From an uncultured delta proteobacterium (GTDB lineage: Bacteria; Desulfobacterota; Binatia; Bin18), in contig CAVTCR010000017.1 in the NCBI GenBank assembly GCA_963733195.1, positions 32,001 through 96,000 of the forward strand: 64,000 nucleotides of DNA, given 5' to 3'. Every line of letters starts with the position of its first letter. The stretch's first letter is position 1. Both the position numbers and the translations under genes were made by a program. The notes beneath the pieces are model-generated. The model saw nothing but the letters and a program-made list of their open reading frames with translations. It was not told where the DNA came from and did no database searches. Positions 1 to 64,000 of the stretch are shown piece by piece.

Positions 1-64
1 TTTTGTTGCTGAGCAGTAGCGTGAAGATGCTCTTGTTTTTCTCTGTCTCGATCTCTGTCTCATT

Positions 65-730
65 ATGCTTCCTCCCTACGACACTGAACCCTTCGACCTC
101 ACGATTGGTGCACGACAGCTCACGCTCCTCCGCGTAAAAGATTTAGAACGCTGGGTCGATCGCGAGGCGCTTCTGCGTGACGAAACTGAAGAACCACCAT
201 ACTGGGCGCATTTGTGGACGGGAGCACTTACACTCGCTCGCTACGTGGAGGAACGAATCGATTGTCGAAACCTCAGCATCCTCGACCTTGGTTGCGGTCT
301 TGGCCTCACCGGCATCATAGCTTCCCTGAAAGGTGGGCGAGTCACCTTCGCAGACAAAGACCCTACGGCAGTTGCATTTGCTACGATGAACGCGCAGATG
401 AACAATTGTCCGTTGTTTGAAGCGCAAGCCGCCGATTTCACTCACGATACGCTCGACTCTCAATTTTCTCTCATTCTTGGTGCGGAGATTCTCTATGACC
501 GCCCAACGTTTCTCGCGCTTGTGACTTTCCTCACCCGCCATTTAACCCCAAGTGGAACGGCACTCTTTGCCGACGCACAACGCACCAACACCGAGGAATT
601 TTACCGTCAATTAGACAGCGCTGGGTTACAGTGGACGAGCGAAGAAGTACAGGAGCGAGAAGATAAGTTGCCACTTAACGTCAGCATCGTTACTATTCGC
701 AAACTGCCAACAGAGAACAGCCTCGGATAG
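65..730 (+). CDS. Class I SAM-dependent methyltransferase (lysine methyltransferase-like, Methyltransf_16 type)
   Basis: PYWAHLW motif, ILDLGCGLG SAM-binding motif I, ILGAEILY motif. Confidence 0.85.
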   Translation: MLPPYDTEPFDLTIGARQLTLLRVKDLERWVDREALLRDETEEPPYWAHLWTGALTLARYVEERIDCRNLSILDLGCGLGLTGIIASLKGGRVTFADKDPTAVAFATMNAQMNNCPLFEAQAADFTHDTLDSQFSLILGAEILYDRPTFLALVTFLTRHLTPSGTALFADAQRTNTEEFYRQLDSAGLQWTSEEVQEREDKLPLNVSIVTIRKLPTENSLG

Positions 731-736
731 TGAACG

Positions 737-1396
737 ATGGTTACCAATCGAACGATCGACAAAGTGATGAGCATGGTGCGTGAAACCTCTGCGTCGTGGA
801 ATGCACCAGTGGTGACGCAAATGGCCTCGCTTTCGCGCGACCCCTATCAGGTCTTAATTGCGTGTCTGCTGAGTTTGCGAACCAAAGATGAAACCACTGG
901 CCCTGCTGCGCGTCGCCTGTTCGCTCTGGCGGACACACCTCCGAAGATGCTGACGTTGACGAAAGCCCAGATCGAGCGTGCGATCTATCCGGTGGGATTC
1001 TACAAAACTAAAGCGCAGACCATACTCGATATTTCCCAAGAACTAGTGGACCAGTACAACGGTCGCGTTCCTGACGAGATTGATGAGCTACTAAAGTTTA
1101 AAGGCGTCGGTCGCAAAACTGCCAATCTTGTTGTTACTCAAGGTTTTCAGAAACCAGGGATCTGTGTGGACACTCATGTCCATCGCATTTCAAACCGTTG
1201 GGGCTACGTCGAAACTGAAACCCCTGAAGAGACGGAAATGGCACTGCGCGAAAAGCTTCCGCCCCAATACTGGATCGAGATTAACGACCTCTTAGTAGCG
1301 ATGGGACAAACAATTTGTCACCCTACCTCGCCAAAGTGCAGCCTGTGTCCAATCGAGCGATATTGTGAGAAGGTGGGTGTTGAGCGTAGACGGTGA
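737..1396 (+). CDS. nth: Endonuclease III (HhH-GPD DNA glycosylase)
   Basis: LLKFKGVGRKTANLV helix-hairpin-helix, VDTHVHRI, C-terminal CHPTSPKCSLCPIERYC [4Fe-4S] motif. Confidence 0.95.
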   Translation: MVTNRTIDKVMSMVRETSASWNAPVVTQMASLSRDPYQVLIACLLSLRTKDETTGPAARRLFALADTPPKMLTLTKAQIERAIYPVGFYKTKAQTILDISQELVDQYNGRVPDEIDELLKFKGVGRKTANLVVTQGFQKPGICVDTHVHRISNRWGYVETETPEETEMALREKLPPQYWIEINDLLVAMGQTICHPTSPKCSLCPIERYCEKVGVERRR

Positions 1397-2682
1397 TCGT
1401 CCCCAAAAAAACTGCTAACACACCTTTGGTGAAAGAAAACTCATCTACCCGCACCAAACTGTTCTGGGTCGCCATCCTCTACTTTGCTGAAGGGTTTCCC
1501 TTTGGTCTGCTGATTGACGCCTTTCCGGTGTACTTCCGTGGACTCGGGGTCAGTTTGGCGGACATCGGTCTGCTCTGGCTTGCTGGGCTGCCGTGGACAC
1601 TTAAGTTTCTGTGGGCACCGGCGGTGGACATCTGGGGGAAGCGAAAACATTGGATTGTTACCTGTCAGGCACTCTTGGCGATAGACCTCGGTCTTTTCGT
1701 CTTTCTGGAACCAACGCAGACAAGCGCGACCCTGTGGATGCTCCTCGTTGCGCTTGCGGTTTTTTCGGCAACGCAAGACATCGCCATTGATGCCTATACG
1801 ATCGAACTTCTCGACGAAGAGGAAATGGGACCAGCAAATGGTATTCGTGTCAGTGCCTATCGCGTGGCACTGATTTGTGCGGGTGGACTCTTCGTGGCGC
1901 TCGCTGGTGTAGCAGGAAGAATCCTGTACGGTTCTGAAACATCGGGATGGCGAGTCGCCTTTGCCCTGGCCGTTATACTCTTGGCTGTGATGGCAATGCT
2001 GTCGAGCCGAGCGCCAGAGACCGCTAGAAAACAGCCAGTGAACGAGACCTGGTCTGCAACACTGAAACGCGCGGTGATCCAACCGTTCCGCGGATTCTGG
2101 CAACGATCCGGCGTTATTCAGGTTATGTTCTTTATCTTAATCTTCAAACTTGGTGACATGGCATTGGGGCCGATGGTACGTCCGTTTTGGGTCGATCGCC
2201 ATTTTACGCCTATTCAGATCGGTGCCGTTCCTGGGACAATCGGTGTCGTCAGCACCATCGCCGGTGCACTGTTAGGGGGAAAACTCACACAGAGTTGGGG
2301 GCTCTTTCATGCCTTATGGCTTCTGGGGATTGCGCAGGCCGCATCGAATCTGATGTACGCTACGGCGGCGGCTCTTCCTCCCTCCAATCTACTGATGTAT
2401 AGCGCATCAATTGTGGAGTCCTTCTGCGGAGGTCTTGGCACGGCACCGTTTCTCGCATTCATGATGAGTATTTGTGACAAAACCCAGGCCGCGACGCAGT
2501 ATGCGCTGCTCAGCGCGCTTTTCGGGCTGACGCGGTCTGTCTCTGGTCCTATCTCCGGCTGGATGACAGAGCGGTTTGGGTACGCAACGTACTTCGCCGC
2601 GACGTTCTTTCTCGCCTGGCCTGCGTTTCTGCTGCTGCCGTGGGTGCGGCAGTGGATTAAGGAAACCAAGCCGCGGAGTTAG
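1393..2682 (+). CDS. AmpG-family MFS permease
   Basis: LPWTLKFLWAPAVD, SATQDIAIDAY and ATQYALLSAL motifs typical of AmpG; about 12 hydrophobic segments. Confidence 0.85.
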   Translation: MIVPKKTANTPLVKENSSTRTKLFWVAILYFAEGFPFGLLIDAFPVYFRGLGVSLADIGLLWLAGLPWTLKFLWAPAVDIWGKRKHWIVTCQALLAIDLGLFVFLEPTQTSATLWMLLVALAVFSATQDIAIDAYTIELLDEEEMGPANGIRVSAYRVALICAGGLFVALAGVAGRILYGSETSGWRVAFALAVILLAVMAMLSSRAPETARKQPVNETWSATLKRAVIQPFRGFWQRSGVIQVMFFILIFKLGDMALGPMVRPFWVDRHFTPIQIGAVPGTIGVVSTIAGALLGGKLTQSWGLFHALWLLGIAQAASNLMYATAAALPPSNLLMYSASIVESFCGGLGTAPFLAFMMSICDKTQAATQYALLSALFGLTRSVSGPISGWMTERFGYATYFAATFFLAWPAFLLLPWVRQWIKETKPRS

Positions 2683-3371
2683 TGATCTGGGTCGACTTCC
2701 TGGACCCATCCACCGCCAACTCGTTTTCTCCCGGCTCGTTTACGCGGATCTATTTCATCTTGCTCATGAACGGGTGCGTACTCTTTTCGGGCTCGTGGGG
2801 GAGGTTCGTTTCGTTCGGACTTTGGAGAGTAAGTTCGTGATGGAGTGCGATCGTGCGAACGGCGCGCTTCCAAAGGAAGACGAGAAGAGGAACGTGTGGT
2901 CAGGAAGATTTGCGTAAAGAAGAACGTCGTGCCGTTATGGGCAATGCCGATTCCCGTCAGATCGAACTTTCCTTCGATGTTTGCGCGATGACCGGAACTA
3001 TTGAGCCATTCCGCAACCGCCGTGGCCGGCGCGGAAGAAGCCTCGCGATTATTGGTGCCAACATTCTCGGCAAACTGTGTGAACGTGATGACCTTGGTCA
3101 GTGAGTGGCCGCGCGTTTCCGCGCCTTCATGCCCCATCCCAACATAACCCGTTGCCATGTCTCTGCTGTGTCGCCGGGCGACGATCGCTATGTCTTCGCT
3201 ATAATGAAGAGGCTCCAATCCCATTGCGGCACGATGATCATTGACGAGTTCGTGTACCTTTTGCTCAAGTGCAGCCACGTCATCAGCACGGACAATAGGG
3301 CTCCCAATCCCAAACGTGAACAAAACCGATGGAAACAATAAGATACAGAGCCAAGGGATACGGGAAATCAT
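2679..3371 (-). CDS. CAP (SCP/PR-1) domain secreted protein with basic disordered C-tail
   Basis: Signal peptide; LVNDHRA, ARRHSRDM, AENVG, WLNSSGHRANI, GIGIA, FFTQIF motifs. Confidence 0.9.
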   Translation of the reverse strand: MISRIPWLCILLFPSVLFTFGIGSPIVRADDVAALEQKVHELVNDHRAAMGLEPLHYSEDIAIVARRHSRDMATGYVGMGHEGAETRGHSLTKVITFTQFAENVGTNNREASSAPATAVAEWLNSSGHRANIEGKFDLTGIGIAHNGTTFFFTQIFLTTRSSSRLPLEARRSHDRTPSRTYSPKSERNEPPPRARKEYAPVHEQDEIDPRKRAGRKRVGGGWVQEVDPDH

Positions 3372-3449
3372 GGTTCTCTCTTGAGCGAAAGCCTCAAGAA
3401 AGCTTAAGGCGCTTGCTACCTATTTTGCAAGACTGGTGATTGTCAGGGA

Positions 3450-3650
3450 ATGGACCAGACGAATCCTCAGCTAGTGGTTTCCGGTTACACAGGAAGGGCG
3501 TCATTTCCATTTTCTTACGGGAATAGTTCTTCTCCTCACCGAGTTGCAAGTGAAAGACACAGATCGATGCTTGGAGCAGGGCCCGTTGTGCGGGTTGAAA
3601 TCCCTCTTGCCGAAGAAAGTCATTGTTATGATCACGATACTCCTCGCTGA
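3450..3650 (+). pseudogene. Probable C-terminal remnant of a sensor histidine kinase
   Basis: SMLGAGPVVRVEIPL resembles the terminal S-x-x-G-x-G-T-x-V-x-V-x-I-P-L strand of HATPase_c; overlaps the start of the response regulator. Confidence 0.4.
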
Positions 3651-4272
3651 CGATCATACCCTTGCGCGACAAGGCCTCCGCCGCTTGCTACAGGACTGCA
3701 CCGACCTCAGAGTTATCGGTGAGGCGAGCGATGGTCAAGAGACCCTGCGCGTTGCTCGTCAACTCCAGCCCGATGTCATTCTTCTGGACCTCTCGATGCC
3801 TGGGATGGATGGGATTGAAGCGACTAAACGAATTGTTGATGAAGGATTGAAATCGAAAGTCCTGATTCTCTCTAGGCATGCGAATGAAGAGTATGCTGTC
3901 CGAGTCCTGCAAGCTGGCGCGCGTGGCTTCATTGGGAAAGGTACATCCGGTCAAGTAGTTGCCGAAGCAATTCACAAGGTTATGGCCGGAGGAATTGCTC
4001 TTCCACGCACGTTTGCCGGAGCACTGCCGAAACGATATCTCCGTAAGAGGTCAGAGGACTCCCCTCTCGAAATCCTCTCCGACCGTGAGTTACAAGTACT
4101 CAAACGGCTAGCCGAAGGGCGAACTGGACGCGAGATCGCGCAGGAGCTGGATCTCAGTCCGAAGACTGTAGAAACCTACCGGTCACGTCTGCTTGAGAAG
4201 CTCGATCTCAGCACCACCGCCGATCTTGTCCGCTTTGCCCTGCGGCACGGTGTGATTGTTGATACGTGGTGA
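3628..4272 (+). CDS. NarL/FixJ-family response regulator (REC + LuxR HTH)
   Basis: ILLADDH, VILLDLSMPGMDG, LSDRELQVLKRLAEG, LSPKTVETYRSRLLEKL; start moved to ATG 3628. Confidence 0.93.
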   Translation: MITILLADDHTLARQGLRRLLQDCTDLRVIGEASDGQETLRVARQLQPDVILLDLSMPGMDGIEATKRIVDEGLKSKVLILSRHANEEYAVRVLQAGARGFIGKGTSGQVVAEAIHKVMAGGIALPRTFAGALPKRYLRKRSEDSPLEILSDRELQVLKRLAEGRTGREIAQELDLSPKTVETYRSRLLEKLDLSTTADLVRFALRHGVIVDTW

Positions 4273-4374
4273 GTTAGAGATAGTGCCGTCTTGACTAAGA
4301 GTTGAGCTAACACCAGAAGCCCGCTACAGTCATCACTGCGGACGTGCACGGCGGACGAGTAGAGAGGAAGTTGT

Positions 4375-4880
4375 ATGGGTGGCAGGAACAGGAACGATGT
4401 CCAGCGTATTAATGACTCAGTGTGGTATAAGGATGCTATCTATGAACTGCATGTGAGGGCATTCTACGATAGCGGTGCCAATGGAGTTGGCAACTTTCGT
4501 GGGTTAACACAAAAACTGGATTACCTGCACGACCTCGGGGTCACGGCGCTGTGGCCCATGCCCTTTTGCCCGTCTCCACTCAAAGATGATGGCTACGACA
4601 TGGCGGATTACACTGATATCCATCCGCTGTACGAGGGTGACAAGGAGAATATCGATGCAATTGAGTTTATGCGTCGCTTCAATACCGAGGTGTATCACCA
4701 TTATCCTGATGTGCAGACGACCGCTGAAGAATCGACCTCCTGGGCTATGGTGTCACGACCGACGTACGTCGGCGGACTCGGTTTTGCATGAAGTGGGACA
4801 TGGGCTGGATGCACGATACCTTGTCGTATCTGGCAGAAGACCGCAATCTACCGAAAATATCGTCACAGTGAGTTAACTTC
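4375..4880 (+). pseudogene. Chimeric remnant: TreS N-terminus fused to an internal GlgB fragment
   Basis: [17 protein letters not shown]...SPLKDDGYD (TreS) then [13 protein letters not shown]...[21 protein letters not shown] and, after a frameshift, [12 protein letters not shown] (GlgB). Confidence 0.8.
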
Positions 4881-4898
4881 GGCAATGTGACGGTAAAC

Positions 4899-5095
4899 TC
4901 CATCATCTTTCAGTGGTGAAGGCATAGAAGGGAGAAGCCAGATACAGGTGATACCGAGATCGTGGAGATAATCTAGCTTTGTGCTGCGCCGCGAAAGTCG
5001 CCGATGCCGTCGGCGTTGCTATCACAAAATGCGCGAATCGAGAATTCATAGAAGATCGCGTCTTTGTACCATAGCGTGGGCTTGGTCATGGTCAT
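4899..5095 (-). pseudogene. Second TreS N-terminal fragment (not in ORF track)
   Basis: Manual translation: [44 protein letters not shown], frameshift, [27 protein letters not shown], then truncated. Confidence 0.8.
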
Positions 5096-5171
5096 GCCTC
5101 CAACAGACGCGACGTAGGGCTTCCCGCGTAAGCGTCTGGAAAGGCATCGTATCCGGTATCTTGGATGTACC

Positions 5172-5951
5172 CTAACTTATCCGTCGATCGCGAATGGCAG
5201 CGAGGTCTCCATGGATAGCATGAAACGCGCTGAGCAGCGCTGGATCGAAATGCTCGGGTTTTGTCTTTTCGTCGCCGTGTAACAATACCTCCAGCGCGTG
5301 GTCATGATCTAAAGCGGAACGGTATGGACGTGCACAGCGGAGTGCTTCGTAACGTTCGGCTATCATGACAATCCGACCTGCCAAAGGAATCTGCTCGCCT
5401 TTCAACCCCTGTGGGTAGCCGCTGCCGTCCCAGTGTTCATGGTGAGTGAGGATTACTTGCCGGGCGATTTCAAGTAACGGCGACGTCACTCCAGTCACGA
5501 GACTGGTACCGAGGGTGGGATGCATTTCAATGATGGCGCGCTCTTCTTGTTGGAGTCGTCCGGGTTTGAGCAACAGAACGTCAGGAATACCAATCTTCCC
5601 GAGGTCGTACAAAGGAGCAGCTGCATACACCAACTGGACTTGTAGTTCTGGGAGTCCGAGCTGTAATGCCAGTAACATTGAGTATTGGCTCACACGAGTG
5701 AGATGCTCACCGCTATGGTGGTCGCGAAAGTGCAGGGCAGTGGCGATTCGTAAGAGGACTTCATAGATCGCGTGCTCAAAGGCTTGCGCTTTCTGCCGTT
5801 CTGCCTCGAATGCCTTTCTGAGGGTTGTGATGAGCACGTGCAACTGCTGTGAAGTGATTCCGTTAACGTGCTCTAGTTCTTTTTGGACCTGTGACAGTTG
5901 TTGCTGGAGTCCGTCCAACAAGTGGAATAAATTCAGAGGGGAAGGATTCAT
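5172..5951 (-). CDS. HD-GYP domain protein with N-terminal coiled coil, degenerate active site
   Basis: GEHLTRV, LYDLGKIGIPD, HHEHWDGSGYPQGLKGEQIPLAGRI, RPYR; start set to ATG 5951. Confidence 0.88.
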   Translation of the reverse strand: MNPSPLNLFHLLDGLQQQLSQVQKELEHVNGITSQQLHVLITTLRKAFEAERQKAQAFEHAIYEVLLRIATALHFRDHHSGEHLTRVSQYSMLLALQLGLPELQVQLVYAAAPLYDLGKIGIPDVLLLKPGRLQQEERAIIEMHPTLGTSLVTGVTSPLLEIARQVILTHHEHWDGSGYPQGLKGEQIPLAGRIVMIAERYEALRCARPYRSALDHDHALEVLLHGDEKTKPEHFDPALLSAFHAIHGDLAAIRDRRIS

Positions 5952-6192
5952 GCTGGAACTCCTATCTGGAACAAAATGACGAGAAAAGTTGCCGTCTCCT
6001 CTGCGAGGAGTAGGATGCGAAACCTTACTCGTTCTCAATGACGTATCGGGAGAAAGGGGCATTCGTATAAACGAAAGTTCGCCCACTCTAGGCAACCCCT
6101 TTCCGGCTGTGGTAAGCCACCGTAGCGAGCTACTTGTGGCAAGCAACAACTCGGTTGATTCGTAGACACGTACCTATAAGGAGGATGCACCA

Positions 6193-7008
6193 ATGGCGTA
6201 TGAAGCGATTATTTATGAGAAGGTGGAAGAGAAGATTTTCCGTATCACTTTGAATCGTCCGGAAAAGCTCAACGCAATGAGCCGGCAGTTGCTGTCAGAG
6301 TTAGACAGTGCGCTTGATGAGTTCGAGAACAATAACGATGCGAGTGTACTAATTGTTCGTGGCGCTGGACGGGCCTTCTGTGCAGGATATGACCTGGCGC
6401 CGGTCGGTGGTTCTGGAGGTTTTACCGTGACTAGTGACCGTTGGGGATTGCGCAAAATTGTGCAACGTTGGCAACGGCTGTGGAATCTACCCAAACCCAC
6501 TATTGCACAAGTGCATGGCTTTTGTTTGGCAGGAGCTACGGAGTTTGTTGGACACTGTGATCTCGTGTTTGCTTCGGAGGATGCACAGTTTGGTCATCCT
6601 GCAGGCCGTTCACTTGGTGTATTGCCGACACTTTCACTCTGGCCCTATCTCATCGGCATTCGTAAGGCAAAGGAGTATTTCTTCACTGGTGACTCGATGA
6701 CAGCGCAGGAAGCGTTGGACAACGGTCTAATTAATCGTGTTTTCTCTAAAGAGAAGCTCGAAGAGGAGGTGCTGGCCTATGCGCGGCGCGTAGCGATAGT
6801 GCCGGTTGATCTGCTGACATTGCACAAAGCCGCGACCAATCGTTTTGTCGAAATTATGGGCATCTATGCAGCAGAACAGTCAGCGGCAGAATATGATGTC
6901 ATTGCCCATCAGACAGTGACAGTGAAAAATGAAGTGAAGAAAATGGCTGAGCGCGGGCTCAAAGACGCCCTGCGCGATCGCGATAAACCGTTTGCAGGAA
7001 AAAAATAA
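6193..7008 (+). CDS. Enoyl-CoA hydratase/isomerase (crotonase) family
   Basis: ITLNRPEKLNA, GRAFCAGYDL, PKPTIAQVHGFCLAG; AGGAGG RBS. Confidence 0.93.
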   Translation: MAYEAIIYEKVEEKIFRITLNRPEKLNAMSRQLLSELDSALDEFENNNDASVLIVRGAGRAFCAGYDLAPVGGSGGFTVTSDRWGLRKIVQRWQRLWNLPKPTIAQVHGFCLAGATEFVGHCDLVFASEDAQFGHPAGRSLGVLPTLSLWPYLIGIRKAKEYFFTGDSMTAQEALDNGLINRVFSKEKLEEEVLAYARRVAIVPVDLLTLHKAATNRFVEIMGIYAAEQSAAEYDVIAHQTVTVKNEVKKMAERGLKDALRDRDKPFAGKK

Positions 7009-7022
7009 TCAGGAGTGTATCT

Positions 7023-7721
7023 ATGGAAGGACAGGACGGACGCCGCATTTATCTCATGCGCCACGGAGAGACGTTGTACCAATCGCGCGCAGCCGAAGGT
7101 GCGCTGGGGAACGGAGAGTTAACCGAACGTGGGCGTGAGCAAGTCGCTTCCGTCGCGCTTCTTTTTCGGGGCGTACCGATTGACCGTGTGTATGCAAGTC
7201 CTCTGTCTCGTGCACAGGAGACAGCGCAGATCGTCGCCAAGGAAAAAGGGTTAGATGTGTTGGTTTCCAACGACATTCGTGAGATCACCCCTGATGAAGC
7301 CATTGTCTCAAAGCTGGCGCCAGCAGACACATTGCGTGAGGTACAACGCTTCTTCAAAGAGTCGGCGATCAGCTGGGATGAGCCGTATCTCGGCGGGGAA
7401 AGTTTCCGCCAGGTGCAAGAACGCGGCGTCCGGTTTTTCAATTCTTTGATGAGTCAAGACGATTGGCAAACTGCGTTGGTGGTTGCCCACGGTGGCATGA
7501 ACAACGCGCTGCTGGCCTATGTGACCGGTGTGACGAGTGGGCGATTACTGAACATTGAACAAGACTTCGCCTGCATCAATGTGATCGATATCGTGCACGG
7601 GAAGCCAATGTTGCGGTTGGCCAATTTTACTTTGTATGATCAGCTCAAGATCACTTTGCGCGTCCACAGCATTGACCTTATTCTCAAGCTGTTAGTCGAA
7701 CGGGGAATCGTACCGAAGTAA
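7023..7721 (+). CDS. Histidine phosphatase family protein
   Basis: YLMRHGET, SPLSRAQETA, LVVAHGG. Confidence 0.9.
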   Translation: MEGQDGRRIYLMRHGETLYQSRAAEGALGNGELTERGREQVASVALLFRGVPIDRVYASPLSRAQETAQIVAKEKGLDVLVSNDIREITPDEAIVSKLAPADTLREVQRFFKESAISWDEPYLGGESFRQVQERGVRFFNSLMSQDDWQTALVVAHGGMNNALLAYVTGVTSGRLLNIEQDFACINVIDIVHGKPMLRLANFTLYDQLKITLRVHSIDLILKLLVERGIVPK

Positions 7722-7848
7722 TAAGCCACAAGGCACGAAGAGGGAAACGACGGAAAGGGAAAATGGGGAAAAGGTCTAGGAAGGAGAAACTTCACATGGC
7801 TTTTTGCTTTCCGTTTTCCCTTTCCCCCTTGAATAGAAAGGAGGGCGT

Positions 7849-8460
7849 ATGTTGAGCCTGTACACTTATCCGATGTCTGGTAATGGTCGGAAGGTCCACA
7901 TGTGTCTTGAAGAGATTGGTGCGCAGTACGAAATTTCGCGTATCGATCTTCTCAAAGGCGAACAGAAGAACCCTGACTATCTCAAGCTCAATCCCAATGG
8001 CAAAGTCCCGACCCTAAAAGATGGTAGTTTTATTCTGTGGGAATCGAACGCCATCCTGCTTTATCTGGCGGAGAAGGTTCCGGCGATACAGTTGCTACCG
8101 ACCGATGGGCACGACCGCGCCCGTGTATTTCAGTGGCTGTTGTTTGAACAGACGACTTTCCGCCCACCACTATCGAGCCTCGTGCGCCAGACGCGTTTCA
8201 CACCGTCAGAGCGGCAAGATAAGAACCTTATTGAGCAAACCTGGAACGAAGTCCGTTCGAATATGAGGATTCTGCAGGACGCTCTTGCTGAGCGCGATTA
8301 TATTGGCAAAACCTTCTCGATCGGTGACATGGCAGTGTTGCCCTACATCTATCTCGCTACAGATTTAGGATTAGATATCACTCCGTGGTCGTCTGTCGCC
8401 GCTTATTATAAGCGGCTTTCAGTACGACCAGCATGGCAGAAGGTGATCGGATGGAAATGA
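7849..8460 (+). CDS. Glutathione S-transferase
   Basis: YLKLNPNGKVPTL, LWESNAILLYLAEK, FSIGDM. Confidence 0.93.
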   Translation: MLSLYTYPMSGNGRKVHMCLEEIGAQYEISRIDLLKGEQKNPDYLKLNPNGKVPTLKDGSFILWESNAILLYLAEKVPAIQLLPTDGHDRARVFQWLLFEQTTFRPPLSSLVRQTRFTPSERQDKNLIEQTWNEVRSNMRILQDALAERDYIGKTFSIGDMAVLPYIYLATDLGLDITPWSSVAAYYKRLSVRPAWQKVIGWK

Positions 8461-8570
8461 TTGCCACGGTGTTTTCTGCTGCTTCCTTCTGAGTCTGTTT
8501 AAAAAACGTTGAAAATTCAATAGATTTTTCACTTCTTTTGCAGCTAACAAAATAACTCCAAAAATTTTTC

Positions 8571-8614
8571 TTGACTTCATTTCAAGCGTGACTTATGTAG
8601 TCAAATTAGACTAC
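8571..8614 (+). promoter_or_regulatory. Putative sigma70 promoter overlapped by an inverted-repeat operator
   Basis: TTGACT (8571-76), 17 nt, TATGTA (8594-99); GTAGTC-N6-GACTAC inverted repeat at 8597-8614 just upstream of the PadR gene. Confidence 0.55.
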
Positions 8615-8632
8615 TCTGAAGAAAGTAATTCA

Positions 8633-9223
8633 GTGAGCGTTCAACTCGTCATCCTTGGTCTACTTTCGGAAAAGCCACGCCACGGCTACGAACTTCGTCA
8701 AGAAGTCGAACGCCGACTCTACGCGACCTACATGAACCTCAGTGGGGGTTCGCTTTATTACAACCTCGGGCGGTTAGAACGAGCCGGGTATGTTGAGAAA
8801 ACCCGTGTTGAGCAGAACGGTCGTTACCCTGCCCGCCGAATCTATCAGATCACTCCAGACGGAGCTGTCCATTTCCGTACCGAACTGCGGAAACTTTTAT
8901 TTGACGTCGAGGGGCGAGAAAAGGTATTTGACCCTTTTAATACCGCACTCGCCTTTGGCCATTTTGTTGATGAAGAGGAACTTCGCGAAGCGGTGACCGC
9001 GCAGCTCAAATGGGCGCAAGAACGTGTGGCGTGGATTCGTACGCAGCAGGAGTTCTGGCAATCTCAGGAAATCTCCTTTGCACAGGGAAAAATTATCGAA
9101 CATGGGCTGGCACACTATGAAGCAGAAATTCGCTGGTTGCAGCACTTTCTGCGTGACCTTGATGTCCGTGAAATGAAGGCACTGAAGCAAGAGCCCAGAG
9201 CCAGCGTCTCTAAAATAAAATAG
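8633..9223 (+). CDS. PadR-family transcriptional regulator
   Basis: ILGLLSEKPRHGYEL, GSLYYNLGRLERAGYV, RRIYQITPDG; start set to GTG 8633. Confidence 0.92.
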   Translation: MSVQLVILGLLSEKPRHGYELRQEVERRLYATYMNLSGGSLYYNLGRLERAGYVEKTRVEQNGRYPARRIYQITPDGAVHFRTELRKLLFDVEGREKVFDPFNTALAFGHFVDEEELREAVTAQLKWAQERVAWIRTQQEFWQSQEISFAQGKIIEHGLAHYEAEIRWLQHFLRDLDVREMKALKQEPRASVSKIK

Positions 9224-9257
9224 AAGAGCAAATTTGTCTTAATAGGAGGAACTCATT

Positions 9258-9911
9258 GTGGAAGGTCAACAAGGATTAAGCGTACTCGATATGATTCAAC
9301 AGGGGTGGTACATCACCTACCCCTTAATCGTGATTTCGATCATCACTATCACGGTGATTTGTGAGCGACTCTGGGCGCTCCGGGGGCTAATCGGTGGCAC
9401 TCTGCGTGTCGCAGGAGGGTTAGTCGGTAGATTGCAAAAGGGCGATTTCAAGGGGGCACTGACGTCGGCACAGCAGGACAAGACCGCGCCTGCCGCGCGA
9501 ATCTTCCGCGATGTCATTTCTCAGCAAGACGGGGAATCGCTTGAGTATCTTTCCGAGATCGTCGAAGACCGTCGGTTTGAGGAGATCGATGCCCTTAAAG
9601 GAGCGATTTGGATTCTCGGCACTGTCGCGGTGAGCGCCCCGTTTATCGGGCTGTTGGGAACCGTAGTTGGTATCATTAAGTCATTCCACAGCATGTCGGT
9701 CACTGGCAGTGGCGGGTTCACCGTGGTTGCTGGTGGTATCTCGGAAGCGTTGATCGCCACCGCCCTGGGGTTGGCCGTCGCCATCATCGCGGTCATTTTT
9801 TACAACTACTTTCAGACCAAGCTCGAACGCATTGAGTCAGCGATGACGATCGCGTCTGACCGCGTGCTGGAAGCGATTCGCATGGGGAGGAAAGCTCATG
9901 GGAATGTCTAG
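9258..9911 (+). CDS. MotA/TolQ/ExbB proton channel subunit (copy 1)
   Basis: APFIGLLGTVVGII, GGISEALIATALGLAVAI. Confidence 0.93.
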   Translation: MEGQQGLSVLDMIQQGWYITYPLIVISIITITVICERLWALRGLIGGTLRVAGGLVGRLQKGDFKGALTSAQQDKTAPAARIFRDVISQQDGESLEYLSEIVEDRRFEEIDALKGAIWILGTVAVSAPFIGLLGTVVGIIKSFHSMSVTGSGGFTVVAGGISEALIATALGLAVAIIAVIFYNYFQTKLERIESAMTIASDRVLEAIRMGRKAHGNV

Positions 9912-10320
9912 CCCACGCAAGAAAAAAGGCAGCAGTTCGGCCATCATGGCCGAGATTAACATCACCCCGCTGACTGACGTCTTCTTGGTGCTGTTGATTA
10001 TTTTCATGGTTACCAGCGTGGCTATGGTGCAGTCGGGCGCCAACATCAATCTGCCAGAGGTGGAAGAGACCAAGTCAGAACCTCGACAGATTGTGATTAC
10101 CGTCACACCCAAGAAAGAAGTGTTCATCAACAACACCCCAGTATCGCTGGCCGACCTGGAAGGATTCCTCCGTCCTCTGATTCTGGCGCAACCAGACATC
10201 CCGGTTGTATTAGAGGGGGATAAGGAGGTGTTGATGGGAGACGCAGTGCAAATTCTTGCCGTCGCCCAAAGAGCTGGGGCAAAAACTATCGCGGTTGCTT
10301 CTGAAAAAAGGTCAAGTTGA
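9898..10320 (+). CDS. ExbD/TolR subunit (copy 1)
   Basis: EINITPLTDVFLVLLIIFMV with conserved TM Asp; INLP; LEGDK. Confidence 0.93.
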   Translation: MGMSSPRKKKGSSSAIMAEINITPLTDVFLVLLIIFMVTSVAMVQSGANINLPEVEETKSEPRQIVITVTPKKEVFINNTPVSLADLEGFLRPLILAQPDIPVVLEGDKEVLMGDAVQILAVAQRAGAKTIAVASEKRSS

Positions 10321-10354
10321 TGCCTGCAATGTCAGAGGGAAAAACAGGTGACCT

Positions 10355-11659
10355 ATGGCTGAAGAACGAAAAAAATCACCGGCACTGACCTCCATTCAAC
10401 AAGAGCTGCAAGAGGACATGTGGCTGTACCGCGGACAGCGAGTAGGGAAAAATGCCCGCTGGTTTGCTCTCTCTGCCGTTGCCCATGTGTTACTCCTCGG
10501 ACTCTTCGCCACGGTCTCGATGACGATCGCGCATAAACGCCAAGAGCTGGTGAAACTCGCGAAAGTCCAAGACCTGGCGCCTTCACTCGAAGAGCTGGAA
10601 CGGATGAGGAAGGCGCAAGCTGAGGAGAAAAAGCCTGAAGACTGGGAAGGTGAGCCTTCACTCAAAGACCTGCCAGGCGTGTTAACCATGGAGCAGTTGG
10701 CGCCGAAGAAAGCCTCGACGCCGGCTGGGCCGCCGCCGGAAGTGGGTAACGTCCAAGCCGTTCGTGCGCCGGTTATTCCAGTCGCGCCTCCACCGCCAAC
10801 AGCGAGATCACTTCCAGTAATTGAAGGACTAGGGCCGGGTGTCATTCAAGTAAACAACAACGGACGTGATGGTGCTGGCCAGCTCTCTAATCTTAATGCC
10901 ATCGGTGCGATCGGAGGAGCAATGGGCGGCCTCGGTGGTGCCGGTGGAGATTATGTTGGTGGGCTGCGCAAAGTCGGGCTTGATGTGGCTCTGGTGATCG
11001 ACGCGACCGACAGTATGCAGTTCGTGGCGGATTCGCTTAAATCTCGACTGCTCAAACTTATCGCTTCTCTCCACAAGATGGTGCCGACCACACGGATCGG
11101 TATCGTTGCGTATCGCGACAAGGGTGAAGAGTATGTCACCAAATGGGTCGATCTCAGCTTCTCGACCAGCAAGCTGCAAGATTTCGTCTCGAACCTACAA
11201 GCTGGGGGTGGTGGGGATTGGCCGGAAGCTGTGTTTGATGGACTCGAAGCCGCAGTCAATGATCTTAAATGGCGTAAAAATTCCAAGCGCGTCATCGTAC
11301 TTGTGGCAGGTTCGCCTCCGCATCCAGACAGCGTGGGCAACGTACTCGGGCTAGTGCAAAATTTTCAGGCCCAGGGTGGGATGGTGAGTGTTCTGGATAT
11401 GGCTGACAAAATGCACGAAGATTTCGAGCGTGCCATCTATAGAACCAGCTCGCAGCTGATCGCAAGTGAGTTCAAAGTCTCCCCGCTACCGGCATTTTAC
11501 CAGGAGTTCCGTAACACTATGTCGTCAATTGCTAAAGCTGGGGGCGGAGAATTCATCCCGCTCACTGAGGATAAAGCGCTGACGAAGCAGATTATCGTCA
11601 TGACGTTTGGCTCACGCTGGCAGACGGAGATGGCGAAGTGGCTGCGTGATTTGGAATAA
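10355..11659 (+). CDS. Membrane-anchored protein: TonB-like TM, Pro/Gly-rich linker, C-terminal vWA domain
   Basis: TM SAVAHVLLLGLFATVS; PAGPPP...APPPPT linker; vWA DVALVIDATDSM, GIVAYRD, GGGGDWPEAV. Confidence 0.85.
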   Translation: MAEERKKSPALTSIQQELQEDMWLYRGQRVGKNARWFALSAVAHVLLLGLFATVSMTIAHKRQELVKLAKVQDLAPSLEELERMRKAQAEEKKPEDWEGEPSLKDLPGVLTMEQLAPKKASTPAGPPPEVGNVQAVRAPVIPVAPPPPTARSLPVIEGLGPGVIQVNNNGRDGAGQLSNLNAIGAIGGAMGGLGGAGGDYVGGLRKVGLDVALVIDATDSMQFVADSLKSRLLKLIASLHKMVPTTRIGIVAYRDKGEEYVTKWVDLSFSTSKLQDFVSNLQAGGGGDWPEAVFDGLEAAVNDLKWRKNSKRVIVLVAGSPPHPDSVGNVLGLVQNFQAQGGMVSVLDMADKMHEDFERAIYRTSSQLIASEFKVSPLPAFYQEFRNTMSSIAKAGGGEFIPLTEDKALTKQIIVMTFGSRWQTEMAKWLRDLE

Positions 11660-11692
11660 GAGAAAAGCAACCGCGAGTGGTCACGGTGCGGT

Positions 11693-11721
11693 GTAGGGGC
11701 AGGTCTGCAACCTGCCCCTAC
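11693..11721. repeat. GTAG-type REP-like palindrome
   Basis: GTAGGGGCAGGT-ctgca-ACCTGCCCCTAC, perfect 12-bp stem in an intergenic spacer. Confidence 0.7.
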
Positions 11722-11773
11722 CCTTCTATAAAGAGCGTGTGACAGGGCCAGAGTTTCGACAAGGAGAGTCGAA

Positions 11774-14192
11774 GTGCAACTGTTGGTGATTTTTTCCTTT
11801 CTCTGTTCACTGGTAGGGATCGTCTCGTTTCCGCAGACGAGCACCGCGGAAACCGTCGCAAGCTTGTTAGGACAAGCCCGCCAAGCCAGCGCGCAAGTAC
11901 GCGGGCTTAAAAACGGCAGTACCAGCGACAAGCAACAAGCGATTCAGATTCTCGGGCCGATTGCACTCAGTCTCGTTGGTGCTTCTGATCTTGCCTCGGC
12001 AGCGCAATCACAACGGGGAACAGTGCGAGAGGTCTACGAAACACTGAACGGCCCACTCGAAGACATTTACGAGGCTGCCTTTGCTGATATCAACCGGATG
12101 AGCAAGCGTGTCATGGATATCGATGGTGATCTTGAAGCCCTCTACGAAACCAGAGAATGGAAAGACGCTCAGCTTGTCGCTTCACAATCCCTCTATTTTC
12201 TCAATTGGTTGCGGTATATCGGTTCTTATGTCGTTGACGGCGGAAAACGAAAAGAACTGCTGCAGAAAGCTGCCGATGGATTCTCTGAATTTGCCGTTGG
12301 CCAACAGGGTTCGCAACTCAAACGTGAGAGTCTCTTTGGTCGTGCATTAGCAGAAAAGGACTTGCGACAATTTGATTGGGCGATTCGTGATTTTGAGTTG
12401 CTCTTGCAGGAGCCCAACCTGCCTAACGACATGGAACGCAAGGTGCGTGCGAGTCTCGCCGACGCCAAGGCTAGAAAAGCACGCGGGGGGAATCAGAAGG
12501 ACGATGATAGTAATGCCCCAGCGCCGCCGACCCCTGAAGACATTGCTAAAGCGTACTTAGACAAAGCAAGAAGTTTATTCGAACGTCGCCGCAAAGAAAC
12601 TGGGGCGACACGGGAGAAGACCCTTCTCGAAGCACTCGCGTATGCTGAGGAGGCGAAAAAGAAAAGCGACAAACTCAAAGGCCCTGCGGATGCATTGATA
12701 AAGGAAGAGCTGACTCCTGAAGAAACCGCTATGCTTGAGGAGGAACGGAATCCGTTTCCCCAGTGGAAGGAAGCGACCGAACTCTTACGCGCGAACAACT
12801 ATGCGCAAGCGGTTCCTCTTCTCAAAGAGGTAGTAGCGTCGGGCGACCCACGAGCCACTGCCCATCGTCGGGATGCCCTGTATTTTCTCAGTGCCGGTCT
12901 TTTCCAGCAGGGCGAATATCGCCAAACGATCGAGCGTGTTGATGAATTCTTTGGCAATGACGGTGCTCCGGCACGCTACGGTGCTGATGCGGCGTATCTG
13001 CGTTTCAAAGCTGCTGAGAAAATCTATTCTAGTAGCAAACCGCCGACCGAAGAGAATACCAAACTCTATGTGACAACGACAAAAGACTTTATCCGTCGCT
13101 ATCCGACGCACAAATCGATCTTTGAGGCGTACTTTCGTCTCGGCGAGTACGAACAGAGCAAGGAAAACTACCTGGGAGCGGTGGACTACTATCAAAAAGT
13201 GACAGGTGATGTACCGTTCCGTGTACGGGCAGACTACGCGTCTTTGCAGAGCTATTCTGCGCTCCAAGAAGCGATTGATGAGAAGAAGCCAGTTCCTATT
13301 GCCGAGAAAGATTTGCGATCGCGGATCGGGGCGAGCTTGCAATCGTTCTGGAAGAACCTTGCTGTCCTCGATCAAAACCCCGCCCAAGCACAGCAGATCA
13401 AGGACCTCAAAGAATGGCGCGGAAAAGCAACCTTCATGAACGCCGTTTATCTTGGCAAGGATATGGACGCGAACGCGACTGCGCTTGTGTCCTTGTTACA
13501 AGATTTTGAGAAAAAATATCCTGAACAGAAAGATGCCTTTGAGTCAGTTGCACGTACACGTCTTATTGTTCTGCAAAAGACGGGACGGTACGCTGAACTA
13601 GAGAAGGAAACAGAGCGAATTTTTGCGACCTACAACGGCGAACAGCAGCAGGAGTTGGTAAAAGGACTGAATCAGGTACTGACTTCAGACATCAAACGAT
13701 TGGAAAAGGGCGGCGACAAGGAGAAAGACAATGTACTCGTTGCCAAGCGTACCTTAGCACGATTGCATGCCGAACGTCTCAGACGTGGCGATGCCTTTGG
13801 GCCAGAGGAGTCTCCAGAGCAATTCAAGTATGATTTGGCTCAACTCTATCTTGACATTAAAGACTACGACAAGGCCGAGGCGATCTACCAAGAACTACGA
13901 CAAGGTGCATACTCTCTCGCGGCACTGGCCGGATTGGCACAGATCGCCGATGTGAAAGGGGATACAAATCAATCTTTCGCCTTATGGAGTGACTTACTCA
14001 AAGAGGCAAAACCGGACGAACCTGCATGGTTTCGTGGCACCTATGGCGTTGCTCAACTCCAAGCCAAGCAAGGTAACAAAGAGCAATCGTGCAAAACTAT
14101 TAGTGAGGCATTTGTGCAGGATTAGCCAACTGAGAGACGCCGGTCTGAAAAAACGGATTCAAGAGCTATCGTTGCAGAGTTGTAAGAAGTGA
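11774..14192 (+). CDS. Large exported TPR/alpha-solenoid protein (frameshift near 14110)
   Basis: Signal peptide; TPR-like segments (ALYFLSAGLFQQGEY, AYFRLGEYEQSKENY, KYDLAQLYLDIKDY); C-terminus continues in the frame ending at 14192. Confidence 0.8.
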
Positions 14193-14310
14193 GTGCGTAA
14201 AACGTGATACGTAAGACATCGAGAACCGGGAGGAGTGGTTACGTTTTACGCATTTTCTAGTCGGTAAACGCTCTTTCCCTCTTCCACAGACTCCTATAAA
14301 TATAGCGCCT

Positions 14311-14973
14311 ATGTCAACAGAACCAATCTCCGGGGGATTGTGGTTTTTCATTGTCAAAGGCGGACCGGTGATGATTCCCATCATCATCCTGTCAATTGTT
14401 GCGCTCACGATCATCTTCGCAAAATTCTGGGAACTCTGGCGGTTTCGCCTTCGTCTCAACAACTTAACGAATAAACTCTACAATCTTGTACAAGATGGTA
14501 ATATCTCTGGCGCACTCAAGGCTAGTCGCGAGGATGCAACAGCACTGGGACGTGTATTTGAGAGTGCAATTGTCCATCGCACGCAAGAGCGCTCTGAGTT
14601 GACACGCCGGTTGGAGCGGTTTGGTGGTGATGTGGTCGCTGACCTGGAATCGTATATGGGTGCGCTTGCTACCATCATCGGCGTTGAACCGATGCTGGGT
14701 TTTCTCGGCACTATCGTTGGCCTCATTAAGGCGTTTATGAATTGGGAAACGATGGGTGATCGTATTACCATCAACCTATTAGCTGGTGGTATCTATGAGG
14801 CAATGATCACTACGGCCGCAGGGCTTATTGTCGCCATTCCTTACTATCTGATTTACAACCACTTAGTTACGAAAGTCGGTAAGCTTACGCGGCTGACCGA
14901 AGAGCGGACGGAAGAGTTTGTTGATTTGGTCACAGACATGAATGTCAAGGAGCCGGTTCGTCATGCGCTTTAA
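14311..14973 (+). CDS. MotA/TolQ/ExbB proton channel subunit (copy 2)
   Basis: KGGPVMIPIIILS, PMLGFLGTIVGLI, GGIYEAMITTAAGLIVAIP. Confidence 0.93.
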   Translation: MSTEPISGGLWFFIVKGGPVMIPIIILSIVALTIIFAKFWELWRFRLRLNNLTNKLYNLVQDGNISGALKASREDATALGRVFESAIVHRTQERSELTRRLERFGGDVVADLESYMGALATIIGVEPMLGFLGTIVGLIKAFMNWETMGDRITINLLAGGIYEAMITTAAGLIVAIPYYLIYNHLVTKVGKLTRLTEERTEEFVDLVTDMNVKEPVRHAL

Positions 14974-15382
14974 ACGGCAGAGTAAGCTCATGTTCAGTAT
15001 GGAGTCAGTGGCGATCACTGACATCATCATGAACATGTTCATCTTCTTCTTCATCACTTTCAGTTTTCTTGCCTCGTTCAATAAATCAAGAGAGGGCCAA
15101 GTCGATGTGAACCTGCCGAAAGCGACCTCGGCCTCTCCGCCGATCGAGCGCAAGAGCCTCACAGTGAGTCTAACCAAAGAGGGAGGTCTCTTTCTCAACG
15201 ACGCGCCAATTTCCCTTGAGCAGCTCAAAACTCGCATGCAAGAAGAAAAAGGCCAAGCTGTAGAAGTAACGCTTGTGGTGCGAGCCGATAAAGAAGTCCA
15301 GCATGGTCGCGTCGTCGAGGTCATGGACATCGCTCGTAACGAAGGACTCAATCGCCTGGCCATCGGGGCGCAAGCGCGATAG
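14963..15382 (+). CDS. ExbD/TolR subunit (copy 2)
   Basis: AITDIIMNMFIFFFIT with TM Asp, VNLPKA, VVRADKEVQHGRVVEVMD; start ATG 14963. Confidence 0.92.
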   Translation: MRFKRQSKLMFSMESVAITDIIMNMFIFFFITFSFLASFNKSREGQVDVNLPKATSASPPIERKSLTVSLTKEGGLFLNDAPISLEQLKTRMQEEKGQAVEVTLVVRADKEVQHGRVVEVMDIARNEGLNRLAIGAQAR

Positions 15383-15470
15383 AAGAGAGGGAAAAGGGGA
15401 AACGGAAGAGCACGAAGAGTAACTTTTTTTCTCCCTTTCGCCATTTACCCTTTTCGCCTTTTCCCCTGAT

Positions 15471-16379
15471 ATGCAAACTGCGTGGCAACAACAGAACCTT
15501 ACTGCTATTACTCACCGTCTTGCCGCTGTGAAACGACTACCGGCTGGCATCCTCTTTGAGCGTAAGTCGCAGTACAATCACATCATCGTCCGTAAGACCT
15601 CAGAGCAACTCTTACTTTGTTATCGTCACGAGCGGCATCGTACTGAGGAAGTGGAATCGCGGCTTGATCCGGAGAATCCGCTCGCGTTACTGTCGGATTA
15701 CACACAAGCCATGCTGTTGGCGTTGGCGTGGCAATCCGCACCGCAACGGGTTCTATTACTAGGACTTGGTGGTGGCCGTTTGCAGATGGTGCTGCATCAT
15801 TACCTCGAACACCTCGAACTCTACACCGTAGAACTCGATCCTCTGGTTGTCGAAGTAGCTCAACGTTTCTTTGCCTGGGAAACGGACCCACGCCAGCATC
15901 TGACGGTGAAAGACGGACGTGATTATCTGCGCGGGTTTCCTACTGAAGCACCATATGATGTGATTCTGCTTGATGCCTTTCAAGTGAGCGGTATTCCCGT
16001 GCATCTGTGCACACGCGAGTTTTTTGCTGAGTGTCGTGAGAATCTTACTCCAGAGGGGATCGTTGCAACCAATCTCCACATCTCCACCTCGATTTACGAT
16101 TCAATCCGTAAAACTTTTGCAGCAGCGTTTCGTTCGACCACTGCGTTTCGTTTGCTCGGCGGCAATGTGGTGGTAGTTGGTAGCGAAGCCGAGCGATTAA
16201 CATTACCAGAGATTCGCGAGCGCATAGCCGCCGTGCAAGAGCGGTACGGATTTAATTTTGCCTTGCCCGAACTCGCGCGCCGCGAAGCTTCCGGTGCGTC
16301 CTATCGTCAGAGTGCGCCGATCTTGCGTGATGCGTATACGCCAATGGGGGAAATGCCTCCTCCGACTACGCGACGGTAA
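15471..16379 (+). CDS. Spermidine synthase-like SAM-dependent transferase
   Basis: SQYNHI, VLLLGLGGG, VELDPLVVEVAQRFF, DGRDYL, YDVILLDAF. Confidence 0.85.
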   Translation: MQTAWQQQNLTAITHRLAAVKRLPAGILFERKSQYNHIIVRKTSEQLLLCYRHERHRTEEVESRLDPENPLALLSDYTQAMLLALAWQSAPQRVLLLGLGGGRLQMVLHHYLEHLELYTVELDPLVVEVAQRFFAWETDPRQHLTVKDGRDYLRGFPTEAPYDVILLDAFQVSGIPVHLCTREFFAECRENLTPEGIVATNLHISTSIYDSIRKTFAAAFRSTTAFRLLGGNVVVVGSEAERLTLPEIRERIAAVQERYGFNFALPELARREASGASYRQSAPILRDAYTPMGEMPPPTTRR

Positions 16380-16403
16380 CCGTCTAACACTTGAGACTCG
16401 AAA

Positions 16404-18114
16404 TTACTCCCCACCCTTTGCCAACACCTCTACTACTGGCACCGGTTTCTCTTTGCCCTTGACCGCCATTGTCGCTGTCCGTCCGAGCGTGAATTCTGGG
16501 CCGAGATGCGAGGCGGTCACTTCCGAAATGACAATCGTCGTTTGCAGCTCTTTGGTAAGCCCTTCAATCCGACTTGCCAAGTTCACCGGATCACCTATTA
16601 CTGAATATTCGACACGTTTGTCTGGACCAATCAGTCCAGCAACGACTTCACCAGTGTGAATACCGACGCCAATGCGGAGGACAGGGAAATCCTGTTCTTG
16701 TAACCGAACGTTGAGCGATCTAAGCCGTTCTACCATCCCTAATGCCGCTCGTACTGCTCGTGCAGGACTATCAGGGTACTCGTTTGGTGCACCAAAGAGT
16801 GCCATCACACCGTCACCTGTAAATTGATTGACGACCCCACCTTCGGCCTCGACGGCTGCGACCATCTCGGTGAAAAACTGATTGAGCATACGGACCAATA
16901 TGGCCGGATCAGTCCGCTCACTAATGGTGGTGAACCCACGAATATCCTGGAAAAGAATACTTATCTCACGACGTTCGCCAGCCAGGGGCACGTGTCCACT
17001 GAGTACAGCGTTCGCAATATCCTGTGAGACAAACCGACCGAAGGTGTCTTTGATCTTCTCTCGTTCTTCGAGTCCGCTGACCATCTCGTTGAATGAGGCA
17101 CCAAGAAACCCGATTTCATCTTGTCGTTTGACTGCAATTCGCTGGTTGAAGTTGCCCTGGAGCACTTGCTGCATACTTTGTACTAAGGTCTGAATCGGTG
17201 CGGTAATTCCGCTGGTAAGCCCACCGCCAAGCACTAATGCGCCAAGCAGCGCCGCAAGCCCGACTCCGGCGATTCGCCACCGTAGGCCGGCTAACGGTGC
17301 AAGCGCGGCGTCGTACGAACGCTGCACCAGTGCGTAGAGCGGTGAAGGAAGCTGCGATTGAATCGGGACCAGCAGAGACAAGAAACGCTCCCCCTTCAAG
17401 CTGAGCAAAAAAGTCTGGTCTGGTGGGTGCTGGAAAATCTCCGCTGTGGGCCGCTGACCCGGTGTCAGAAGTTGTCGTTCGGTCGGTGGCCACGATGAGG
17501 AAAACAGTCGCTCTTGAGTAAGAAACGACACTTCAGACCCAGTCTGTTCTTTCAGTTGTTGCACAGTAATATCACCGATGCTCGTACCTAACAGGAGGAA
17601 GCCGATCACTCTGGGAGCGAGGATAGGTACGACCATGAACTGATAGAGGGCAGCGTCGACTTCGATGACCAGGACCACAGGTGAAGCGGCAGCAAATGCC
17701 TCTTCGAATGCCGGGAAGAATGGCGAGTTCTTTGCCACTGACGAACTTGCCGCTTGAGTCAGCAAACAGCACTCCAGTTTCATCGGTAATCCAGAGTACG
17801 TCTCCACCTGTGCGGTCACGATAATTCTGCGCGACAGAGAGGAGTGTCAAAGAATCCCGCGTCGCAAACGCCTTTTTGAGTGCAAAGTCAGAAGCTAACA
17901 ATTCTGCTTTTTCGAGCAGGTGTTCGGCGCGCCCTTTCATGGCGCGTCGAAACACTTGATCGGTGACTTGCAGCTCGCGCGTGAGGATTGATTGAACCTG
18001 GCGACTCACCATCAGTTGGGTGAGCCACAGAGTGAGAACCAACAACAAGAGGATCAGCGCTGAGAAGGCAAGAAAAATCTTCGTGCGTATCCGACTACGG
18101 GCCCACCATGTCAT
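16404..18114 (-). CDS. Class III adenylate/guanylate cyclase with periplasmic Cache-like and HAMP domains (frameshift near 17715)
   Basis: Joins ORFs 17572-18114 and 16404-17819; RQDEIGFLGASFNEM (HAMP), ILFQDIRGFT, FTGDGVMALFGAP, GDPVNLASRIE. Confidence 0.88.
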
Positions 18115-18788
18115 CGAGACCCTCGTTGCCCACTGATCGCAGGACGTTCCTGCGCCGGTTTCAAGCTGAGAGTAAAGGTTAGCTCGGGTGTGGCTTCATC
18201 GATCCGTATTTGTTGGGTGGTGTCTGCTATTTTGCCGCGACTACGCTCATGCCACGACACCAGGGAATAGGTACCGGGTGGTATGTCAGGCAGGACAAAC
18301 CGGCCGTTTGCATCTGTGGTCGCATAATAGGGAGACGGAACGACCAGAATAACGGCTGACATCCAATCATGGATGTTGCAGCCGACATCGACGACGCCGG
18401 GTTGATCAAAGGCAACGGATGGCTTTGCCTCGCCTTTGTAAAGCGGGAGGTCGAAGCTCTTAGCGCGAGAGAAAGAGTATACATGATGGTGAATCTGATC
18501 ATGATTTGGGAACTGGACCTCGGTCCCAACAGGTATTGGCAGAAGATTTGGGACAAATTGTTTATCTATTTGATCCAGGGTCGCTGTGCGATGAGCTGCT
18601 GGTTTTGCTCCGCCCGATGCTGGGGTCTGAACAAAGACGACGGCCTGAGGAATGCCGGTTCCTTGCTCGTCAACGACCTTGCCTTTTACTTCTGCAGCTT
18701 GGGTAACAGAGACACAACTCATGAACACAGCAACAACAATGATGGTCCACTGCCAGCGCGACGTCCAAGATATAACAAACTGTTCCAT
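18111..18788 (-). CDS. Exported cupredoxin-like/carboxypeptidase-regulatory-like protein
   Basis: Signal peptide; FPNHDQIHHHVYSFS, GCNIHDWMSA, GTYSLVSWH. Confidence 0.8.
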   Translation of the reverse strand: MEQFVISWTSRWQWTIIVVAVFMSCVSVTQAAEVKGKVVDEQGTGIPQAVVFVQTPASGGAKPAAHRTATLDQIDKQFVPNLLPIPVGTEVQFPNHDQIHHHVYSFSRAKSFDLPLYKGEAKPSVAFDQPGVVDVGCNIHDWMSAVILVVPSPYYATTDANGRFVLPDIPPGTYSLVSWHERSRGKIADTTQQIRIDEATPELTFTLSLKPAQERPAISGQRGSR

Positions 18789-18790
18789 AA

Positions 18791-20009
18791 TTAATAGCGA
18801 AAGCGGTAACTTAGTTGCCAGCCGCCATCGGACGGATCAAAGCGAACCGGCATCGTCCGGTGACTATCAATAAACATATACTCGAAACCGACTCTATGGG
18901 AGAGACCAAACTCAAACAAATATGCCACGGTGAATGCGTCACCGTTTTCACGATACGACGGTGGACCATCAGTATCATCCGTGCGAAAGTTATCGTAGCG
19001 CACGCTCAATCGATGTCCTTGATAGTGGACAGAAAGAAGTACATAAAAGGCATGGAGCAGCACATCACAATTGCTGGCGCGACTCTGAGCGCTGCCTCCG
19101 AGATACTGGGCAAGAAGATCGATATTCGCCAACGGATGGAGGACCGCACCGACAGTACCGAAGCGCGTGCTCCATACTCCGAATGTGTCTTGATCGCCAA
19201 GATTGTCAAAGTAGCCGAGACTCAGCTCTCCTCGGTTGCGAGAGTCGCTCACGCTGAAGCGAGTATACAATGCTGGTCGATAATCGCGCTCGTCAAAAAC
19301 CGATACGGGGTCTGTGTTACCGCCGTGTGCGTGTGGGAGATCGTTGTTCACACCGCTTTGGTAATCACTCAACACCCAGCCACGCGGTACGAGTAAGCGG
19401 GCCATCTGGTCCGGGCCAAAACCTGCTCCCGCGAGCACTCCGAAACGTAAGCCAGACAGTGTCGTTCGCCACCACTCTCCTTCTAGACCAACCACGTACA
19501 CTTCTTCCCACAACCACGTATTGAGTGCAGAAGGTGTGAGGGTGTACTGCGGAGTCCATGCTGGCCCCACATGCTCAAGGGAGAAGGGATTATTCATCAC
19601 TCCAGCCTGGAGCCCCCACCCTTTAGCTGGGACTCCCCACTCTTTGCGGAGAATCGCCTCAATCAACAAAGGGCGGTCAACATCAATATCAGTTTCAGCA
19701 TTGAGTTGTGCACGGGCGCTGATACCCCAGGGCAGAGTTGCGCCTAGTTCTACCGAAAGCTGAGAGAATGCGAGGCGAGTTGAGCGTTCCCCGTCCTGAA
19801 GAGAACCTGTTCCTCCATAGCGACTTTTACCGATGCCCATCCCTTGATCTGTCCAACTTGAGGCGCGGCCGCTGCGAGCGATACGGACATCCACAAGGCC
19901 GCGAACCCAGACTGGCCACTTCTCTTCAACATCGTATTGTCCCCAACTCACGGCTGGGACAGTACACCACAACAACAGTGACTGAGACGTAGCAGACGCA
20001 GCGGATCAT
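18791..20009 (-). CDS. Putative outer-membrane beta-barrel protein (probable frameshift in signal peptide)
   Basis: Amphipathic beta pattern, C-terminal WQLSYRFRY; ATG 20009 is out of frame with ORF 18791-19975. Confidence 0.7.
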
Positions 20010-20154
20010 GGTACGTTTGACTCCACCTGTACTTTGGCAAGAACCATTCTGCCTGCTTCGCGTGCTTCCCGCCAGGCTACATTTTCGAAGATGATTGTGG
20101 TCGGATGAACGATTTTCCTTCCCAATGTATCTCTCTTTGTATATACTTCTCTAG

Positions 20155-20451
20155 ATGGACGGGTTCGAGTGGGATGAGGTGAAGCGGCTGGCCAACATCG
20201 CGCGGCGCGGTGTGGACTTTGAAGATGCGGCCCTAATTTTTGAGAACCCTGTCCTTGAGGCCGAAGACGGACGCACCGCCTACGGCGAAAAACGGTTTCG
20301 GGCGCTGGGGCATGTGGACAAGGACTACTTTGTCGTGACGTACACATGGCGCGGCGACACCCGGCGCATCATCAGTGCGTGGAAGGTAGGCAAACGTGGC
20401 CAAAGAAGATATACGGCGCTTCTCACTAGCGGAACTCAAGGCAAGGCGTAA
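20155..20451 (+). CDS. BrnT-family toxin
   Basis: FEWDEVKRLANIARRGVDFEDA, YGEKRF, RRIISAWK. Confidence 0.9.
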   Translation: MDGFEWDEVKRLANIARRGVDFEDAALIFENPVLEAEDGRTAYGEKRFRALGHVDKDYFVVTYTWRGDTRRIISAWKVGKRGQRRYTALLTSGTQGKA

Positions 20452-20680
20452 GAAGGGACTGACCAAGACGCGCCCGGACGCGCCAGAGATTGAGCTTGAC
20501 GAAGCGTTCTGGAAAAGCGCCCGTGTGGTCCTGCCGGGGGAGCACAGGAAGAAGCTGGTCAGCTTGCGGCTTGATAGTGAGGTATTCGACTGGTTCAAGA
20601 CACAAGGCCGTGGCCATCTTAGCCGTATGAGCGCCATTCTCCGCGCTTATATGGAATCTCACCGGGAACAGCGTCCTTAA
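20396..20680 (+). CDS. BrnA-family antitoxin
   Basis: KKLVSLRLDSEVFDWFKTQGRGHLSRMSAILRAYM; overlaps the toxin gene. Confidence 0.9.
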   Translation: MAKEDIRRFSLAELKARRKKGLTKTRPDAPEIELDEAFWKSARVVLPGEHRKKLVSLRLDSEVFDWFKTQGRGHLSRMSAILRAYMESHREQRP

Positions 20681-20686
20681 CACGCT

Positions 20687-20820
20687 ATGATGAACGACAA
20701 CCGGAAAACACCGCACTTCTCTTGAAGTGGAGAAGCTACTGGCAGTCGTAAAAGGAGCTCGGCACGAAGCCCGCGACCGCTTGCTCCTGCTGTTGTTACT
20801 GACGCACTTCTGACACGGTT
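20687..20820 (+). pseudogene. N-terminal stub of a FimB/FimE-like tyrosine recombinase (not in ORF track)
   Basis: Manual translation KHRTSLEVEKLLAVVKGARHEARDRLLLLLLLTHF*HG resembles the RKHLT.EVEKL...ARDR.LLLL.FRHG start of FimB-like recombinases. Confidence 0.65.
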
Positions 20821-20868
20821 CGATTCCTGTTTCATTGGGTTTCTCTATGAGGAGTCATCCCACTTGCC

Positions 20869-21243
20869 TCATCCGCTCCTCAGAGGTGCCTGTGGAAGAT
20901 CTGTGCGAGGCAACAGAACTGCAATATCCCCCAGACTGCGCACACAAGCCTGGAGAAGTATGACGCCACGATTGACGTGTGCACGGAAATAGTCCGGTAC
21001 CCGCGCGAGATCTACGCCATCTCGCCGGCAGCGTTCTTTCAGTAAGGCAACAAAGAGATCATCGTACTCCCCAAGCAGGGTATAGCGATTAAACTCCCGT
21101 TCCTCTTCAGGGTATTCGTTAGGATCTGGCAAAGACGGCTCGGCCAGGGACAGGCAAAACCCAATCCGGCATAAGAGGTTTGGCGTGAGACCGGTACGAC
21201 CAGCGAGAAAGCGTAATCGATTCGAGGCGTCTTTATTGAGTCG
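20869..21243 (-). pseudogene. dndE: DNA sulfur modification protein DndE, 5'-truncated
   Basis: Frame extends upstream of the ORF call: RLNKDASNRLRFLAGRTGLTPNLLCRIGFCLSLAEP...EFNRYTLLGEYDDLFVALLKERC...FRAHVNRG; no start codon before the TGA at 21265. Confidence 0.75.
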
Positions 21244-21264
21244 CTCCGTTGCGCTTTGTCTATT

Positions 21265-22168
21265 TCACACACCCTGAAATTTATTTTTTCTATGCCAGGA
21301 AAGATGAATGGGATCAGGCCACACAACACGTTCCCTGGGGAGTCGGATCTTCTGTCCGTGATAATCACGAAGCGCTTTTTGATCAGGGCTCTGCTCCGTA
21401 AACTGCCCAACGGCGACGACCACAGTATAGTCATCAGCAATAGTCCAGAGACCTTGGTCAAACAGCCAGTGAGCATTCTTGCTCAGGGCTAAGACCGTTC
21501 CGTGCGTCATTGTTACGCGAATCGGCAAACTGGTGGATATGTGCTGCATCTACAATACTACCTGCATCGATAGTTGTCAGTCGATAGTTCGTTAGCGCGC
21601 AGGTGTAATCGTAGGCAGCAACGACAGTCAGACGGAAGCGAGCTTCACGGCCTTGTTGTCTAGCGGAATAGACAGCATTGTCGATTGTCTCAGCAATACT
21701 GTCTTTCTCATCGGTGACGTGTAAACCAACAAGCGAGTAAAGCGCTACACGTTCTGCCGGTTGGAAATGCTTCTCGATCAGAATACGACGAGCTTTGTCG
21801 CGTAAGGCTGGGTCTTTCGCAAAAGCAACAAATTCTTCGTTCAAGGCGGCATACCGAGTCAAACGCTTATCAGGCGAGGGTTTACTGTTTTCATCAAGCG
21901 CAGACCAGAAGCCATCGCTTTGCAAATAATGAAACGGCAAACGCACATCCGGAGGTTGAGTGCGACGATGAGCTACGACGTTCCAAAACGCAAAGAAACG
22001 GAAGGCAAGTTCAGGGGAAAGTGATAAAACATCCTCCGGTAGTTGCCCTTGCTCAGCGAGTTCCAAGACCACAAGGAGAAGTAGCGGCTTGTGAGGTGCC
22101 GGATCACCTCGGGCGCGATCTACTCTCAACTGAGTGAATTTTGCAAGCCAGTACTCAGAGTTTTTCAT
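21265..22168 (-). CDS. SBD-HNH endonuclease (phosphorothioated-DNA-binding restriction nuclease family), frameshift near 21490
   Basis: APHKPLLLL and RLPFHYLQSDGFW (sulfur-binding domain), FRLTVVAAYDYTCALT, DAAHI...NG, then LSKNAHWLFDQG in the second frame. Confidence 0.8.
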
Positions 22169-22360
22169 ACTCGCGACCGCCAATGCCTTTAGAATATATA
22201 GGGCCAGAAGAAAGAGAAAGGCGTTTCCCCCGCACAAAGGTACAGAAACATATGAGAAGAAATCGGACAAGTTCGAGAAGTCTATTGACTTCCTTCGTTG
22301 CTTGTCTCGTAGGGAAAACAGCGATATTCACCAGATGATCCACAAAATCGCGAGAGAGTA

Positions 22361-22677
22361 TGCTGGAGGTTCTTCTGGGAGGAGCAAGACTGGGCTATCC
22401 AGAAAATTTTGAAGAACTATTTCAGTGTGGTAACGGAAGTATTCCCCTCTGACTGACAGTCGAAAGATTCGTCATTGGGGAAAACAATCGGATTCTCTGT
22501 ATTCATGAGATTGCTTGGCGACTTGGCGAAGAAAGGTTTGTCAGTGCAACCCGAGCCGCGTCTTGACCATGAATTCTTTCTTAATTTATTTGAGTAGGCA
22601 AATTATTGGCGCCGTTCACATTCGACAAATACCCCCGGAGCGGAAGCGGCGAGACCAAACTTTATAATGACGTATAG
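22361..22677 (+). pseudogene. C-terminal remnant resembling DGQHR-domain (DndB-like) proteins
   Basis: Manual translation RFFWEEQDWAIQKILKNYFSVVTEVFPSD*...LGKTIGFSVFMRLL...FE* then FTFDKYPRSGSGETKLYND; two in-frame stops and a frameshift. Confidence 0.5.
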
Positions 22678-22798
22678 TCTGCCATTTTAGATTGAGGGCA
22701 GCACTGCGCAGTAGGACCCGTCTCTATACATGACTGTTAGCCGTCAGACAGAACCCAACCATTGCGCTGCCAGAGAGAGGAAGTTAGGCTGACGTTGT

Positions 22799-23092
22799 AT
22801 GGATCCCTTGACGCTTATCGAAGCTCACGAGACTGAATTGCGTGCCCTTGGCGCGCAACGTATCGGTGTCTTTGGTTCTTTTGCCAGAGGAGAAGCCACG
22901 GCAGAGAGCGACGTTGATGTCTATCTGGAATTTGCGAAAGACAAGAAGAACTATGACAACTTCTTTGCCATTTATGAACTGCTTCAAGGACTTTTTGGCC
23001 GACCTATCGATCTCGTTACTGACGGCTCGTTGAGTGAACGGAAAGCCCGGATCATTCTTCCTACCGTGCGCTATGCAGCCCTCAACACTTGA
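22799..23092 (+). CDS. Minimal nucleotidyltransferase (MNT antitoxin-like)
   Basis: IGVFGSFARGEATAESDVDVYLEF, FGRPIDLVT. Confidence 0.9.
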   Translation: MDPLTLIEAHETELRALGAQRIGVFGSFARGEATAESDVDVYLEFAKDKKNYDNFFAIYELLQGLFGRPIDLVTDGSLSERKARIILPTVRYAALNT

Positions 23093-23107
23093 CCAGGAAG
23101 ACCGCAT

Positions 23108-23449
23108 TTGAGAAAGAGCCGGCAACCCACACGGCCTCCTACCGCCTCAAAAGTAATTGACGATTTCATTGGAGGGGATGATGAACTTCGGGAGATGATT
23201 CGACAGGAGGTGTTGAACTCTGAAATCGGTCAGATGATTTACGACGCACGCACAAAAGCTGGTCTGACACAGCAGCAACTTGCCAACCGCCTCGGAACAA
23301 CCCAATCGGTCATATCGCGTCTAGAGAGCGCTGATTACGAGGGTCATTCACTGAGTATGTTGCAGCGCATCGCAGAAGCCTTGGGGCACAAACTGGAATT
23401 GAGACTTTCAGCGGCAGCGCAGGAGGCGTCTCCCTCTTATTTCGGATAG
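23108..23449 (+). CDS. XRE-family HTH regulator/antitoxin
   Basis: ARTKAGLTQQQLANRLGTTQSVISRLESADYEGHSLSMLQRIAEAL. Confidence 0.88.
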   Translation: MRKSRQPTRPPTASKVIDDFIGGDDELREMIRQEVLNSEIGQMIYDARTKAGLTQQQLANRLGTTQSVISRLESADYEGHSLSMLQRIAEALGHKLELRLSAAAQEASPSYFG

Positions 23450-23618
23450 CGAATCGCGTAGATCGCGATCGCGAGAAAGACCAAGGAGACACGACCCACA
23501 AAACAGCGACAAACGTTTCCATACCTAAAAGCTCCCGTAAGCTTTGGATTTGTCGCTCGATATCCACAAGGCAGGTAAATGGTAAGAAAACCCACTATCC
23601 GTGAGGAAGTGATATGAA

Positions 23619-24331
23619 TCATGTAGTCTGAGTCATTCGCTGGACAAACTCTGCATGCTCACGGCTTGCTATACCTTCCCCGAGCGTTTTCAGGACTCCG
23701 GCTAAGTCTCCCTGTAACATCGCCGCAGCATCGAGCCAGAGACCAGGAAAGGTCTCGCTTTGATATATCTCCGCCTCACTCGGAGATAAACGCTCGTAGC
23801 GACCATCACGCAAGACAAACCAATCAATCGCATTGTCCACTGTCCGCCAGACGATATACTCACGGACACCGTGGCGACGATAGACATCTAACTTTTGGTG
23901 CAAATCATAGGCAACACTACTGGAAGCAACCTCTGCCACCAACTCAGGGGGACCTTCGATAAAGCCATCAGCAGCCACACGAGACTGGCCGCCGTTGGTG
24001 AGACGAAGGAGCACATCTGGTTGCGGTTCGTTGTCCAAGTCCAACCGGACGGTGGCGTTATCGCTCGACCTCGATCTCCAGGGGTCGATGCAGTGTACAC
24101 TACCTAGCCAGGTATTCAAGCGCGGAATGTTGCGCGGCCATGTCCTTTATAACGAACGGGTGAAGGCATGTAGACTACTCCTTCGATGAGTTCTGCTTTC
24201 TTGAGATGAGGCATTGCTTCATAGCGACGCTCAAACTCCGGGCGTGTCAGTTGGTCGCCATTTTCAAGCAGAGGAACTCCCCGAACAACTGCTGAAGCTT
24301 GAGTTGATGTGGATTGAGATGAAATAGACAT
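23619..24331 (-). CDS. Uma2-family PD-(D/E)XK endonuclease (frameshifts near 24060-24140)
   Basis: [69 protein letters not shown]. Confidence 0.85.
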
Positions 24332-24365
24332 GAGAAAAACTTCTCTCCTCTATGAGATATTCTCT

Positions 24366-24584
24366 TTATTTAATGAGCAGGTGCTTCTCACGATCGGCAG
24401 CATAAGCCAAACAGGCCCGGATATCTTCTTCGGTGAGATACGGGAAGTCATCAAGAACTTCCTGTTGCGACATGCCGGAAGCCAAATACTCCAGCACCTC
24501 ATAGACTGTAGTTCGCATCCCCCGGATACAAGGCTTGCCGCCGCGCTTACCAGGCTCGATGGTGATGATGTCTTGGTAATTCAT
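24366..24584 (-). CDS. DUF433-domain protein (antitoxin-like)
   Basis: ITIEPGKRGGKPCIRGMR, EVLDDFPYLTEEDIRACLAYAA. Confidence 0.92.
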   Translation of the reverse strand: MNYQDIITIEPGKRGGKPCIRGMRTTVYEVLEYLASGMSQQEVLDDFPYLTEEDIRACLAYAADREKHLLIK

Positions 24585-25270
24585 GCGCTGATGGTAGAAC
24601 TAACCGTCATTATCAGCAAGAGTTCGGAGATACCCTTTACAAACCGCATGAATTTCTCAATTAATTCTCACTACGAGCGGCATGAAGACACGAATACACG
24701 CAGCATTCGGCAAACGAGTCAACGGAAACCTGTATTTTCACGTCACAGCGCTTGAAGGGCTTGACCCTTACGTCCGCGAGCAGGTACAACGTGCGGCTCT
24801 TCAAGCTGAGTCTTGAGATAGAAGCTGAGTTCAACGTTATAAAAATTGACGAGAAAGATCAGCAAATTTCTTTGCTGTACTACGAGAACTTCTTTGAGAA
24901 TCCATTTCCTGCGTTGCAACGTTTATGTGCCGTAGATGTAGAGTCTGGTCGCATCAAACAACTCCGTTACGATCGTGTCCAAGAATCCCCCTATTCTCCA
25001 TCGCAAAGAACTCTTGCTGCCTCCAGATCATCCTCAAGTGCTCACTTTTTGCCTCTCTGACGCAGCAGCTCGAATCGCTCAGCCTCTTTCAAGATACGCG
25101 TCGTATTGGACTCTTGCGTGTAATGGCAGGAACGTTTGCATTCCGCAGGGTACGAGGTTCGTAACCATCAATTATTTCCTTTGAATGGAAAGTCACAGCT
25201 AAAAGAGTCAGCAGTCTAGAGACACTTGCCCGGCATCGTACTGCCCTGCAGCGCTACGCGCTTTCAACCT
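24536..25270 (+). repeat. Direct repeat copy 1 (about 730 bp; copy 2 at about 26084-26808)
   Basis: Near-identical sequence from ggtgatgatgtcttggtaattcat through gcgct(t/c)tcaacc in both copies. Confidence 0.9.
24682..25270 (+). pseudogene. Truncated, frameshifted copy of the 5' end of the PT-associated methyltransferase
   Basis: Same ATGAAGACACGAATAC start as 26227; encodes EAEFNVIKIDEKDQ and NPPILHRKELLLPPDHPQV; ends after RHRTALQRYALST. Confidence 0.85.
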
Positions 25271-25470
25271 CTAGACAAAAAGGGAAGGCCCGTTCACCAC
25301 TCTAGGGAAAATCTGCGAAAGAGGTTCGTGTAGCAACATTAACAAGGGAGCCATTGGGCGGTTATCACTTTGCCTCAGCCGCTACGGCTTTTCACTGCTT
25401 CGTTTTGTATTTACTCAAAACCACTCGCAGGTTGCGGTCGGCTCAGAGGTGCTTGGTTAAGCCATCTGCC

Positions 25471-25749
25471 TTAGCTCTGCGAAGCCTCTGTCACTTTCTC
25501 CGTCAACCAGACATTAATTAGAGTCTCTGTCGATACTCCCTGCTTGCGAGCACATTCTGTGAGCTTCTTTGCTAATTTTGGCTCTAGTGCCGTTAGAAAT
25601 ACCCGGCGTTGAATATCTACCTCAAAGCTCGCTTCGCGCGTCTGGTCCCAGTAGTCCGTTAAATCATGGCTGTCCCAAAACTCTGCTGCCTCAGCCACAC
25701 TGTGGAAGTGTTGCGGAATCGGCTCTCGTTTTTTGTTACTTCTTCGCAT
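25471..25749 (-). CDS. CopG-type antitoxin (BrnA/CopG family)
   Basis: IPQHFHSVAEAAEFWDSHDLTDYW, ARKQGVSTETLINVWLTEKV. Confidence 0.88.
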   Translation of the reverse strand: MRRSNKKREPIPQHFHSVAEAAEFWDSHDLTDYWDQTREASFEVDIQRRVFLTALEPKLAKKLTECARKQGVSTETLINVWLTEKVTEASQS

Positions 25750-26020
25750 AGGCTCGTTTCTCTTTCTTAGTCATCTCTCGGGCACTGACAATCAGGGCTT
25801 CCTTAGTGGTCTTGTAGATAAAATAGATGATGAGATAACGCCCTGCAGCTGTCCGTCCCATTGCCGCGTACAAATCTTCGCCTTCTACATCCCCCCTCTC
25901 AATGAAACGAAAACGGCGTACCGCCGCCAGGGCTTCGTCGACTTCCTCGGTCGTGACCTGATGCTTCCACGCCAGCTTGTCAACGACTTCCCTCAACCAA
26001 ATGATTCCCGTTATTCTCAT
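25736..26020 (-). CDS. BrnT-family toxin
   Basis: IIWLREVVDKLAWKHQVTTEEVDE, GRTAAGRYL, IVSAREMTKKEKRAY; start ATG 26020. Confidence 0.88.
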   Translation of the reverse strand: MRITGIIWLREVVDKLAWKHQVTTEEVDEALAAVRRFRFIERGDVEGEDLYAAMGRTAAGRYLIIYFIYKTTKEALIVSAREMTKKEKRAYAKK

Positions 26021-26083
26021 TTGCCATGCAGTATGCTTGTCTGGCCCTCTGGAGCGCAACCCGCAGATAAAGACCTAACTCTG

Positions 26084-26808
26084 TTGCCGCACTTACCAAG
26101 CTCATGGTGATGATGTCTTGGTAATTCATACGCTGATGGTAGAACTAACCGTCGTTATCAGCAAGAGTTCGGGGATACCCTTTACAAACGGCACTGATTT
26201 CTCAATCAATTCTCACTACGAGCGGCATGAAGACACGAATACGCGCAGCATTAGGCAAACGAGTCAACGGAAACCTGTACTTTCACGTCACAGCGCTTGA
26301 AGGGCTTGACCCTTACGTCCGCGAGCAGGTACGACGTGCGGCTCTTCAAGCTAGTCTTGAGATAGAAGCTGAGTTCAACGTTATAAAAATTGACGAGAAA
26401 GATCAGCACATTTCCCTTCTGTACTATGAACACTTCTTCGACAATCCATTTCCCGCCCTGCAGCGTTCGTGCGTCGTCGATTTAGGGTCTGCTCGCGTCA
26501 AGCATCTTCGCTACGATCTCTCGAACAATCCGCCGATTCTGCATCGCAAGGAACTTTTGTTGCCTCCAGACCATCCTCAGGTCCCGCTTTTTGCCTCTCT
26601 TACAGCGCAACTGGAGGCTCTCGGACTGTTCTACAACTCCCGACGTATCGGCTTTGCGTGCCAATGGCAGGAGCGTTTGCAATTGGCGGGGTATGAGGTC
26701 CGGGACCATCAATTAGTTCCGCTAAACGGTACGTTACAACAAGAGAGGCTGTTGACGGAGGTACCTGCCCGCCATCGTACCGCCCTGCAGCGCTATGCGC
26801 TCTCAACC
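26084..26808 (+). repeat. Direct repeat copy 2
   Basis: Matches 24536-25270; includes a 5' stub of the DUF433 gene on the minus strand and the intact methyltransferase start. Confidence 0.9.
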
Positions 26809-28800
26809 CCTATGCAGGCACTGCAACGGCATGGTTATTTGGATGTGTCACGAACCATTTTTGATTATGGTTGTGGTAAGGGCGATGACATACGCATTCT
26901 ACGTCAGAATGGCCTCGATGCCGTTGGATGGGACCCGCACTTTGCGCCGGATACTCCCAAAGAGCCAACCGACGTTGTGAATCTTGGCTTTGTCATCAAC
27001 GTCATCGAAGATTCTGATGAGCGAGCCGAAGCGCTTCGTGGCGCGTATGCGCTCACCAAATGTGTCTTATCTGTTGGAGTCATGCTTGCTCGTACTGAGC
27101 AGTTAGAAGCGGAGCAGTATAACGACGGTGTCCGCACGCGGCGCAACACCTTCCAAAAATACTTCACCCAGCGTGAACTTAAAGCGTACCTCCAGTCAGT
27201 ACTCGGGAAAGAACCAGTCGCTGTTGGGCCAGGCATCTTTTTTGTCTTCAAAGATGAAGACGAGGAACAGCGCTTCTTTGCCCGTCGGGTACGCAATCGC
27301 GGCGGACTCGACCAACTCATTCGCCGTTTACCAAAGCCAACCAAAGAAGAACGAGAGCAGACATTCTACAATACACATCGTGTGTTGCTCGAACAGCTAT
27401 GGGAGACCTGGTTGGAACTGGGTCGGAAACCAGAGTTGAGTGAAGTTCCACGGCCTACAGAAATCGAAAATGCTTTTGGGTCACTCACAAAGGCGTTGCG
27501 ATTTCTCGAACGGTTTCATGGTACTGAGGCAGTAACAGCAGCGTTTCGTTCACGCAAAGAGGATCTGTTGGTCTACTTTGCCTTGCAGCAATTTGAGCAA
27601 CGGACACGTTATGCGACACTTTCGGAAGAACTCCGGCGAGACATCAAAACGTTTTTCGGAAATTATCACAACGCCCAGGCGGAAGCACGGCAATTGCTCT
27701 TTTCTGCTGGAAAGCGTGACCTCATCCGGCAACTCTGCCGAGAAGCTGCAGGCAACGGGCTTGGTTGGCTCGAAAAAGATCGGGCGCTATATCTGCATAC
27801 CAGCCTTGTTGAACGGCTTCCCGCTGTGCTGCGTGTCTACGTTGGATGTGCCAGCTACGTGTTCGGCGACGTGACCAGCGCGGATCTCATCAAGATTCAC
27901 ACCGACTCGGCGAAGATTACCCTTCTGTCATGCGATGATTTTGCAGGAAAGCCACTCCCCCGTTTGCTGGAGCGTATTCAGATTCGGTTGCGAGACCAAG
28001 ATGTCGACCGCTTTACCTTCAGCGGCCCACACGAGCCCCCTTATATCTACCGGAAATCACGGTTCATTACCGCAGACTTTCCCCACTATGAAGAGCAAGT
28101 TGCTTTTGAGAAAGCGCTTGACGCACTCCACCTCTTCAACTTTGACGACGGAATCAGTCTTCCAGCTCAGGTTTTTGACGATCGACTGAAAGCGGTCCGT
28201 GTAGAACTTGATGGTTTTACCGTGAAATCGTCTAACACCTTGCCACGCCTGGATGATCTCTGTGGCCAACATTTCTGCTATCGCGATTTTATTACGTGTG
28301 GAGAAACACAAGCGAAGACTGGTTTCCCGAATATCCCTCAGCAAGTCGACACCTATAACGCCCTAACACGCTTGGCGACGCAGATTCTTGATCCAGTCAT
28401 TGACTATTTTGGCGAGATCGTTCTGACGTACGGATTCTGCTCACGTGAACTTGCCAAACACATTCCTGGTCGCATTGCGCCAGCACTCGATCAACACGCG
28501 AGTCACGAGCTGAACACGCGCGGACAACCCATCTGTAAACGGCTGGGTGCAGCAGTCGATTTTATTGTCACTGATGAGAGTATGCTCGAAGTTGCACAGT
28601 GGATCGTGCAACACACACCATTTGATCGGTTGTACTTCTATGGTGATGACAAGCCTGTTCACGTAAGCTGTGGGCCGGATGATAAGCGTGAGATCGTCAT
28701 CATGAAAGCCAGTAAAAGTGATCGTTCGGTCCCCAGAGTAATAAAGGTTGAAACATTTCTCGCGTTGTCGCGGGATACCGCTAAGACGATTCCTCTCTGA
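26227..28800 (+). CDS. DNA phosphorothioation-associated putative methyltransferase (TIGR04096-like) with C-terminal peptidase M15-like domain
   Basis: RHRTALQRYALSTP, FDYGCGKGDD, GWDPHF, DVVNLGFVINVIED, TRRNTFQKYFTQ, LRVYVGCA; tail DQHASHE...GAAVDF...PVHVS. Confidence 0.85.
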   Translation: MKTRIRAALGKRVNGNLYFHVTALEGLDPYVREQVRRAALQASLEIEAEFNVIKIDEKDQHISLLYYEHFFDNPFPALQRSCVVDLGSARVKHLRYDLSNNPPILHRKELLLPPDHPQVPLFASLTAQLEALGLFYNSRRIGFACQWQERLQLAGYEVRDHQLVPLNGTLQQERLLTEVPARHRTALQRYALSTPMQALQRHGYLDVSRTIFDYGCGKGDDIRILRQNGLDAVGWDPHFAPDTPKEPTDVVNLGFVINVIEDSDERAEALRGAYALTKCVLSVGVMLARTEQLEAEQYNDGVRTRRNTFQKYFTQRELKAYLQSVLGKEPVAVGPGIFFVFKDEDEEQRFFARRVRNRGGLDQLIRRLPKPTKEEREQTFYNTHRVLLEQLWETWLELGRKPELSEVPRPTEIENAFGSLTKALRFLERFHGTEAVTAAFRSRKEDLLVYFALQQFEQRTRYATLSEELRRDIKTFFGNYHNAQAEARQLLFSAGKRDLIRQLCREAAGNGLGWLEKDRALYLHTSLVERLPAVLRVYVGCASYVFGDVTSADLIKIHTDSAKITLLSCDDFAGKPLPRLLERIQIRLRDQDVDRFTFSGPHEPPYIYRKSRFITADFPHYEEQVAFEKALDALHLFNFDDGISLPAQVFDDRLKAVRVELDGFTVKSSNTLPRLDDLCGQHFCYRDFITCGETQAKTGFPNIPQQVDTYNALTRLATQILDPVIDYFGEIVLTYGFCSRELAKHIPGRIAPALDQHASHELNTRGQPICKRLGAAVDFIVTDESMLEVAQWIVQHTPFDRLYFYGDDKPVHVSCGPDDKREIVIMKASKSDRSVPRVIKVETFLALSRDTAKTIPL

Positions 28801-29027
28801 CCTTTCCCCTACGACAAAGATATTGTCACGCCTTGATAGACACGGACAATCTTCGTATTCTCTAGCGGACGGGCGAATGTCCAGAGAAGAGGAAGACATG
28901 ACTAAGCGAGCTGTTCCCTTGGAGCTTTTGAAACGATGAACGACGAACACAGAACGATAGAATAGACCGAGTCTTATTTTTCTTCGTAACTCTTCCATTT
29001 TACATTCTGCATTCTACATTTCTTCTG

Positions 29028-32000
29028 ATGTCTTCCCTCCGCCATCTGTGGTTCGACAGCCGTCATCTGCTCGGGAACTCTGCCGGTCAGACATTACTCA
29101 CAGAACTAGATGCTCTGGGGATGCGCACCCGCGAAACGCTTCTTTCGACTGGCGATCGATTGGCAGCGCTTTCCTTGACCCTCGCGCAAACGTTCTGTCG
29201 TGTGGCACCGGCGGCGTGGCGGGTCTTCGGCGCGAAAGAATTTCCCCGCTGGGTGGCAATCGGTGAATGCCTCGCTGGTGAAGAACCATCGTCTCGTGAG
29301 GGAGCGGCTGCGTACTTCACGATAGATCCTCACAGTTTGTCACTCATCGGGCTCGATATCGCTGAAGAATGGTCCGAGATTGGTCGTGAGACGTTGAAGG
29401 TTTCGCGCCGTTTAGGATCGCAATTCTTCCAAAGTTCTGCACCAGTACTAGCGACCCTTCCCACTCCTATCCCAGACCGACTGCGTGTTTGGGCAAGGCA
29501 CGGCTGTGCGCTGCTGAAGGCAAAAGGTTGGAAGGGTGAATTTTTAGCCGTGTCCTACTTTGAAGCAGCATCGGCCGCACTTCCAGTGCTGAGTAATGAA
29601 GAGATGGCTGCCTGGGCAACCTTAGGAATGTTGGTACAAGATTCTGGCCCTTGGACATTCTATGCGACTCTGCCTAAAGGTTTTGCGGCATTCAGTGGAC
29701 CAGAACGGATGTCGCTTTTAATGGCATGCCAACACGCAGCAGCCATCGCTGCCAAAGCGGCGACAGAGGTGTTTCTTCACGTGCCGCCGGCGCTTGCCCC
29801 CTTCCCTCCTCATTTACGGATGTTCCTGTTGTCACTTCTGGTTCCTGTCGTTCGCACTGATCCTGCTGCGATTCTGCCACTCCTTCCCCTGCTCTCTTCA
29901 TTTGTGAGAGCAGTGCAACTTGATCAAAGACTGTGGTTGCAAGAACGACTTGCTGCCCTCGCCCAGCAGTTTCCTGCGATCGTCTCGCCTGTGATACGTA
30001 CCCTCCCTCGGGTTTGCGAAGAAACCGGAGAGCAGGGAGTTGAAGAATGGCTGACAAAAGGGCTGGACGTCGCCACCAGCAACGTCGCGGCTGGGGTTGC
30101 GTACTTCGCCTTAGAATCTCGTACCAGCCTCAGACAACTGCGGCAGTCCTCACAAGGAGTTGATCTTGAGGAGGTGCAAGAGCTGCTGCGGAAATGTATT
30201 CAGATGCTGTCTAGAACCTTGGTCGGTATTCGGAAACAGGAAATGTTTGCCTACCCTCCATCGCTGGAAGAGTTTCCCTTCTACAGTGATGCCCTTCCCC
30301 TTCCTGCTCGTGTGGATATTTTGCCCACGTACGAGGAGAACTTTCGCCTCTTTCGTCTTGTTGCTCTGCAGCAGGCTGGTCGTCGCGAGTTCGGCACCTA
30401 TGATTTCTCCCTTACTGACTTATGGCCACAATTACCGATTGCTGTGCGGCAATTATTGAAAGATGACCAAGTGCCTATTGGAGGGCTCGGAGAATATTTC
30501 CGCTGTTTTCCTCATCCTGACATTCTCGAAGCCCTGTTTACCGTCATGGAAACCCAACGTGTGGCAAGCCAGATGGGTCGCGTCTATCGTGGCCTGCAAG
30601 AAGAACTCCGTTGGGCCACTACACTTGATTTGCCATCCTTGTTACCGGACCTCCTTCTTTCTCTCGTTCCACAACTTCGTGTACGCGGGCGGACGCATGA
30701 TACCGTGTACGACTCAGCTCTTGCTGCCGCGGAGATCTACGCCCGGTTGTTGTCTACTATCGCCGCCGCTCGTAACGCCCGTGATCCCGCGGCGTTCGGT
30801 TCGCTAATGTTCGATAAAATCACTGGCGATGCACTGATTGACCCTGAGATGGATGATAGCCTTCCGCCCCCTGATGCCCCGGAATTACCCCAGCTCGAAC
30901 TTGACCCTGAACGTGACGAGCGCGAGGGTGGTTCGCCGTTGTCTCCTGAAGAACTAAAAGCGTTAATCGAGGCCGGAGTCGATCTCCAGATTCGTCAGGG
31001 GAAGAGCGATACCATCACACCTCAAGGTTTATACATCAGTGACCTGGACGGGAAGTTGCCCAACGATGGAGAGCGTGAACACATCACGCCAGAGAATGGA
31101 GTCGCTGTTGTGGGACAGCGGCGGCGCGAGCGTGATGCTGCATTGACGTTTTTTTACGATGAATGGGATTATCAGATTAGTGATTATCGTTCGCGTTGGT
31201 GCCGATTGCGGGAAATTGTCCTTGCTGGCGATGCGGGAGAATACTTTTCCAAGACGCTCAATGACTACGCTGCACTGACACCCGCTGTGAAACACGAATT
31301 CCAGCGGATTCGTCCAGAGCAATATCGTGTCGTGCGTGGGTTAGAGGATGGCGAGGAGTTTGATTTCAACGCGGTTGTGACTGCAGCGAGTGATATTCGC
31401 GCTAGGGTGAGTCCCTCACCGAAGCTCTACACGATACGACGGCAGACTGAGCGAGATGTGGCAGCGTTGTTCCTGCTGGATATGAGTGCATCAACTGACG
31501 AACCTATCGTTCCCATCGTTCGAAAGTATATCGAAGAAGACCAGGACGACTGGCAGGCAATGTGGAAGAAACGTGCAGCAATGCCCGAACCAAAACCACG
31601 TCGCATTATCGATGTGACCAAAGAAGCGCTGGTGCTGATGGCCGAAGCCCTCGAAGAGATTGGCGACACGTACGCGATCTATGGATTCTCTGGTCAAGGA
31701 CGGGCCAATGTCGAATTTTACCATGTCAAATCGTTTCTTGAAGCGCTATCACCAACAGTGAAAGGCCGGATCGGAGCGATCGAGCCCAAACAATCGACAC
31801 GCATGGGAGCAGCGCTCCGCCACTCTGTCGAGAAGCTGAAAGATGTCGCCTGTCGGGTCAAGCTACTGGTGCTGTTAAGCGACGGGTTTCCACAGGACAT
31901 GGACTACGGGTCTGATCGGCGTTCGATTGCTTACGGGATTCGTGACACGATGACAGCGCTGCAAGAAGCCGATCGCGCCGGTATTCTCACTTTCTGTTTG

Positions 32001-32138
32001 ACGGTGGACAAAGCTGGCCACGATTATCTGCGTGAGATGTGTGAGCCCTCGCGTTATCTCGTGCTTGAAGATGTCGCGTCATTGCCGACTGAACTGCCCA
32101 AAGTGTACCAGCGCTACATTCGCCCGCGAGGAGTATAG
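29028..32138 (+). CDS. NorD/CbbO-like vWA protein with N-terminal helical repeats
   Basis: YDEWDYQISDYR..WCRLRE, EDGEEFD, FLLDMSAST (MIDAS), STRMGAALRH, LLSDGFPQD, FCLTVD. Confidence 0.85.
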   Translation: MSSLRHLWFDSRHLLGNSAGQTLLTELDALGMRTRETLLSTGDRLAALSLTLAQTFCRVAPAAWRVFGAKEFPRWVAIGECLAGEEPSSREGAAAYFTIDPHSLSLIGLDIAEEWSEIGRETLKVSRRLGSQFFQSSAPVLATLPTPIPDRLRVWARHGCALLKAKGWKGEFLAVSYFEAASAALPVLSNEEMAAWATLGMLVQDSGPWTFYATLPKGFAAFSGPERMSLLMACQHAAAIAAKAATEVFLHVPPALAPFPPHLRMFLLSLLVPVVRTDPAAILPLLPLLSSFVRAVQLDQRLWLQERLAALAQQFPAIVSPVIRTLPRVCEETGEQGVEEWLTKGLDVATSNVAAGVAYFALESRTSLRQLRQSSQGVDLEEVQELLRKCIQMLSRTLVGIRKQEMFAYPPSLEEFPFYSDALPLPARVDILPTYEENFRLFRLVALQQAGRREFGTYDFSLTDLWPQLPIAVRQLLKDDQVPIGGLGEYFRCFPHPDILEALFTVMETQRVASQMGRVYRGLQEELRWATTLDLPSLLPDLLLSLVPQLRVRGRTHDTVYDSALAAAEIYARLLSTIAAARNARDPAAFGSLMFDKITGDALIDPEMDDSLPPPDAPELPQLELDPERDEREGGSPLSPEELKALIEAGVDLQIRQGKSDTITPQGLYISDLDGKLPNDGEREHITPENGVAVVGQRRRERDAALTFFYDEWDYQISDYRSRWCRLREIVLAGDAGEYFSKTLNDYAALTPAVKHEFQRIRPEQYRVVRGLEDGEEFDFNAVVTAASDIRARVSPSPKLYTIRRQTERDVAALFLLDMSASTDEPIVPIVRKYIEEDQDDWQAMWKKRAAMPEPKPRRIIDVTKEALVLMAEALEEIGDTYAIYGFSGQGRANVEFYHVKSFLEALSPTVKGRIGAIEPKQSTRMGAALRHSVEKLKDVACRVKLLVLLSDGFPQDMDYGSDRRSIAYGIRDTMTALQEADRAGILTFCLTVDKAGHDYLREMCEPSRYLVLEDVASLPTELPKVYQRYIRPRGV

Positions 32139-32258
32139 TTTCTTGTTTTTCGTTCCATGTTTCAGGCTTTAGGTTCCACGTTCCACGCTTCACGTTTCTC
32201 TCAGTAGAGGAGCTGTATATGTCCCTGAGGTACCCTCTCTGACAACTCTAGGACAAGC

Positions 32259-32873
32259 GTGTATCTTGCCTCTGTGTACGATCGCAAAGACACTTTTTAC
32301 CAGAAAGCCAAACAGGAAGGTTATCGCTCGCGGGCAGCGTATAAGCTCCTCGAACTGCAACGGGAGTTGCGGATTTTTAAGCCTGGAGACCGAGTTATTG
32401 ATCTTGGTTCGTGGCCTGGTGGGTGGGTGCAGGTAGCAGCCTCTCTGGTCGGGAGCACTGGACAGGTGATTGGCATTGATTTGGTAGCGCTCGACCCTCT
32501 CCCTTTACCGAACGTGACTCTTGTGCAAGGCGATGCCACCGACCCAAGACAACAAGCGCAACTCCTCGTTCTGTTGGGTAGCCGAAGCGATGTCCTGTTG
32601 TCTGATATGGCCCCGAAACTCAGTGGAATCCGAGAAACAGATGACACACGAGCTATGGATTTGTGTCGCACTGCCTTGACCTGCGCTCCTCAGCTTGTAC
32701 GACCAGGTGGAGCGTTACTACTCAAAGTCTTTATGGGACCGGAGTACAAAGCATTTCTGACGGAACTCCGCACCACATTTACTACAGTAAAAGTAACCCG
32801 ACCCAAAGCGATACGAAAAGGGTCTGCTGAAACGTATGTCCTTGCTACCGGCCTGCGGAAGGTTTTGCCGTAG
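32259..32873 (+). CDS. rlmE: 23S rRNA Um2552 2'-O-methyltransferase (RlmE/FtsJ)
   Basis: AKQEGYRSRAAYKLLEL, IDLGSWPGGW, LSDMAP, LLKVFMG, SAETY; start may be GTG 32274. Confidence 0.92.
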   Translation: MYLASVYDRKDTFYQKAKQEGYRSRAAYKLLELQRELRIFKPGDRVIDLGSWPGGWVQVAASLVGSTGQVIGIDLVALDPLPLPNVTLVQGDATDPRQQAQLLVLLGSRSDVLLSDMAPKLSGIRETDDTRAMDLCRTALTCAPQLVRPGGALLLKVFMGPEYKAFLTELRTTFTTVKVTRPKAIRKGSAETYVLATGLRKVLP

Positions 32874-32882
32874 ACGAAGATG

Positions 32883-32924
32883 CCCCCTTAAGAGAAGGAA
32901 TTCATAGCTCTTCTCTTAAAGGGG
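32883..32924. terminator. Hairpin between convergent genes
   Basis: ccccttaagagaag...cttctcttaaagggg inverted repeat between rlmE and the minus-strand regulator. Confidence 0.55.
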
Positions 32925-32965
32925 AACATTCTATCTAGGGTTACACTAAGCAACGAGAACGGGTC

Positions 32966-33640
32966 CTACGAAACCCGTACTTGCTCGGTCGGATACCCTA
33001 CTCCCTCGGTGATATAGAACTGCTGTGCCGCTTGGCGACGATTACTCGCCCGCAGCTTTGCGAAGATGTGGGTAAGATGATTCTTTACCGTCTTTGGGCT
33101 GATATGAAGCCGTATACCAATCTGTTGGTTGCTCATCCCTTGTGCGAGGAGGGTCAGGACCGTTAACTCCTGGCGGCTTAACTCTTTCAGGTTCTGTACT
33201 GTCTCACCTTTGCAATGGAGAAACGTATGGAACACTCGCGGTGGAAGATGTGGGTCCACCCAGATACCACCAGCGTACACTGTGGTAATGGCAGTGCAGA
33301 GGTCAGCTACTGATGCTGCTTTGGAGATATAGCCATGTGCGCCACCGACAGCTGCTTCAGTGGCATACTCTTCTTCTGTCTGGCTCCCAATGACGAGAAT
33401 TCTTGTTTCCGGACTTTGTCGAAGTAGCTCTTGGCAGAAAGAGGCGAGGCGCCCCAGTTTCGGCATCTCATAATCCAACAGTAACAGGTCAGGTCGTTGG
33501 GACAATGTTAATCCCAATGCAGTTTCGCCATCGCTTGCGACTCCTACGACAGTGTATTGTTCCGATTGGTTTGCGAGGGTGTACTGGAGCATGTCAGTAA
33601 ACATGATGTGGTCGTCAGCAATGAGGATCCGGATAGACAT
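32966..33640 (-). CDS. NarL/FixJ-family response regulator
   Basis: IRILIADDH, LLLLDYEMP, LSRQELTVLTLLAQGMSNQQIG, SPKTVKNHLTHIFAKL. Confidence 0.92.
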   Translation of the reverse strand: MSIRILIADDHIMFTDMLQYTLANQSEQYTVVGVASDGETALGLTLSQRPDLLLLDYEMPKLGRLASFCQELLRQSPETRILVIGSQTEEEYATEAAVGGAHGYISKAASVADLCTAITTVYAGGIWVDPHLPPRVFHTFLHCKGETVQNLKELSRQELTVLTLLAQGMSNQQIGIRLHISPKTVKNHLTHIFAKLRASNRRQAAQQFYITEGVGYPTEQVRVS

Positions 33641-33888
33641 ACTACTTATTCTCCTTGGGTCCTAGAAATCAGCAATAACTGAGCCAGCAAAATGTCAGGG
33701 TTTTTGTGACAGAAATGACAAAAAAAACCCGAGGAACAGAGGAAAAGTGAGAAAATAGTGCTTCTGGCGCGTGTCAGCAGAGCAGGTGTGACAGTTCTGT
33801 CATCTGGGCATGTCAAGGGCTGTGTCAGTTTTGTCAAAATCGTAGGCTGACCAGTAGCAGCATCGGTCAGCTTCTTACTTTTTCCAGG

Positions 33889-34115
33889 GTGCCTGACTAT
33901 GCTCCTCCATCTCTTAGCACTTTTACTTCACGTGAACATGAAGTCGGTTCACTTCTAGTCGTGGAGCCAGTAACAGAGAAATCGCCCGAGAACTCCGAGT
34001 TGCAGAGCGTACAGTTAAAGCGCACGTGATGACAATTTTCCGCAAACTCGGCGTCTCCGACCGAGTACGATTGGCTCTCGTGATGAATAGACAGTCCATT
34101 GCCTCGGACCTCTAG
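33889..34115 (+). CDS. Stand-alone LuxR-type HTH protein or remnant (frameshift near 33957; not in ORF track)
   Basis: LSTFTSREHEVGSLL then SRGASNREIARELRVAERTVKAHVMTIFRKLGVSDRVRLAL. Confidence 0.75.
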
Positions 34116-34734
34116 GTCTCTCCGATGTTGCTCCCGTCCAAAGTGAGCCTTGATAATCTCAGCGTCAGGTAAGTGATCATTTCTTCCAAACCTCGACTTT
34201 TCTATTTCCGCCCAACACCTCACTCTACTGTTCTGATCAAACTTTCTTGTCAGTGCCTCCCTGATGGCACGCTTTTTGTTCATTGCCAATGTCTAAGAAG
34301 CCTTTGAGTAAGAATGTGAAAGTGGTTTTTGTGTCAATCTTGTTCCCAACAATTGCCCCTAGGCCAGATAATAATGATTTATGAGCCGAGGTAGGAAAAA
34401 GCGTGCGGGATTCTCAGAGGTTGGCACATTCTTACCGTGTCAGTTTTGTCACAAAGAGTGCCATCCCTGTCAGCTGTGACAGAGGAGTGGCTAGTCATGA
34501 AGGAAGAGACCCTGTAGGAAACTGAACCCGGAATATCGCTACACCTGGTTGTTAGCAACCCGTGGCCTTTGGAAATGTGAGCGCAACTTGACTGTATTCC
34601 TCTGTACTTCTCCATCGGTCAATCGCATGCCAGATCTCTAGCTCCAAAGTCGCGCGTACTCCAGAGTAGAGATAGTGACTCTGACACCACTTTTCGAGAT
34701 TGCTTTCTTACCGGAACAATAGGGGGAAAAGCGC

Positions 34735-34920
34735 ATGTTTCACCAATTTTTTAACGCAGAAGTCCTTCTTGTTGCACTCAGTGTTTGGGGACTTGGGGTA
34801 GCTCTCTATCTCTTAAAAATGTATCTGCAGCGTCAGAATACCTATCATACCCGCGTGCAGAACCGGATTACGCGGATTGGGAACCAACCACTCGGGCAGG
34901 AGGAAAGACAGAACTCATAA
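34735..34920 (+). CDS. Small single-TM hypothetical protein
   Basis: G/A-rich RBS, hydrophobic VLLVALSVWGLGVALYLL, basic tail. Confidence 0.45.
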   Translation: MFHQFFNAEVLLVALSVWGLGVALYLLKMYLQRQNTYHTRVQNRITRIGNQPLGQEERQNS

Positions 34921-35082
34921 CTATTCTGTTCGTATGTGCCGTTTGACACCTCAAATCTCCTACGCTACGCTGCCCTCGCGTTAAGCGGTGGGAGTGGTAG
35001 AAACGTCCATTCTCCTTCCTGTTCGTAAGCCCTCTGATCGCTAGGCCCCCGTCCCTATTATTCTTCTCCAAAGGATCTTGTC

Positions 35083-36410
35083 ATGCAGCGTAATCGTCGA
35101 GTGTACTCTTGGGTGTGGCTGTTCCTGTTCTTTGTCTGCGGGGTCCCAACCCTCGGAGAATCCCGTACCATGATCCTTGATAACCCACAGCGACATGCCT
35201 TTCAGTGGGTTTGCGTCTTCGCTGACCTTAGTCGGAGATGTCGACGGAGACCAAGTGTCAGACTACTTGGTTGGGGCATACGACAATCGGTGGGACAAAA
35301 ACGATCGTCAGGGCCGAGTTTTTGTATTTAGTGGGAAAAGCGGGAAACTTCTGTTTCCCATCGATCATCCGTTCCCGCAAAAAGCTGCGGCATTTGGTTT
35401 TTCTGTCGCTTCCGCTGGCGATGTAAATAAAGACGGAACAGCAGATTTTCTTATCGGCGCCTTTGGACAGGATGACGGTAGTGGGAAAGCGTTCGTCTTC
35501 AATGGGAAAGACGGAAAGCTTTTATATCCCGTACAAGCACCGCAGCGACAGATAGGTGCTGGCTTTGGGTGGGCTGTTGCTTCATTCGGTGATCTTAACG
35601 GCGACAGTACTCCAGACTTTGGGGTTGGAGCTTTCGCCCAAGAGGGGGCTGGTCGAGTGTTCGTCTTTAGTGGTCATAACGGTAAGCTCTTGCGCACGAT
35701 CACTCCACCAGCAGGAAGCTTCGCTTTTGGTTGGGCTGTTGGCAGGCATCGAGGACCTTAATAAAGACGGCCTTCCTGAGATTCTTGTGGGAGCGCCGTA
35801 TACTAATGTGGGAAAGAATCCGATCCAGGGACAAGCTTACGTCTTTAATGGCAAAGATAGCAATTTGCTTTACACCTTAGAAAATCCCCAGCCCATAGCT
35901 GGGGCAGTGTTCGGTTGGCGTATGACGGACGCTGGCGATCTGAACAAAGACGGTATTCCCGACATTCTGGTTGGTGCGCCGTATCAAGATGTCGACAAAG
36001 TGATTGCTCAAGGAGCGGCTTTTGCCTTTAGTGGAGCAAATGGGCAAATGCTTTTCGCGCTCAAGAATCCAGTCCCGCGGCCGTATGCTGCGTTTGGCTA
36101 TGCACTCACAGAAAGTGCTGACATGAACCAAGACGGTGTTCCCGAGATTCTCGTTGGGGCTCCGTATCAAACCGTCGATGAGTTCCACGTGCAAGGAGAG
36201 GTCTTTCTCTTCAACGGTCAAGATGGTCGTCACCTCACCACGTTCGACAATCCCTATCCACATCAAGGCTCTTCATTTGGGTATACGGTCGTTTCTCCTG
36301 GTGATGTGAACGGCGACAAAATTCCCGACTTCGCGATTGGCGCCTCTGGACAGGGGATTATGGACAAGCCGGCAGTAGGGCGGCTTTTTGTCTTCCTCTC
36401 GCAGCCATAA
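35083..36410 (+). CDS. Exported FG-GAP (integrin-alpha-like) beta-propeller protein (frameshifts near 35190 and 35745)
   Basis: Repeated FG...GDxNxDGxxDxLVGAP...G.V/A.VF.G.xG units across three consecutive ORFs; signal peptide in the first. Confidence 0.88.
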
Positions 36411-36536
36411 GTTGGTTCGTGTCATTGCCTATATCCTATCGAGCCTGATTGACGCTGCTCTTCCAGCGGGCTTAGAATAGCGTCGGTTTGAGGGTCTCAA
36501 ATTGCGGCATGCTGGACGTACAGTAAGGAGGCGATC

Positions 36537-37169
36537 ATGGGCACTACAACCCGATCGATACTCACGATCTCTCATCAATACGGAAGTGGGGGAAGCCGGA
36601 TTTCCCGCGACCTCGGACAACGTTTGCAATGGGCGGTGTGGGAGAAAGAGATCGTTCGCCAGATTGCGACACAATATAAAGTGTCGGAAGAGTACGTCGA
36701 GGCGAAAGACGAACGTGTCGATTCTTTCATTGAGCGGATGGTCGGGCTCTTTGGCATGGGAGGATTCGAATCCGCCTACGAAGTGCCGCCTCCGTTATGG
36801 CTAACTGATGCGCAACTCGTGCGGATGACACGAGGGATTGTCGAAGACGTGGCAAAAGAAGGGCAGGCGATCATTGTCGGGCGGGCGGGGAATTTTATCT
36901 TGGCTGATCACCCACGCACCTTACACGTTTTCATTCTGGCGCCACTTTCTGTGAGAATCGGGCGTGTCATGGAAGCGGAAGGCCTCTCGCATGCTGCGGC
37001 AGAACAACGTATTGCTGGAATGGATAAAATTCGCGCGGACTACGTGCGAACATTCTATCATGCGGATTGGCGGGACCCAGGTCACTATCACCTTGCGATT
37101 GACTCTGGGGTATGGGGAGAGAGTGGCACGACAGATTTGATTGCCTGGGCGTTGGAACGTGCAACATAA
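36537..37169 (+). CDS. Cytidylate kinase-like family protein
   Basis: ILTISHQYGSGG, IIVGRAGNFIL, HYHLAIDS; AGGAGG RBS. Confidence 0.88.
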   Translation: MGTTTRSILTISHQYGSGGSRISRDLGQRLQWAVWEKEIVRQIATQYKVSEEYVEAKDERVDSFIERMVGLFGMGGFESAYEVPPPLWLTDAQLVRMTRGIVEDVAKEGQAIIVGRAGNFILADHPRTLHVFILAPLSVRIGRVMEAEGLSHAAAEQRIAGMDKIRADYVRTFYHADWRDPGHYHLAIDSGVWGESGTTDLIAWALERAT

Positions 37170-37309
37170 GCAATGCGAAGCACGAAGCCTCGGCGCCTCT
37201 TTCATTTCTAATTCCTCATCCCCAATCCAGAGATCCTCCCTTTGGGGTCATGGCATCTCTCGTACTGATAAGAGACAATGCTTGCATGCCTCTTCATAGG
37301 AGACTGACT

Positions 37310-38632
37310 ATGCGGGATGCCGCATTAGTCTTCGCTGTACTGCTCCCTGCCGTCTATTGCTGGGGAGCGCGAACGGCAGCATTCGCAGGTATGCCATTGA
37401 CACTGGACGAAGCGGTCGCGACTGCTCTGACTCATCATCCGACCATCGATGTAGGGAAAGCCGAAATTGTGGCGGCGCAACAGCGTGTTCGTCAACAAGA
37501 AGCAGGCTATCTCCCGCGTGGCGCGTATACATATTCTTTCACCCGCCAGCAACAACCAGTCTCAACAGCAGTTGGTGGGATTCAGATTGAGGATGGGCAG
37601 CAACAACAACGCAGCCTCTCGCAAATTTTCAATTTTCATTCGACCAATGTTAGCCTCAGCCAGATGTTGTTCGATTTTGGTCGTACTCTTGATGCTATCC
37701 AATCCGCAAGTGCCGCTGTCGAAGCAAGTACCGCAGACCTCGAGACCACTCGCCAAGCGATTATCTTCAACACCAAGCAAGCCTATTATGGACTCCTTTC
37801 TTCTCAGCATCTTCAACGCGTGGCCGAAGAAACCGTTCGGCAGAATCAAAAGCATTTGGAAGATGCCCAAGCACGCTTCGAGGTTGGTATTGCACCACGT
37901 TTTGATGTGACCCAAGCACGGGTGCAAGTGTCGAATGCTGAATTAAATTTGGTGACAGCTCGCAACAATGTCGCCCTTGGCCATGAAACCTTGCGTACGG
38001 CGATGGGAATCACCGATGCGACGGATTTCATTCCGATAGATACGTTTGACCGTCAACCGCTTTCAGTGAACGAGGTTGATATTCTTCGTCAGGCATATGC
38101 GAACCGGCCAGAGCTACACAGTATGTGGGCGCAGCAGAAAGCGACCACTGAACGGGTCTCAGAACTACAGAAACAATACCTTCCCTCAGTGACAGGCAAT
38201 GCACAGTATAATTGGACAGGACGTGAGTACCCGTTACCGGAAGGATGGGTAGTTGGAGTCATCCTAACCGTCCCTTTGTTCGACAGCATATTGACCACCG
38301 CGCAGGTTGGCGAAGCGTATGCGAATCAGCAACGTCTCATAGCCGAGGAAAAAGATCTACGGCAGCAGATCACTCTTGAAGTACGCCGTAGTCTCCTTGA
38401 CCTGCGCCGGGCTAACGAGAGTATTCGTGTCAGCGAACAGACGGAAGTGCAAGCACGTGAGAACCTTGCGCTTGCCGAAGGACGGTATCAAGCGGGAGTC
38501 GGGAACATCATCGAGGTGACCGATGCCCAAACCTCAATGACCTCCGCACGGGCAAGTACAATTCAGGCTCTCTATGATTTCAAAACTGCTCTGGCTCAAT
38601 TGGAAAGAGCCGTCGGGCGCAACCTCGAATAA
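37310..38632 (+). CDS. TolC-family outer membrane efflux protein
   Basis: LTLDEAVATAL, LFDFG, RFEVG, NRPEL, RYQAGVGNIIEVTDAQ; AGGAG RBS before ATG 37310. Confidence 0.92.
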   Translation: MRDAALVFAVLLPAVYCWGARTAAFAGMPLTLDEAVATALTHHPTIDVGKAEIVAAQQRVRQQEAGYLPRGAYTYSFTRQQQPVSTAVGGIQIEDGQQQQRSLSQIFNFHSTNVSLSQMLFDFGRTLDAIQSASAAVEASTADLETTRQAIIFNTKQAYYGLLSSQHLQRVAEETVRQNQKHLEDAQARFEVGIAPRFDVTQARVQVSNAELNLVTARNNVALGHETLRTAMGITDATDFIPIDTFDRQPLSVNEVDILRQAYANRPELHSMWAQQKATTERVSELQKQYLPSVTGNAQYNWTGREYPLPEGWVVGVILTVPLFDSILTTAQVGEAYANQQRLIAEEKDLRQQITLEVRRSLLDLRRANESIRVSEQTEVQARENLALAEGRYQAGVGNIIEVTDAQTSMTSARASTIQALYDFKTALAQLERAVGRNLE

Positions 38633-38642
38633 TTCCGCAACG

Positions 38643-39887
38643 ATGCGTCAGAAGCAGCTTTTCCTTGCTCTCCTTCTTGTCGCTGGTGGCCTTGCTGGGC
38701 GCTGGTGGTGGTACTCGCAAAAGAACGAACAGCCAGTGACTTATCTCACGACGGTGGTCGAGCGTGGTTCGATTACGCGATTGGTTGTTGCGACGGGGAC
38801 AGTCAATCCGGTCACAACTGTGCAAGTTGGTACCTATGTCTCTGGTCCGATCAAGGAACTCTTTGCTGATTTCAATTCCGCGGTCAAAAAAGGGCAGCGT
38901 GTGGCCCAGATTGATCCGCGACCGTTCCTGCTCAAGGTCAAACAAGCAGAGGCTAATCTGTCGACGGCTCGTGCACAAGTAGAAAAGGACAAAGCTGATC
39001 TCACGTTTAAGCAACGTGCCCTCAAACGAACGCGTGAGCTGTTCGAGCGTAACTTGATCGCCAAACAAGAGGTCGAAGCTGCCGAGCGAGACGTCGAACA
39101 GGCACAGGCACAATACCAACTCGACCAAGCTCGTGTTGAGCAAAACAGTGCGGCATTGGAAGAGGCGCGGGTAAATCTCGGCTATACGGATATCGTCTCG
39201 CCAGTCGATGGCGTAGTGGTATCACGCAGTGTGAATGTCGGACAGACGGTGGCGGCCAGTTTTCAGACGCCGGTTCTGTTTCAGGTGGCACAGGATTTGA
39301 CCAAAATGCAGGTCAATACCAATGTCAGTGAGTCGGATATCGGTTTGGTTGCAGAGGGGCAGAAAGTCTTCTTTCTTGTTGATGCGTATCCAGAGCGAAA
39401 GTTTTGGGGCACCGTAATGCAGGTGCGAAACGCGCCACAAATCGTGCAGAACGTAGTGACGTATGATGTGGTTGTAGGGATCGATAATTCTGATCTCGCA
39501 CTCAAGCCTGGAATGACCGCAAGCTTGTCTGTGATCACCGCACAACGAGATGATGTGGTGAAGATCCCTCAGGCTGCCTTGCGGTTTCATCCCTCGTCGC
39601 TGAAGAAAGACGAAGCATCGCTGCAGGATGGCACCAACGGTTTGCGTCCCCAAGCATCAGTGAAAAGAGAGCGAACGTCGAGCGAAATTCCCCAAGTGTG
39701 GATCCAAGCCGCAGAGCAGAAGCTGACCCCGGTTACGGTGCAGCCTGGTATTAGTGACGATACCTTTACAGAGTTAGTATCGGGGGATCTCAAAGAAGGG
39801 GATAGAGTGGTGACTGGGGTGCGCGCAACCAGTAACGACACGCCGCAAACGACTCTCCCAGGCTTTGGCATGCGATGGCGGCGGTAA
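38643..39887 (+). CDS. MacA-like periplasmic adaptor (MFP)
   Basis: ATGTVNPVTTVQVGTYVSG, SPVDGVVVSR.V.VGQTVAASFQTP, LKPGMTA. Confidence 0.92.
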   Translation: MRQKQLFLALLLVAGGLAGRWWWYSQKNEQPVTYLTTVVERGSITRLVVATGTVNPVTTVQVGTYVSGPIKELFADFNSAVKKGQRVAQIDPRPFLLKVKQAEANLSTARAQVEKDKADLTFKQRALKRTRELFERNLIAKQEVEAAERDVEQAQAQYQLDQARVEQNSAALEEARVNLGYTDIVSPVDGVVVSRSVNVGQTVAASFQTPVLFQVAQDLTKMQVNTNVSESDIGLVAEGQKVFFLVDAYPERKFWGTVMQVRNAPQIVQNVVTYDVVVGIDNSDLALKPGMTASLSVITAQRDDVVKIPQAALRFHPSSLKKDEASLQDGTNGLRPQASVKRERTSSEIPQVWIQAAEQKLTPVTVQPGISDDTFTELVSGDLKEGDRVVTGVRATSNDTPQTTLPGFGMRWRR

Positions 39888-39935
39888 CGGATGGAACATA
39901 ACCTGTGAAGCCTGGCGCGCTACACACGTGATCCT

Positions 39936-40673
39936 GTGACTACGGCACAGCTCATTCGCGTAGAGGACCTCACCAAAGTGTACCACCTGGGTGAGGTCGA
40001 AGTGCACGCGCTGCGCGGAGTAACGCTCTCGATTGCATCTGGAGAGTTCATCGCGGTCATGGGCGCTTCAGGATCGGGAAAGTCGACGTTCATGAATATC
40101 TTAGGCTGTCTCGATCGCCCGACATCTGGCCGCTATCTGCTTGATGGGAGCGATGTCTCGATGGTGAGCCCGGACGAGCGGGCTGAGATCCGTCGTACCA
40201 AGCTTGGATTTGTCTTCCAGAGTTTTAATTTGTTGTCACGAACCAGTGCAGTGGAGAATGTTGAGCTTCCACTCGTTTACAGTGCAGTTTCGCGGACAGA
40301 ACAGCGCGTGCGCGCCTTGCAGGCCTTACAAGCTGTAGGCCTCGCAGGACGTGAGCACCATCTTCCCAGCCAACTCTCAGGTGGACAACAACAACGCGTC
40401 GCGATCGCCCGTGCTTTGGTGAATACACCTGCTGTCATTTTGGCAGATGAACCAACCGGCAATCTTGATACCACAACTAGTGAGGAAGTCATGACGCTGT
40501 TTAGTGAACTAAACCGCCAAGGTATTACTGTTATCATCGTGACGCACGAGGCGGACATTGCTTCCTTCACTCGACGTCGTATCGTGTTTCGTGATGGAGT
40601 GATGATGACCGACGAACGGGTCGGGACGAATACTGCGACACAAGAAAAGAGCAATCCTCTGGCGAAGATGTGA
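39936..40673 (+). CDS. MacB/LolD-like ABC ATPase
   Basis: GASGSGKST, LSGGQQQRVAIARAL, ILADEPTGNLD, VTHE. Confidence 0.95.
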   Translation: MTTAQLIRVEDLTKVYHLGEVEVHALRGVTLSIASGEFIAVMGASGSGKSTFMNILGCLDRPTSGRYLLDGSDVSMVSPDERAEIRRTKLGFVFQSFNLLSRTSAVENVELPLVYSAVSRTEQRVRALQALQAVGLAGREHHLPSQLSGGQQQRVAIARALVNTPAVILADEPTGNLDTTTSEEVMTLFSELNRQGITVIIVTHEADIASFTRRRIVFRDGVMMTDERVGTNTATQEKSNPLAKM

Positions 40674-40681
40674 AGATCGCT

Positions 40682-40852
40682 CTAAACCAAAGAGCACGAC
40701 ATTCGGACGCTATACGATTCGACGTGACAGAGGTGTCATTCTGAGCGAGAGCGAAGAATCTCTCGAGAGACCCGTCTCGAGTTCACCCTGAGCCTCGTCA
40801 AAGGGTTCAGGGTGACGCATCCGATGTGCCATTCTCGTACTATCTGCTTTAG
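40682..40852. mobile_element. Putative MITE/REP-like element
   Basis: Degenerate 27-bp terminal inverted repeats (CTAAA...TTTAG, 19/27 by eye); internal GTCATTCTGAGCGAGAGCGAAGAATCTC and CACCCTGA...TCAGGGTG hairpin. Confidence 0.5.
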
Positions 40853-41099
40853 GGATACTGTTCAGTTACTGACGGCTTTGCTGAACGTTCTCAACGCGGA
40901 GCTGTGGTAATGTCATTCTCTTCAATTAGAAAAATGTAAGGCTGGGATAAGACCGCAGGCCGTTCCCAGCAACGCCCTGGCCAAGATTTTGCCGTGCACC
41001 TCGTGCCCGTGAGCTTGCTTGACACTGCACCAGTCGGCTGTAACTATGCCGCCGATATTTTTTCTTAGGAGCGCAATCGTGAGCTTGGCGCAAGTGTTT

Positions 41100-42290
41100 A
41101 TGGGTAAGAGTCACAAACTAACGAGTGAGCCGCTCCTTCCGCTTATTGCGGCGCAAGCAGCGAAGGCCGATGTAACGCGTAGTGTTGACCCAGATATAAT
41201 CAAGGCGATTAAACAGACTGACCTCATGCGCCTTTCAGCAACAGGGAATATCGGTGGAATAGAGGCAAGCATCGGTGCTATTGCCAAAGAGCTTGAAGCG
41301 ATTGCTGGATGTTGTGCTTCGACCGCTTGGTGTCTATGGAATCACCTTTGCGTGTTCCATTTTATCTGTGCCCAGCTTGGGCCAGCAGGCAGCGACACGC
41401 TGAAAAAGATCGTTGCCAACCGTGAGTGGGTGAGTTTTCCCGCTGGAGCAGGGACGAGTGTGCGTGGCCGTCGCAACGGAGACCATGTGATCATTGATGG
41501 TCGCGCGAGTTTTGCCTCTGGCTCACGTTACGGTGAATGGGCAGCGTGCCTCTTCGCTCTGGAACCTACTGATGGACAGAAAGCTGGGAAGCCGGACTTG
41601 CATTTTACCGTGGTTCGGACTGATGCTCCTGGTGTTTCCATTGATCCGACATGGTTTTCTATGAGCCTGCGTGCTTCGGCCACTGATCACATCAATTACA
41701 AAGGGGTTGCTGTGCCGATTACTTTGCTCCGACCTTTTCCCGTCGAGTTCCGTTATACCTTTCGTGATCCAGCATTTCCTGTGGTGGCACAGCGTTACCG
41801 CGAAGATTGGGTTGCTCTCTCCGTTCTATGGCTTGGCGCACAGGCGGTAGGGCTTAGCTCAGCGGCGCTTGATGAAGCCTGTACGGATCTCACTGGACGG
41901 GTAGCAATTTTCGGCGTGAAGGTTGCCGAACGTGCCGCTGTGCAACTACATATCGGCCAGGCTGCGGCGGCGATTTCTGCGGCACGCGCTGCTGTGTATA
42001 CAGGTTGTGCAGAAACAGATGCGCGCATCGAAGCGGGAATCACGCCGACAGAAGCCGACTATCTCCGACAGTTAAGTTACCCGATGGTTGCATTGCGCTT
42101 GTGTGATGAGGCAATGCGTTCGCTCTTACGAGTGCAAGGCGGGAACGGTCTTCGCGAGGGCGGGTCGTTCGAGCGCCGTTATCGCGACTTCCAGGCTATG
42201 CCTCTACACATTAATGCGCATCCTGACCGAGTGTCCGAGTTGATGGGGAAGTTTCTCCTCGGGCTCACCAATGACGCTCCGTTTCAATAA
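41100..42290 (+). CDS. Acyl-CoA dehydrogenase-fold flavin-dependent monooxygenase (HsaA-like)
   Basis: CCASTAWC, GRASFASGSRYGEW, TWFSMSLRASATD, FERRYRDFQAMPLH. Confidence 0.8.
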   Translation: MGKSHKLTSEPLLPLIAAQAAKADVTRSVDPDIIKAIKQTDLMRLSATGNIGGIEASIGAIAKELEAIAGCCASTAWCLWNHLCVFHFICAQLGPAGSDTLKKIVANREWVSFPAGAGTSVRGRRNGDHVIIDGRASFASGSRYGEWAACLFALEPTDGQKAGKPDLHFTVVRTDAPGVSIDPTWFSMSLRASATDHINYKGVAVPITLLRPFPVEFRYTFRDPAFPVVAQRYREDWVALSVLWLGAQAVGLSSAALDEACTDLTGRVAIFGVKVAERAAVQLHIGQAAAAISAARAAVYTGCAETDARIEAGITPTEADYLRQLSYPMVALRLCDEAMRSLLRVQGGNGLREGGSFERRYRDFQAMPLHINAHPDRVSELMGKFLLGLTNDAPFQ

Positions 42291-42309
42291 GTCTGAGCGC
42301 TGCTCCCGC

Positions 42310-42703
42310 TCATCCTTCCTGCGGCATCCAGGAAGTATGCATACTGACCAGTTGCCATGTATCAGCGAAATTACCAAAGGTACAACTGAAGCGGATGTAG
42401 AACGTTTTCCGCTCCAATCGCTTCGGTTCTACCTCCATCATGAGGCTTCCCCACACAAGGCCAATCGTCCCTATCACTTGGAAATGTGGGTCTAAGGGGA
42501 TGAGTCGGACGTAAGAATGGGTCGCAAAAAAATTCTGGAACAGAGAACGAAGCGCGGTTTTCCCTTCCACGTGCACAGGTGCGAGCACACCGAGGAAGAC
42601 CATATGCTCATGCGCGGCAGACATAACCGCTTCAAGGTCGCGGGCAGAATACGCTGCTATCACCTGCTCGAAGGCCGCTCTTTAAGATGTCAGTGCTGCG
42701 CAT
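42310..42703 (-). CDS. SnoaL/NTF2-like protein (probable 1-bp indel near start)
   Basis: GGGAG RBS + MRSTDIL joined to AAFEQVIAAYSARDL...WQLVSMHTS. Confidence 0.75.
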
Positions 42704-42846
42704 TCGGCTGTCTCCCTTTCCAGAAAGTTACGACAGAGCAGCATACTACTAAAGAATGAGGCAGGTCGGCAATGGTGGCCAAATTCGAGTTTTGCCGACG
42801 ATGACCATGCCCCGTGCCAGAAGAGGAACGGTGTGATGGGTCTCTT

Positions 42847-44172
42847 CTACAAGGTAAACGTGAAGTCCCTGACCAATGCTCCCGGGACCCGACTACTGCT
42901 CGTCGAGCGAGATCCATACGTACCGGAGTCAAGAATAAAGTCTCGCTCGCTCGTCAGTCCTTCGAGATTTTCTCCCAACATTCGATAGAGCGTTTCATCA
43001 AAGCGCATGACGTTGAGCGGAGCCTGAATGACGCCATGTTCTACCCAAAAAGTGGCAAAACGTGTCATGCCGGTAATACGACATGCCGGACGGTCTGAGT
43101 AATTGAGATACCAGAGATTATTGACGTAAATGCCAGTATCGAGCTGCTTAAGCACATCCTGTGAAGCAAGATTCCCCGCGGCGATATCGATCGATTCAGG
43201 CATTTCGCCGTCTCCGGCACCATTGGTAGGCACTGCGTATTCTTTGGCCGAACGTGGGGACACCAGACAGTTACGGAACCCCCCTTTTTCAATCAATACG
43301 ACACGGTCTGGTTTCAAGAATCCCGCGTCTTGAAAATTCGGCGCAACACCGTCTTGCGTATTCTCGGCAAGGTTAAGCATCGGATGCAGCTGTGCTTTTC
43401 CTTCTGCCATCCTGAGCAACGTCGTCTGTTTCGTCCGATGATCTTTGAGACCAAAACCACCCCAGTTCAACAGTCCAATAATTTCTGCAAAAGCGGCGGG
43501 CGCGAGATACACTCGGTAGCGTCCCGGTGCAATTGTACGCGGCGATCGCGCCAAGACAGTGAGTTCTTCACTGGCTAACTCTACCTTTCGAGAGAATTCT
43601 GTTGGGGCCCAGACAAAACCAGCGTAGCCAGTCTTCACGGCTTTATCACCCTGCAAATAAAAGCTCCAATCAAAATTATAGCTGTAACTGGAAAACCAGT
43701 TGCGCTGACCAAAGGAATTAGCAAACCCGTTGTGAATACCTCCGGCAGCGTAGATACCAACCAGGTCACGCCCACGACCCGTCTCGAGAATCGTAGCGAC
43801 AATTGCCGTGCTATCCTCGGGAAGTTGGTTTTTACCATGATGCTCACTTGAATGAACCTCAGTCGCATACAATAAGTGCGGATCGTCTGGTAGATGTGGA
43901 AGCTTCTCTCGCGCACTCGCCAGCACCTGCGTAACCCGCGCTTGATCAAGGTCGATATCGCCTGACAACGAGATCGTACCCTCGCTGTGACGCTGTCCCT
44001 TAATAAGGTCGAGTTCGAGATATCGCTGAGAGACTGTTCCAGCTTGGCGGACTGCGCTGTGGTTAAAACGAACGAAATCCGAATCTTCAGCAGAAAAACT
44101 ACAGGTATAGATTTCATCCGCATGGAGAAGGGACGAGAGGTAATCAGCAATGTGGTAGAAGTATTCCTGCAT
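42847..44172 (-). CDS. TldE/PmbA-family protein
   Basis: PGRYRVYLAPAA, LWYLNYSD, ITGMTRFATFWVEHG, NVMRFDE; paired with TldD. Confidence 0.88.
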   Translation of the reverse strand: MQEYFYHIADYLSSLLHADEIYTCSFSAEDSDFVRFNHSAVRQAGTVSQRYLELDLIKGQRHSEGTISLSGDIDLDQARVTQVLASAREKLPHLPDDPHLLYATEVHSSEHHGKNQLPEDSTAIVATILETGRGRDLVGIYAAGGIHNGFANSFGQRNWFSSYSYNFDWSFYLQGDKAVKTGYAGFVWAPTEFSRKVELASEELTVLARSPRTIAPGRYRVYLAPAAFAEIIGLLNWGGFGLKDHRTKQTTLLRMAEGKAQLHPMLNLAENTQDGVAPNFQDAGFLKPDRVVLIEKGGFRNCLVSPRSAKEYAVPTNGAGDGEMPESIDIAAGNLASQDVLKQLDTGIYVNNLWYLNYSDRPACRITGMTRFATFWVEHGVIQAPLNVMRFDETLYRMLGENLEGLTSERDFILDSGTYGSRSTSSSRVPGALVRDFTFTL

Positions 44173-44176
44173 GGTG

Positions 44177-45610
44177 TCACTCTCCGCCGAATACTTCTAC
44201 CTCAGCGAAAAGGCAGGGCGGTGAAGCATGTCCTACGCGAATGACTTGATTGGGTTCGCCTTTCCCACAATACGGTGATCCGAGCATCTCTACGGTCTCC
44301 GGCATTCCGACCATCTTCAAGCTACGCCAAAACGTGGCAGACACGCCACGATAGTTTGGATTCTTGACCACGGTGGTGAGCTTACCATTCTCGATACGTT
44401 GTCCCCATTCACAGCCGAACTGGAACTTATTACGTGAGTCATCAATCGACCACGAGCAGTTTGTTTGCATGTATATCCCCTTCTCAATCGCAGCGACCAT
44501 ATCAGCAAACCGCGCTGTCCCAGGTTCCAAGTTAAGGTTCGCCATCCGGTCAATCGGCGGACGGTTCCAACTAGTAGCTCGTGCATTGGCAACGCCAGAC
44601 AGCCCAGTCCGTGCTTGCGATGTAATACCTCCCAACCCACGGAGAAGAATCCCGTTGCGGATGAGGTGCTCACGTTGCGCAGGCTGTCCATCATCATCAA
44701 AACCATAACTGGCAAACTCTTGGGAACGAGTGGGATCGAACGTGATATTGAGAAGGTCTGAACCGTAGCGATACGAACCGAACATCTCTGGAGTGACGAA
44801 ACTCGTCCCTGCGTAGTTACGCTCGTCTCCGAGAATACGGTCCAATTCTAACGGATGTCCAATCGACTCATGAATCTGCAAGATCATCTGGTCTGGCGCG
44901 AGGAGGACGTCTTGTGTTCCTGACGGACAATTCGGAGCGAGGAGTAATTGCAGTGTCTCATCAGCGATGCGCGGCGCGGCATTGAAGAACCCGCTGTGGT
45001 CAAGAATTTCTAATCCCCCTTGGCGACAGTAGCCACGCCCGGCAAATGTCCGACTCTGCGTTTCCGTTCCCGCGTTAGCGGTTGCACTCAGCATCGGCAC
45101 GAGATAGCGGAAGTGTTGCTGAACTTGGCCGCCATCTGCCGTCACGAAAATCGTATCACTCTCTGTGTACCAGAGCGAAGCGTCCCAATCGACAATACGA
45201 TCATCAGTCTTCAATCGTAGGTTCTCAGCGCGGAGCAGATCGATCTTTTCTGCGAGCGGTACGCTGTTCCATGCTTTCTGTACTGGACTCGTATACTCGC
45301 CAACAGGACGAGGAAACGGAACTGTAGAAAAATTCACGACGCTACGGCCAGCACTCGAACGTGCCCAGGAAAGCGCATGCTCGGCTGCACGTCGCAGACC
45401 CGCTACGGTCAAATCGCTTGTCGCGGCATAGCCCATACCGCCCTCATTAACAACGGTGATCATGGCGCCTATATCTTCTGATGTAGACACCGGTTGGAGG
45501 ATATGTTGTCGCACGGACAGATATTCCGAGCGAGCGTGAACGAGCCGTAATGAACAGAATTCAACATGAGGAACAATCGAGCGAAAATTTTCAATAACGC
45601 GTTCGTGCAT
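44177..45610 (-). CDS. tldD: TldD-family metalloprotease
   Basis: LQIHESIGHPLELDRI (HExxxH), WSIDDSRNKFQF, CGKGEP.Q...VGH. Confidence 0.9.
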   Translation of the reverse strand: MHERVIENFRSIVPHVEFCSLRLVHARSEYLSVRQHILQPVSTSEDIGAMITVVNEGGMGYAATSDLTVAGLRRAAEHALSWARSSAGRSVVNFSTVPFPRPVGEYTSPVQKAWNSVPLAEKIDLLRAENLRLKTDDRIVDWDASLWYTESDTIFVTADGGQVQQHFRYLVPMLSATANAGTETQSRTFAGRGYCRQGGLEILDHSGFFNAAPRIADETLQLLLAPNCPSGTQDVLLAPDQMILQIHESIGHPLELDRILGDERNYAGTSFVTPEMFGSYRYGSDLLNITFDPTRSQEFASYGFDDDGQPAQREHLIRNGILLRGLGGITSQARTGLSGVANARATSWNRPPIDRMANLNLEPGTARFADMVAAIEKGIYMQTNCSWSIDDSRNKFQFGCEWGQRIENGKLTTVVKNPNYRGVSATFWRSLKMVGMPETVEMLGSPYCGKGEPNQVIRVGHASPPCLFAEVEVFGGE

Positions 45611-45685
45611 GAGAAAACCTTATAGCGACTTGCGGTTCAAACAGTAATTGCTAACACTGTAGGCGTATAAACATTACCGCGCAGC

Positions 45686-46042
45686 TTATCCATCTTTCTT
45701 CTCTGTATTCAAAATAACCTCGTGAATTTCGAGGACATTCGGGCCAGCGAACATTTCTGCTGGCGGGCGGTTGCTATGGGCAATGCGAAAGGATTCGCTC
45801 TTAGTCCAGTCCCAGAATGCTTGCTCACTTTCCCAATACGTTTGTACGAGATAATACCCTTGCTCGGTCTTTTCCTCCCACTGTCCAGTCTGGTGGTTGA
45901 AGCGGCGCTGGACAGGGCGTAAGACCAAGTTCTTGATGAAGCCCGGCGATCGGTCAATAAGATGAGCGCGATGACGAAAACGATCTTCAAACTCTGCCTC
46001 ATGGCCAGAGGCAACAGGAATGCGATTAGTAACAATAAACAC
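45686..46042 (-). CDS. ABM-domain protein (IsdG-like monooxygenase)
   Basis: FIVTNRIPV, FEDRFRHR, PGF, TYWESEQAFWDWTKSESFRIAH; AGGAGG before GTG 46042. Confidence 0.85.
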   Translation of the reverse strand: MFIVTNRIPVASGHEAEFEDRFRHRAHLIDRSPGFIKNLVLRPVQRRFNHQTGQWEEKTEQGYYLVQTYWESEQAFWDWTKSESFRIAHSNRPPAEMFAGPNVLEIHEVILNTEKKDG

Positions 46043-46161
46043 GGTTAGACCTCCTATCGAAGAAAGGTGTCCTTCAACGGATAGATGGAATCGTGCCAGC
46101 AGACAAGTTCCCTGTAGTGAAAAGGACGGCTGCATTTTGTACCCCTGAGAGAGGATGTGTC

Positions 46162-47028
46162 ATGAAAATGTACCGGAAGCGTTCATGTCTTGGTTTGTGT
46201 CTAATTGTTTTTCTTTCGTGTGTTGGGCCAGCTTGGGGGGATGCTGCGAGTGAGGCATATGATGAAGGGGCGCGCCTGTTGCGTGAAGGCCAGCACCAAA
46301 ACGCTATTCCTGCGTTCGATAAAGCCTTACGCCTCAATCCCCGTTATACCGAAGCGTACAACGCACGTGGCGTGACCTTCAACGAGCTTGCGCAGTACGA
46401 ACGCGCGCTCAAAGATTACGATGCTGCTCTTAGTCTGAACCCCCAATATGCTGAAGCGTACTTCAATCGCGCTAATGCCTATAATGACCTGGGACAGGCG
46501 GAGCGGGCAATAAAAGACTATGACGAAGCGCTACGCCTCGATCAAAACTACCTGGGGGCCTACTATAACCGCGCATTGGCACATATGTCGTTACGGCACG
46601 GTGAGGCCGGGGCAGACGCGCGTGCTTACCTGAAACTGAAAGGCTGGAAAGACGAGAACAGCAGAGATCAGTACATGGTGTTATTTGCTCATTTTAGTGA
46701 TCGCTGGGCAAAACGTGACACCGAAGCACGCCTGATCCTTGACGAAGCCGCGAGCAAATGTGACACGACGAAATGGCCCTACCCAATTATCCGTTATTTA
46801 CGACGTGAGATAACAGCCCAGGACTTGCTTGCTGCGGCCACCGACTTAGATAAGAAAACTGAAGCCCGGACCTATTTAGGGCTCGATCTCCTGCTGGTTG
46901 GCAATCGTGCTGACGGGCTCACGCATCTTGAATGGGTCAAGGAGAACGGCAAGAAAGCGTTTGCCGAATATGGCTTTGCGGTGAGCGAGCTTCGTCGCGC
47001 TGGAGCCGGAGATGCTGCGAAGCCGTGA
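46162..47028 (+). CDS. Exported TPR protein with NlpI-like C-terminus
   Basis: Signal peptide, about 4 canonical TPRs (AYNARG, AYFNRA, AYYNRA), WPYPIIRYL...TEARTYLG...AEYGFAVSEL. Confidence 0.85.
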   Translation: MKMYRKRSCLGLCLIVFLSCVGPAWGDAASEAYDEGARLLREGQHQNAIPAFDKALRLNPRYTEAYNARGVTFNELAQYERALKDYDAALSLNPQYAEAYFNRANAYNDLGQAERAIKDYDEALRLDQNYLGAYYNRALAHMSLRHGEAGADARAYLKLKGWKDENSRDQYMVLFAHFSDRWAKRDTEARLILDEAASKCDTTKWPYPIIRYLRREITAQDLLAAATDLDKKTEARTYLGLDLLLVGNRADGLTHLEWVKENGKKAFAEYGFAVSELRRAGAGDAAKP

Positions 47029-47127
47029 CCGTAATAGCAAAGAACACATCGCAGCGATGGCTTGAGTGCTTCTCCTAAAGAATGATAGAAAAAGCTATTG
47101 TTTGCTGTTTCATAAGGAGGAAAGCCG

Positions 47128-48279
47128 ATGACATCGAACGGGCGGTTTCCGTACGCTGGTGCAATCGACGCGGACGGTCACATTCTCGAACCACCGGACC
47201 TGTGGGAAAAATACATCGACCCGCAGTATCGCGACCTAGCTATTCGCGTCCGCAAAAACCACGAAGGCCTTGAAGTGATCGAAGTAGGCGGTGCGCCAGC
47301 CAAATATTTCAAACCCGGGCAATTAGCTCAGTCTGGAGCCATGGGGAAGCGGGGGAAAGACCTCTTACCCAGCCCAGAGAAAACTTATGTCAACCAAGCC
47401 CCGTTCGGGTCGATGGACCCTAAGGAACGCCTTGCTCGTATGGATCAAGAGGGTTTGGAGAAAGCCATCATCTACCCTAGCCTTGGGTTGCTCTGGGAAG
47501 CCGAAGACATCGACGATTTTGCACTTCAGGCTGCTTATGCACGCGCGTACAATCGTTGGGTAGTTGATTTCTGTGCCAACTCTGGTGGTCGTCTTGTTCC
47601 TGTAGCACATATTTCTTTTGGTGATCCTGCTGAGGCTGCGCGAGAACTAGAGCGTTCAGTGAAGGCTGGATGTCGAGGGGCCTTCTTCGTGCCTTTCACA
47701 CCGACCTACCAATCGCATGCGCATCCTGATTACGATGCGTTCTGGGCGAAAGCGCAAGAGTATGACGTGCCTGTTGGTATTCATCCGAGTGGAGAACCAC
47801 CAGCAAAGCGTGTTCACCAACGCTTTCGAGAGATGAAGTGGGCAACCTGGCACCACAATGTTCACGGTGCGCAAGGTCCTTTGCAGGCGTTTACTGCGAT
47901 GTTTCAATACGGACTGTTCGATCGCTTCCCCACAGTCAAAGTGATCGTGTTAGAGTCCGGCGCAGGGTGGGCTGGTTATCTGCTGAATCGCATGGATGCT
48001 GTGTATGACAGTGCGTTAGGGGAAACCGTCCGGCTCAAAGAGAAGCCGAGCTATTATTTCCACCGGCAGTGTTGGATCTCTGGCGACCCAGACGAAAAAG
48101 CCTTTGGCCACGTTGTGGACTTTGTGGGAGCGGACAAGTTCTTTTGGGCCTCAGACTTTCCGCATTTTGATCATCCGGGAAACTATATGGATGAGCTGAA
48201 AGAGTTGGTAGAACCGATGTCAGCTTCGACCCGGCAGAAGGTCATTGGCGAGAATGTGGCGCGGGTGTACGGGTTGTAG
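47128..48279 (+). CDS. Amidohydrolase_2 family protein
   Basis: IDADGHILEPPDLW, IYPSLGL, AYNRW, GIHP, LESGAGW, WASDFPHFD. Confidence 0.92.
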   Translation: MTSNGRFPYAGAIDADGHILEPPDLWEKYIDPQYRDLAIRVRKNHEGLEVIEVGGAPAKYFKPGQLAQSGAMGKRGKDLLPSPEKTYVNQAPFGSMDPKERLARMDQEGLEKAIIYPSLGLLWEAEDIDDFALQAAYARAYNRWVVDFCANSGGRLVPVAHISFGDPAEAARELERSVKAGCRGAFFVPFTPTYQSHAHPDYDAFWAKAQEYDVPVGIHPSGEPPAKRVHQRFREMKWATWHHNVHGAQGPLQAFTAMFQYGLFDRFPTVKVIVLESGAGWAGYLLNRMDAVYDSALGETVRLKEKPSYYFHRQCWISGDPDEKAFGHVVDFVGADKFFWASDFPHFDHPGNYMDELKELVEPMSASTRQKVIGENVARVYGL

Positions 48280-48311
48280 AGCGATCTTCGTTGTGCTCAT
48301 TCGCGAGATTA

Positions 48312-48376
48312 CCCTCACCTTATCTCTCTCCCTTGAGGGAGAGGGATAAGGCCGCGAGAGCGGATGTGGGTGAGGG
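48312..48376. repeat. REP-like composite palindrome between convergent genes
   Basis: CCCTCACC...CTCTCCCTTGAGGGAGAG...GGTGAGGG nested inverted repeats. Confidence 0.6.
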
Positions 48377-48417
48377 TGAAAGTGGATGTTACGAGAACAG
48401 ATATAGCAGGAACGCTG

Positions 48418-48969
48418 TCAGAATCCCTTCACTCCTTTATCTAATTGTACCCCAAATGTGTTCAGCGCCATCGACACCAGATTGTATTGACCGACCGCAA
48501 ACACAACGTCCATGAGCTGTTCGGTGCTGTAGCGCTCACCCAATGCGGCCCAGGTTTTATCACTGATAAACGCGTCTTTGTGTAACTCGTCAACTGCACG
48601 TAATAGTGCGGCATCGAACGGCGCCCAACCGGGAGCATCCGGTCCTTCTTTGATCCGTGCGATCTCAGTGTCAGTCAGTCCGGCAGCTTTGCCGAATATC
48701 ACATGTTGTCCCCATTCATATTCTGCCTGACACAGCCAACCAATACGCAGAATGAGAATTTCTCGTTCCCGGGGTACTAACTTTGAGGTGTCGCCCATCA
48801 CATGGTAAGCCCAGACACCGAACTTTTTCGAGGCTTCCCAATGTCGGGACAGTGTCCCTAAGACGTTATACACCCGCCCTTCTTTATGGACGGGCTCAAG
48901 CACTTTGCGTTGTTCGTCTGTCCATTCTGCTTCGGTCAGTGGCGTAATACGTGGTTGCGATAGTTTCAT
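48418..48969 (-). CDS. Carboxymuconolactone decarboxylase/AhpD-family protein
   Basis: PREREILILRIGWLCQAEYEWGQH, LLRAVDELH, VGQYNLVSMALN; start ATG 48969. Confidence 0.88.
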   Translation of the reverse strand: MKLSQPRITPLTEAEWTDEQRKVLEPVHKEGRVYNVLGTLSRHWEASKKFGVWAYHVMGDTSKLVPREREILILRIGWLCQAEYEWGQHVIFGKAAGLTDTEIARIKEGPDAPGWAPFDAALLRAVDELHKDAFISDKTWAALGERYSTEQLMDVVFAVGQYNLVSMALNTFGVQLDKGVKGF

Positions 48970-49013
48970 TTGATCCCTCCTTGGAGTCGCTGTATACAAA
49001 AACTAGCCAGGGA

Positions 49014-51080
49014 TCAACCTTTGCCGAGAAATTTACAACCACGAAGAAAACTCCTCATCGTCTTTCGGACCGTCTGAGGAGCGTAAGAGAATGCGCGTCT
49101 TTGAAACGAGAAGCGTCGGACTCCCGCTGATTTATTTGGCAGATTCTTTATTCCGGTCCCTGCTGGTCCTGTGCGAAGGATGCGAGCAGCGTCATGGTGA
49201 CCATTACGGAGTGCAAGGGTTAATGCTGTTCCTCCTGCAGAATTTTTTGTATCTGTTTGTGCGCCGTTACGCACGAGAGACCACACTATTTTCGTGTGAC
49301 CGTTCCAAGCCGCGTACATGAGCGCAGTCCAGCCTTCGGCGTTCTGTGCATTTATGGAGGCACCGTTGTTGAGCAGGGTCCGAAGAATAGTGCTACGCCC
49401 TGCAAGAGCTGCAAGCATTAGCGCGGTTCGGCCGGAGGCGTTTTGTTCGTTCACATCCGCTCCATTCTTGAGCAATTCCTGCACCTCAGTCGTATGTCCG
49501 TGCATCACAGCCAATACCAGTGGCGTTGAGCCTTTTTCATCGTTCGTCGTCCTCGTTCTTTGCATTTCCATCTGTCTTTTCACCCCTTGAGGAGTCGCAG
49601 ATGTTGTAGGTGCGAGAAGTACCTGAGAATTGACAGACAATGATTTCCTTGCCCCTTTTTCTTGGAGTTGTTGTCCCTGAGCGCGCTTTTCTCCAGGCGG
49701 AAGACTACGAGCGATCTTTTCCGCTCGGGCAGACGGTTCGCTGGCGGAGGGATCCCTTTGTGGGTCAGCATTTTTCTTTTCTCGCTCAACGTCCGCCACC
49801 ACTGGAGAACTGTGGGCAGTCGTAATAGTAACTTGGCGAGTTGTTAGCCTGGCGAGATCTGTAGCGGATTGTTTATTAGTTTGCTCAGGAGGGGAAGGAA
49901 GTTTTTGCTGAGAGGTAATACTCGTAGGCAGTTGGAGGGGAGTAGGGGGGGGAGGTGGTAGTACCGCTTTTGCTGACACAGGGTCCGAAAGTGGTTGGTG
50001 TTTAGCATCGGGCTTGAGTGCTACGGGCAACGGCAGTTGAAAAGAGAGCAAAAAAAGGAGAAAACCACCGACACAGAGCCCAGCTCCGGTGGTCAGTTGA
50101 CGTCGTGCCTGAGGGAAGAAGTCAGAGCCCTGCACCTTTGGGTTCTCTCTTCGCCGGCGTGGGAGAGTGTCGAAGACCGAGGGCCGCGGTACCGACAGTT
50201 CGGGAATCGTTCCTACGTGTGAGTACTCCGATCGGTTCGATACTGTCGGAATTTCGTGCTCGGGCTCGCTTGCTGGGGGTAACTGCAGGTCTCTTGCGGC
50301 TTCCTCAATAATCTCCTTCGTCACTGTATTTTTCGCTTCTGTATACGCGATCAGAAGTGCGTTGTCACAGATAGTGTTAATATAACGAGGAACGCCTTGT
50401 GAATACTCGGCAATAGCTTGCACAACCTCCGGTGGAAAGAGGTCGTGCTGGTCGCACCCAGCGGTACACAAGCGATGCCGAATGAATAGCCCAACCTCGC
50501 TTTTATTCAACTGGTCAAGTTGGCATGAGACCGCAATCGTTTGTTTGAGAACGGCCACTGCAGGGTGATTGAGGTTGTCTTCAAGCTCTGATTGCCCTAC
50601 CAGGACAATCGATAGCAGCGCTTCGTCTTCGACTGCGAAGTTTGCGAGCTGCGCAAGTGCCGCTAATACAGACGGCCGTAAATTGTGTGCTTCGTCAATA
50701 AACAAGGCAAAATACTGACTGCGTTGCCGTTGAGTGACGAGGAAGTGATACAGCGCCTCGAGTTGCCGGGACTGGCCATGTGGTTTATGCGGAAGGGCAA
50801 GATCATCGCAGACACAATCCAATAGATCCTCAAAGAGCAACGTGGTATAGGGACAAAGAATAAAACTAACTGTGCGTTCTAAATCCGTCATGAGTCGACG
50901 GAGGATAGTCGTTTTTCCCGTGCCGGCTTCGCCTGTGAGCACGACGACCCCTTTCCGTTCGTCGATACCGCGGCGCAGAGTGGCGTAGGTGTGTTGATAG
51001 AAAAGGTTGGAGTAGAAAATTCGCGGGTCTGGCGTGACGTTGAACGGACCTTCACGGAAGCCGAAGAATTTGTTGTACAT
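49014..51080 (-). CDS. ExeA/GspA-like AAA ATPase + TM + C-terminal ankyrin repeats (copy 1)
   Basis: YNKFFGFREGPFNVTPDP, GEAGTGKTT, IDEAHNL, LVGQSEL, GVPRYINTICDNALL; G.T(P/A)L..A...G ankyrin repeats (about 4). Confidence 0.9.
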   Translation of the reverse strand: MYNKFFGFREGPFNVTPDPRIFYSNLFYQHTYATLRRGIDERKGVVVLTGEAGTGKTTILRRLMTDLERTVSFILCPYTTLLFEDLLDCVCDDLALPHKPHGQSRQLEALYHFLVTQRQRSQYFALFIDEAHNLRPSVLAALAQLANFAVEDEALLSIVLVGQSELEDNLNHPAVAVLKQTIAVSCQLDQLNKSEVGLFIRHRLCTAGCDQHDLFPPEVVQAIAEYSQGVPRYINTICDNALLIAYTEAKNTVTKEIIEEAARDLQLPPASEPEHEIPTVSNRSEYSHVGTIPELSVPRPSVFDTLPRRRRENPKVQGSDFFPQARRQLTTGAGLCVGGFLLFLLSFQLPLPVALKPDAKHQPLSDPVSAKAVLPPPPPTPLQLPTSITSQQKLPSPPEQTNKQSATDLARLTTRQVTITTAHSSPVVADVEREKKNADPQRDPSASEPSARAEKIARSLPPGEKRAQGQQLQEKGARKSLSVNSQVLLAPTTSATPQGVKRQMEMQRTRTTNDEKGSTPLVLAVMHGHTTEVQELLKNGADVNEQNASGRTALMLAALAGRSTILRTLLNNGASINAQNAEGWTALMYAAWNGHTKIVWSLVRNGAQTDTKNSAGGTALTLALRNGHHDAARILRTGPAGTGIKNLPNKSAGVRRFSFQRRAFSYAPQTVRKTMRSFLRGCKFLGKG

Positions 51081-51573
51081 AATACTCCTCTTGTACAAGC
51101 AACGGATGGTTTTGCATCATTTTTAACAGAGCCAAATTTCTAGAGAGCTATGAATTCGAGTTGTCCAGCAATCCTAGTGAGAAAAAATGATGCAAGATTA
51201 ACCGCCGTGTGTATTGAAGCCAGTGAGAAGCAAAAAAACTTTTCACTACGGTGTGAACATGCTTATCACACTGCTTCCGTCGTGTTCCCCCCACATCATC
51301 CAACCCTTATGTTCAACCTCATAATACGGTCAATAACAGAACAGGCCTACAGTTTCATGACGGCTTCTTTAAAAGAAAGGTCTTGCTATTTTACCTGAGA
51401 CTGATCGCCCAATCCAGAGCTTTACGGAGAGAAAATGAGAAAGTACCCTGCGTCCGTTGACGAGGCGCGAAGGGTTTGTGAAGAAAACCTCAAGTGGGGC
51501 AGGCGAAGATTTATGAAGAGAAAGAAGAAAGACAGGAAAGAGAAATAAGGGCGATCAGTAACAGAACCGATCT

Positions 51574-53535
51574 TTAGTTGAACATGGTTCCTCCAGCTTT
51601 TCCGTCTTGTAAGGCGCGTGCAGTTTCTTTATGTCCTCTTGCGGTTGCATACATGAGGGCCGTTCGTCCGTCGGTATTCATTAAGTCTACTTCTGCTCCA
51701 CTGCTTAACAGGATCTGCACGGTTGTCGTATGGCCATTTCTCGCCGCGTACATGAGGGCTGTCCATCCTTTGGTATCCTGGACATTCACTTTTGCCCCTC
51801 TCTCAAGGAGAAGTTGGAGGATCTCATTTTGGCCTTGAATCGCTGCCATCATGAGCGCTGTTCCCCCTGTGGGGTTGTTCAGGTTGACGTCCGCGCCTTT
51901 CTTGAGCAGCAGCTCTACCATGGGCGAATAGCCATGTAACGTTGCCGTCATCAAGGCTGTCCAGCCACTCTCATCGACGACGTCCGGGACAATCCCTGCA
52001 CTTAGAAGACGCTCTCCTTGTTCCACGTCTCCTTGTGAGGCTGCCTCAATAAGTAAGGATTCGTGAGCAGACGGAGAGTCGCTTGCCTGCGTTGATGGCA
52101 GTTGCTCTGGGAATTGCGAAGGTTTTTTCTCGGTCAATTCTTGGAGGGCAGTTTTTCCTTGGGAGTTAGTAATAACAGGTGGTGATATTGCAGATATTGC
52201 CGGAACCAGCGACGTTTTTCCCTCCTTCGTCTGAATGGGGTCTGCCTTGCGGTTTTTCTTTACTGAATCAGCTTCTTTTGCTGGAAGCCGTCCCTTGTCA
52301 GAGTCCGAGCGCACGGCCATAGCCCCGAGTTCATTGGGAACAAAAGTTCCTGCTCCATTATCGGAGATATTGGCCATGTGACCATCTTGTCCCGCGGGGG
52401 GGATCGATGGGACAAAAGGATCCTTGCCCCCCCCATAAGGAAAAAGAGTGAAAAACCACAAGGCGAAGGCGAGTCCAGTGCCAGCCAAGGCAAACCAGCG
52501 TGAGGAAGTTCTCCTTGGAGGGTGCCTTTTGCTGGTGTCGGTTCTGGTTACGGCGATGCGCCGCGGAGCGCTGCCTGTGTGCGTGTCGGCTGTAGTTGTT
52601 AAAGCGTTCACCGAGGGAACATGTAACTGGGGTGGTTCTGCTTCTTGAGAGGCTAGGGGAGGGATCTGAGCAGAGACCATTTCCTCCTTAGGGTGAACTA
52701 CCTGATTCTTTTGCAACACAGGGGACGTTTTTTGTAGGCCCAAATCCTGCGAAATCTCTTCGATCATTTCTGCCGAGATGGTTTTCTCGGAAATACTGTA
52801 ACCAAGGAGTAAGGCATTATTACAGAGAATGTTGATCAACCGCGGGACGCCCTGAGAGTGAAAGGCGATACGTTGTATTGCCTCCGGGGTGAAGATGTCG
52901 TCTCGCATACACTCGGCAGCCTGTAAACGGTACGCAATGAATGGACCGACGTCTCTTTCCTTGAGTCGGTCGAGTTGGCAATTCAAGGTCACACGTTGCT
53001 TGAGTTGATAGACAGCCGGTTGGGCAAGTTTCCTTTCAAGTTCAGGTTGGCCGACGAGAATAACAGGAAGTAGTGTTTTGCTCTCGGTCGTAAGATTTAA
53101 GAGGTGGCGAATTTCTTCTAAGACTGATTCTTGGAGATTTTGCGCTTCATCGATCAGGAGTGCCGCAGTGTGTCCTTGACCTTGCAGAGTAATAAGAAAC
53201 TCTTGAAGAGCCTTTAGCGTTTGGAGTTGCCCTTCCTGTCGAAGGGGGACTTCCAGGTCTTGGCAAAGGAAATTGAGCAGATCGTCGAATGGCAGTGTCG
53301 TATAAGTGAAGTAAGCAAAATGGACTGAGTCTTCGAGATCTCTCATGATCCGCCGCAACATCGTCGTCTTTCCTGTGCCCACTTCACCAATCATGACGGA
53401 CAAACTCTTGCCTTCACGAATACTATGAACGAGGTTGTTGTAGATTCTCTGATACGAAGGGGTTGCGTAAAAAACATGAGGATCAGGGGTTACGTTAAAA
53501 GGCTGCTCACGAAAGCCAAAGAAGTCGTTGTACAT
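51574..53535 (-). CDS. ExeA/GspA-like AAA ATPase + TM + C-terminal ankyrin repeats (copy 2)
   Basis: YNDFFGFREQPFNVTPDP, GEVGTGKTT, IDEAQNL, GVPRLINILCNNALL; GWTALM/GGTALM/GRTALM ankyrin repeats (about 5). Confidence 0.9.
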   Translation of the reverse strand: MYNDFFGFREQPFNVTPDPHVFYATPSYQRIYNNLVHSIREGKSLSVMIGEVGTGKTTMLRRIMRDLEDSVHFAYFTYTTLPFDDLLNFLCQDLEVPLRQEGQLQTLKALQEFLITLQGQGHTAALLIDEAQNLQESVLEEIRHLLNLTTESKTLLPVILVGQPELERKLAQPAVYQLKQRVTLNCQLDRLKERDVGPFIAYRLQAAECMRDDIFTPEAIQRIAFHSQGVPRLINILCNNALLLGYSISEKTISAEMIEEISQDLGLQKTSPVLQKNQVVHPKEEMVSAQIPPLASQEAEPPQLHVPSVNALTTTADTHTGSAPRRIAVTRTDTSKRHPPRRTSSRWFALAGTGLAFALWFFTLFPYGGGKDPFVPSIPPAGQDGHMANISDNGAGTFVPNELGAMAVRSDSDKGRLPAKEADSVKKNRKADPIQTKEGKTSLVPAISAISPPVITNSQGKTALQELTEKKPSQFPEQLPSTQASDSPSAHESLLIEAASQGDVEQGERLLSAGIVPDVVDESGWTALMTATLHGYSPMVELLLKKGADVNLNNPTGGTALMMAAIQGQNEILQLLLERGAKVNVQDTKGWTALMYAARNGHTTTVQILLSSGAEVDLMNTDGRTALMYATARGHKETARALQDGKAGGTMFN

Positions 53536-53837
53536 GACGATCCTCTCTAGGGAGGGAGACTGGATTTACTCGTAGAGGTTCTAGGTTCCGAATTTGCGAC
53601 GGACTGTCGTTGGTCCCACCGTTTGCGTTCTCATCGAGTACAGACGCTCGACACTCGTACAGCGTGTCTCTCTGGGAATTAATCTCTACATATAGTATCA
53701 TCATCGCTAGGTCCTTTCTAATATTAAATTGGGGACTAGGATAACTCTTGCGAGATGCACGAAATATGCTGAGATGGTGCTCGTGAGCTGATCGAAAGAG
53801 CGGCCGCCAGACACATTTCTAACGGCCGCTTGAGAAT

Positions 53838-53913
53838 TGGCTCCTCGGGCAGGACTCGAACCTGCGACCCGCCGGTTAACAGCCGGCTGCTCTACCAGCT
53901 GAGCTACCGAGGA
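53838..53913 (-). tRNA. tRNA-Asn (GTT)
   Basis: TCCTCGGTAGCTCAGCTGGTAGAGCAGCCGGCTGTTAACCGGCGGGTCGCAGGTTCGAGTCCTGCCCGAGGAGCCA cloverleaf with encoded CCA. Confidence 0.97.
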
Positions 53914-53933
53914 ACAGAAGAAAACGTAGGCGG

Positions 53934-53962
53934 GTTTTAGCAAAGGGGCGGAAGAGTGTAAA
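53934..53962 (-). promoter_or_regulatory. Putative sigma70 promoter for tRNA-Asn
   Basis: TTTACA-17 nt-TAAAAC followed by a GC-rich discriminator (CCGCC). Confidence 0.55.
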
Positions 53963-53991
53963 GCATATCCGCTGATCACAGAAACGAGACG

Positions 53992-54588
53992 CTACATTTC
54001 TCGTCGCCCTTCGATAGCGCGACCAAGCGTCACAGCATCAACATATTCAACATCTCCCCCCATAGGGATGCCGTGTGCGATGCGACTAACCCGAATGCCA
54101 AGCGGCTTAATGAGTTTTGCAAGATACAAAGCTGTGGCCTCTCCTTCGACAGTCGGGTTCGTTGCGATAATTACCTCTTGGGTTTGCCCACGACGAAGCC
54201 GCTCTATCAGTGGAGTAATTCTAAGTTGCTCTGGCCCTATGCCATCAAGGGGGGCGAGTACACCTTGCAAAACGTGATACCGACCGTGGTATTCCTGCGC
54301 CCGCTCTACTGCCATTTGGTCAGCAGGTTCTTCGACGACGCAAATCGATTCATCACTCCGTTTTGGGTCACTACAAACAGGACATAGTTCTCCTTCGGCG
54401 AGGCTGAAGCATTGCTGACAGTAGGTGGTTTCTGCTTTTACTGCCCAGATCGCTTCGGATAAATTCTCTGCGTACTCCCGACCTGCTCCTAAAATGAAAA
54501 GTGCTAAACGAGTCGCGGTCTTTTCGCCGATGCCTGGGAGTTTTCCCAGTTCTTGTACGAGGCGAGCGAGCGCGGGAGTGAGCTGCAT
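53992..54588 (-). CDS. recR: Recombination mediator RecR
   Basis: LPGIGEKTATRLA, C4 zinc finger, ICVVEEPAD, IIATNPTVEGEATA. Confidence 0.97.
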   Translation of the reverse strand: MQLTPALARLVQELGKLPGIGEKTATRLALFILGAGREYAENLSEAIWAVKAETTYCQQCFSLAEGELCPVCSDPKRSDESICVVEEPADQMAVERAQEYHGRYHVLQGVLAPLDGIGPEQLRITPLIERLRRGQTQEVIIATNPTVEGEATALYLAKLIKPLGIRVSRIAHGIPMGGDVEYVDAVTLGRAIEGRREM

Positions 54589-54625
54589 GGTGCCCTTCGT
54601 ACCACAAACGAAAGGACAGACCTAT

Positions 54626-54940
54626 TTAGGCTGTCAGTCCGGGGATCTTGAGGCCGCCGGTCACTTTTGCCATCTCATCCGCCATAAGCTTCTGGGCTTT
54701 GCGTAGCCCTTCATTGACTGCGGCGATGACGAGATCTTGGAGCATCTCTGAGTCACCAGATGTGATTACCGTCGGATCAATCCGAAGCGAGACAATTTCG
54801 AGACGACCACTGACGACGGCTGTTACCATGTTTCCACCGGCAGATGCTTCTACAGTTCTGTTGGCTGCATCCTCTTGGGCGCGGGTCAGTTTGGCCTGTA
54901 GCTGTTGGGCCTGCTTCATCAAGTCTCCCATGTTTGCCAT
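54626..54940 (-). CDS. ybaB: YbaB/EbfC nucleoid-associated protein
   Basis: LMKQAQQLQ, ASAGGNMV, EMLQDLVIAAVNE; lies between dnaX and recR. Confidence 0.95.
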   Translation of the reverse strand: MANMGDLMKQAQQLQAKLTRAQEDAANRTVEASAGGNMVTAVVSGRLEIVSLRIDPTVITSGDSEMLQDLVIAAVNEGLRKAQKLMADEMAKVTGGLKIPGLTA

Positions 54941-54949
54941 ATGTGCTCC

Positions 54950-56749
54950 TTATCGTGACGGATCGTTGGATAAGCGATGCGAGCGTGTTGTTTGTACTTC
55001 TCCTCCCAGAACGTCGAGGACGGTTTTGACGAGGGGATCATCTCCCACTGGAGGGGTATGAGGAGCCGGGATCTGTTCTGTTGCTGTTGTTGATGCAGAG
55101 GGTAAGCGTGGCGACGAGGATGGTGGTAATGCTCCTCCTTTTATCAATTCTATGGTCAGAGGGCGGCCAAAGGCCCGCTTGGCCGCAGTCTCGAGAAGTG
55201 TCACATTTTCCTTACGGGAGAGCTCCTTAAAATATGGATCTTTCTCTAATCCGATATGGAGGCTGGTCGGGGTGATGTCGAGAAGGCGGCCAGATTTCAG
55301 TGCAAAAAATACTGAAATCTTCTCTTTCTGCACAGCCGCCAGAAATTTATCCCACGCCTGTTGCTGGTCAGTGCCAACGACGGAATCCTCTTTTACGCGA
55401 GGAGTATCTTCCTCTTGCTGAACGAGAGAGGGAGTAGCGCGCGAGAGTGGAGGCTCTTCACGACGTGGACTCGCAGCGGAACGAAGAGTAGGTGGCCCCT
55501 CTTTGGAAAGTGATGCAGATGGACGAAGTGCGGAGACTGAAGTAACAGACGGCGAAAGAGACGGGCCCGGCTGGCTTGTTGGTAGCGAAGGCGGAATCTG
55601 ACCACTCAGACTTTGGGCCACAGTTTCCAAGCGAGCCAAGGCTTCATCAATCGGCAATACTGCTGGCTGGCTTGCCAATTTGACCAGTGTCATTTCGACG
55701 ACCAGCTGTGCATAGGCAGTCTTACTGACGTCTTCTTCTGCTCGCAAGGCGATGGTAAAAAGTCGTTGAAAGTCTTCGAGCGATCGTCGGGAAGCTTGCC
55801 CCTGGACCTCGGTGATCTCGTGATCTGGTAAATCTGTAAGCGGGGCGAGTTCTGGGTTGACTTTAACCAGGACGAGATTACGAAAGTGTTCAAGTAAATC
55901 ATGGCAAAGACGACGTGGGTCGTAGCCATGCTGATACAAATCTCCGGCTAAGCGCAGTGCTGCGGCTGGGTCCTGCGCTAACACAACTTCGGCGAGGCGG
56001 AATAACGCTTGTCGATCGGCGACGCCAAGCGCTTCCTGCACTGTTTGTTCGTTAATCGTTCCACTACTCCAGGCCACCACTTGATCAAGCAGAGACTCGG
56101 CATCGCGCAAACTGCCATCGGCTTCGCGAGCGAGCAGCGCGAGTCCACGATCATCCGCTGTCAGGCTTTCGCGTTCGGCAATCGTACGCAACTTGTGGAT
56201 CAGCTCACGTAGCGGAATGCGCTTAAAGTCGTACCGTTGGCAGCGTGACGAAATCGTCGCCAGGATCTTATGCGATTCCGTCGTAGCAAAAATAAACTTT
56301 ACATGCAGCGGTGGTTCTTCAAGTGTTTTGAGCAGTGCGTTGAACGCGGCATTCGACAGCATGTGGACTTCATCAATAATGACAACTCGAAAGCGACTCT
56401 TGATAGGACGGTATTGAATACCCTCGGTGAGGTCGCGGATGTTATCAACCCCGGTATGCGATGCACCGTCGATCTCTAAAACATCAAGTGCCGTCCCAGC
56501 GGTAATCTCTGTGCAATTACTACAGGCGTTACACGGTTCTGCGGTTGGGCCTTTTTCACAGTTGAGGGCTTTTGCCAACAACCGGGCAATTGTGGTTTTT
56601 CCTACTCCGCGGGGGCCAGTGAACAAGAACGCGTGTGCAACACGTCCACTCGTAATCGCATTGCGTAGAGTGCGGGTCACGTGTTCTTGACCCACAACTT
56701 CGTCGAAGGTTTGCGGTCGCCACTTACGCGCAAGAACAAGATAGCTCAT
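54950..56749 (-). CDS. dnaX: DNA polymerase III subunit gamma/tau
   Basis: SYLVLARKWRPQTF, GPRGVGKTT, IIDEVHML, NALLKTLEEPP, SRCQ. Confidence 0.97.
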   Translation of the reverse strand: MSYLVLARKWRPQTFDEVVGQEHVTRTLRNAITSGRVAHAFLFTGPRGVGKTTIARLLAKALNCEKGPTAEPCNACSNCTEITAGTALDVLEIDGASHTGVDNIRDLTEGIQYRPIKSRFRVVIIDEVHMLSNAAFNALLKTLEEPPLHVKFIFATTESHKILATISSRCQRYDFKRIPLRELIHKLRTIAERESLTADDRGLALLAREADGSLRDAESLLDQVVAWSSGTINEQTVQEALGVADRQALFRLAEVVLAQDPAAALRLAGDLYQHGYDPRRLCHDLLEHFRNLVLVKVNPELAPLTDLPDHEITEVQGQASRRSLEDFQRLFTIALRAEEDVSKTAYAQLVVEMTLVKLASQPAVLPIDEALARLETVAQSLSGQIPPSLPTSQPGPSLSPSVTSVSALRPSASLSKEGPPTLRSAASPRREEPPLSRATPSLVQQEEDTPRVKEDSVVGTDQQQAWDKFLAAVQKEKISVFFALKSGRLLDITPTSLHIGLEKDPYFKELSRKENVTLLETAAKRAFGRPLTIELIKGGALPPSSSPRLPSASTTATEQIPAPHTPPVGDDPLVKTVLDVLGGEVQTTRSHRLSNDPSR

Positions 56750-56840
56750 GGCAAAAAACGTAATTCGTGAAACGTAAAGCGTAATTGCTGGAGGCGAAGT
56801 CGTTATTCTTTACGCTGTACGTTTTTAAACATGCCGCCAC

Positions 56841-56949
56841 TGGTGATAGCTAGGCTTCCCTGCGGCACAGGGTTAGAATCGGTACCGTTGCTTCCTTCCG
56901 GACCTGGCGGGGTTCCCGACCTCCCTTGCGCAGGACCTAGCTATCACCA
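56841..56949 (-). ncRNA. ffs: Signal recognition particle RNA (4.5S)
   Basis: CCAGGTCCGGAAGGAAGCAACGG domain IV inside a long hairpin closed by TGGTGATAGCTAGG/CCTAGCTATCACCA; upstream of dnaX. Confidence 0.93.
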
Positions 56950-56953
56950 CTGA

Positions 56954-57038
56954 CGGAGAGGGAGGGATTCGAACCCTCGGTACCTTGCGGTACACACGAT
57001 TTCCAGTCGTGCCCAATCGGCCACTCTGGCACCTCTCC
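56954..57038 (-). tRNA. tRNA-Ser (GGA)
   Basis: GGAGAGG...CACGACTGGAAATCGTG anticodon arm, long variable arm, GGTTCGAATCC; CCA not encoded (TCA follows). Confidence 0.95.
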
Positions 57039-57324
57039 TCACCGGCGTTCTCAAGCCGAGAGACAGCCAGATCCCATCTCTTATTAGAGGATTCGTGAGG
57101 TTGTAACACCTCCCCTGTGCTCTCGCAAGGCAGGAAATGGGTTATGGTAGTGAGTTCCGAGTAACGAGTAAGCATAGAGCGTGAGATTTTCTCCTCATCA
57201 TTCAGTTCTCATTATTCATTACTAAAACATAGGGTCGTTGACAGTGCTGCCTCGCCTCTGTTAGCGATGCTGGGAACCTTGATTTTCCCTACACATCTGG
57301 CATAAAGGGGCCGGTCTTTATCCC

Positions 57325-57678
57325 ATGGCACAATACATTCCTGTCGTCATTGCTCTTCTGGTGTGCGGTGCGGTCGCAACACTGATGACTTTCGCAAGCA
57401 CATTGCTTGGCGCTTCAAAACATACGCCAGTGAAAGATGAACCTTTTGAGTGCGGCAATCCGTCCAGCGGCTCTGCCTGGGGGCGGTTTTCGGTGAAATT
57501 CTATCTCGCGGCAATTCTGTTCATCATCTTCGATATCGAGGTTGTCTTCATGTACCCGTGGGCAGTGGTGTTTAAGCAACTCGGGATGTTCGGATTCATA
57601 GAAATGCTGGTATTCGTGCTGATTCTCTCGGTCGGGTTGATCTACATCATCAAGAAAGGGGCGCTTGAGGCAGCGTAG
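57325..57678 (+). CDS. nuoA: NADH-quinone oxidoreductase subunit A
   Basis: PFECG, RFSVKFYLAAILFIIFDIEVVFMYPWAV. Confidence 0.96.
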   Translation: MAQYIPVVIALLVCGAVATLMTFASTLLGASKHTPVKDEPFECGNPSSGSAWGRFSVKFYLAAILFIIFDIEVVFMYPWAVVFKQLGMFGFIEMLVFVLILSVGLIYIIKKGALEAA

Positions 57679-57699
57679 CCTCAGCCCAATACCAGCGAA

Positions 57700-58211
57700 A
57701 TGCCTGATACGGGACTTCTGAGCAAAATCGAAGCAGCATTTCCCGGTAAGATTTTAGAACACCATTCTCTATATGGGTACGACGTCATCGTACTCAATCG
57801 GGACGATGCTTTCGCTATCTTTGCAACGCTACGAGACCACCCTGAGTTTGCATTTAACCTGCTCTCCGACCTCACTGCGACTGACTTTCTCGGACAAGAG
57901 CCTCGCTTCGAGTTAGTGTACCAATTGTACTCTATTCTCCTCAATCAGCGTCTGCAAGTGAAGATCCGCGTGCCAGAAGATGCGGCATGGGCACACAAGT
58001 GTAGCTTCCTTATGGAAAGGTGGCAATTGGCTGGAACGGGAAGTATGGGACATGTTTGGGATCAAGTTTCACTGATCATCCCGACCTGCGGCGTATTTTG
58101 ATGTACGAAGAATTCAAAGGTCATCCGTTACGCAAAGATTACCCGGTCAATAAGCGGCAACCACTGGTTGAAGAGCGAGACCCGATTACTAACCCCTGGC
58201 CAAAAAGGTAA
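57700..58211 (+). CDS. nuoC: NADH-quinone oxidoreductase subunit C (frameshifted)
   Basis: [44 protein letters not shown] across frames. Confidence 0.9.
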
Positions 58212-58216
58212 GTGGC

Positions 58217-59429
58217 ATGACAGACGCGGCGAATCAGCTTGTCGAAATGGAACTAGACCCTACCTCCGAGATCATGTCCCTACAAATGGGTCCCTCGCAT
58301 CCGGCCACTCACGGCACGATTAAGCTTTGGCTCAAGCTTGATGGTGAGAAGATTGTCAACTGTGAAGTCGAGATTGGATATCTCCATCGTGGTTTTGAGA
58401 AAATGTGCGAGCAGCGGACCTGGAACCATGTGGTGCCGTATGCCGACCGTTTGAACTACATTTCTCCGCTCATCAACAATGTTGGGTTTGCCTTAGCAGC
58501 AGAAAAGTTGCTCGATTTAGAGGTGCCCGAACGTTGCCAGTACATCCGCCTGATCATGAGTGAAATCTCGCGGATGACCGACCATTTCACCTGTCTTGGG
58601 ATGGCTGCTGCGGAAGCCGGTGCGCTCTCAGTGGCGTTTTATGCGCTAGAGGCGAGAGAAACGCTCTTCGACATCGTAACCGCGGTAACTGGAGCTCGGC
58701 TGACTGTGAGTTATACACGCGTTGGTGGCGTGACGCAGGACTTGCCCGAGGGATTTGCAGATCGGGTGCAAGGTGCGTTTACCGATATTCGCCAAGTGAT
58801 GAGTGACTGCGATAAGTTGCTGTCGAAAAACCGTATTTTCATTGAACGGATGTCCGGCGTTGGTGCCATTCCGGCGGATGATGTTGTCTCGTATGGAGTG
58901 ACTGGGCCGCTGCTGCGCGCCTGTGGTGTTGCCTATGATGTTCGCAAAGCGCAACCTTATCTGTTTTATGACCGGGTAGAGTTTGATGTTCCGACTGGAA
59001 CTCAGGGAGACAACTACGATCGTTTCAGTGTTCGATTTGAAGAAATTCGCCAAAGCATGCGAATTATCGAGCAGGCGCTTAAACAGATTCGCTCCGGGTC
59101 CGGTGCGCGTAGATGACCCACGGATTACCCTCCCGCAAAAGAAAGATGTATACGGCAACATTGAAGGATTGATGAACCACTTCAAGCTGGTCATTGAAGG
59201 CGTGCGCATCCCGAAAGGCGACATCTATCAGGCGGTAGAAGGGGCAAATGGTGAGTTAGGGTTCTACTTGGTGAGTGATGGTAGTGGACGTCCCTATCGG
59301 GTGCGGGTGCGGCCTCCGTGTTTCTTCGGGATGGCGGCCCTGGGGCAAATGCTGAAAGGCTGTTTAATTTCAGACATTATCACCACTTTCGGCATGATCA
59401 ACATGATCGGTGGGGAATGCGACCGTTGA
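58217..59429 (+). CDS. nuoD: NADH-quinone oxidoreductase subunit D (frameshift near 59100)
   Basis: MGPSHPATHG, IGYLHRGFEK, DRLNY, EGANGELGFY, PYRVRVRPP, GECDR. Confidence 0.93.
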
Positions 59430-59518
59430 ATTAATGAAGAATGAAGAATTAATAATGAAGAATGGCAAGAGAAACTTTTCATTTTTAATTCTTACATTCT
59501 TAATTTTTCATTAAACTT

Positions 59519-60001
59519 ATGTCTGTACAGTTTTCTGACACAACGCAGAAGAAGTTCGAAGAGATCCTGACGCATTATCCCAACAAGCGGGCGGCGTTGT
59601 TGCCGACCTTTTGGTTGGCGCAAGGTGAGTTCGGGTATCTCAGCCTGGAAGTGATGGAGTATATCGCCAAGTTGCTGGGGCTCTCACCGGCCTATGTCGG
59701 TGCCGTGGCGTCGTTCTACACCATGTATAACAAGACGCCGGTGGGCAAGTTTCATGTTCAGGTCTGTACCAACCTCTCGTGTACGTTAATGGGAGCAGAG
59801 GACATTGTCGCCTGCGTAGAGAAAAAACTGGGCGTCGGTGTGGGGCAGACAACAGTAGACAAAAAATTCACCCTCAGTGAAGTCGAGTGCTTAGGATCAT
59901 GTGGCACGGCTCCGGTGGCACAAATTAACGACGACTATTACGAGAACCTGACCCAAGAAGGGGTTGTGCGATTGCTTGACCAATTGGTGACGCAGAAGTG
60001 A
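59519..60001 (+). CDS. nuoE: NADH-quinone oxidoreductase subunit E
   Basis: VASFYTMY, CTNLSC...ECLGSCGTAP [2Fe-2S] motif. Confidence 0.95.
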   Translation: MSVQFSDTTQKKFEEILTHYPNKRAALLPTFWLAQGEFGYLSLEVMEYIAKLLGLSPAYVGAVASFYTMYNKTPVGKFHVQVCTNLSCTLMGAEDIVACVEKKLGVGVGQTTVDKKFTLSEVECLGSCGTAPVAQINDDYYENLTQEGVVRLLDQLVTQK

Positions 60002-60033
60002 GGGCAGTTCGGCGCGTGTGAGATTGCGTTTTT

Positions 60034-61170
60034 ATGGATTCAACTACTCTTCTGATCGACGTTGTTTTGGTTCTCTTCGTGTTCGGCATGGTCATGCAGA
60101 TTGCCCCGCTGCTCTTATGGATTGAGCGCAAGGGAAGTGCGGTCCTGCAAGATCGCATTGGCGCAAACCGAGTCCGTATATCGGACATTCCTCTTTTCAA
60201 AGGACGCCTCGGGAAACTCCCTTTCAATGTCGGGATCGTGAACACGTTAATTGCCGACCCGATCAAGTTGTTCACCAAAGAAGATTTCGTTCCTCCCGGC
60301 GCTGACAAACTCTTACATACACTTGCGCCCATTTTGGCGCTGGTACCGGCACTGATCACCATGATGGTGGTGCCATTCGGTGATGTGATTACCATCGCCG
60401 GACGGACGATCGAACTCCAGGCGGCACGACTCAATGTTGGCATTCTCTACATCTTAGCGATGGTGTCCCTTGGTGTGTACGGTATCGTGCTGGCGGGATG
60501 GGCATCAAACAATCGTTGGGCGCTCCTTGGCGGTATTCGTGCTTCTGCGCAAATGATTTCCTACGAAATCGCTATGGGACTTGCGCTCATTGGTGTCGTG
60601 CTGACGTACGGGACGATTGATCTGCAGGAAATTAACCGTGCCCAAGGCGGACTCATCCTGGGTGCCTTGCCGAACTGGGGTATTTTCTATCAGCCGCTGG
60701 CGTTCCTTATCTTCTTGACGGCAGGGATCGCGGAAAGTAAACGTGCACCGTTCGATCTCCCTGAAGCAGAGCCTGAGCTGATTTCCGGATACTTCACCGA
60801 ATATTCCGGGGCGAAGCAGTCGATCTTCATGTTGGTGGACTTCCTTGAATCGCTTATTGTTGCGGCCTTGGTGACCACGCTGTTCTTCGGTGGATGGCAA
60901 GTGCCGTTGTTGGAACGTGATGGTTTGCACTTCCCCTGGGGAGGCTTCATGCCGCTACCCCAGATCCTTGTTGCCATCATTCAGGTCCATGCGTTCATCA
61001 TCAAAGTTCTTTTCTTCTGTTGGCTACAGATCATGATCCGCTGGACATTGCCGCGCTTTCGCTATGACCAGTTGATGGCCCTGGGGTGGAAGATCTTATT
61101 ACCGCTTGCTTTGGTAAACGTTATGCTCACTGCACTGGTGCTCTTAATCGCTCAAAATCTCGCTTCATAA
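60034..61170 (+). CDS. nuoH: NADH-quinone oxidoreductase subunit H
   Basis: ERKGSAVLQDRIG, AQMISYE, RAPFDLPEAE, EYSG, PRFRYDQLM. Confidence 0.96.
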   Translation: MDSTTLLIDVVLVLFVFGMVMQIAPLLLWIERKGSAVLQDRIGANRVRISDIPLFKGRLGKLPFNVGIVNTLIADPIKLFTKEDFVPPGADKLLHTLAPILALVPALITMMVVPFGDVITIAGRTIELQAARLNVGILYILAMVSLGVYGIVLAGWASNNRWALLGGIRASAQMISYEIAMGLALIGVVLTYGTIDLQEINRAQGGLILGALPNWGIFYQPLAFLIFLTAGIAESKRAPFDLPEAEPELISGYFTEYSGAKQSIFMLVDFLESLIVAALVTTLFFGGWQVPLLERDGLHFPWGGFMPLPQILVAIIQVHAFIIKVLFFCWLQIMIRWTLPRFRYDQLMALGWKILLPLALVNVMLTALVLLIAQNLAS

Positions 61171-61172
61171 AT

Positions 61173-61679
61173 ATGGATCTCTTTACTTTCATTATTCTCG
61201 CGATTTTGATGGTCGGCTCGGCAGTGGCTGTAGTCCTCCACCCGAGTCCGGTCTACAGCGCGCTCTCTTTAGTGGTCCTGATGAGTCTGCTGGCGGTGTA
61301 CTTTCTCTTCCTGAATGCCCATATGGTCGGGGCGTTGCAGATTATCGTCTATGCGGGTGCGGTGATGGTATTGTTCTTGTTCGTCATTATGCTGTTGAAC
61401 CTCCAGTCTGATTCTCGAGAGAATCAGCAATCAGAGATGAGAACTTCTGCTGGAATCCTGTGTGCCGTACTGATTGGGGAGTTAGCGTTTTTCCTGGGAA
61501 GAGGGGGAGGGCGACTAGAATTACAGACGAGTCAACAGCAATTGCCAGAGGGGTTTGGCACCATGCAGGCGCTGAGTGAACGACTATTTACGGACTTCTT
61601 GTTACCCTTCGAAATTACGTCGGTGCTGTTGTTAGTAGCTGCGGTTGGCGCGGTCGTGTTAGCGCGACGCCAAGCGTAA
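61173..61679 (+). CDS. nuoJ: NADH-quinone oxidoreductase subunit J
   Basis: QIIVYAGAVMVLFLFVIMLL, LLPFEITSVLLL. Confidence 0.95.
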   Translation: MDLFTFIILAILMVGSAVAVVLHPSPVYSALSLVVLMSLLAVYFLFLNAHMVGALQIIVYAGAVMVLFLFVIMLLNLQSDSRENQQSEMRTSAGILCAVLIGELAFFLGRGGGRLELQTSQQQLPEGFGTMQALSERLFTDFLLPFEITSVLLLVAAVGAVVLARRQA

Positions 61680-61806
61680 AACTAGGGGTCAGGGAGTCAG
61701 GGGTTAGGGGAAATGGAAGAACTACAATCAAAGATTCCATATACTCGATCGCCTTTTTCCCTTTCGCCCCAACGAGACGCGCGGTCTGGTATTGAAAGCG
61801 AAAATT

Positions 61807-62109
61807 ATGGTCCCTACTCATTATCACCTTATCTTGAGTGCGATCTTGTTCACGATCGGGACGATGGGCGTTTTACTGCGACGGAATACCATTATCATCT
61901 TTATGTCCGTTGAGCTGATGCTCAACGCAGTGAATCTCTCGTTTGTGGCGTTGGCTCAGCATTGGGGTTCAATGGATGGACAGTTGATCGTCTTCTTCGT
62001 TATGGCGGTTGCTGCTGCTGAAGCTGCTGTCGGTCTCGCCATTATCCTCATGGTCTTCCGCACCAAGGAGACAGTGAACGCTGACGAACTCAACCTCATG
62101 CGCGGGTAG
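61807..62109 (+). CDS. nuoK: NADH-quinone oxidoreductase subunit K
   Basis: [23 protein letters not shown]. Confidence 0.96.
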
Positions 62110-62122
62110 CAACGAAATCACC

Positions 62123-64000
62123 ATGGAACACGCACACACAGCAACCCAAGCAACCATACAAGCAGTTACCTATCTGCGCTGGATTGTTTTCCTTCCTCTC
62201 ATTGGTGTTCTCTTCAATATCTTCTTCGCCCCCAAGTTCGGCAGAAGAGTGGTCAACTTAGTTGCTCCTGGGGTGATCCTGGCTGCTTTTGCTTTCTCCT
62301 GGACGGCATTTGAGCAACTGAGCGAGCTCCCACCCGGTAGTGCGTTGGTGGATAACATTTACCCGTGGATTACCGCAGGGCAATTACATGTTGACTTTGC
62401 ACTGCGGGTCGATGCCCTCACGGCAGTGATGATCCTCATCATTACTGGGGTAGGCGCGCTGATTCACATCTACTCGACTGGATACATGGCGCACGACGAA
62501 GATGTCGCCCGTTACTTCACCTATCTCAACTTGTTTACGGCCTCGATGCTCTTGTTGGTGCTGGGAGAAAACCTGCTCCTGCTTTTTGTCGGCTGGGAAG
62601 GGGTGGGATTGTGTTCCTACCTACTTATCGGCTTTTGGTATACCGATGACGAAAAAGCCAGTGCCGGGAAGAAAGCGTTCATCGTCAATCGCATTGGTGA
62701 TGCCGGGTTTTTACTTGGCATGTTCCTTCTCTTCTGGACACTGGTCGCCAACGGGGTATGGACCCTCTCGATTAGTGAAATGCAGCGTGCGATCGCCGAA
62801 CATCCTGGGATCATTTCTGGAGGTATCGCTACCGCGGTCTGTCTCCTGCTCTTTGTTGGGGCAACAGGAAAGTCGGCTCAGGTTCCGCTCTATGTGTGGC
62901 TTCCCGATGCCATGGCCGGTCCGACACCAGTGAGTGCGCTCATCCACGCTGCGACGATGGTGACGGCGGGTGTTTACATGATCGCTCGCCTGCATTTTCT
63001 GTACGAGCTTTCACCGACTGCGTTAAGTTGGGTGTCGTGGATTGCTGCCATCACTGCCATTCTCGCAGCCTCCATCGCCCTGGTACAAACAGATATTAAG
63101 AAAGTTCTGGCTTATTCTACGGTCAGCCAACTCGGCTATATGTTTTTAGGGGTGGGAGTTGGCGCATATGGAGCCGGCATTTTCCACTTAATGACGCACG
63201 CGTTCTTCAAAGCCCTCCTCTTCCTTGGTGCGGGCAGCGTGATTCACGGTATGAGCGAGGAACAGGATATCCGCAAAATGGGCGGTCTACTGAAAAGGAT
63301 GCCAATCACCGGATGGACATTCCTCCTTGATTGGCTGTATTGCGATTGCTGGGGTGCCGGGTTTTTCTGGGTATTACAGTAAAGATTTGATTCTTGAAGA
63401 GGTCTATGCTGGTCCGCACGCTCAGCCCCTGTTGTATTGGGTAGGCACAATCGGCGCTGGTATGACCGCTTTTTATATGTTTCGGCTTTTTCTTGTGACG
63501 TTCTGGGGAAGCGAGATTCGCGCGAGCCACGATGTTGTCCATCATGTTCATGAGTCACCGTGGTCGATGACAATTCCTCTCATTATTCTTGCCGTGTTTT
63601 CGGTTTTTGGTGGCACCCTTCCACTCATCCCCTGGTTATCTCCTCTCTTCCATGCCGGACATGTCGAAGTCCCAGGTATGATTCGTTGGCTACCAACGAT
63701 TGCAGGAGCTGTCGGTATTGTGTTGGCGTTCTTTATGTATGGGACCAATGCCAAGGCAGTAGAGAAGATGAACGAAGCACCAGTCGGACTGCGCGATCTG
63801 TTATGGAACAAGTGGTATGTGGATGAAATATACGATGCAACTGTCGTCCGGTTTACCGGGTGGCTAGCAGATAGGTTCTGGAAAGACGTCGATACGAAGG
63901 TGATAGACGGAACAGTGAATGGCTCGGCGCGCCTCATGGAGTATTGGGGGTCGACTATCCGAGTATTGCAGACAGGGAATGTTCAGAATTACGCGATGTC
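62123..64000 (+). CDS. nuoL: NADH-quinone oxidoreductase subunit L (frameshifts near 63325 and 63620; runs off the window)
   Basis: GWEGVGLCSYLLIGFW, NRIGD, KSAQVPLYVWLPDAMAGPTPVSALIHAATMV, THAFFKALLFL; LQTGNVQNY at window end. Confidence 0.93.

Follow-up and report, generated by a model that had tools for sequence, protein, structure and literature searches.

Several described systems come close to the locus reported here. In Ton, transmembrane Ser and His residues of the transducer contact Ser34 and Trp38 of ExbB (PMC12215075), and the passages available describe Trp38 and Pro190 as relaying TonB and TolA signals and as mattering for activity. The Agl-Glt gliding machinery, in the passages of PMC11761067, combines a TolQR-like stator, a TolA-like arm and periplasmic TPR proteins with a vWA adhesin. 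Closest is a class of vWA force transducers that Williams-Jones et al. (2025, PMC12204202) proposed in silico, with no function assigned in the passages seen: an inner-membrane-tethered vWA protein encoded near TPR, tolQ-like and tolR-like genes, with an SHLS-type transmembrane (TM) motif, a disordered linker of ~100 residues and a vWA C-terminal domain. The same passages set apart a second family, TPH-vWA, with an Asp on its trans-pore helix and no exbD/tolR. The string 'binat' has no match in the main text and one supplement file of that paper.

Here we analysed a window of 64,000 nucleotides from an uncultured member of the Binatia, and found that its vWA protein shows the traits of the class, namely the SHLS motif with its His, a disordered linker of ~100 residues, the vWA fold and synteny with TPR, tolQ-like and tolR-like genes. 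The word 'novel' in a preliminary description of the locus was thus an overstatement, the class having already been proposed in the passages cited. The TM helix has the His but no Asp and ExbD1 adjoins, which places the protein outside the TPH-vWA type. Compared with the class as those passages present it, the cassette has a single ExbD in its core instead of a heterologous pair, so that the tandem-ExbD trait is absent here, and runs in the order ExbB-ExbD-vWA-TPR; its ExbB lacks Trp38 and Pro190, a second, unrelated stator is appended in one family, and there is a link to DUF1329/LolA-like proteins that the passages do not contain. Nothing on this Binatia locus appeared among the literature matches listed, which for some searches were the best 10–20 of many.

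The locus lies on the + strand and opens with a PadR regulator carrying a Vir_act_alpha_C domain by Pfam (8633–9223, start set from relatives). It continues with ExbB1, the core stator subunit (9258–9911; PF01618, E = 1.6e-32), ExbD1, the core axle subunit (9898–10320; PF02472), the vWA force transducer (10355–11659; Pfam VWA families over cut-off), a TPR-like solenoid predicted to be exported (11774–14192, the ORF as assembled stopping at 14125) and two accessory subunits, ExbB2 (14311–14973), of a separate lineage outside the conserved core, and ExbD2 (14963–15382; 139 aa), with a divergent TM motif. ORF and Pfam checks bore out the seven co-oriented genes of the preliminary description; its layout needs a corrected TPR end, and one more gene in the same orientation, the eighth, comes next. 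It encodes a spermidine-synthase-like methyltransferase (15471–16379), is a neighbour at family level and is retained also in loci without ExbB2-ExbD2. Upstream, a TAGT-N8-ACTA dyad with no strand assigned (8598–8613) adjoins a -35/-10-like promoter and is a candidate PadR operator; of 13 upstream regions compared, 10 carry the strict dyad and the other 3 near-matches. PadR itself was found in near loci and in 0/34 far loci of the neighbourhood survey, so that only the two nearest families link it with the cassette. A scan for promoters and terminators stayed at chance level (6 versus 5.1 and 14 versus 9.0). Contigs from RNA run X18 cover parts of the operon, which is no proof of transcription.

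Among relatives the conserved unit is four genes, ExbB1-ExbD1-vWA-TPR, not seven. This order is complete in all 80 GTDB loci, contig ends excepted, and ExbD1 adjoins the vWA gene in 79 of them. The seven-gene unit did not hold up: ExbB2-ExbD2 directly follows the TPR gene in 12/80 loci, lies 3–5 kb off in 17 and is missing from 36 with room for it, a further 15 loci being uninformative. Within Binatia, the vWA protein was found in 176 and the TPR protein in 180 of 251 genomes, and all 176 vWA-positive genomes have the TPR protein, also those of family f9, in which the genes are not linked. Further afield, 16 distant metagenome loci were compared; 10 of them (8 distinct) have the vWA+TPR pair next to ExbB and ExbD, and in the tree the pair is served by three ExbB lineages.

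The core stator keeps the pore residues but not the Trp38/Pro190 relay of Ton and Tol. As claimed, the locus holds two divergent ExbB/ExbD pairs (31% identity between the ExbBs, 23–24% between the ExbDs), both ExbDs retaining the pore Asp in alignments (Asp27 of ExbD1 in 78/78 sequences, its ExbD2 counterpart in 23/23) and both ExbBs the Thr148/Thr181 equivalents. ExbB1 further keeps the equivalents of Ser34 (Ser in 76/76), Pro141 and Glu176; at the Trp38 position Trp occurs in 0/76, and the Pro190 position is Ile, Val or Leu in 77/77, so docking or gating must differ from Ton and Tol. The phylogeny called for in the preliminary description, computed without Myxococcus sequences and hence without AglR/Q/S, placed ExbB1/ExbD1 in a clade of their own, ExbB1 falling outside the TolQ clade. 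In the comparison with TolQ/TolR equivalogs, TIGR02796 scored 103 and 101 bits against a cut-off of 221. Relatives of ExbB1-ExbD1 stand alone in genomes lacking vWA and TPR (6/8 loci opened, the tree agreeing), and the stator is therefore not dedicated to the vWA-TPR pair.

The TM helix of the vWA protein (residues 34–52) carries S40/H44/F51/S55, conserved as S40 in 98/99, H44 in 99/99, F/L51 in 96/99 and S/T55 in 72/99 sequences; judged by sequence, this motif is the S-x3-H of TonB and TolA, and it recurs in 8/8 distant vWA proteins. The linker (~94–195) has no secondary structure and mostly pLDDT < 50 in the predicted model, with 17 Pro and 19 Gly in residues 61–200. The head (~200–433) bears DxTxS and GGGDxPE metal-site motifs, and its best fold match was BatB (3ibs; Z 19.6, rmsd 2.9 Å over 178 aligned residues); Pfam found no TonB_C domain on the protein. 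A vWA profile had 0 matches among sequences of solved structures, and a search of plasmids gave 14 partial matches, none covering 80%. Atlas clusters from Planctomycetota and Verrucomicrobiota that look alike (score 0.90–0.94) are no more than a lead on possible homology to the Tichowtungia family.

The TPR protein is all-helical, hydropathy and alignment point to a signal peptide, and the exported protein of ~800 aa described at first agrees with the ~805 aa of its relatives; the ORF as assembled, in contrast, stops ~22 codons early, and another frame holds the conserved C-terminal helix and Cys up to a stop at 14190–14192. Contigs of close relatives from 3/4 sequencing runs have one base fewer at 14116–14118, and the end of the assembled ORF at 14125 is probably due to one extra base there, an assembly error. 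A fold search returned generic solenoids only (TM-score ≤ 0.24), which gives no specific relative and is not proof of a new fold. Modelling of the vWA-TPR complex, proposed earlier as a check, gave a score of 0.41 against 0.00 for the best control, with runs agreeing in at least 43% of contacts and a partner pLDDT of at least 67. The mark applied is reached by 116/157 solved complexes and 2/215 mismatches; of these, just 18 solved complexes and both mismatches lie at 0.60 or lower, so the support is weak, and the model gives no interface. Asp119 of the TPR protein, within a D-G-D motif (117/130), is a possible ligand of the vWA metal site; alternatively it may be a helix cap.

We therefore consider it reasonably probable that the cassette encodes a proton motor with a vWA arm and a TPR partner. 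ExbB1 and ExbD1 would form a 5:2 proton-driven stator, as homology and the conserved pore residues suggest; the vWA protein would dock on it through the S-x3-H helix, in the manner of TonB and TolA; the disordered linker would cross the periplasm; and the metal-dependent head would grip the exported TPR solenoid, a step with which the complex model is weakly consistent. Motor cycling would then pull or remodel the vWA-TPR complex, vWA and TPR being the fixed unit and the stator exchangeable, and ExbB2-ExbD2 would be a separate motor, probably serving a different arm, that came to lie alongside within one family.

Synteny, the separate clade and the rarity of receptors uphold the earlier proposal of a distinct stator-driven system that is neither Ton nor Tol-Pal, with a vWA-headed arm. 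The cassette shares with Ton the stator family, the pore Asp and Thr, the S-x3-H transducer helix and a long linker, but has a vWA head in place of TonB_C. A family search of the whole genome found two matches to TonB-dependent receptors (contigs C18 and C71) and TonB_C matches on C1 and C56, with neither in the window, as first described; a receptor, whose presence with a standard TonB at orthologous loci would have spoken for Ton, was seen at 1/80 loci and a TonB C-terminus at 0/80, and presence of the cassette ignores receptor number. A hidden receptor between TPR and ExbB2 did not emerge either, the inserted gene being a molybdopterin oxidoreductase in the two loci checked. With Tol-Pal it has in common the stator family, the transducer layout and an operon that includes a periplasmic TPR protein, but it lacks TolB and Pal, and a tolQRAB-pal-cpoB operon lies on another contig (C1).

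As to the task, we tentatively suggest, from sequence comparisons, that the machine may energise or reset LolA-fold periplasmic carriers that take lipophilic cargo through the envelope. In Binatia these would be DUF1329 proteins with DUF1302 barrels, and in the distant lineage a LolA-like lipoprotein. All 180 TPR-positive Binatia genomes of the 251 surveyed have at least 3 DUF1329 matches, versus at most 2 in 56 and at least 3 in 15 of the 71 TPR-negative genomes; the threshold of 3 was picked after viewing the data, high counts are known only as at least ~7, kin are non-independent, and the negatives fall in six families, perhaps ~4 losses. Luciferase-like monooxygenases, taken as a control family, are still expanded in the 56 negatives (median 45 candidates). 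DUF1302 tracks less well (in f9, detected in 25/46 versus 41/46 for TPR), and among ~100 loci DUF1329 genes were neighbours of the cassette in just 2 Binatia genomes. A LolA-like lipoprotein lies directly downstream of the distant cassette in 8/13 informative loci, and a DUF1329 profile matches it only weakly, in 3 proteins with E from 8e-8 to 5e-5.

In the passages seen, DUF1302 and DUF1329, with BNR and RND, form an envelope system of an outer-membrane barrel and a periplasmic protein resembling LolB or LolA; it is linked with the use of fatty esters and with clusters for the catabolism of aromatics and steroids (Price et al., 10.1101/072470; Thompson et al., 10.1101/2020.07.04.188060; PMC13499233). 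Their cofitness partners there are BNR and RND and no motor, and DUF1329 joined to an ExbB/TolQ motor was not found among the literature matches listed, some of them the best 10–20 of many. This system is a candidate client of the cassette; the published systems have no motor partner in those passages, and the Binatia copies, 24 matches in the window's genome, are a divergent expansion. A bolder version, which we regard as rather doubtful, is that vWA-TPR energises DUF1302/DUF1329 envelope transport, which would give the ExbB/ExbD motor family a third output, with an integrin-like metal-ion grip replacing β-strand addition to the TonB box, the Trp38/Pro190 relay dropped, and the proton-motive force driving carrier loading, unloading or recycling. 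One TonB serves many receptors, and one motor would similarly serve ~20 paralogous carriers.

The same machine might instead work in outer-membrane upkeep or division as a second Tol-like system, the TPR protein acting as a CpoB/BamD-type scaffold. The cassette is mostly single copy, apparently vertically inherited and kept in genomes of 2.0–2.2 Mb (f13, 3/3), and the TPR protein has a weak YbgF/CpoB match (E 3e-8), far below cut-off. We nevertheless judge this task unlikely: the genome already has its tol-pal operon, some families are entirely without the system (f4 0/22, f15 0/21, f17 0/4), and the 80-locus survey found no Pal-like or OmpA gene as a conserved neighbour.

That both ExbB/ExbD pairs are general Ton-type energisers of orphan TonB/TolA-like proteins, with vWA-TPR a passive scaffold or sensor sharing the operon, is favoured by the survival of ExbB1-ExbD1 relatives where vWA and TPR are gone. 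A 100% complete genome (G002) has 8 receptor matches and an orphan TonB with only TolQ, ExbB1 and ExbB2, an orphan S-x3-H TolA-like protein lies on contig C63 of the window's genome, and ExbB2 clusters with a Ton-locus ExbB (support 92/86); for ExbB2-ExbD2 specifically such a role may well be true. For the whole cassette it is quite improbable, as the invariant TM His and the adjacency to ExbB/ExbD of three lineages are sensible only if the vWA protein engages the stator, and the system does not track receptors (one genome, G031, has 20 matches and no vWA or TPR).

The heteromeric ExbB1/ExbB2 or ExbD1/ExbD2 motor of a seven-gene machine, raised in the preliminary description, we reject as very unlikely. 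ExbB2-ExbD2 does lie within ~8 kb downstream of vWA in 29/80 loci with its pore residues kept, and two different ExbDs occur in related cassettes (f9, G029 and some distant loci, the only ones with tandem pairs) and, in the passages seen, in PVC loci and AglRQS. However, it was added at family level from a different lineage and is often displaced or missing, which leaves the heteromer unsupported: an AU test rejected ExbB1 and ExbB2 as one clade (p = 0.0099, with three long rows, E. coli ExbB, G017 TtpC and G029, left out), the pair occurs in 0/25 informative far loci, and its orthologue sits on a different contig in G025 and did not turn up in G011 or G016. The second ExbD of f9 is a duplicate of ExbD1 and not ExbD2, and ExbD2 is always accompanied by an ExbB of its own.

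A motor for surface adhesion or gliding like that of Agl-Glt, on which passages of PMC12204202 speculate for the class, is most improbable, even though both have a 5:2 stator, a TolA-like arm on periplasmic TPR and a vWA part and the genome encodes three AgmX/PglI C-terminal domain proteins, because none of the eight proteins has a gliding family match in NCBIfam, the one GltG model found nothing over cut-off, no motor genes adjoin those of the AgmX-domain proteins, no outer-membrane gene is conserved near the cassette, and Agl-Glt has at least 17 genes to the cassette's four and its vWA part is an outer-surface lipoprotein adhesin and not an inner-membrane arm. The AgmX/PglI-domain proteins, considered also as partners of ExbB2-ExbD2, were discarded, the S-x3-H scan having missed them.

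The locus is thus a minimal four-gene version of the vWA force-transducer class. The double or heteromeric motor was the most striking earlier claim and is not the reason to care; what is new here is the phyletic association with DUF1329, the LolA-like adjacency and the absence of Trp38 and Pro190 from ExbB1. Across 251 genomes the vWA protein never occurs without the TPR protein, and phyletic profile and gene order suggest a candidate client. If true, this would account both for a motor class that is so far an orphan and for an envelope system that is widespread but uncharacterised, and the natural loss of Trp38 and Pro190 tests a current model of TonB/TolA motor gating.

Gene calls and Pfam matches placed all seven genes of the array where the preliminary description had them, and the two stator pairs are indeed divergent (ExbB1 and ExbB2 31% identical, ExbD1 and ExbD2 23–24%). 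As also claimed, both ExbDs keep the transmembrane (TM) Asp (78/78 aligned ExbD1 and 23/23 ExbD2 sequences), and equivalents of ExbB Thr148/Thr181 are retained in ExbB1 (77/77) and ExbB2 (28/28 and 27/27); both pairs retain the residues on which proton flow depends. The PadR gene probably regulates the cassette, ExbB1-ExbD1-vWA-TPR, in the closest families through a conserved TAGT-N8-ACTA dyad (8598–8613), a putative operator. A spermidine-synthase-like methyltransferase gene (15471–16379) adjoins the cassette across the family, even where ExbB2-ExbD2 is lacking. By eye, the minus strand at 16404–19975 encodes a putative protein of the outer membrane, a secreted cupredoxin-like protein and, apparently split by a frameshift (17572–18114 and 16404–17819), a HAMP adenylate cyclase; short pieces resembling trehalose synthase and branching enzyme (4375–4876) are probably a deletion remnant.

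The relatives of the locus are nearly all Binatia. Among the best 80 of 182 GTDB loci retrieved with the vWA alignment, the cassette order was kept in all but four truncated by contig ends, so that the synteny envisaged for the array stands for this core and not for ExbB2-ExbD2, which many loci lack. The second pair comes immediately after TPR in 12 loci, lies 3–5 kb away in 17 and is absent from 36 (scored where at least 1.5 kb of room was available), 15 being uninformative; among the 34 more remote loci it occurs in 0 of 25 informative ones, and no further conserved gene cluster was found beside the cassette in the 34. Its orthologue stands alone in one relative (G025) and was not found in two others (G011, G016). 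In trees, ExbB1 and ExbD1 cluster with other vWA-linked stators (97/93; 99), ExbB2 forms a separate clade closer to Ton-locus and stand-alone ExbBs, and a single ExbB1+ExbB2 clade is rejected (p-AU 0.0099, excluding three long rows: E. coli ExbB, G017 TtpC and G029). Given this patchy synteny and separate clade, the second pair is a lodger at the locus, not a duplicate of ExbB1-ExbD1, and the double motor proposed earlier falls.

A candidate arm for ExbB2-ExbD2 is an orphan 467-aa TolA/TonB-like protein elsewhere in the genome of the window (G000:C63:41098-42501; L173:8102-9502, minus strand), which has an S-x3-H TM helix, a Pro-rich linker and a weak TonB_2 match (E 0.009), with motor genes absent nearby. 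In three other loci, an orphan tonB has the gene of a NicO-like transporter on one side and a LarC nickel-insertion gene on the other (L133:4057-6851, by Pfam; L135:3496-6237 and L137:3704-6475, by size and similarity); tblastn found no match to it in G000.

The vWA protein has a single TM helix whose conserved residues (S40 98/99, H44 99/99, F/L51, S/T55) share the spacing of the SHLS motif of TonB/TolA. TonB Ser16/His20 are described as touching ExbB Ser34/Trp38, and Trp38 as touching Pro190 (PMC12215075). In ExbB1 the Ser34 equivalent is retained (76/76), that of Trp38 is absent (0/76) and the Pro190 position holds I/V/L (77/77); ExbB2 keeps the Ser and Pro190 equivalents and has lost that of Trp38. 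In the predicted structure, an unstructured linker leads to a vWA fold (best Z 19.6, nearly tied hits including integrin beta I domains), and Pfam Integrin_beta matches over cut-off. In this head D216, S220 and E291 are invariant, T/S218 is found in 99/99 and D255 and D288 in 98/99; its DxTxS...GGGDxPE pattern matches that of the MIDAS, and of the site next to it, in integrin beta I domains. TPR is predicted to be an exported all-helical solenoid (pLDDT 92.6), for which fold search found no specific structural relative. A model of the head with TPR scored 0.41 against 0.00 for the best control; in calibration, 18 of the 157 solved complexes passed with a score at or below 0.60, and so did both false positives. 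With contact agreement of at least 43% and partner pLDDT of at least 67, the model lends weak support to a contact between the two.

The TPR frame ends about 22 codons early, the lost helix and Cys being encoded in another frame, and one base at 14116–14118 is absent from the contigs of three of four sequencing runs compared. Because other genes of the assembly are broken in the same manner, the early stop is likely an assembly error. A third, TolQ-like exbB near a transposase (G000:C62:181317-182490) is frameshift-broken, in the tol-pal operon (G000:C1:58529-60289) both tolR and tolA are split, as are many DUF1302 genes, and so many split genes suggest indel errors in the assembly.

In the 251 genomes of the class with a completeness of 90% or more, searches detected vWA in 176 and TPR in 180, the latter including every vWA-positive genome. 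Both are missing from the searched genomes of families f4 (0/22), f15 (0/21) and f17 (0/4) and occur in 3/16 genomes of f8; in f9, TPR has moved away from ExbB-ExbD-ExbD-vWA and both are retained. A distant group of TPR proteins gave access to 16 metagenome loci: 10 of them (8 distinct) combine the same vWA subfamily with ExbB and either a single ExbD or two, another has ExbD-ExbD-TPR, and five start within TPR; in a quick tree their stators split among three ExbB lineages. Where vWA and TPR are lost, ExbB1-ExbD1 relatives stand alone in 6/8 loci opened. Arm and TPR are thus a fixed module and the stator an exchangeable part. The f9 loci L035, L036, L141 and L142 show a tandem ExbD1 duplication and an altered D-G-D motif in TPR, now among glyoxalase-fold and HAD genes, and some f9 genomes have up to three vWA matches. 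One contig (L163:1-12490) carries two cassette copies with unlike stators and a LolA-like lipoprotein gene between them.

The cassette does not track receptors: one genome (G031) has 20 receptor matches without vWA or TPR. In the 13 informative distant loci, TPR is immediately followed by a gene for a LolA-like lipoprotein (8), a MORN-repeat protein (4) or another product (1), and choloylglycine-hydrolase-family genes are often nearby. The LolA-like neighbour led us to profile DUF1329, a LolA/LolB-like family, across genomes. At a post hoc threshold, at least three matches occur in 180/180 TPR-positive genomes and two or fewer in 56/71 negatives, the genomes being relatives and hence non-independent, and per-genome counts near 7 being minima. 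Co-loss recurs within families (G229 and G249 in f14; G108 and two unlisted zeros in f9), and a control expansion, luciferase-like monooxygenases, is retained in the 56 negatives (median 45 candidates, range 13–83). Against a link, 15/71 TPR-negative genomes still have at least three DUF1329 matches, DUF1302 follows the cassette less well, and within Binatia DUF1329 shows no synteny with the cassette beyond two genomes among about 100 loci. The dependence is one-way: carriers occur without the motor, but every genome in which the motor was found has many carriers. G000 has 24 DUF1329 and 11 DUF1302 matches. DUF1302 is described as a predicted 18-strand barrel that models together with DUF1329 (PMC13499233); for the pair, cofitness with BNR and RND genes is reported, as is a requirement for it on fatty esters in Pseudomonas (10.1101/072470; 10.1101/2020.07.04.188060). 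In G025 a fusion of DUF1329 with TPR repeats (L029:2186-3685) is encoded some 2 kb upstream of the cassette, and by eye a lipoprotein-like DUF1329 protein of G000 (C9:174855-176420) has a TPR-like N-terminal stretch.

G000 is 93% complete, with tol-pal on contig C1, two TonB-dependent receptor matches (C18, C71) and, by family search, no canonical TonB. By the features tested, the locus belongs to neither Ton nor Tol-Pal, in keeping with the distinction drawn earlier, and likewise is no member of TPH-vWA or Agl-Glt (compared with reference to PMC11761067 and PMC12965293). Three G000 proteins with an AgmX/PglI C-terminal domain over cut-off (C65:16317-16580, C56:196764-197018, C6:57192-57449) are without motor neighbours; the domain is over cut-off in 17/41 relatives. 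A vWA force-transducer class, its function stated to be unknown, has been put forward from structure prediction (PMC12204202), and the locus matches the TM, linker, fold and synteny features described there but lacks the paired tolR genes. Binatia are not named in its text or in the one supplement file searched by term, and a Binatota survey (PMC8262859) contains neither ‘TonB’ nor ‘gliding’. The locus is a real member of an already predicted class, in a new form.

Gene content, motifs, fold, co-occurrence and trees are the observed part of the mechanism. ExbB1-ExbD1 would form a 5:2 stator on which the arm may dock through its TM His, the head would grip TPR metal-dependently, and force would pass via TPR to LolA-fold carriers. 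This candidate client (DUF1329/LolA-like), and not the double motor, is the aspect worth following.

What the first reader, a model, noticed from the sequence alone, without database searches (positions are those of the whole stretch)
10355..11659. TonB-like transducer whose C-terminal domain is a vWA/MIDAS domain
Seen: the single TM helix SAVAHVLLLGLFATVS has S, H(+4), F(+11), S(+15), followed by a charged and Pro/Gly-rich linker and a vWA domain (DATDS, AYRD, GGGGDWPEA). Known: the TonB/TolA SHLS motif has spacing S, H+4, L+11, S+15 and couples to ExbBD; MIDAS sites bind acidic residues of partners through a metal and can be force-sensitive. Inference: a motor-coupled metal-dependent hook replacing TonB_C.
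Basis: partly seen in the sequence, partly recalled or inferred. Interest (0 to 1): 0.8.

Follow-up and report, generated by a model that had tools for sequence, protein, structure and literature searches.

The report
Motor-coupled membrane protein with vWA head
This gene encodes a TonB-like inner-membrane protein that carries an integrin-type adhesion (vWA) domain instead of the usual TonB end, sits next to its own proton-driven motor genes, and belongs to a class of bacterial "force transducers" that was predicted by computer in 2025 and has never been tested.

Summary
Window 10355-11659 (+) encodes a 434-aa protein with one TM helix (S40, H44, F51, S55), a 146-residue disordered Pro/Gly-rich linker and a C-terminal vWA domain (Pfam; best structural match BatB, Z 18.3). 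It lies in exbB-exbD-vWA-TPR, followed by a second exbB-exbD.

- **TM motif:** His is kept in 98 of 98 and Ser in 97 of 98 complete homologues, and in 71 of 74 loci from other phyla.
- **Synteny:** motor genes flank the gene in 79 of 80 and 65 of 74 loci.
- **Topology:** relatives with an N-terminal FHA domain, and a signal peptide on the co-conserved TPR protein, place the vWA domain in the periplasm.

The metal site resembles that of integrin beta subunits (DxTxS, DxPE) but has Ser where Asp is expected.

The genome also has a complete Tol-Pal cluster and an orphan TonB-like gene, so this is a third, separate system.

The idea is already in print as a computational prediction (Williams-Jones et al., MBE 2025, PMC12204202). 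This is therefore a new member, in Binatia, of a recently proposed and untested class. Co-folding gave only weak support for vWA-TPR binding (0.45 against a best control of 0.01).

The parts
8588..9223 (+). PadR-family transcriptional regulator, first gene of the conserved block in the close family
   Evidence: Pfam PadR 63.9 bits. Found upstream of exbB1 in the family-level loci.
9258..9911 (+). ExbB1: MotA/TolQ/ExbB-type proton-channel subunit, the motor gene that travels with the vWA gene
   Evidence: Pfam MotA_ExbB 112.4 bits. Below the NCBIfam tolQ and exbB equivalog cut-offs. In all 18 loci with an adjacent ExbB, that gene matches ExbB1 better than ExbB2.
9898..10320 (+). ExbD1: ExbD/TolR-type subunit with a TM Asp (ITPLTDVF)
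   Evidence: Pfam ExbD 92.7 bits. Sequence read.
10355..11659 (+). The finding: a 434-aa TonB-like anchored vWA protein
10460..10528 (+). TM helix, residues 36-58, with S40 (10472-10474) and H44 (10484-10486)
   Evidence: Invariant in A1. His kept in 98 of 98 and Ser in 97 of 98 loci.
10640..10699 (+). Conserved DWEGEPSLKDLPGVLTMEQL, residues 96-115: candidate 'motor box'
   Evidence: G99, S102, D105, G108 and L110 are invariant in 30 sequences. AlphaFold2 predicts a short strand at 112-115, but at low pLDDT. The assignment is inference by analogy with PMC12204202.
10700..10966 (+). Disordered Pro/Gly-rich spacer, residues 116-204
   Evidence: 13 Pro and 19 Gly in 89 residues. pLDDT <50.
10967..11659 (+). 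vWA domain, residues 205-434. MIDAS-like residues: D216, T218, S220 (11000-11014); D288, P290, E291 (within 11204-11230); S320
   Evidence: Pfam. Foldseek and VIA-align. D216, S220 and E291 are invariant, and T218, D288 and S320 are kept in at least 90% of 33 sequences. Weak alignment to integrin beta-3 and beta-8.
11774..14125 (+). Secreted 783-aa all-alpha TPR solenoid, the co-conserved candidate partner
   Evidence: Signal peptide. AlphaFold2 mean pLDDT 87, all helices. Generic TPR-scaffold matches. Present beside the vWA gene in 77 of 80 loci. Co-fold gave weak support.
14311..14973 (+). ExbB2: a second, divergent motor subunit, not part of the core module
   Evidence: Pfam 91.5 bits. 32% identical to ExbB1. 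Found only in the close family, and displaced or not found in L014, L015, L016 and L019.
14942..15382 (+). ExbD2: partner of ExbB2, with a TM Asp (AITDII)
   Evidence: Pfam ExbD 84.2 bits. Sequence read.

Best explanation
The gene encodes the force-transducer (TonB/TolA-equivalent) subunit of a third, dedicated proton-motive-force motor system in a Binatia bacterium.

- **Shown:** a single N-terminal TM helix with the TonB/TolA-type Ser-x3-His signature, a long disordered Pro/Gly-rich spacer, a C-terminal vWA domain, and a four-gene module exbB-exbD-vWA-TPR conserved across phyla.
- **Inferred:**
  - The N-terminus is cytoplasmic. The helix docks on the rim of an ExbB1(5)-ExbD1(2) motor through the Ser40/His44 face, as TonB and TolA do.
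  - The conserved DWEGEPSLKDLPGVL segment contacts the periplasmic ExbD1 dimer (the 'motor box').
  - The spacer lets the vWA head reach across the periplasm.
  - The head uses an integrin-beta-like metal site (D216, T218, S220, E291) to grip an acidic residue of a partner. The most likely partner is the co-encoded secreted 783-aa TPR solenoid, or something that solenoid scaffolds at the outer membrane or cell wall.
  - Motor rotation then pulls on that link.

The cellular process served is unknown. It is neither Tol-Pal nor classical TonB-dependent uptake, because the genome encodes both of those separately.
For: **Architecture.**

**Ser/His conservation.**
- Invariant in 30 homologues.
- His in 98 of 98 and Ser in 97 of 98 complete N-termini.
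- Present in 8 of 8 distant representatives.
- Present in 71 of 74 loci from other phyla.
- The genome's own TolA piece shows the same helix type, LLSAVLHVVVIG.

**Synteny.**
- exbB and/or exbD beside the gene in 18 of 20 loci, 79 of 80 and 65 of 74.
- The gene order is shuffled in distant members (vWA-exbB-exbD-TPR; vWA-TPR-exbB-exbD; exbB-exbD-exbD-x-vWA), so the linkage is kept through rearrangement.
- The adjacent ExbB is always of the ExbB1 type (18 of 18).
- No + strand terminator-like site lies between 9800 and 14300.

**Topology.** FHA-TM-vWA relatives; signal peptide on the TPR protein.

**Phyletic pattern.**
- The TPR protein was found in 34 of the 35 relatives' genomes that have the vWA gene.
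- It was found in 2 of the 6 that lack a vWA match, and one of those two has the locus broken at contig ends.
- Kin are not independent.

**Separate from Tol and Ton.** The genome holds a full tolQ-tolR-tolA-tolB-pal-cpoB cluster on C1, two TonB-dependent receptors and an orphan TonB-like gene on C63. That gives three intact motors and three Ser-His transducer candidates.

**Metal site.** D216, S220 and E291 are invariant, and T218 and D288 are kept in at least 90% of 33 sequences down to 27% identity.

**Co-fold of TPR 26-783 with vWA 200-434: weak support.**
- Score 0.45, best of 3 controls 0.01.
- Runs agree in at least 58% of contacts; partner pLDDT at least 64.
- The mark was reached by 58 of 80 solved complexes and 2 of 110 mismatched pairs. 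At 0.60 or under it was reached by only 7 of those 80 and by both mismatches that passed.

**Print.** PMC12204202 proposes the same mechanism for TMH-SHLS-vWA proteins beside tolQ, tolR and TPR genes, with AF3 models placing the His at the motor rim (passages read).
Against: - No experiment exists for any member. The paper itself says that no deletion phenotypes have been reported.
- SHLS positions +11 and +15 are not conserved.
- The 'motor box' strand is predicted at pLDDT of about 30-36 only, and its binding to ExbD1 was not tested.
- The positive-inside rule does not decide topology: 4 K+R on either side.
- The fifth MIDAS position is Ser320 in this clade. The 8 distant representatives aligned have Asp there. 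Metal binding is therefore not assured.
- The alignment to integrin beta subunits is weak: E 0.5-2 by phmmer, and the Pfam match covers 80 of 248 profile positions.
- The co-fold support for the TPR partner is weak, and no interface was returned.
- In G032 and G040 the TPR homologue lies on another contig.
- Four relatives have an ExbB1-like gene of 46-51% identity but no vWA match: G026, G027, G031 and G035. A TPR match was also not found in G027, G031 and G035, whereas G026 has one beside its ExbB.
Confidence: 0.65

Rival explanations
1. The protein is motor-associated but does not transmit force. It binds ExbB1-ExbD1 through the Ser/His helix and acts as a periplasmic tether, scaffold or regulator. 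It might, for example, anchor or gate the stator together with the TPR solenoid, as TPR scaffolds hold flagellar stators. Alternatively it might be a sensor whose vWA head reports the state of the envelope.
For: - It rests on the same synteny and Ser/His data as the best explanation.
- Among the TPR model's generic matches is the periplasmic TPR scaffold of the Campylobacter flagellar motor: 9hmf_K, E 9.8e-07, though TM-score is only 0.19.
- Some relatives carry a cytoplasmic FHA domain, a signalling module.
- A PadR regulator heads the block.
Against: - A 146-residue flexible spacer ending in a ligand-binding head is the TonB/TolA design, not that of a local plug.
- The 9hmf match is no better than the matches to dozens of unrelated TPR proteins.
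- Nothing tested here separates tethering from pulling.
Confidence: 0.2
2. It is a Bat-type (Bacteroides aerotolerance, BatA/BatB-like) membrane-anchored vWA protein. It works with a TPR protein in the periplasm, independently of the neighbouring motor genes.
For: - The best structural matches of the vWA domain are BatB of B. thetaiotaomicron (3ibs: Foldseek E 1.8e-10; Z 18.3) and an 'aerotolerance-related membrane protein' of B. fragilis (4jdu).
- Bat operons also pair vWA and TPR proteins (recalled, not from a call).
Against: - No MoxR ATPase lies near the gene. The strong AAA_3 matches are on contigs C13 and C59, not C17.
- No BatA_N or DUF58 match appears among the window's proteins.
- Linkage to exbB/exbD survives gene-order shuffling and crosses phyla.
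- An invariant membrane-embedded His is unexplained by a passive anchor.
- The Z of 18.3 is only slightly above CMG2 (17.4) and integrin I domains (about 16), so the fold match does not single out Bat.
Confidence: 0.08
3. The topology is inverted, or the vWA domain is cytoplasmic, working with a cytoplasmic AAA+ or MoxR-type partner. In that case the gene's position beside exbBD would be incidental.
For: - Charge counts around the helix are equal: 4 against 4.
- Many bacterial vWA proteins are cytoplasmic partners of MoxR (recalled).
Against: - Relatives have FHA domains on the N-terminal side of the same helix.
- The Ser-to-His order runs N to C, as in N-in TonB and TolA (the genome's own TolA).
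- The co-conserved TPR protein is secreted.
- No MoxR gene is in the neighbourhood.
Confidence: 0.03

Closest known systems
IM-tethered vWA 'motor-driven force transducers' of Williams-Jones et al., Mol Biol Evol 2025 (PMC12204202, section 8 and Fig. 4 legend; passages read)
   Same: [quoted passage not shown]
- Encoded beside tolQ/tolR-like motor genes and an uncharacterised TPR gene.
- No known function.
   Different: - The paper names Proteobacteria, Planctomycetes, Verrucomicrobia, Bacteroidetes and Rhodothermaeota. 'Binat', 'Desulfobacterota', 'MIDAS' and 'metal' do not occur in its main text.
- The gene order here is exbB-exbD-vWA-TPR with one exbD. The paper describes TPR, tolQ and two different tolR genes, then vWA. 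One Binatia relative, L029, does have two exbD genes.
TonB and TolA (Ton and Tol-Pal systems)
   Same: - N-terminal single TM helix with Ser-x3-His, a flexible periplasm-spanning region, and a position directly after exbB-exbD.
- The genome's own TolA helix (LLSAVLHVV) resembles the target's (ALSAVAHVL).
   Different: - No TonB_C, TonB_2 or TolA domain is present. The C-terminal domain is a 230-residue vWA domain with a metal-site motif rather than a beta-strand-addition module.
- The genome has separate TolA and TonB-like genes.
BatB/BatA aerotolerance-operon vWA proteins of Bacteroides (PDB 3ibs, 4jdu)
   Same: - Closest solved fold: Z 18.3, rmsd 3.0 over 181 residues.
- Membrane-anchored bacterial vWA proteins that occur together with TPR proteins (the second point is recalled).
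   Different: - No MoxR or DUF58 neighbours.
- 14-16% sequence identity.
- Bat proteins are not known to carry an SHLS helix or to be linked to exbBD (recalled).
Integrin beta-subunit I-like (beta-I) domain
   Same: - Pfam Integrin_beta scores 28.6 bits against a cut-off of 24.8.
- 'GGGGDWPEAVFDG..WRK' aligns with beta-3 and beta-8 'D.PEGGFDA..WR'.
- DxTxSM resembles the DLSYSM-type MIDAS start.
- Glu291 stands where beta subunits have their MIDAS Glu. The residue roles are recalled.
   Different: - The match covers only about 80 of 248 profile positions, and the phmmer E-values are 0.5-2.
- Reading the sequence, there are no ADMIDAS Asp-Asp residues after the DxSxS motif.
- Ser320 stands where integrins have Asp.
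- There is no hybrid-domain insertion.
Agl-Glt gliding machinery of Myxococcus xanthus (TolQR-like motor, TonB-like GltG/J, vWA adhesin CglB)
   Same: A PMF motor of the Tol/Exb type works together with a vWA-domain protein and TPR proteins across the envelope. Source: abstracts seen in the search listings for PMC9946355 and PMC11761067.
   Different: - There the vWA protein (CglB) is an outer-membrane lipoprotein adhesin, separate from the TonB-like proteins. Here the vWA domain is fused to the TonB-like anchor.
- No other glt genes were looked for.

Membership tests
TonB/TolA-type periplasmic force transducers | N-terminal single TM helix with a conserved Ser-x3-His (SHLS) motor-binding motif | tested here: met
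   S40 and H44 are invariant in 30 sequences. His is kept in 98 of 98 and Ser in 97 of 98 loci. Positions +11 and +15 vary.
TonB/TolA-type periplasmic force transducers | Encoded with, and dependent on, an ExbB/TolQ-ExbD/TolR motor | tested here: met
   Adjacency is met in 79 of 80 loci, 18 of 20 and 65 of 74. Functional dependence cannot be tested with these tools.
TonB/TolA-type periplasmic force transducers | Disordered post-TM segment with a beta-strand 'motor box' that binds the ExbD/TolR dimer | tested here: inconclusive
   Conserved motif at residues 96-111 and a predicted strand at 112-115, but at pLDDT of about 30-36. Binding to ExbD1 was not modelled.
TonB/TolA-type periplasmic force transducers | C-terminal TonB_C/TolA domain III that binds its target by beta-strand addition | tested here: not met
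   Pfam finds only vWA families in residues 205-434. The fold is vWA. The protein therefore works like TonB/TolA but is not a member of that family.
vWA-type motor-driven force transducers (PMC12204202) | SHLS TM helix, disordered linker and C-terminal vWA fold | tested here: met
vWA-type motor-driven force transducers (PMC12204202) | Synteny with tolQ/tolR-like motor genes and an uncharacterised TPR gene | tested here: met
   The order and the number of exbD genes differ from the PVC arrangement described.
vWA-type motor-driven force transducers (PMC12204202) | Sequence homology to the published Tichowtungia reference family | not tested
   No reference sequence was in hand and supplements are closed. 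Indirect evidence only: the family reaches records titled Planctomycetota and Pseudomonadota, and the Atlas look-alikes include Planctomycetota and Verrucomicrobiota clusters (leads only).
vWA domain with a functional MIDAS metal site | DxSxS motif at the end of strand beta-1 | tested here: met
   D216-A-T218-D-S220 follows strand 208-216. D216 and S220 are invariant and T218 is kept in at least 90% of sequences. Thr replaces the first Ser.
vWA domain with a functional MIDAS metal site | Distal Thr (alpha-I type) or Glu (beta-I type) ligand | tested here: met
   E291 is invariant in 33 sequences. It aligns with the Glu of the integrin beta-3 and beta-8 'D.PEGGFDA' motif (weak E-values).
vWA domain with a functional MIDAS metal site | Asp after strand beta-4 | tested here: not met
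   This clade has G319-S320 ('GSPPH'), with S320 kept in at least 90%. The 8 distant representatives aligned have 'GDAPPH' with an invariant Asp. Actual metal binding cannot be tested here.
Bat (aerotolerance) vWA proteins | Operon with a MoxR AAA+ ATPase and a DUF58 protein; BatA N-terminal domain | tested here: not met
   No such Pfam match among the eight window proteins scanned. Strong AAA_3 matches lie only on contigs C13 and C59.
Zorya or other anti-phage systems with MotAB-like motors | Match to the ZorA, ZorB, ZorC or ZorD models | tested here: not met
   PADLOC gave no match for five of the six proteins. ExbB2 gave only generic 18-21-bit matches to the MotA/ExbB part of ZorA. The NCBIfam ZorA2 match is 23.3 bits against a cut-off of 700.

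The most novel reading that the evidence does not exclude
The vWA head is a bacterial, integrin-beta-like, force-bearing metal clasp. Driven by its private ExbB1-ExbD1 motor, it would repeatedly grip and pull an acidic residue of the secreted 783-aa TPR solenoid, or of cargo held by that solenoid. This would be a PMF-powered 'integrin' cycle in the periplasm serving a process other than Tol-Pal or TonB uptake. The clade-specific Asp-to-Ser change at the fifth metal position would tune the strength of the grip.
Probability: 0.2. Interest if true: 0.8.

Novelty: new member of a known kind. Interest (0 to 1): 0.5.

Why it matters
TonB and TolA were long the only known ways in which the inner-membrane proton gradient does mechanical work at the outer envelope. 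A third transducer type, ending in an adhesion-type metal-site domain, would mean that bacteria use 5:2 motors for tasks still unknown.

This locus gives a clean case:
- The organism has Tol-Pal, a TonB-like protein and this system side by side.
- The four-gene module is small.
- The family is large: 560 cluster representatives at E of 1e-30 or better.
- Record titles name bacterial groups that include cultured genera, where knock-outs might be feasible.

Beyond what is in print, this analysis adds:
- the Binatia clade;
- topology evidence from FHA-fused relatives;
- the integrin-beta-like make-up of the metal site and its Asp/Ser split;
- co-occurrence of the vWA and TPR genes;
- a weak co-fold signal between the two proteins.

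Tried and rejected
- **Profile search of PDB sequences with A1** found nothing at E of 0.01 or better. The fold had to be shown through a model instead.
- **Reaching other phyla.** The search for related loci with A1 and A3 returned almost only Binatia-type records. P0150 alone found no relative. A6 worked.
- **The listing of cluster members** on 10 distant representatives gave organism names for one cluster only (Binataceae), so it did not help with taxonomy.
- **Positive-inside rule:** uninformative.
- **Promoter and terminator scan:** numbers near the shuffle expectation (6 found against 5.1 expected; 14 against 9.0). It was used only to note that no + strand terminator-like site lies inside the exbB1-to-TPR stretch.
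- **Fold search of the TPR model** gave only generic TPR solenoids at TM-scores of 0.13-0.29, so it points to no specific relative.
- **ExbB2-ExbD2 as part of the core module: rejected.** The pair is found only in the close family. It is separated from the module by a molybdopterin oxidoreductase gene in L015, and not found in L014 or L019.
- **Defence-system (Zorya) and MoxR/Bat readings: rejected**.
- **Not attempted:** a model of the ExbB1 pentamer with ExbD1 and the TM helix. It exceeds the 1000-residue limit, and the single co-fold job went to the vWA-TPR question.
Full report
**What is there.**
Window 10355-11659 (+) is a 434-aa ORF with an ATG start and an AGGTG site 5 nt upstream. It lies in a same-strand block (Pfam):

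| Gene | Coordinates |
|---|---|
| PadR regulator | 8588-9223 |
| ExbB1 | 9258-9911 |
| ExbD1 | 9898-10320 |
| the target | 10355-11659 |
| 783-aa TPR protein | 11774-14125 |
| ExbB2 | 14311-14973 |
| ExbD2 | 14942-15382 |
| spermidine-synthase-like methyltransferase | 15471-16379 |

The protein has five parts:
- a 35-residue N-terminal segment;
- one TM helix, 36-58 (WFALSAVAHVLLLGLFATVSMTI);
- a charged segment, 59-95;
- a conserved DWEGEPSLKDLPGVLTMEQL motif, 96-115;
- a spacer, 116-204, with 13 Pro and 19 Gly in 89 residues;
- a vWA domain, 205-434.

AlphaFold2, run on a 30-sequence alignment, models the TM helix and the vWA domain (block means 56-92). It leaves 88-205 at pLDDT <50, with a short strand at 112-115. 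The vWA fold is secure:
- Foldseek's top hit is BatB of Bacteroides thetaiotaomicron, 3ibs, E 1.8e-10.
- VIA-align gives Z 18.3, rmsd 3.0 over 181 residues. CMG2 follows at Z 17.4, and integrin I domains score about 16.

**Is the Ser/His motif more than chance?**
- In 30 homologues of 49-92% identity, W36, S40, H44, L48 and T53 are invariant. Position +11 is F or L, and +15 is S, T or A.
- I examined 100 fetched loci. Two are cut by contig ends, and nine are the same contig fetched twice. His is kept in 98 of 98 and Ser in 97 of 98, with L021 having Ala.
- A profile search of 1.84 billion cluster representatives found 560 proteins at E of 1e-30 or better. All 8 distant ones that I read have S-x3-H in their single helix.
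- Of 74 further loci, from records titled Thermodesulfobacteriota, Desulfobacteraceae, Pseudomonadales, Porticoccaceae, Haliea, Hydrogenophaga, Myxococcota, Planctomycetota, Spirochaetales and others, 71 show it. The three exceptions are one cut ORF, one masked stretch and one just under my hydrophobicity threshold.
- In the organism's own 6.9-Mb genome I scanned for an N-terminal single S-x3-H helix in ORFs of at least 150 aa. The scan printed 6 ORFs. Four matter here: the TolA N-terminal piece, an orphan TonB-like protein, an L,D-transpeptidase and this gene. The other two share an identical segment and were not examined.

**Linkage to the motor.**
- The module exbB-exbD-vWA-TPR recurs in 18 of 20 loci from relatives' genomes.
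- In 79 of 80 named loci a motor gene flanks the vWA gene, and in 77 of 80 a TPR gene does. Nearly all the misses are at contig ends.
- In distant Binatia the order is shuffled but the genes stay together: vWA-exbB-exbD-TPR, vWA-TPR-exbB-exbD, and exbB-exbD-exbD-x-vWA.
- In other phyla an ExbB-like gene lies within 6 kb in 65 of 74 loci, an ExbD-like gene in 35 and a TPR-like gene in 39. These were found by tblastn with the window's proteins, which undercounts divergent genes.
- The adjacent ExbB is always closer to ExbB1 than to ExbB2 (18 of 18).
- ExbB2-ExbD2 occurs only in the close family. In L015 it is separated from the module by a molybdopterin oxidoreductase gene, and it was not found in L014 or L019. 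It is not part of the core.
- Both ExbD proteins keep the TM Asp.

**Topology.**
The positive-inside rule is silent: 4 K+R on each side. Three other facts place the vWA domain in the periplasm.
- Relatives P0186 and P0188 carry an FHA domain (E 4.8e-14 and 1.2e-10) N-terminal to the same helix.
- The Ser-to-His order is that of the genome's own N-in TolA.
- The co-conserved TPR protein has a cleavable-type signal peptide in the window and in all 16 orthologues examined.

**Not Tol-Pal and not the Ton system.**
- Contig C1 carries tolQ, tolR, tolA, tolB, pal and cpoB. There tolA reads as two adjacent ORFs, with the SAVLH helix in the first and the TonB_2, TonB_C and TolA domains in the second.
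- The genome has two TonB-dependent receptors.
- It also has an orphan 467-aa TonB-like gene on C63, with an SLIVH helix, a Pro/Lys-rich linker and weak TonB_2 and TonB_C matches.
- Only three intact ExbB-type genes exist.

This gives three motors and three Ser-His transducers. The pairing of ExbB2-ExbD2 with the orphan TonB-like protein is my inference.

**The metal site.**
- D216, S220 and E291 are invariant, and T218, D288 and S320 are kept in at least 90% of 33 sequences down to 27% identity.
- The stretch GGGGDWPEAVFDG...WRK aligns, weakly (E 0.5-2), with 'D.PEGGFDA...WR' of integrin beta-3 and beta-8. Pfam Integrin_beta passes its cut-off at 28.6 against 24.8 bits, over 80 of 248 positions.
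- After strand beta-4 this clade has Gly-Ser ('GSPPH'), whereas the 8 distant representatives aligned have Gly-Asp ('GDAPPH').

The site is therefore beta-I-like, with four of the five oxygen-donor positions conserved and the fifth softened. Whether it binds metal is not known.

**The partner.**
- The TPR protein folds confidently (mean pLDDT 87) as an all-helical solenoid. It has only generic TPR-scaffold matches.
- Across 41 related genomes the vWA gene was found in 35. The TPR gene was found in 34 of those 35, and in 2 of the 6 without a vWA match. One of those two is broken at contig ends. Kin are not independent.
- A co-fold of TPR 26-783 with vWA 200-434 gave weak support:
  - score 0.45, best of 3 controls 0.01;
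  - runs agree in at least 58% of contacts, and the partner's pLDDT is at least 64;
  - the mark was reached by 58 of 80 solved complexes and 2 of 110 mismatches, but at 0.60 or under by only 7 of the 80 and by both mismatches;
  - no interface was returned.

**Rivals.**
- A Bat-type reading fits the best fold match. It fails on neighbours, since MoxR lies on other contigs and no BatA_N or DUF58 is present. It also does not explain the invariant membrane His.
- Defence systems are excluded.
- A motor-bound tether or regulator, rather than a puller, cannot be separated from the main reading with these tools.

**Comparison with print.**
Williams-Jones et al. (Mol Biol Evol 2025, PMC12204202; outline, and passages of sections 4, 6, 7, 8 and 12 and the Fig. 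[quoted passage not shown] These are IM-tethered proteins with an SHLS helix, a motor box, a linker and a vWA C-terminal domain. [quoted passage not shown] AF3 models put the His at the motor rim, and no phenotype is known.

The paper's main text does not contain 'Binat', 'Desulfobacterota', 'MIDAS' or 'metal'. Full-text searches gave these results:
- 'SHLS' + 'vWA': that paper and one unrelated paper;
- 'ExbB' + 'ExbD' + 'von Willebrand': 11 papers, none on this protein type other than that one, judged by titles and abstracts;
- 'Binatia' + 'TonB': none.

The paper's supplements, which I could not open, may list the member sequences and could show whether Binatia-like sequences were already included.

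**Verdict.**
It is, however, a rediscovery of a class proposed in 2025. This locus is a new member in a phylum not named there. It has a simpler gene order, an integrin-beta-like metal site, topology evidence, and a first, weak, computational hint that the TPR protein is the ligand.

Noticed in passing
G000:C63:41098-42501 (- strand; L195:5099-6502): An orphan 467-aa TonB-like gene. It has an N-terminal helix with SLIVH, a very Pro/Lys/Glu-rich linker, and a C-terminal region with only weak TonB_2 (16.6 bits) and TonB_C (14.4 bits) matches. No exbB match lies on this contig. It may be the partner of the transducer-less ExbB2-ExbD2 pair in the window; that pairing is inference.
   Followed up: partly
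window 14311-15382: A second exbB-exbD pair sits directly after the TPR gene, and ExbB2 is only 32% identical to ExbB1. It occurs only in the close family. In relatives it is displaced by a molybdopterin oxidoreductase gene (L015) or was not found (L014, L019).
   Followed up: partly
G000:C1, L113:8526-9882 (- strand): The tolA gene of the canonical Tol-Pal cluster reads as two adjacent ORFs in different frames. The first is 181 aa with the TM helix and Pro-rich part. The second is 269 aa with the TonB_2, TonB_C and TolA domains. The neighbouring tolR ORF matches only positions 3-88 of the 128-position ExbD profile. These could be frameshifts in the assembly or real breaks.
   Followed up: no
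P0186, P0188 (cluster representatives): Relatives of 572 and 705 aa have an FHA domain fused N-terminal to the S-x3-H helix and vWA domain. Many other representatives of 500-730 aa match from about residue 100-260 onward, so N-terminal cytoplasmic extensions may be common. This suggests phospho-threonine signalling into some of these systems.
   Followed up: partly
window 10415-10465 (residues 21-37): The cytoplasmic segment just before the helix is conserved (consensus QEDLWL..G.R.GKNARWF; D21, W23, R35 and W36 are invariant or kept in at least 90% of 30 sequences). I recall no counterpart in TonB or TolA. It could contact the cytoplasmic face of ExbB1.
   Followed up: no
G000:C62:181696-182015: A MotA/ExbB-family match is split over three reading frames within 320 bases. 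This is either a broken motA-like gene or an assembly error.
   Followed up: no
L137/L130, L135/L153, L148/L168 and others: Several Binataceae genomes carry two copies of the vWA-transducer gene at distant places on the same contig, so the module is duplicated in that family.
   Followed up: no
window 16404-18114 (- strand): An adenylate/guanylate-cyclase-like ORF of 471 aa (judged only from the motif FTGDGVMALFGAP) overlaps the end of a 180-aa ORF that starts with a TM segment (17572-18114). Together they may be one sensor-cyclase gene interrupted by a frameshift.
   Followed up: no
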